Below are positions 1 to 24,530 of a stretch of DNA of 24,530 nt, one piece after another. Source of the DNA: Vitrella brassicaformis CCMP3155 (taxonomy: Eukaryota > Protista > Chromerida). How positions within the stretch are numbered: position 1 is the stretch's first letter; every line of letters begins with the position of its first letter. The stretch is taken from NCBI GenBank assembly GCA_001179505.1, contig CDMY01000746.1, forward strand, positions 1 through 24,530, read 5' to 3'. A program made the translations under genes and the position numbers. The notes beneath the pieces were generated by a model that was given only the letters and a program-made list of their open reading frames with translations, did no database searches and was not told the DNA's origin.

Positions 1-981
1 TGGAGTTCCCGAAGCTGACGACTGTGGTGGTGCCATCGGACAAGGCCAACCTCAGCGGATTCACTAAGGTCAGGGACAGACAGACAGAATGAGACCGACC
101 AGTCATGTGTGTCTCCCTGTGTGTGTGGTGGGTGGGCAGGTGGCCTATGTGTGTCGGTGGTCTCTGCCGAATCTGACGACGTTGACGGTGACCGGCGGCT
201 GCCGCCCTCATCTCAGCCGCAGCGTGACGACCATCACCCACTTCGGCAACCGGCACCACACCGATGTGGCCTATGAGGACGCCAGCCGCATACTCGAAAG
301 CAGCACAGCCGAACACATCAACAGGGAGAAATTTCGGTACGCAATCACAACGCATTCGAGACAGGCACACCGATCTGTGTGTTCTCTGTCTGTCAGCGGT
401 GAGACATTGGGTGTGTATGTGGGCGCCTGGATGAACAACACTGATAAGATGGAATCGGTTGAGGTCACCGACATGCCGGTGGGTGAGGGAAGACACCACA
501 CAGAGTCCATCCATTCTCTCTGTCTGCTGTCCTCTCTTGACAGGTTGATGTGCTGAAGTCCGCCCTGTCCATTTCCCCCGACGGCGGGCTGCCCCACCTC
601 AACCGCCTCACCGACACCAGCGGCCCAGATGCCACCGACCAGACACTCCGCCAGCTCAGGGCACTTCTGCACAAGAAGGGGGCCCCCCTGGCAGATCTGA
701 TAGCGGTGCGGCAGATGGCCGACGGTAGCGGTGGGGATGACGGTGCTGAGGGTGAGGGCAGCGGACAGAAGCGGGCGTATGCGGATCGCTGCCACAGCCC
801 TTAGACAGACAAGAAAGATACCGATGGGGTAAGAGATGCTGGTGTGCGGCACCAGAACTGCCCATCGGCACCTGGATGTGTGTGTGTGTGGTGTGTGCAG
901 GTGTGTTGGGTGACAGACAGACAGACAGACAGACAGCCAGAGGGGCGGGATGGGACTGATAAGGGAGAGAGGGAAGGATGA
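1..981 (+). CDS. 3' part of an F-box/LRR-like family gene (paralogue of the C-terminus of the 15471-20740 gene); 5' end lies outside the window
   Basis: Phase-consistent exons <1-68, 140-336, 397-478, 544-751, 809-828, 901-981 with GT-AG introns. Reads LEFPKLTTVVVPSDKANLSGFTK/VAYVCRWSLPNLTTLTV...DKKDTDG/VCWV...EG*. Same exon sizes as the copy at 15471-16447 except the last exon. If intron 752-808 is retained, the protein stops at 804. Confidence 0.8.
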
Positions 982-1794
982 CAGGACCGCTGATCTAAGT
1001 GACTGACTGACTGACTCACATTGTGTCACGGATGGATGGAGTGATTGATGTGGATAGCATGGTTGTTTTCGCTTGACACTGGTTCCTTTTCGTTAAGACC
1101 ACTTGCCTGCCTGTACAGCCTGGCATCTTTCTGGTTAATTGGTTCAGGTGCCTCCGTCAACGGGCGGACGCGTTGGCCTCCTGCAGACAGGCGGCGACAG
1201 ACACAGACACAGACAGACAGACAGACAGACCGATGAACCGGCGAGACACAATGACATGCCTGTGTGAGTGGATGGGCATGGAAGCGATCAATTGAATGCG
1301 TCCACCAATGACGCGGACAAAGAACGAGTGAAATGACCAGGCAACAAGCGCGATCCAGTGACGTGCGTGCGTGTGACTGGGGGTGAGAGACGCCGGCATG
1401 CGACCCCACTTCCGACAGGAAATATTATTCTTCTGCAGAATCGCGTCGCTACGATCCTTGAAGACAGGGGTGTTGTCTCCAAAATGATGTCTCTCGTTTG
1501 TTCTCCGTGTCTCTTGTGTTCCCCCTTTTGACTAAACATCTCTGAACATCTATGGTCTGCCGTCTCTTTTCTTTGGTTCTCTCTCTTGCCTCAGCCCTCT
1601 CTTGTCACACAGACAGGTACGCCGACAGCCCGCTCACTCACGCAGTCACTGAAAAGAAACTCCGCCAATCGGTCTGTCTCCTTTTTTCTCTTTTCCCCGC
1701 ATCAATCGGTATGTGGTTGTGTAGATGAGTGCTCCGTTGATCACCTGAGGACAGGCAGAAGAGAGAATGGGCTGCCTTGGCTTCATTCAGGATG

Positions 1795-3328
1795 TCACCA
1801 GTTGTGGAAAGCCCCGCCGGGCAGCCACTCGTCGATGCCGAGGGGGTCGTAAGCAGTTGTCGTGGACTCAGAGCGGCCGCCACGCCGAGGACGTCGCTGA
1901 GTATGGATCTTGGGGCCTCGGCCCTCCCACTCGTATCCGCCCTGTTTCTGGAAGAAAGGGTGTGGTCAGAGATGGTTTCTCTTTTTTCGTTCAGATTCAC
2001 CTGGGCTGCAGGAGGAGGGTTGTTGGGGTCTTTCTTCACACCGTCGGGCATTTGGTTGCACTCTGAGCGCAGCTTGCACTCTGTGGATGCTGTGGATGCT
2101 GTGCAAAAGTTGCGCCGATTCGGAATTTTCCCCCACATGTACTCCGTCCCGGTCTCTCCTGCTGTCTGAAAAGATTTCCAGACAAAGGATGGCGGTGTTT
2201 GTACTTTGTATGTGCATACATACCGGAACGCCATCTGTGCCTTCCTTGTCGCATCCGAAGATCATGCACGTGTTCCCGACACTATAGTGCACATAACAGT
2301 GGGCGCCACTTAGTGGGCATGGCTTGTGTGTGAAGAACTGCTTCTCGAAGGCATCGCAGCCTTCCACTGCACACACACAAACAAGAGTTACTAAAAATTC
2401 AGACAAACAGGAATGTGACAGCCTCTTCTGAAGTTCTTTGTGTCTTCGGGAGGTCCTAAAAGCAGATGGAGACACGCACGGACCGATTGATAAGAGAGTC
2501 GTATGTCACGGGAATGGCATACCTTCTTTCCAATCCTGGTGGCCGGGGAAGAGGTAGAATGCATCGATCCTGGGGGTCGAAGTCTTGTCTCCGATGTTAA
2601 TCCCATACAAAGGCCCGTCTTGCCCGACCATCTAAGTTTCCTAATTACACACCACAGGGGGGCTCTGATGCTGGTGTGCCTCTCGAATCCATACCGACCG
2701 CATTGGGTGACATGCACCACTTTGCTTCGTCCATCCGGCTTTCAGTCTTGAGCCTGGCTTCGTCGTCCTTGGACTTGACGATCGGGACCTCGTATGGGCC
2801 GCTGGCGCAGTCTGGGTCTCGAAGGCACTCGCCGTCACCAGTGCTGATTGACAGATAGAAAATGTCACCAAAATTGAATGTCACATCCGTGATACCACAC
2901 CGAAAACGTACTTCGTGGTCAAAACTGGAGTGCGAACGGCGTCGACGACACAGACATGCTTTTTCAGCTGTGAACCGTCGGATTTCCAACAACCGATGGT
3001 GGATTCTGCCAAAATGATGCAGACTTGTGTGACAGAGTCAGACGTGGTGTTTGAATCTGTCCGTCTCACTGCCTGAGAGGTGGTAGTATTTGTCGTGGAC
3101 GGACTGTCCTGTGGACTCATCCTTGTGGGTGCCGTCCTCCTCTCCCATCCACCCTTTGAAAGCGACCGTACAGGGAATCTTACCAACGCCTGCCATCGTC
3201 TCGTTTGCAGTGGTGAGCGTTGCCACGGGGGCGAAGTGGACATGGTTGTGAGGAAGGGCCTGGCCATCAGACACAAGCAGTGCCGCCGCCACAATGACGA
3301 GACGGAGAACCGAGCAGATGGCCTTCAT
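1795..3328 (-). CDS. Secreted cysteine-rich protein of unknown function (~360 aa, about 9 exons)
   Basis: Signal peptide MKAICSVLRLVIVAAALLVSDGQA. Exons 3328-3184, 3153-3070, 3005-2912, 2843-2699, 2631-2523, 2455-~2410 (donor uncertain), 2366-2224, 2165-2001, 1947-1795 join in phase, with about 12 Cys in the mature part, ending AYDPLGIDEWLPGGAFHNW*. The 30-nt in-frame intron 3183-3154 may be retained. Confidence 0.72.
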
Positions 3329-3386
3329 ATCAGCGGATGCATGCAATTGAAGCTGGCAGCAGCGGTTTCAGGGAGCACCCTAGGGC

Positions 3387-3404
3387 TGCGAGCTAAGCGG
3401 CAGA
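3387..3404. promoter_or_regulatory. Candidate bidirectional-promoter motif TGCGAGCTAAGCGGCAGA
   Basis: 17/18 identical to 10865-10882; both copies lie in short head-to-head intergenic regions. Function is inferred. Confidence 0.4.
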
Positions 3405-3428
3405 TTTTCCTCCTGGCTGTGAGAAGGA

Positions 3429-3462
3429 ATGAAGAGCCGCCACCGATGAAGAGCCGCCACCG
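3429..3462. repeat. Perfect 17-bp tandem duplication (ATGAAGAGCCGCCACCG x2)
   Basis: Units at 3429-3445 and 3446-3462, read directly from the sequence. Confidence 0.95.
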
Positions 3463-3547
3463 CCTCTCTGCCAGCGCAACGCCCGCACCATCTTGCCCGG
3501 CAACCATGCGACGATGCAGATCAAGACGGCACTGTGCACAGCGCTCG

Positions 3548-5423
3548 ATGCCGTACCTGCATCTACTGAGGAGCATGCTGCTTCTCGCAGTCCTCCCCCT
3601 CATCCAGACGCTCGCTTTCGTTCTGCGGCCTGCAAGCCGGTTTGTCTTGCGAAGGCCGGCAGCATTTGATCTCTCGTCAAGGCGGCCATCGCCATCCCTG
3701 CCTGTCCGTCGGGGTCCATCGAGGCGGCCGGCGGTGACGATGGTGTTTGATTCGATAACGTCCAAGATCACGGGCATTCTGGACACCATTCGCGGCGCCG
3801 ACAAGCTGACGGCCGAGAACATCGAGGAGGCTGTGCAGGAGATGCGCAAAGTGCTGCTCGACGCGGACGTCAACTTCCAGGTGAGATGGATGAGAGAGAG
3901 CTTTCAGTCGCCGCACACACATGGACGGATGGATGGATGGATGGATGGATCTCTTCCTTCCTGTTTGGCAGGTGGCCAATTCTCTGGTCAAGGCCGTGAA
4001 GGAGAAGGCGGTAGGCGAGCGGCGCATCGACAATGTCAACCCATCCCAGCAGTTCGTCAAGATCCTCTACGACGAGCTCGTCGACATCATGGGCGGCGAC
4101 GAGGCGCCCATCGCCACCTCAGCCACCGACCAGCCTACCGTCCTTCTGCTGGCAGGGCTGCAGGGAGCCGGCAAGACTACTGCCGCAGCCAAGCTCGCCC
4201 TCTACCTGCAGACGCCCCAGACGAGACTTGACGCGAGCGGAGATGCGGAGGGGGGCGAGGGGGAGGGGGGAAAGGGCACCATGACTAAGCCGCGGAAGGT
4301 GCTGCTGGTGGCTGCTGACGTGTATCGCCCGGCTGCTATCGATCAGCTGCAGATACTGGGCGAGAGAGTTGGGTGTGAGGTCTTCACGATGGGGCAGGAT
4401 GTCGACCCTGTGGACATTGTCAAACAGGGAGTGGCATACGCCAAGGAGCAGGTGCAGTGCATGCCAAGAGGAACGAACAGCAGCACACACGCATCCTCCC
4501 TCTTGTCGGTTCAGGGCTATGACACGGTCATTGTGGACACTGCCGGCCGGCAGGTGGTCGACGACGCCCTCATGGCGGAGCTCAAGCGCATCAAAGAGGC
4601 AGTGCCGCCAGACGAGGTGCTTCTGGTGGTCGACGCCATGACCGGCCAGGAGGCGGCTTTGCTCACACAGACCTTCAACGAGCAGATCGGCATCAGTGGG
4701 GCCATTTTGACCAAGCTGGATGGCGACACGCGAGGCGGCTCGGCCTTGTCAGTGCGGGGTGTGTCTGGCAAGCCCATCAAGTTCGTGGGTGTCGGCGAGG
4801 GCATGGACAAGCTGGAGCCCTTCTACCCCAAACGCATGGCCTCCCGCATCATCGGCATGGGCGACGTCGTGTCGCTGGTCGAGAAGGCGCAGAAGCAGAT
4901 GAGCGAGCGGGACGCCCTGGATCTGACCAAGAGGATTCAGAAAGGGCAATACGACTTCAACGACTTCATGAAGCAGAGCGACATGATCAACAAGATGGGC
5001 TCTGTGGGGCAGTTTCTGTCTTACATTCCCGGCATGAGCAACATGGTCAGCCGTGACCAGATCAAGACCATGAGCAAGAAGTTCCGCAAGTACCGCACCT
5101 TCATCGACGCCATGACAGAGGAAGAGCGTGAGTCGCCCGATCTCTTCACCAAGGAGAAGGGCGCGCAGCAGCGCATGAGGCGGCTGGCTGACGAGACCGA
5201 CGAGCCTATAGAGGAGGTGCAGGGGTTTGTGCGGGACTTCATGAAACAGCGTCGGCAGATGATGCTCATGTCGCGGCAGATGATGGGCGGGGCGGACCTA
5301 GACAAGGCGGCGAGCGGCGACGAGACCGCTCTGCAGACAATGCAGGAGGGGAACAGGAAGCAGAGGAGGGAGGCAGCAAGGAAGGCGGCCAAGAAGAAGA
5401 AGAAACTGACGGGGTTTGGATGA
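3548..5423 (+). CDS. ffh: Plastid signal recognition particle GTPase cpSRP54/Ffh (~573 aa, 3 exons) with bipartite targeting leader
   Basis: Exons 3548-3880, 3972-4451, 4515-5423. SRP GTPase motifs GLQGAGKTT, DTAGR and TKLDGDTRGG; M domain FNDFMKQ..KMG..IPGM; basic tail KKKKKLTGFG as in cyanobacterial/plastid Ffh. N-terminal signal peptide (..LLLAVLPLIQTLA) is followed by Phe and an R/S/P-rich transit peptide. Confidence 0.96.
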
Positions 5424-5677
5424 GATGAGTGAGGGCGGGACAGGCATGCCCATCCGGGGAGGATGGGTGGATGGACAGATGCCCGCATCGCATGTGTGTG
5501 AGGCCACTCCACTTGGACTGATCGGAATGAATGGGTGGGGGAACATTTGAGCGAACGAGTTCTTCGTGCGCATGAACTTGAATGCAACCAACGCACCCCA
5601 CCAGCCCACCATTGTGAGCACTCTGCTCATAGCAGTCACACGGTTATAGCTAGGTGCGCAGGCAGGCAGGCAGGCAG

Positions 5678-8338
5678 CTAACACGCAAATGCGGCAGGGT
5701 GTACCCGAATCTCATTCTTCTCCGGGCTCCCTATCACACGACCTACCAACCATCACACACACACACACACACATACACATACACACACACATCTAGCAAT
5801 GCCGACAATGCCGACAGCCAGGCGTACCGTACCTCGTTTGTTGAAGTAGGTGTTTTCCTCAATGATAGCCACTCTGAAGCCGTCGTCGACAATGTCTGAG
5901 GGGTCGATCGACTTGACGAACTCCACCCAATCGAACTCGTTCTTGTTGCCCAGGTTGCAGTACTTCAGGCTCAACTGTTCCATTGCACCGCACCACAACA
6001 GACAAACCATCCCTCCTTTCATCTCATCATGAGACACACGTCTCGTCTGGCGTCTCTCTGTGCTGTCTTTGGCTGGCTCGGCTGACCAGCTCGACTTGTT
6101 TGCTGGAGAGCTCGAAGCCGAGCATGGACATGACGCGGTGGAACTGGGCCTTCGTCACGTGGCCCCTATCACATCAAGCGAGACACACGCATCGCATCGA
6201 TCTACGCGACCGGGAGGGGACACACGGCGGCCTGGCCCACTTGTACTTTGCTCACCGTCGTGTTTTGTCGAAGTCCTGGAAGGTGGGGACGATGAGCTTC
6301 CTGGTCTGGCGCATCTTGGTGCGGATGTCGTCCTCCAGCTGATGCAACTCCTCCTGTCAGACATATCAATCACAAAAGCACACACACACACACACACCCA
6401 GCACGTGTCTCTCCATCCTCCCTCTCTCCACCTGTTCTTCAAGAGAGTAGTCCATGCGGTTGCGTCTGGCGGGTTCGGTGGTGGTCGCTGTGGGGTAGTT
6501 GACCTCTCTGTCGGGGTTCTTCTCGATCGCCTGCCGTCGTGGACAGCAACAGCACGCTATGCATCGATGTGTGTGCGTATGCATTTTTGTGTGGCTCTGG
6601 ACAGGGGGCTGACAGACAGACAGACCTTGACAGTGAATGCCTCGTCGATGACCTCGCAGAGGGCCTCGTAGCAGAACATGCCGTCGTCACGAGAATAACG
6701 AGCCACCAGAGCCAACCAATCAGCCTGACAGACAGACGCACACAGAGAGACAAGACAGCGGTCGGTCTGTCTGCATGTCCGTGTGTCCGTGTGTCTGTGC
6801 CTCCCTCCGTCCCTGCATGTCTGCTGACCTCGGGGATGTTGACCCCGAAGTGTGCGCTGAGGATGGATCTGGCCTGTGTCTTGGTGCAGTACCCCTTGCG
6901 CAACTTGTCGTGGTCCTGGAAGTAATCCCTCAAACGAAGACGATTCATCACAACCAACGCCTACACACACACAAACACAGAGACACACACATATGACACC
7001 ACCGTCCACCAACTCCCCCNNNNNNNNNNNNNNNNNNNNNNNNNNNNNNNNNNNNNNNNNNNNNNNNNNNNNNNNNNNNNNNNNNNNNNNNNNNNNNNNN
7101 NNNNNNNNNNNNNNNNNNNNNNNNNNNNNNNNNNNNNNNNNNNNNNNNNNNNNNNNNNNNNNNNNNNNNNNNNNNNNNNNNNNNNNNNNNNNNNNNNNNN
7201 NNNNNNNNNNNNNNNNNNNNNNNNNNNNNNNNNNNNNNNNNNNNNNNNNNNNNNNNNNNNNNNNNNNNNNNNNNNNNNNNNNNNNNNNNNNNNNNNNNNN
7301 NNNNNNNNNNNNNNNNNNNCCCCCCCCCGCTGCCTGCCTGAAGTTTTTCCTCCGGCGTGAGCTTCTGTTGGTTCCACATGCGTTCGTCCTCCCTCATGTG
7401 CAGCAGCGACAGAGCGGGCGGCGGGTCCTCGGCGATGAACGACTTGGGGTCGGTGATGGCGTCGTGGATGGCCATGTAGTTAACGTCGCCCTTGTCGTTG
7501 ACGAACCGGTCGGCCAGCAGCTGAATCTCACGGGGGGTGAAGGGAAAGGGAAACGACCGCTTGAACCGGTTCTCAGTCACAAAGCCCGAACGAAGCTTGT
7601 CGAAGTTCTGATAATAGTACTTGAACACCACCCTACAGAGGGAGGGTGTGGTGGAATGGCCGGCGGGCCTTTGCGGTTGTGATGGTGTGATGTCTCACTC
7701 ACCCTCGCGTCTTTTGCATGAGAGCCATTCTGTCGATGAGCGCGTCCGTCTCCCTCTCCTCCGCGTCTTGCTCAAGCTTCTTGGTCTCAAATCTGGGCGG
7801 CAGCGTGCCCCCCGGCGGGCACACCTCCACCAAAGGCGTCTTCTCGATGCACGGCAGCCGAAACACCTTCTCGATCTTGTCCAGAAAGTCGCCATACCTC
7901 ACGTCGCCCGTCTGGGCGTTCAGGTACGCCCTGGCCAGTAGGTCCACCTCCTGCGGCGCCAACCTGAGAGTGGCGTCATCGAGGATGCGCTCGAACTGGG
8001 TGCGCGTGACGTATCTTTTGCGGAGGGGGTCGAAGTCCTTGAAGAACTCCTTGAGGCGGAGCCTGCGTTGGAATGCGTCCTTCTGGATGCGCAGCTCGAT
8101 GTCCTGCACGTGACTCCACTCCTCGGGCGTCAGGTCGGGGTCGGTCTTCCTGGTCTTGCTCAGAAAGGAGGTCGGCGCTGAGGCAGTGGTGGTCTCCATG
8201 ACGCACGGCTGACCAAACACACACAGGCTGGTGTAGTTTGCAATGCGCAAACTGCGTAGTGATTTTTACCTTCCTCCTCGCCGCCTGGGGGCAGCGGGGG
8301 GTACGCGAGCTCGACGGCGTCTTTCCATTCCCTCCCAT
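5678..8338 (-). CDS. Multi-EF-hand protein (4 degenerate EF-hand pairs), possibly flagellar/cytoskeletal
   Basis: Exons 8338-8270, 8208-7703, 7632-7338, 6960-6829, 6724-6626, 6530-6432, 6353-6256, ~6168-6085, ~5975-5834, 5742-5678 join in phase. Four repeats: FKDFDPLRKRYVTRTQF, YQNFDKLRSGFVTENRF, FQDHDKLRKGYCTKTQA, FQDFDKTRRGHVTKAQF, each followed by a second helix-loop-helix. The N-gap lies within an intron and could hide an exon. Confidence 0.85.
5754..5790. repeat. (CA)n microsatellite, representative of many intronic/intergenic SSRs
   Basis: Other examples: (GACA)n 913-936 and 1198-1231, (GGAT)n 3925-3949, (CATGA)n 13125-13144, (GT)n ~15013-15035, (GTGAC)n ~15096-15115, (CTG)n 21601-21621. 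Confidence 0.95.
7020..7319. other. Assembly gap (300 N) flanked by poly-C runs
   Basis: Run of N with CCCCC on the left and CCCCCCCCC on the right. Confidence 1.
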
Positions 8339-8764
8339 CGAGGATGGATTTCCAAGGATGCATGCGTGTGTCTGTGTCGGTTCTGTCATGCAGGTGATTC
8401 TGTCAGGGGATCCATTGACCGTTCGTGTTCCTTGCTGAGTGAGTGTTGCAAGCAGACACGAATGTGTCTGGGGCGTAGAGGCATACTTGTAATGTGCCGA
8501 TTGACAGTATGACAATGCATTCAACAACAGAAGCCGTGTCAGCCACTCACTACACCAGCTACGTGTCATGCACGGCTCAGAGGGGAGAGTGCCTAGCAGC
8601 CTCGATTCGATTGTCCAGAATCATCGGACGCAAAACCTGCCTCCCCTCCCCCAACGCCCAAACTCACTCGACTACCTACCCAACACAAACACACACACAA
8701 CGTGACATCACATCACACGACACAGTGAGTGTTACTTACACACGGCCCCGTCAATCAGCTTAAC

Positions 8765-10815
8765 CTACCCGCCTTTGGCCTTGTCCGCCTCTTGGGCATC
8801 CTTGGCCAGTATCTCCGCCTTGAATTCGCGGATCTTCTCGGCAAAGAGTTTGATCTGCTCCTTCTCGACCTGCACTGTCGTCACGTGCCCGCCGTCAACC
8901 ACATGGTGGCCACCGATCCACACGTCCGTCACCTACACACACACGCACACACGCACACACACACACACAGCCCCAAAGAGAGAGGCTTCGTGATCGCTGT
9001 CAGTCAGCCATTCGTTGAGTGTGGGAGTGAGTTGCGGCACCTTTCGTGCGGTGGTGTAGACGAGGTGCGAGATGGGGTCATAGATGGGCAGCAGCTCGTC
9101 GGCGCTCAGATCGACGGCAACCACATCCGCGTACTTGCCGACCTCAAGGGAGCCTGCGGGACAGTCACACACACACACAGATCTCAGGACTGAGGAGAGT
9201 GCTCGTTCGTGGTGCCGTGGGCGAGGCGTGGCGTGCTGTGGCGACCCACCCACCCACCCAGGACGTCGGCTTTGCCCAGTGCCCTGGCGCCGTTGATGGT
9301 GGCCAGCCGAAGTGCGGTGAAGTCGTCGAGAGCAGCGGCGCTGTTGGCCTTCATCTGCACAAACAACCAACACAAGAGAACACAACAAACTCGTTGGCCC
9401 CTCCTGCGTCCTTCCTTGTCTGACCGACCCGACCTTGGCGAGCAGCGAGGCCAGTTGCATTTCTGACATCATGTTGAGTGCGTTGTTGGAGCAGCTGCTG
9501 TCGGTGCCAAGACACACATTGACCCCCCGCCGCAGCAGCTTGACCACGTCACACACACCCGACGCCAGCTTCAGATTCGACCTGACCAACGTCGACACAC
9601 ATCCTCCCCATCTGATCTGAGTGCACTGCACATGTGCTGACGGAGACGGACTTGGGATTGTGGCAGACGTTGACCCCCCTCTCGGCGAGTTTGTCGATCT
9701 CCTCATCGGTCAGCCACACGCAGTGTGCGGCGACGAGCCGCTCGTTGAGGACCCCCGCCCTGTCGAGGCTGTCGATGGCACTGATGCCGTGCTGTGTGTG
9801 GTAGTCGGCCACCTCCTTCTCAGTCTCGTGCAGGTGGGTGTGGAAGGGCACCTGCAGCTCACTGTTGTTGGCACGCGCCAAGGCCGCATGCCACTCCTCA
9901 CCCACTGCACACACACACACACACATAGACATGCAGTGTGGGGCGGGTCGTGTTGTGTGCAGCCACGTGTGCGTCTTCGGTTGGATGGGATGCACGCTTG
10001 CTCTTGCCTGTGTAGCTGGAGTGAGTGACTACGGACGGGGTGATCCAGGGGTCGTTCTTGGCCTTCTCCCGCCGGATGAAGTCTATCGATCCATCCACCA
10101 TCTCCTTGACCTACATGGTATGCAGCAACCACACACATACAGACAGACACCGACACAGACACATTCCCACAACTGTGTGTATGTCTGTGCCGGTCGGCTC
10201 ACTGACTTTGCCCGTTTTGAAGTCGATAACAGCCTCGCCCAGGACGGCCCTGAGCTTTGCCCTCCGGAAGACCTCAGCCGACACATCCGGGATGAAGTAC
10301 ATGTCGTTGACCAGGGTGGTGCCCGTCTTGAGCATCTCGTAGGCCGCCAGCTCGGTGCCGTACTTGACGAAGTCTGGCGAGCAGAACTTGCCCTCGGCCG
10401 GCCAGATGAACTTGTGCAGCCACACCTGCAGCTCCTGGTCGTCGCTGTACCCCCGCAGCATCGTCATCCCGGTGTGTGCGTGGCAGTTGATCAAACCTGA
10501 CACACAGACAACACAGATATATGTCTGTCTGCATGTCTGTGGCCGTTCTTTCTCTCACTCTCTCTCACCAGGGATGAGCGCATGAGTGTCGGAGTGGTCG
10601 ACAACCCTCCTGGCCGTGTGTGTCTTGCCCACATCGTCGTTGGGCACGATGGCGGCGATCCTCTCGCCCTTGATGCACACAGCGTGCCTCTCCAGCACCC
10701 TCGGGGTGTCGCTGTCCACCGGGATCACCCATCTTGCCAGGATGGCCGTGTCATGATCTGTGCCTTCTGACGAGCTCTTGCCTGCTGTCTGCTCGGGCGA
10801 TGCAATGCCATTCAT
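8765..10815 (-). CDS. mtaD: Metal-dependent amidohydrolase, TRZ/ATZ family; 5'-methylthioadenosine/S-adenosylhomocysteine deaminase-like (8 exons)
   Basis: Exons 10815-10569, 10496-10207, 10110-10008, 9904-9652, 9581-9434, 9354-9258, 9153-9041, 8932-8765. Motifs LIPGLINCHAH (HxH), HTHLHET (HxxE), AAHCVWL, NPKSNLKLASG, LGTD, ATINGARALG, GSLEVGKYAD. The family is secure; the exact substrate is inferred. Confidence 0.88.
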
Positions 10816-10864
10816 GCCTCTGTGATTCGGCATTTCATCTGCTTCCTATTTGCTTCCTCCAACG

Positions 10865-10882
10865 TGCGAGCTAAGCTGCAGA
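10865..10882. promoter_or_regulatory. Candidate bidirectional-promoter motif TGCGAGCTAAGCTGCAGA
   Basis: 17/18 identical to 3387-3404. Core AGCT-A-AGCT is palindromic. Lies in the 160-bp gap between two divergent ATGs. Confidence 0.4.
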
Positions 10883-10975
10883 AACGGACACCGAAGGACA
10901 GCTCGAAGTTCCACGCGCTAGCAGCTGACGCAGCCGTGAGTGTGCAGATCCATCGCAGATCCCGCCCCTCCCGCA

Positions 10976-12454
10976 ATGCTTTTGTACGTGGCCATCTGCT
11001 TCCTCCTCGCCCTGGCGGCTCTGCTGCACAGCGCTGCCGCCCAGGGGGAGTGCGAGACGCACCGCGTGTGCCACTGGTCGGCAGCAGACAAGAAGTGCAG
11101 AATAGGCGACTCCATGTTCCTCCACCTCTTTGGTACGTAAGGAGAACAACACAACCACACCACACGTCCTGACAGGCAGACAAAGATAGACAACCAGTGC
11201 AATGCGGCTGCTGTGTGTGTCTGTGTGTTGCAATGCAGGTGGTGGCGCGGCGGAGCAGGAGAGCGAGGGCGAGGACACGAAAGAGCTGCTGGAGGTGTCG
11301 CGCGAGATGGCCATCAAGTGCGAGGCGACCGAGACGGAGGACGCCTGCACGGGGCTGTGTCGGTGGGATCCCGACAGCAAGGAGTGTCTCTTGTGGGAGG
11401 AAATCGTGATCGCAGCGCTGTCGCACGACGCCATGAAGTCGGAGGGATGCGGGCCGCTGGGGGAGGTCCAGAAACGCAAGTGGAAATGCCGGGTGGGTGG
11501 GACGGGGTGGGGAAGAGGCAGCACAGCACAGGGGGGCACGGTACAATTGGCAGGCAGGCACACATGGCTGGATCGGATCCTGTGTGTGTGTGTGCATTGC
11601 ATTTGTGCCCGCCCCCCACGCACCCACAGGTGCTGGAGGGCGATGCGTGTGACAAGAACCCAGACTGCATCTGGGGGTACCCAAACCCGGTGAGTCAGTG
11701 AGTGAGAGATCAACACACCCACGACAAACAAACAGACACACAGACAAAAAAACACACGGACACACAGAAACACAGACACGGCGGTCATCTCCCTCCCTTG
11801 TTTGTTTGATCAGAGCAAGCCTCAGGAGGGCCAGTGCGGCTTCAACGACCCCCTGCTTCAGGCCGGTAAGTAAGGGGTGTATATGAGTACAGACCACACA
11901 CACACACACACATCCGCCTCTCTCTCCTTCCGGCCGGTCGGTCTGTGTGTGCAGAGCAGGAGGGCATGATGAGTGTGCAGCCGCCCATCGACTTCTCCAA
12001 GTGTCAGCGCCACCTCGACCCTGACACATGCGACGGCGCCGAGGGCTGCGTCTGGTACCAGGACTCGCTCAGCGTCGGGTGTGACGTCACCGTCGAGGAG
12101 TTCTGGAGCATGCAGTTCCCTGACGAGAAATGCGAGTACAGGCGCTACCTCGACGCCATCAAGTGCACCGAACTCTGGGACGCCGACTCGTGCGCCGAGC
12201 ACAAGGACATCGGCTGCGTCTGGCGGCCGTCAGACGGCATGTGCGAGATCACCGCCCTCACCTTGCTCAAGACCGTCATTGACGACCACGACGCGCCTGC
12301 CGGTGCTGAGAGTGAGGGCGGCGACTACCGGAAGGAGCTGGTGGCCAAGGGCGAGAAGATCGAGAAGATCTGTGGCGAGAAGGAGGACATGGAGGCGTGT
12401 GAGAACACGTGCAGTGAGGACGTCGATGTGGGCGAGGTGGGCGGCAGTAGGTAG
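10976..12454 (+). CDS. Secreted acidic Cys-rich protein with five C-x(3-7)-C-x-W-xn-C (PSI-like) repeats
   Basis: Signal peptide MLLYVAICFLLALAALLHSAAA. Exons 10976-11132, 11239-11492, 11630-11689, 11814-11865, 11955-12454 join in phase. Repeats VCHW, LCRW, DCIW, GCVW, GCVW. The 3' end is uncertain because a donor near 12438 could add downstream exons. Confidence 0.82.
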
Positions 12455-14259
12455 GTAGAGGTAGGTAGGAAGCCGCCTGCCTGAGTGGCTAATTCAGGTG
12501 ATGGATGGGTTGAGTTAGGCTGGGTTGTTGTGTTGCGTGTGGGGTGTTTGTTCTTTCTTCCTCCCCCTGATTGATTGATGTGTGTGCCTTTGTGTTTTCA
12601 TCTTCATTATCCCTCATGCATCCAGTCCATCGGTTAACTAACCGAACCGCGTTGGAGCCGAGCCGATTTGGCTCGTTGCCGCGGAGAGCTAGCCTACCAT
12701 CCATGGTGTTGCGTGCCTGCCTGCCTGCATGGGGGCTGTGCGTGTGTGTGGACAGATCGCACCTTAAGGCACGCCCCGCCCGCTGTGCGTATCAGGAAGA
12801 CACGCCTTTTCTTGGTCTGTGTTCATGCCCTTTGCCCTCTGTTGGCTTCCCTGCAGGCGGGGTCACTGCTGGCTGTCGCCGGGCAGTGGCCTTCCCTGAC
12901 GGGGAGCTACATGAGGGAGAGGGGCAGACACAACCACGGGGCATGGGAAGGTATACCACGTGTGTTCCTCACTTTTATTGGTTTCTCTCTCTTGCTTGAC
13001 GTACATGATCGCAGTCGAGACGACTTCCTACCTGCCTCTCTCTCTCTCTCTCTCTCTGCCCCCTCCTTGGCTGGCGCTGAGAGGGCCTTTCTCTGGCCCT
13101 CACAGTGACCTTTCTGCGCAGCAGCATGACATGACATGACATGACATATATGCCTACAGTACCTCCTTCAGTATCGAGATGTCTCGTGCACGCGTGGGCG
13201 GACACATGCTCACACACTGACATGGTGTGTGTGCCTTGGCGTGTCTCGTCCTTGCTCCTGTCTTCTCATTCTCACTCTCTCTCTCAGTTCTTGGTTCATT
13301 CCCTTCCGTGGTGTCTGTCTGTGGGTTTTTGCCAATTTAATGCTCGCGGGAGAGAGGGTGGTGATGGACCGAGAGAGTGGATGGGTGTGTCGGTCGCTGT
13401 CTTGCTTGGCTTGGCTTGGCTTACTGACGACGTATTTGTACGCGCATGCCTTAAGACGCCTGTCTGCCTGTCTGCCTGTGTGCCTGTCTGCCTGGATGGA
13501 TGGATGGATGGCGCTAATGGGCGCCAGCCGCCTTGATCAAGCCTAGCCGTCGGCGTTTTCTTATAAGATGGATGCGTTTTTATCCCACGCATGATGACCA
13601 GCCAGCCATGCATCACCCACCCACCATACAAGCCATGCAGCATGACATGGCCAGCAGCCAACGACGGATGTCACTCACTGCGTGCTATGCTGCTGATGTG
13701 GTGTGCTTGTGCTGTTGGGCGGGTACCGACCGACCATCCCTTTTGTTGTAGCTAACCCGTTTTTCGTATGCTGCTGCCGTCGGCTGCCTAGCTGCCTTGA
13801 GTGGAGTGCCTGTGCGGTCGGTGTTGGTGTACAGGGCAGGGCGAGGTGGGGGATGGGATGCGGGGGGCATCTATTTATGTGTGTGCGGTCGATTGCCCGC
13901 CAGCCACCCAGGAGTGTGCTTCGATGGATTTGTAGTCCGCCGAGCTTGTCTCTCGCGCTTCACCCAGGTCGGTCTGGCTGATGTGTGGAGGGCATGCACG
14001 TCGAGCTGCAAATGCATTGGAGCACTGATAGCATGGCGACGCGCGGTAGATGGTGGATGGATGGATCGGACATTTGTGTGTGGGTGTGGATGAGCGTCTG
14101 TCTGTCAACATGCAGTGAATTCGTCGATTCGATGCGCTCACTCATTCACCCCAGTCAGTCAGTAACACACAAAAACCTTCAGAAACTTGGTATCGATGCG
14201 GCGGGTTATTACCGTTAGTTGTTGGCACGAAAGCCTCCCGCCAGGCGCCCTTGCAGACG

Positions 14260-14870
14260 ATGAGGGGATGGATCAGCCACCATACGATTTGTCGCGGCTT
14301 CGGTACTTCAGTTCGAAGGATCAGCCACCCTCAACGCCGACACGTCGCCCTCCCACTTCCAAACAATCGGTGACTTGAAGACGTACCTCTACAGCACTGG
14401 CATCGCGCGGGGCGCCACCGACGCAGCCGACGTGGTGCGGGCTCTGGGGGGCGACGACTTCAAACACACCGACGACGAGCTCATCACGGACGTCTTCGGC
14501 GAGCAGTAGGTGCCACACGATGACGGGCATTCTTAACAACCACTTTCGGACACTGCCTGCCTGCCTGCCTGTCGGTCGTGCGTGTGCGCGTGTGTGGGTG
14601 CAGGGGATTGACTAAGGAGAATCCCTTCGTCATGAAGCGTCTGGTTCCGCCACCGATATACAATACCGTACGGACGCTACATGGATGGATGGATGGGCAC
14701 CTGCATGTCTGTCTGTGTGTGTGTCTGTCTGTTACCGACCAGAGAGGTCGCCGGAGCAGACAGAGCAGCGCAGCGAGTGGGTGAGTGGAGCCAGCAGTCA
14801 TTTGTCTGTCATTATTTATTTGCCATCTGAGTCATTTTATAGCCGGCCGGCTGAGCTGAGCCCGACGTAG
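14260..14870 (+). pseudogene. Small spliced gene with a ubiquitin-like (beta-grasp) signature; 5' end frameshifted or unresolved
   Basis: Open frame 14264-14505 (..SATIRFVAASVLQFEG..FQTIGDLKTYLYSTGI..DDELITDVFGEQ) joins in phase to 14604-14667 (GLTKENPFVMKRLVPPPIYNT), 14743-14780 and 14843-14870 (stop). An in-frame TGA lies at 14261-14263 and no in-frame ATG precedes the domain. Removing one G from GGGG at 14264-14267 restores a start at 14260. Confidence 0.5.
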
Positions 14871-15434
14871 AATGGAATTGATGACGTGGTCTCTGTGCGT
14901 GTGTGTACTTGTGTGTCTATGTGTGTAGGGTGTGGCCATGGTGGCCGTCTGGTGATGCTGTGCTTTGGTGATGATTATTTCTTGGTGTGCATCGCATAGC
15001 GGGCTGTCTGTCTCTGTGTGTGTGTGTGTGTGTGTGGCTCTCCCATTGTGGCGTGTGTGTAGCATAGCAACCGGGCGGGCGAACTAACTCCCTGGACGTG
15101 ACGTGACGTGACGTGAGGTCGGTGTGCGTGTGGCTGGGCTGACATGCCTGTCATGTCAACAGCGGATTTGTCGCTGCAGTCAGTCGGTCAGTCAATGCAG
15201 TCAGTCAGTGAAATGAAATGAATGCAGTGGATGGATGAGAATGAAGCACCACAGCGAACGAAACGAATGGACATTGATTCCTCGAGCTATCCACACACAC
15301 CATGTCATGTAATCATACCAGTGGTCCTGCCCCTCCCCCCCTCCCTCCCTGTCTGTCACCCCACCCATCACATGATCTGCACACACACACAGTGCTCGCT
15401 GCCTCATCCGATCGGTTGGCGCAGGGCAGTCAGT

Positions 15435-16447
15435 GAATGAGTCCGTCAGTGAGATCAGCGGTCGGTCCTGTCATCCCTCCCTCCCTCTCTTATCGGCAAT
15501 CCCATCCCGCCCCTCTGGCTGTCTGTCTGTCACCCAACACACCTGCACACACCACACACACACACATCCAGGTGCCGATGGGCGCTTCTGGTGCCGCACA
15601 CAAGCATTTCTTACCCCGTCAGTGTCTTTCTTGTCTGTCTAAGGGCTGTGGCAGCGATCCGCATACGCCCGCTTCTGTCCGCTGCCCTCACCCTGAGCAC
15701 CGTCATCCCCACTGCTGCCGTCGGCCATCTGCCGCACCGCTATCAGATCTGCCAGGGGGGCCCCCTTCTTGTGCAGGAGTGCCCTGAGCTGGCGGAGTGT
15801 CTGGTCGGTGGCATCTGGGCCGCTGGTGTCGGTGAGGCGGTTGAGGTGGGGCAGCCCGCCGTCGGAGAGGATGGACAGGGCGGCCTTCAGCACATCAACC
15901 TGTCAAGAGAGGACAGCAGACAGAGAGAATGGATGGACTCTGTGTGGTGTCTTCCCTCAGCCACCGGCATGTCGGTGACCTCAACCGATTCCATCTTGTC
16001 GCTCTTGTTCATCCAGGCGCCCACATACACACCCAATGTCTCACCGCTGACAGACAGACAGAGCACACAGATCGGTGTGCCTGTCTCGAATGCGTTGTGA
16101 TTGCGTACCGAAATTTCTCCCTGTTGATCTCTTCGGCTGTGCTGCTTTCGAGTATGCGGCTGGCGTCCTCGTGGCCCACATCGGTGTGGTGTCCTCCGGC
16201 GTAGTGGGTGCTGGCATTCACGCTGCGGCTGAGATGAGGGCGGCAGCCGCCGGTCACCGTCAGAGACGTCAGATTCGGCAGAGACCACCGACACACATAG
16301 GCTACCTGCCCACCCACCACACACACAGGGAGACGCACATGACTGGTCGGTCTCTGTCTGTGCGTCTGTTGAAAGTCACCTTAGTGAATCCGCTGAGGTT
16401 GGCCTTATCCGACGGCACCACCACAGTCGTCAGCTTCGGGAACTCCA
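15435..16447 (-). repeat. Inverted paralogous block matching window 1-~1010 (exons, introns and 3' flank)
   Basis: The reverse complement starting at 16447 reads TGGAGTTCCCGAAGCTGACGACTGTGGTGGTGCC, identical to position 1 onward. Similarity is high by eye but imperfect, and continues to the (GACT)n region near 1010/15435. Confidence 0.95.
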
Positions 16448-19400
16448 ACATAGCGTCGTCCGGCCGATCGATGCCACACGGACGGGGCGGCTTGAAGCCG
16501 TAGGCCGCCGGCACCTCCGGCAGGTCCACCCGCCCCTCACGCACACGCAGCTCGGCCAACGTCGAGTGCGATGCCTCCAGCACACGCACCACCCCGTTGA
16601 CGGCGAACGGCTGGAGGGAGGGGCTGCGGGGGTGCAGGACGGTGCGTGTGCCGCCGGTGGTGTGGGCCTTGTGCAGCAGGGGGCTCTTGGCCGAGAATAT
16701 GGACGGCGGGTCGGCGTAGTGCTTGACGGCCGGGAGGGTGGGGGGGATGAATGGGGGCCGGATGGCGCCAGTGAGAATCGACGAGAGGGCGTAGGCGAAG
16801 GGCACACACATGGCGCTGTCGGGGGCGCTGTCGAAGGGCGGCGAGGGGCTCATGGACGAGCCAATCTCACGCACACAGCGCCTGCGCCACGGCTGCTTCT
16901 GCACGATTATGCGGGCCTTGTCGGGCTGGCGGGGCGGAGGGGGCTTGATGTCGGCCGTCGAGATGAGTGTCATTCGCGGCGCCCAGAGGCTCGACACGCT
17001 GAGGTCGAATCGGTGCCATTGCGGCTCGCCGGCGATGGTCAGCCGCGTGTGGAACTCCGGCCTGATGACGAGCGAGCGGAAGGCGGAGGCCCACAGGCCC
17101 ACACGGCCGATGATCTCGAGGGTCGTCATGAAGTCGGTCACGCCACACAGACAGTTCTCCGGCAGTGTCGACAGCGTCACAGTCGGTAGCTCGCCGCCCC
17201 CCTGGTCGCCCTTGGCGGCCCTCTTGATGAGCCGATAGGCCGGCGGCTGTGTGGCCCACAGCAGGAACTCGCCGACCATCGTCATCTCGCTAGGCAGCCA
17301 CACGCGGCTGCGGGGCACGCGGTGACAGGGTGGGGGGCCGGTGGAAGCTTGCAGGAAATCATGCAGGAAGGGCTGTGCCAAGGTGAAGTCAATCCTGGAC
17401 TGGATGGACGGAACGCGTCGATTGGCCGCTCGACGGCCCGGTTGGGGCGGTGGCCTGTGAAGGGGCTGCTGCATGCGCATCGGAGGTGCGGACGGGTGAT
17501 GCTGCACCGGAGGGCCCTGCGGCATGAGAAGTGGCACGTGGCCCTGTGGCATGTGGACCTGCGGCACGTGGACCTGCGGCACGTGGACCTGCGCCATATG
17601 CATGGCGAACTGCGCCACTGGCATGCGGATACGCTGTATGGGAGGCTGCTGCTGCTGCTGCTGCTGCACACCGAATGGCATGGGGATTTGCTGCATACGT
17701 CGGTTGGCCACAGGTGGGGTCGGAGGCGGCGTGTGTGGTGGGAGGGGCGGTGTGGGGGGCGGGGGTGTGAGGTCGGTCTCGGCAAAGGCGCCGGGGGGGC
17801 TGGTGAGCTTCTTGAGTCGCCTGAGGTTGTGTTGGTCGGTGAAGTGCCGGGCGATGCGGCAGCCGGGGGGCGTGAGGGCCTCATCCAAGAAGGGCAGCCG
17901 ACGCAAATGCTCGGAGGCTGGCAACCTGACACACACCACAGGAGAAGGAGCACGACGTTGGCACATCCATCCATCCATCCGTCCGTCCACCCCACTGAGT
18001 GTGCTCACTGGTCGATGGCTGTTCGCAGCAAGTCCATCAGGTGATCGTATCGCGGCAGCTGCAGCCTCCCGTAGCCCAGCACCTCCTTGACAAACTCACA
18101 CACACTACCTGACCACACACAGAGACGGACACAGAGAGACCAATGAGGTGCATCCCTCCCTCTGCCTCCCACTGCCTGCCAGTGGCCTACCGGGGAGCCC
18201 CTCGCAGAGCTGGTCTACGTTGGTGTATCTCTTAAAGTCGGCCACAGTTTTGAAGTCGGCCAGACTCAGGTTGTTGCTTGACGCAGGGAGGGTGGGGTTG
18301 TCCACCCACGGCAGCGACTCGTCCCCCTTCAGCAGACACAGCATCGAGTAGCAGAGGCCCTCCAGGTCATCCCTACAGGCAGACAGGCAGCCCTTGGTTG
18401 AGCTCAGTGCGACCGGCCTGCCTGTGCTCACGCACTTGAATGCGGGTGGCTGCTAGGTTAGAGATGCGATGGGTGCGAGGTGGAGGGTGTGCTGGCCACA
18501 CCCTCGCCGGTTGCGGCGGCTGGTCTCGTCATCGTCGCCAGGTTTGGAGCGGACGGGTCGGCACTGCTTCAGGTCCACCAGATAGACACGCTTGCCGTGG
18601 CCGTACTTGACCATCATATTCTGACACAGAGGGAGGGAGGGAGGGAGGAGGAGAGTTGCGCCGTGAGTGATGTGGTGCATTGGCTCTTGTCTTCGGGGGA
18701 GGGGTGCCTACTCTAGGTTTGACGTGTTCGTGGACGAGTCCGTGTGAGTGGAGCTCTCGCAATGAAGGGACCTGCACACACACACACATGACAGACAGAG
18801 AGAGGACGTGACCACCCGACACACAGCTCTCCAGTGCGTGTGTATGAGGGCACACCGCCTCGATGGACAGCTCGAGGATGAGTTTGGCGGGTCGCCAGTC
18901 GTCCCCCTCTTGGCCCTCCGTCTGCCCCGCCGCCCACTGCCGGGCGTAGCGCATTACGCTCTCCAGGTCGCAGTCCAGCTGTTCGTTGACGTAGAAGTCG
19001 ACAGGTGCACTGCCGAAGTCGCCATCCTTGATAGCCCCCTGCTGGACGACCTGCGTCTCATAATGCACTGGCTCCGGGCAGATCGGCAGCTTGGCAGACG
19101 CTGCACACACACGCAGACAGACAACCGGATGGATGGGCTGTCTGTGTGCCTGTATGTCTTCTGTGTGTGTTGGTCACCTTTGAGGTACTGGTACACGAAG
19201 TTCTGGCGTGCTAGACTGCCGAGCGGATGACACTCGAGCGCATTGAAGAGGGTCTTGGGGCCGTACTCTTGGGGCGGTGAGGGGGGCGGGGGAGGGCTGT
19301 CTGACGATGCCGTCGAGGGCGAGTCGCCACCCGACGCTGCAGATGCAGACGCGCCGGTCGCCCCCCTCCCCGCACCCCCACTGCTGCCGGCGCCCTTGCC

Positions 19401-20740
19401 ACCGGCGGCACTGCTCCCGCCGCCGCCGCCCTTCTTGGCGCTGCTGTCTTTGGCGGAACTTGTGCCCTTCTTGCCAAAGTCACGAACGGGGGAGGGGAGA
19501 ACGCGTTGCTGATGATCGAAACAACAGAGAAGCCAGCGTATGTGTATGGGTGTGGGTGTGGGTGTGCGTATGTGCTTTGTCTACCATCTGGCAGATGAGC
19601 TTCCTGGCGTCCTGCCCCTCCTCCCACGACACAACTGGACACACACACAGCAGCACACAGGGTGACTGACCATGGCGCTGCTTTGCGGGTCAGGTAGCTG
19701 ACTTACCTGTGGCCTGTGCGGTGAGCTGATGGACTGACGTCATGGACTGCAGCTCGTACTCCTTGCGAGCACCGACACGAAGCGGCATACACAACAAGTT
19801 GAGCCGGGGATTCGCCTCCCAGAACAGGAAAAACGGGCTCTGTAAGATACACCGTCCATCGTGTATGTGTCACCCCAGTCCTGTCCTGTCCTGTATGTGA
19901 TGTGATATGTGTTGCCCCAGGGAAGGGCTCACTCACTGGCTCTTGCTGTACTCGGTCATCGACCTTCCCATCACCCTCCTGCTGCTTCTGCTTATCGGTG
20001 GCACCCCCCACACCCTCACCGCCGCCCTGCTGCTCGTCAGCACCACCCGCACCATCACCATCACCCGCAGCAGCAGCCGCGCCCAGCGCCATGGCTGTCT
20101 GCTGCTGTGCGACACCACTGGCCTGCTGGTCCTGGTTCTGGAGTAGGGAAGCAGCGAGGTCCGGGGACGACTTGACGCGCCGCAGCAGAGGTGCCGTGTC
20201 GCTGTCCTCGAGCGATGGGTGGCCGGCGAAGGAGCGGCTGCGCTTCAGCTGGTGCTTCTTGGGGGTGGGTATGGCGGCTTGGTGGCTGCCCTGTGTGCTG
20301 TGTATGCGGCGGACGGCCTCCCTCACCAAAGCCAACAACACACGCTCCATCACACCGCCACTCGCCTCGACCTTGGCGGCCTCTCCATCCAGCTGCTTAG
20401 CACCAGCCGCCCCCTCCTGACCATCGCTGGCCTCCTCCGTGTTGTGCATGCGGCGGACGGCCTCTCTCACGAGCACCTCTAACACACGCTCCACCACGCT
20501 GCGAGTCGCCTGTCCATCGAGCTGCTTGGCGTCTGCCGCATCATGCTGTCCGCTGCTTGCCTTCGATTGTCCGCCCTGAGGTCCCATCGGCAGATCGCTC
20601 GTCGGCTGAGCCTTATAATTATCATCGATATGAGGGTCGTTGTGAGGCAAAGAGAGTGGCGGGTGGGCCGCTGGGGCGCCGCTGCCGCCTCGTGTGGCGC
20701 CGTTGAGTGCCTCTTTGCCCGGGCTGCTGCCATCGGTCAT
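15471..20740 (-). CDS. CK1-like pseudokinase - Pro/Gln linker - F-box - LRR-like fusion (15 exons, ~1400 codons); the preferred model has one in-frame TAG, so it may be a pseudogene or alternatively spliced
   Basis: Exons 20740-19937, 19839-19707, 19634-19585, 19508-19178, 19100-18856, 18771-18712, 18620-18436, 18372-18191, 18108-18009, 17925-16380, 16305-16109, 16046-15965, 15899-15692, 15634-15615, 15542-15471, all phase-compatible. CK1-type segments: ELHSHGLVHEHVKPRNMMV, VYLVDLK, KDDLEGLCYSMLCLLKGDESLPW, LCEGLPGSVCEFVKEVLGYGRLQLPRYDHLMDLL. F-box-like segment: LSTLPENCLCGVTDFMTTLEIIGRVGLWASAFRSLV. Confidence 0.75.
17533..17592. repeat. Four 15-bp tandem units (GGCACGTGGACCTGC consensus) encoding QVHVP-type repeats
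   Basis: Units at 17533, 17548, 17563 and 17578; the minus strand reads AQVHVPQVHVPQVHMPQGHVP. Confidence 0.9.
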
Positions 20741-21065
20741 CTGGTCTTCGGGCGATGAGTCAGGCGAGACGCTGACAGAGTCAGTGAGGTAGAAAGACCA
20801 TCAGGACGACCTATACGACCTTGGCGACTACGGAAAAAGTTGCTTCGACGACGGAAAAAAACGCATTCTGGCTGACAAGAAACGTTTCACGAATTTTGCC
20901 CCACAAGCTCGCCATCGAAAAGACTGGACGCCATCTGTGCATCTGAGGCCTTGCCGCAGCTCCCGAAGACCGCTGCTGCTGATCTCTCCTGTTTGATCTG
21001 CCTCCCCCGCCCATCTTCCTCCCTGCCGACACACACCAATTGACACATACGTCGTCCCTCCAGCG

Positions 21066-21567
21066 ATGGCCTCTGCGTCAGACTTCGCGCTTGCCGCCAA
21101 GTTCGTCCAGTCGATGCCCAAGGACGGGCCGGTGAAGCCGACGCAGGACGACAGGCTCAACTTCTACAAGTACACACACACACCACAGCACAGCAGAGCA
21201 CAGCAGGACTCAGAGAGGGGCATGCACTTGGGCTGCTGTGGTGTGGTGATGGCCGGTTAGGTACTACAAGCAGGCGACGGAGGGCGACTGCAAGGGCGAC
21301 GCGCCCTGGGCCATACAGTTCGAGGCCAAGGTGAGCAGTGAGTGAGTGGCACAGACAGATGCGCGCGGAGATCAGCGGCACACACACTGCACACGTCGTG
21401 TATGTCGGTGGTGCGTGTTGCCTTTGTGTGGTCAGGCCAAGCATGAGGCGTGGAGCAGTGTCAAGGGTCTGTCTGCCGATGAGGCGAAAGTCAAATACGT
21501 CGAGGCCCTCAACAAGATGTACCCCTCCTGGAAGGAAGAGGCCAACAAACTCGGACTCACCGCTTAG
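21066..21567 (+). CDS. ACBP: Acyl-CoA-binding protein (101 aa, 3 exons)
   Basis: Exons 21066-21169, 21261-21330, 21436-21567. ACBP signature: LNFYKYYKQATEGDC..PWAIQFEAKAKHEAWSSVKGLSADEAKVKYVE. Confidence 0.95.
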
Positions 21568-24530
21568 ACAGACAATGAGCCGACCGACCCAATACACACA
21601 CTGCTGCTGCTGCTGCTGCTGGTGAGATGGTGCTGTTGTGTTTTGCACTGAGGGAGGCGCTTCAGTCCGTTGTGTGCTGTCTTTCTGTGACGAGGGGTTC
21701 GTGTGGCGGTGTTTCTCGAAGTGGCTCGCCTGTTGCCATCTTGCCTCTCTGGCCTCACTGTCATGGCTGCACCAGATGCCCTGTGTGTTTCGATTAGACT
21801 CGAGGACACGCAGAGCGTCTGGGGCGGGCGGCGCAGTGGGCAGAGCGGCGGAAACAGCGGGGCGGTCTGTATCGATAACAGAAAGGCTATCACTGGCTGG
21901 TGTCTGCCTACTGACTTTGTCTGATCGGTTCGCCACCATCGTCGCATCAGACGTCAGATGGACCATCCCATTTGGCTCTCTGATGTGACTTCGTCGGCGA
22001 ACCCGTCGGGGAGATCGGTGGGCAGATGCGGCTCTGGGTGCATCGCATGTGTGTGATGTGATGTCCCAAATAGGGACAAGGATGGATGGATGGACGGCCT
22101 GCCCGGAAGGACCTTCTGGGTATGTATGGGTGCGGTGCGTGGCTGTTTTCTTCCGCACTTTTTTGGGGCGTGCTTTTGAACCATGACTGTTAAGTCTGAG
22201 GCTTTACTGTCTGACTGACACCTCACCTTTCCCCTCTGCCGATCGAGTGTGTCAGTCAAGTGGACTCTTTAAATCTTTCTTCTTGTTCTAAGCCGTTGGT
22301 TGACGCATTCAATGCATTCGATGACTTACTTCACCAGACAGACCCTCGCCCATTCACATCAATCACGTCTCGCCTGCACACACGTCACGTACTCACTGGC
22401 GCGTTTTTCTGTTCTCGACCTGCCCGGCTGCAAGGGGAGCGATGCACTGCATTCGCACGAGGGCATCGCCTGGCTCACAACGGCAAGATTGAGAACAAAA
22501 AGGACAGCACAGCGAGAAAACATACATACCCAGGTCTGTCGACACATGACCGACAGAGAAAGACGCGGCAAAGGCAGCTGGACAGCAGAGAGCTAAGTCA
22601 ACATGAGAGAGACGAAAACTGCAAACGGGGAAGACCAGAGAGAAGACGAAAACAAAAGCATCGAGCAAAGGAGCCCCTGTAGGTAGGTCTGTCTGTCTGT
22701 CTGTCTGGTCATGTCTGCAGATGTACGTGTGTACGTGTGTGGTGGCCCCTTGCTTCTCAGACTGCGGTTGGGCCTTGACCGTGGCTGCCGCCCGACATTG
22801 GCACATGTGATGGGTCGAACACACACGAACGACACATTAAAGCCCGCGCCATTTCAACGTCCTCCCTACCACTCGCTCATCCCTCCTCCCTCCCTCTCCA
22901 TAGGCTACGGTACGACCGGACAGCCAGCGTCCCCACGGCGGCAGTGCGAGTGAGACGACGCCACCCTGCCAATGCACAACACCACCGGCCTCACTGCCTG
23001 TCTTTGTCCTGCCTGCCTGGCTCTCTCGAAACGGCCCACAGCGACCAGCCAACTTCATACTGTGTACGAGCATGGCTTACACCGTAGGCCGCCGGCCGCG
23101 AGGGCGGTCGAGGCCCCCAGCAGCCATCACCGCGTGCAGAGTTCACGCCCCACTCGCCAACACAGCCGTGCAATGCACACAGACAGCGCATTCAGGCAGT
23201 GTGTCGAGCGCCGCGCGCCCCCTCCACGCTCAAATCAGAGCCGCTAGAGCCAGGTGTGCGCCGGCTGGCAAACCAAGCGCACACATGATACAGAAGTAGA
23301 TAAAACGTCACGGCTCTGCTCACTCCAGAGGGGACAGAGAGGGGCAAGAGAGTGCTGAGTGAGCGGCCACGACACTCTGTGTCGGCAGGGGACATGCAGA
23401 GGGCAGCCAACACAGAGAGGGAGGCGAGGCAGAAGCCAACGCCGTCGAAAGGCGAGAGAGAGGCAGCAAAAGGGGTCGGTCGTACCGTAGCAAAAGTGTG
23501 TCTGTCTGTCTGTGTAAGTTGTGCTGAGAGAGGGGGTGGCTTCGTGTGTGTGAGTGTATGTAGTGTGTGAGAGTGTAGGGTGTCCAGTGCTTCTGAGAAA
23601 CAGCGGATTGACCCTTGTGAGGACTGCCGCTGAGTCGATTTGAACGCCACGACCACATACACATGTCAACTTGTGACCAGCAAAGACAGTAGAGCCAGAC
23701 AGACAGACAGACAGACAAGGCAGAGAGAGAGAGAGAGATGAACGAGTAGGTGTAGCAGGTTTATACGAGAGCGAAGAGGAATAGAGGGAAACCCATGCAT
23801 GAAGTGAGTGTCATCAAATCAACCTCCCTGTCTGTGTATGTGTGCAGCGCCTGCTTTCTGGACCCCACCCCCCACCCACCCACAACACAGTGACCCGCAC
23901 ACGCACCCCTTAGTTACACACACACGTGTTACTGGCCACGCAAGGTTCGTACGCACAGGGGCTAGTGAAAAAGATGCCGTCCCGCAGACGGGTTTCCGTG
24001 ATCCAACGTCAGCACCTGCACACACACATGCATGCCCAAAGGCAGAGGAAAGCAATTGTCAGTCAGAAGAACGGTCAGTGCAAGACGTTGGTGTAGGTCA
24101 TCTCGCATGCACTCACCTTAGCTGTGTGTGTGTTTGCGCAGCGGCCCTCTCCCTGCTCTCTCCGCATGAGCGCGAGCCAACCCCTCCTCCGCCTGTCGAC
24201 AGGGAAAGAACAAGACAGCAAGATCAGGACGCACGTGTGTGTGTCATCCCAACAGTCAGCTGCCCAGCCTCCTCTCTCACCTCTATGCCCTGCCGGCGTC
24301 ATCTAGCTCCTCTCACATATGCACACAGAACAGCCGCCGCAGCCAACGTGGAGTTGGGGAACGCCGAGAGGTAGGCAATCGTCAGATCATTGTTGCAGTC
24401 GCCAGATCCATGGTGTGCCAGGCACGGGAGTGTAGATTGTGTCAGAAGTGCAAGTCGGTCCAGGGTTTAGGGTCTAGGGTTCATAGACCGACGATCCACT
24501 GATCTGTGAGACAGGACGGCTGTTGAGTCT

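What the first reader, a model, noticed from the sequence alone, without database searches (positions are those of the whole stretch)
15471..20740. Catalytically dead CK1-like domain fused to an F-box/LRR-like E3 adaptor
Seen: one phase-consistent 15-exon model. The CK1-like domain has no Gly-rich loop, a ~75-aa Gly/Ser/Pro insert in the N-lobe, HRD changed to HEH and DFG changed to DLK, but keeps the CK1-type DDLE..Y....L.G..LPW and LCEGLP..F..PRYDHL C-lobe. It is followed by a Pro/Gln linker, an F-box-like motif (~17050-17180) and LRR-like strands. Established: F-boxes recruit substrates to SCF ligases through Skp1, and CK1 commonly primes phosphodegrons for them. I know of no characterised CK1-pseudokinase/F-box fusion. 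Inference: the dead kinase acts as a bait or decoy that captures CK1 substrates or CK1-targeting foreign effectors for ubiquitylation, analogous to integrated decoys in plant immune receptors, within an expanding, diversifying family.
Basis: partly seen in the sequence, partly recalled or inferred. Interest (0 to 1): 0.7.

Follow-up and report, generated by a model that had tools for sequence, protein, structure and literature searches.

The report
CK1-like pseudokinase fused to F-box
This Vitrella brassicaformis gene belongs to a small lineage-specific family joining a degenerate casein-kinase-1-like domain to a divergent F-box that is predicted to dock on Skp1, but this copy carries a premature stop codon inside the kinase-like domain.

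Summary
The minus-strand gene at 20740-15639 has a CK1-group kinase-like C-lobe with HRD changed to HEH and DFG changed to DLK. It has no Gly-rich loop, a Gly/Ser/Pro insert, a Pro/Gln linker and an F-box-like motif at 17180-17046.

The fusion is supported in paralogs by an MMETSP transcript ORF (P0001) and by public gene models (CEM24028.1, CEM08872.1).

Pfam does not call the F-box. Three other results support it:
- A profile match to 15 Vitrella F-boxes gives E 2e-5, well above shuffled controls.
- A modelled complex with Vitrella Skp1 scores 0.83 against a best control of 0.05.
- dN/dS on that segment is 0.20.

Several points do not hold:
- A homology-guided model has 13 exons, not 15, and ends at 15639.
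- This copy has an in-frame TAG (18455-18453, codon 597 of 1391) inside the activation-segment exon. Two DNA read sets confirm it, so the locus probably does not make the full fusion.
- The LRR-like part has only weak support, and the N-lobe cannot be detected by sequence.
- The decoy idea is untested.

First-stage notes exist for two other stretches of this genome with the same architecture. I call this a new variant of a known kind, of moderate interest.

The parts
19937..20740 (-). Exon 1 (268 codons). It encodes the N-terminal region, which has two ~45-aa repeats (AKQLDG..VMERVL..LVREAVRRIH) and an acidic/Gly-rich tail.
   Evidence: ORF and start ATG. It aligns to residues 1-207 of the public paralog model P0027 at 80% identity. 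The donor is GTGAGT. There is a weak, sub-threshold CENP-X hit.
19585..19839 (-). Exons 2 (19839-19707) and 3 (19634-19585). They are the putative degenerate N-lobe remnant (..LRVGARKEYELQSM.., VVSWEEGQDARKLICQM) and have no Gly-rich loop.
   Evidence: They align to P0002 and P0027. Splice sites and phases check out. No solved kinase is detectable by sequence, so the N-lobe assignment is inference.
19178..19508 (-). Exon 4. It holds the Gly/Ser/Pro-rich insert, followed by YGPKTLFNALECHP..QNFVYQYLK, the equivalent of the hinge/alphaD.
   Evidence: Translation, alignment to P0002, P0003 and P0027, and phases.
18712..19100 (-). Exons 5 (19100-18856) and 6 (18771-18712). They cover alphaE and the catalytic loop LHSHGLVHEHVKPR, in which HRD is replaced by HEH (18732-18724) while the loop Lys is kept; the loop Asn (N of NMM) lies in exon 7.
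   Evidence: Translation. Weak Pkinase matches over this loop in the paralogs: 19.6 and 15.8 bits, against a cut-off of 31.7. CK1/VRK alignment.
18436..18620 (-). Exon 7. It covers the DFG-equivalent DLK (18575-18567) and the activation segment HLAPIA..PPAFK. It is interrupted by an in-frame TAG at 18455-18453 (codon 597).
   Evidence: Codon view. In the DNA alignment of five copies, C189 has TAC and C576 has GCC at that codon. Logan contigs of runs X3 and X4 cover 18201-18550 with no differences.
18009..18372 (-). Exons 8 (18372-18191) and 9 (18108-18009). They form the CK1-type C-lobe: DDLEGLCYSMLCLLKGDESLPW, LCEGLPG and PRYDHLMDLLRTAIDQ.
   Evidence: The solved-structure hits below E 0.45 are all CK1 chains. 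Alignment to P0001, P0003 and P0027. Splice contexts.
16380..17925 (-). Exon 10 (1546 nt). It holds the conserved LPASEHLRRLPFLDEAL segment, a Pro/Gln-rich linker (~17700-17310), the F-box-like motif and a Pro-rich beta-strand region.
   Evidence: The reading frame is open throughout. Junction 18009|17925 is canonical and is present in the transcript ORF P0001. Paralog alignment is A2.
17046..17180 (-). F-box-like motif: VTLSTLPENCLCGVTDFMTTLEIIGRVGLWASAFRSLVIRPEF.
   Evidence: - hhalign against 15 Vitrella F-box segments gives probability 77% and E 2e-5 over 45 of 47 template columns.
- In 200 column shuffles the highest score was 17.0 against a real score of 25.5.
- The complex with Vitrella Skp1 scores ipSAE 0.83 against a best control of 0.05, and the contacts fall on exactly these residues.
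- dN/dS is 0.20 against the most diverged copy.
- The ESM-Atlas feature neighbours are F-box proteins.
- Pfam does not detect it.
15639..16305 (-). Exons 11 (16305-16109), 12 (16046-15965) and 13 (15899-15639, stop TGA... at 15641-15639). This is the C-terminal LRR-like region (LPNLTSLTVTG, LPHLNRLTD).
   Evidence: Two minus-strand GT-AG splices, 16109|16046 and 15965|15899, appear in contigs of run X1, which is guessed to be RNA. Identity to the C-terminus of P0001 is 93-100%. Similarity to BspA-type LRR units is weak.

Best explanation
The locus is one member of a small family of about 5-7 loci on 5 contigs. No relative outside Vitrella brassicaformis was found at E <= 1e-10.

Family members encode the following parts in order: an N-terminal repeat region, a CK1-group kinase-like domain predicted to be catalytically inactive, a variable low-complexity linker, a divergent F-box, and a C-terminal region with a few LRR-like units.

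The kinase-like domain lacks a Gly-rich loop and has the catalytic Asp replaced (HRD to HEH). DFG is changed to DLK, with the Asp retained. A large insert sits at the hinge.

The most likely mechanism for intact members is an SCF substrate receptor. The F-box would dock on Skp1, while the pseudokinase domain and/or the LRR-like tail hold the ligand. This is inferred, not shown.

The window's own copy is transcribed at least at its 3' end. It carries a TAG at codon 597 of 1391, inside the activation-segment exon and upstream of the F-box. It is therefore most likely a recently disabled or truncated copy that does not yield the full fusion protein.
For: Kinase-like domain:
- The window's exon 8 hits only CK1 chains below E 0.45.
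- The paralog's domain hits VRK1 at 6e-10 and CK1 delta at 8e-9, and the top 47 hits are all CK1-group.
- HEH and DLK are read directly from the sequence.

Fusion:
- The MMETSP transcript ORF P0001 runs from the kinase-like domain across 'RTAIDQ|LPASEH' to the C-terminus.
- The public models P0027 (1358 aa) and P0003 (1084 aa) have the same layout.
- The window has 13 exons in phase, all introns are GT-AG and 62-97 nt long.
- Two 3' splices are seen in contigs of run X1.

F-box:
- hhalign gives E 2e-5, and the shuffle control supports it.
- The Skp1 complex scores 0.83 in three runs against a best control of 0.05. That mark was reached by 51 of 78 solved complexes and 2 of 108 mismatched pairs. 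Runs agree in at least 81% of contacts and the partner's pLDDT is at least 57. The interface falls on the motif and on Skp1 residues 98-161.
- dN/dS is 0.20 on the motif and 0.71 downstream.

Lineage restriction: only 5 of 1.84 billion representative proteins match the C-terminal module.

TAG: with DNA contigs of two runs identical to the window over it.
Against: - Pfam F-box and LRR models do not hit, even at E <= 10. An F-box-like HMM scan of the genome misses the family.
- Both AlphaFold models failed, with pLDDT 28 and 35, so no fold is shown.
- The Skp1 pass may reflect remembered Skp1/F-box complexes. It shows likeness, not binding.
- dN/dS over most of the gene is 0.3-0.9, and introns are 90-97% identical between copies. 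Much of the conservation is therefore just recent duplication.
- P0001 is a mosaic of three genomic copies and may be a chimeric assembly.
- No RNA evidence covers exon 7 or junction 18009|17925 of this copy. An alternative pair of mini-introns (49 and 59 nt) could in principle skip the TAG.
Confidence: 0.6

Rival explanations
1. This locus is an intact 15-exon gene whose dead CK1 domain acts as an integrated bait or decoy. It would capture CK1 substrates or CK1-targeting effectors for SCF-dependent ubiquitylation.
For: - The architecture and the F-box likeness are supported.
- The C-lobe exon 8, which in CK1 lines the substrate groove, is the most divergent part between copies, at 33-72% amino-acid identity.
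- A 49-nt GT..AG interval across the TAG, together with an alternative GTGAGC donor, would keep the frame. This is read from the sequence.
Against: - In the transcript ORF P0001 and in models P0003, P0027 and P0030, the homologous stretch is continuous coding sequence that aligns residue for residue with the CK1 activation segment. The TAG therefore lies in an exon.
- A 49-nt intron would be shorter than all 12 introns of the gene, which are 62-97 nt.
- dN/dS in exon 8 is 0.33-0.66, not above 1.
- No data exist on ligands, effectors or immunity.
Confidence: 0.1
2. The C-terminal module is not a working F-box. The proteins would be CK1-derived pseudokinase scaffolds with an orphan protein-interaction domain, and the F-box resemblance would be a helical-motif coincidence or a relic.
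For: There are no Pfam F-box or LRR hits. The hhalign probability is only 77%. The partner's pLDDT in the complex is only 58-60. No structure could be obtained. The module has no relatives outside Vitrella.
Against: - The profile match covers the whole F-box model and lies about 8 SD above shuffles.
- The predicted interface uses the canonical Skp1 C-terminal helices and the LP..C..V..F core of the motif, while the controls score 0.05 or less.
- The motif is the most constrained part of the module.
- The ESM feature neighbours are F-box proteins.
Confidence: 0.2
3. The kinase-like domain retains atypical activity or nucleotide binding, and the F-box mainly controls the protein's own turnover. 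This is as proposed for Dictyostelium MEKKalpha, whose F-box/WD40 region governs its stability.
For: The DFG Asp, the catalytic-loop Lys and Asn (HEHVKPRN) are retained. A kinase with an F-box is on record (PMC5666861).
Against: The catalytic Asp is replaced by His. No Gly-rich loop is present and no VAIK Lys is recognisable. The N-lobe is undetectable by sequence. Pkinase scores are far below the cut-off.
Confidence: 0.1

Closest known systems
CK1-group protein kinases (CK1 delta/gamma, VRK1; the pseudokinase VRK3 from own knowledge)
   Same: The C-lobe is homologous. The catalytic-loop scaffold, the activation segment (YASINTH.. aligns with LAPIAMH..), DDLE, LPW, the LC.G.P motif and the P.Y..L end all align. 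E-values are 6e-10 to 1e-8 for the paralog domain.
   Different: HRD is changed to HEH and DFG to DLK. The SIN motif is degenerate. There is no Gly-rich loop. The insert exon (about 110 aa, roughly 75 of them Gly/Ser/Pro-rich) sits at the hinge. The N-lobe is not detectable. The score is below Pfam's Pkinase cut-off. The domain is fused to about 660 further residues.
F-box/LRR proteins (FBXL type, SCF substrate receptors)
   Same: There is a ~45-residue LPxxC/L..V..F...RV..W..AFRSL motif that matches genuine Vitrella F-boxes and is modelled onto Skp1's C-terminal helices. Beta-strand-rich, LRR-like units follow it.
   Different: No Pfam model detects it. The F-box lies about 900 residues from the N-terminus, behind a kinase-like domain. 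The repeat region is irregular and Pro-rich, and only about two units resemble BspA-type LRRs.
Dictyostelium MEKKalpha (MAP3K with F-box and WD40 repeats; PMC5666861)
   Same: A protein-kinase-fold domain and an F-box lie in one polypeptide.
   Different: MEKKalpha is an active STE-group kinase with WD40 repeats. Here the domain is CK1-group, predicted inactive, and has an LRR-like tail. The two show no sequence relationship.
Tribbles pseudokinases (TRIB1-3), adaptors for the COP1 E3 ligase (PMC8198994, title and abstract only; the mechanism is from own knowledge)
   Same: They share the concept of a pseudokinase domain used as a protein-binding module coupled to a ubiquitin ligase.
   Different: Tribbles are CAMK-like and recruit COP1 through a short C-terminal peptide. 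They have no F-box and do not act through SCF.

Membership tests
Protein kinase superfamily, CK1 group | Significant sequence similarity of the catalytic domain to CK1/VRK kinases | tested here: met
   P0003:30-340 hits VRK1 at 6.3e-10 and CK1 delta at 8e-9 over 170-190 residues. The window's exon 8 hits only CK1 chains below E 0.45, with a best E of 0.011.
Protein kinase superfamily, CK1 group | Pfam Pkinase (PF00069) at or above the gathering score | tested here: not met
   Scores are 15.0-19.6 bits against a cut-off of 31.7 for P0001, P0003, P0027 and P0030. Exon by exon, nothing is found.
Protein kinase superfamily, CK1 group | Catalytic residues: Gly-rich loop GxGxxG, HRD Asp and DFG Asp | tested here: not met
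   Exons 2-3 contain no GxGxxG. The catalytic loop reads HEH, with the Asp changed to His. DFG reads DLK, with the Asp kept. The N-lobe has no detectable similarity to solved kinases.
F-box proteins | Match to Pfam F-box (PF00646) or F-box-like (PF12937) | tested here: not met
   There is no hit at E <= 10 on P0001:330-839 or on the full-length paralogs. The PF12937 scan of the genome finds 18 sites, none of them in this family.
F-box proteins | Profile-level similarity to genuine F-box domains across the whole motif | tested here: met
   hhalign of the family profile against 15 Vitrella F-box segments gives probability 77% and E 2e-5, with query 59-104 aligned to template columns 1-45 of 47. 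In 200 column shuffles the mean was 10.5 and the maximum 17.0, against a real score of 25.5.
F-box proteins | Binding to Skp1 | not testable with these tools
   Only a model is available. ESMFold2 with Vitrella Skp1 (P0007) gives ipSAE 0.83 against a best control of 0.05. The interface falls on the motif and on Skp1 residues 98-161. This supports likeness, not binding.
Leucine-rich repeat proteins | Tandem LRR units detectable by an LRR model, or a solenoid fold | tested here: inconclusive
   There are no Pfam LRR hits. About two units resemble BspA-type LRR_5 repeats of P0004, with E 4e-8 in the library search and 3e-5 pairwise. The AlphaFold model is unusable at pLDDT 28.
Integrated decoys of immune receptors (NLR-ID) | A decoy domain embedded in a receptor with a signalling module (NB-ARC/LRR), and an effector that targets the decoy's parent protein | not tested
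   No NB-ARC or related domain was seen in any Pfam scan. No effector or ligand data exist. This is an analogy only.

The most novel reading that the evidence does not exclude
Intact members of this family would be SCF substrate receptors in which a CK1-derived pseudokinase domain is itself the ligand-recognition or regulatory module. The domain sits N-terminal to the F-box. This would be a Tribbles-like pseudokinase-to-E3 coupling hard-wired into an F-box protein. Paralog-specific C-lobe surfaces would give different specificities.
Probability: 0.2. Interest if true: 0.7.

Novelty: new variant of a known kind. Interest (0 to 1): 0.45.

Why it matters
Pseudokinases that feed proteins to ubiquitin ligases are known (Tribbles with COP1), and one active kinase carrying an F-box is known (Dictyostelium MEKKalpha). 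I found no described fusion of a CK1-group pseudokinase with an F-box.

The public Vitrella models of this family are named only 'Casein kinase I' or 'protein kinase domain-containing', and no F-box is called. Recognising the cryptic F-box changes their likely role from kinase to E3 adaptor. It also adds to the picture that protist F-box repertoires are under-detected by standard models.

The weight of this particular locus is limited. The family is confined to one free-living chromerid, no function is shown, and this copy carries a nonsense codon.

Tried and rejected
- **Pfam, exon by exon**: no kinase, F-box or LRR hit, because the pieces are too short and too divergent.
- **Solved-structure sequence searches:** the C-terminal module gave nothing and the putative N-lobe gave nothing.
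- **AlphaFold2:** the C-terminal module (6-row alignment) reached pLDDT 28 and the kinase-like region (5 rows) reached pLDDT 34.8. Both are unusable, so no fold search was run.
- **Reads:** all four runs are Logan contigs. X1 and X2 are only guessed to be RNA and cover little. Nothing bridges 18009|17925 or exon 7 of this copy. Many 'joints' in X3 and X4 fall at CA/TG microsatellites and were ignored.
- **tblastx against the C576 copy:** useless for delimiting exons, because the introns are about 90% identical.
- **dN/dS for exon 5:** computed in the wrong frame and discarded.
- **'STGRPVALSSTKG' as the CK1 GTARY..HLG segment:** rejected. It is a 63-nt intron that is spliced out in P0001, and the true homologue is HLAPIA..PPAFK.
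- **Literature searches** for a Vitrella kinome or CK1 paper, or for a pseudokinase/F-box fusion, found no precedent.
- the window's spliced model was never joined for any search or fold. Searches used single exons by reference, or natural paralog proteins by id.

Full report
**Source and setting**

The window is contig C746 of a 72.7-Mb, 1064-contig assembly. A Skp1 gene of the same genome matches a protein deposited as Vitrella brassicaformis CCMP3155, so the organism is that chromerid alga. The gene lies on the minus strand. Its neighbours are ordinary: an SRP54 gene at about 3080-5420 and an amidohydrolase-like ORF at 8936-9706.

**Gene model**

I first read the three minus-strand frames. 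I then used natural proteins of paralogs as guides:
- P0001, an MMETSP transcript ORF of 839 aa.
- P0002, a JGI protein of 485 aa.
- P0003 (CEM08872.1, 1084 aa) and P0027 (CEM24028.1, 1358 aa).

These gave a 13-exon model:

| Exon | Coordinates (minus strand) |
|---|---|
| 1 | 20740-19937 |
| 2 | 19839-19707 |
| 3 | 19634-19585 |
| 4 | 19508-19178 |
| 5 | 19100-18856 |
| 6 | 18771-18712 |
| 7 | 18620-18436 |
| 8 | 18372-18191 |
| 9 | 18108-18009 |
| 10 | 17925-16380 |
| 11 | 16305-16109 |
| 12 | 16046-15965 |
| 13 | 15899-15639 |

All twelve introns are GT-AG and 62-97 nt long. The phases are consistent and the model has 1391 codons.

Two of the splices, 16109|16046 and 15965|15899, appear as joints in contigs of run X1, a run only guessed to be RNA. 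The model was checked exon by exon. Full-length analyses used the paralogs' database proteins.

**The nonsense codon**

Exon 7 contains an in-frame TAG at 18455-18453, which is codon 597.
- In the DNA alignment of five genomic copies the same codon is TAC in C189 and GCC in C576.
- In P0001, P0003, P0027 and P0030 the stretch is continuous coding sequence.
- That stretch (HLAPIAMHNAEPPAFK|DDLE) aligns position for position with the CK1 activation segment (RYASINTHLGIEQSRR|DDLE). This is my reading of the alignment together with CK1 knowledge.
- Independent Logan contigs of runs X3 and X4 cover 18201-18550 without a single difference. The TAG is therefore in the DNA and is not an assembly slip.

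One possibility is a 49-nt interval across the TAG combined with a shifted donor. I cannot exclude this, because no RNA covers exon 7 of this copy. It is the less likely reading.

The stretch 'CVSTGRPVALSSTKGCLSAC' after PPAFK is a 63-nt intron (18435-18373).

**Kinase-like domain**

- The window's exon 8 hits only CK1 chains among solved structures below E 0.45: 36 distinct sequences, best E 0.011.
- The paralog's region P0003:30-340 hits VRK1 at 6e-10 and CK1 delta, epsilon and gamma, Hrr25 and Yck2 at about 1e-8. All of the top 47 hits are CK1-group.
- Pfam's Pkinase model stays far below its cut-off, at 15-19.6 bits against 31.7.
- Read directly from the sequence, the catalytic loop is LHSHGLVHEHVKPRN. 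HRD has become HEH, while the Lys and Asn are kept.
- The DFG equivalent is VDLKQ, in which the Asp is kept.
- Exons 2-3 contain no GxGxxG.
- Exon 4 carries a Gly/Ser/Pro-rich insert between the beta5-like 'LICQM' and the hinge-like 'YGPKTLF'.
- The N-lobe assignment rests on position only. A solved-structure search with that part found nothing, and the AlphaFold model was unusable.
- A search of the genome with the paralog's C-lobe finds only family members. Canonical CK1 genes do not reach E 0.01 exon by exon.

'Predicted pseudokinase of CK1-group origin' is therefore well founded for the C-lobe.

**Fusion**

The junction 18009|17925 reads CA|GTGAGC...GTGTCAG|G. P0001, a transcript-derived ORF, crosses the equivalent junction ('RTAIDQLPASEH') and continues to the C-terminus. 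The public gene models P0027 and P0003 do the same.

P0001 is a mosaic:
- Residues 210-540 are identical to a C388 copy.
- Residues 754-839 are identical to the window.
- Residues 55-177 are 94-97% identical to C576.

It may be a chimeric assembly or an unassembled copy. It shows the fusion for the family, and shows that window-type 3' exons are expressed. It does not show the junction for this copy.

**F-box**

Evidence against:
- Pfam finds no F-box at E <= 10.
- A genome scan with PF12937 finds 18 sites, none of them in this family.

Evidence for:
- With a local hhalign run, 200 column shuffles gave 10.5 +/- 1.8 (maximum 17.0) against a real score of 25.5. The reversed profile scored 10.3.
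- ESM-Atlas feature neighbours are dominated by F-box proteins, at 0.93-0.96. This is a lead only.
- The segment is the most constrained part of the module. Against the most diverged copy its dN/dS is 0.20, compared with 0.71 downstream.

The complex prediction used Vitrella Skp1 (P0007) and window:16932-17201(-).
- It scored 0.83 in all three runs against a best control of 0.05.
- That mark was reached by 51 of 78 solved complexes and 2 of 108 mismatched pairs.
- The runs agree in at least 81% of contacts, and the partner's pLDDT is at least 57.
- The interface uses partner residues 8-42, which are the motif, and Skp1 residues 98-161.
- Many Skp1/F-box complexes are solved, so this shows likeness to an F-box and not that binding occurs.

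**LRR-like tail and lineage range**

An exhaustive HMMER search of 1.84 billion representatives with the C-terminal module found only five proteins:
- the query's own cluster;
- P0003;
- three weak hits, including a BspA-type LRR protein (P0004, E 4e-8).

About two units (..MLEFPKLTTVVVPSDKANLSGFTK|VAYVCRWSLPNLTSLTV) resemble that protein's repeats, and the resemblance runs across the exon 10/11 junction. AlphaFold gave pLDDT 28. 'LRR-like' is therefore only weakly supported, and the module is an orphan with no strong match outside Vitrella.

**Family and evolution**

Kinase-bearing copies lie on C746, C576, C189 (at a contig end) and twice on C388. Partial copies lie at C388:~55-57 kb, at window 3-801(+) and on C688.

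Introns are 90-97% identical between the window and C576, apart from one at 72% and one that aligned over only 24 of its 63 nt. The copies are therefore young or homogenised by gene conversion.

dN/dS is mostly 0.15-0.9. Exon 8 is the most divergent part, but its ratio is 0.33-0.66. Diversifying selection is not shown.

The linker differs outright. The window has about 165 Pro/Gln-rich residues, where C576 and C388b have about 65 Gly/Ala-rich ones.

**Interpretation**

For intact members, the best-supported mechanism is an SCF substrate receptor. Its F-box would dock on Skp1, and the pseudokinase domain and/or the C-terminal repeats would bind the ligand. Only the likeness of the parts is shown; every functional step is inferred.

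For this locus, the TAG upstream of the C-lobe end and of the F-box makes a full-length product unlikely.

**Comparison with known systems**

- The kinase-like part is a divergent, catalytically degenerate offshoot of the CK1 group. It fails the catalytic-motif and Pfam-threshold tests for a working kinase.
- The F-box part passes profile-level tests but not Pfam-level tests.
- Kinase-plus-F-box has one precedent, Dictyostelium MEKKalpha (PMC5666861).
- The pseudokinase-to-E3 principle is known from Tribbles/COP1.
- I found no described CK1-pseudokinase/F-box fusion.
- The proteins are already in public databases, but under kinase names and without an F-box call.
- The scan's index holds first-reader notes of the same architecture on two other stretches of this genome.

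**Verdict**

This is a new variant of a known kind, of moderate interest.

Noticed in passing
window 3-801 (+): A second, partial family copy sits at the very start of the contig. It has the end of exon 10 and exons 11-13 of the C-terminal module, on the opposite strand, and is 72-100% identical to P0001. The family seems to lie in regions that break the assembly. The C189 copy also ends at a contig edge.
   Followed up: partly
window 17700-17310 (-), compared with L016 and L018: The linker between the kinase-like domain and the F-box is replaced outright between copies. The window has about 165 Pro/Gln-rich residues with VHVPQ repeats. C576 and C388b have about 65 Gly/Ala/Leu-rich residues.
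   Followed up: partly
window 20560-20090 (-): The N-terminal region has two tandem ~45-aa repeats (AKQLDG..A.KVE.SG.VMERVL..LVREAVRRIH), and there are three in the C388b copy. They give sub-threshold CENP-X (histone-fold-like) Pfam hits, with E 1e-3 to 4e-5.
   Followed up: no
G000:C388 ~55-59.6 kb (L018); protein P0030: The public model CEM08882.1 (1660 aa) runs through a tandem partial duplication. It therefore carries one kinase-like domain and two linker-plus-F-box modules. Either this is a real tandem architecture or two genes have been merged.
   Followed up: no
P0001 (MMETSP Transcript_36451): The transcript ORF is a mosaic of three genomic copies: C576-like at the 5' end, identical to C388 in the middle, and identical to the window at the 3' end. 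It is probably a chimeric assembly of paralogous transcripts or a copy missing from the assembly.
   Followed up: partly
window ~3080-5420 (+) and 8936-9706 (-): The neighbours are ordinary: an SRP54 gene with N, GTPase and M domains (E 3e-63) and an amidohydrolase-family fragment (E 5e-14).
   Followed up: no
window 15546-15566, 18770-18790, 19542-19566: CA/TG microsatellites in the 3' flank and in introns attract many spurious 'joints' and loose ends in the DNA contigs of runs X3 and X4. They are not rearrangements.
   Followed up: no
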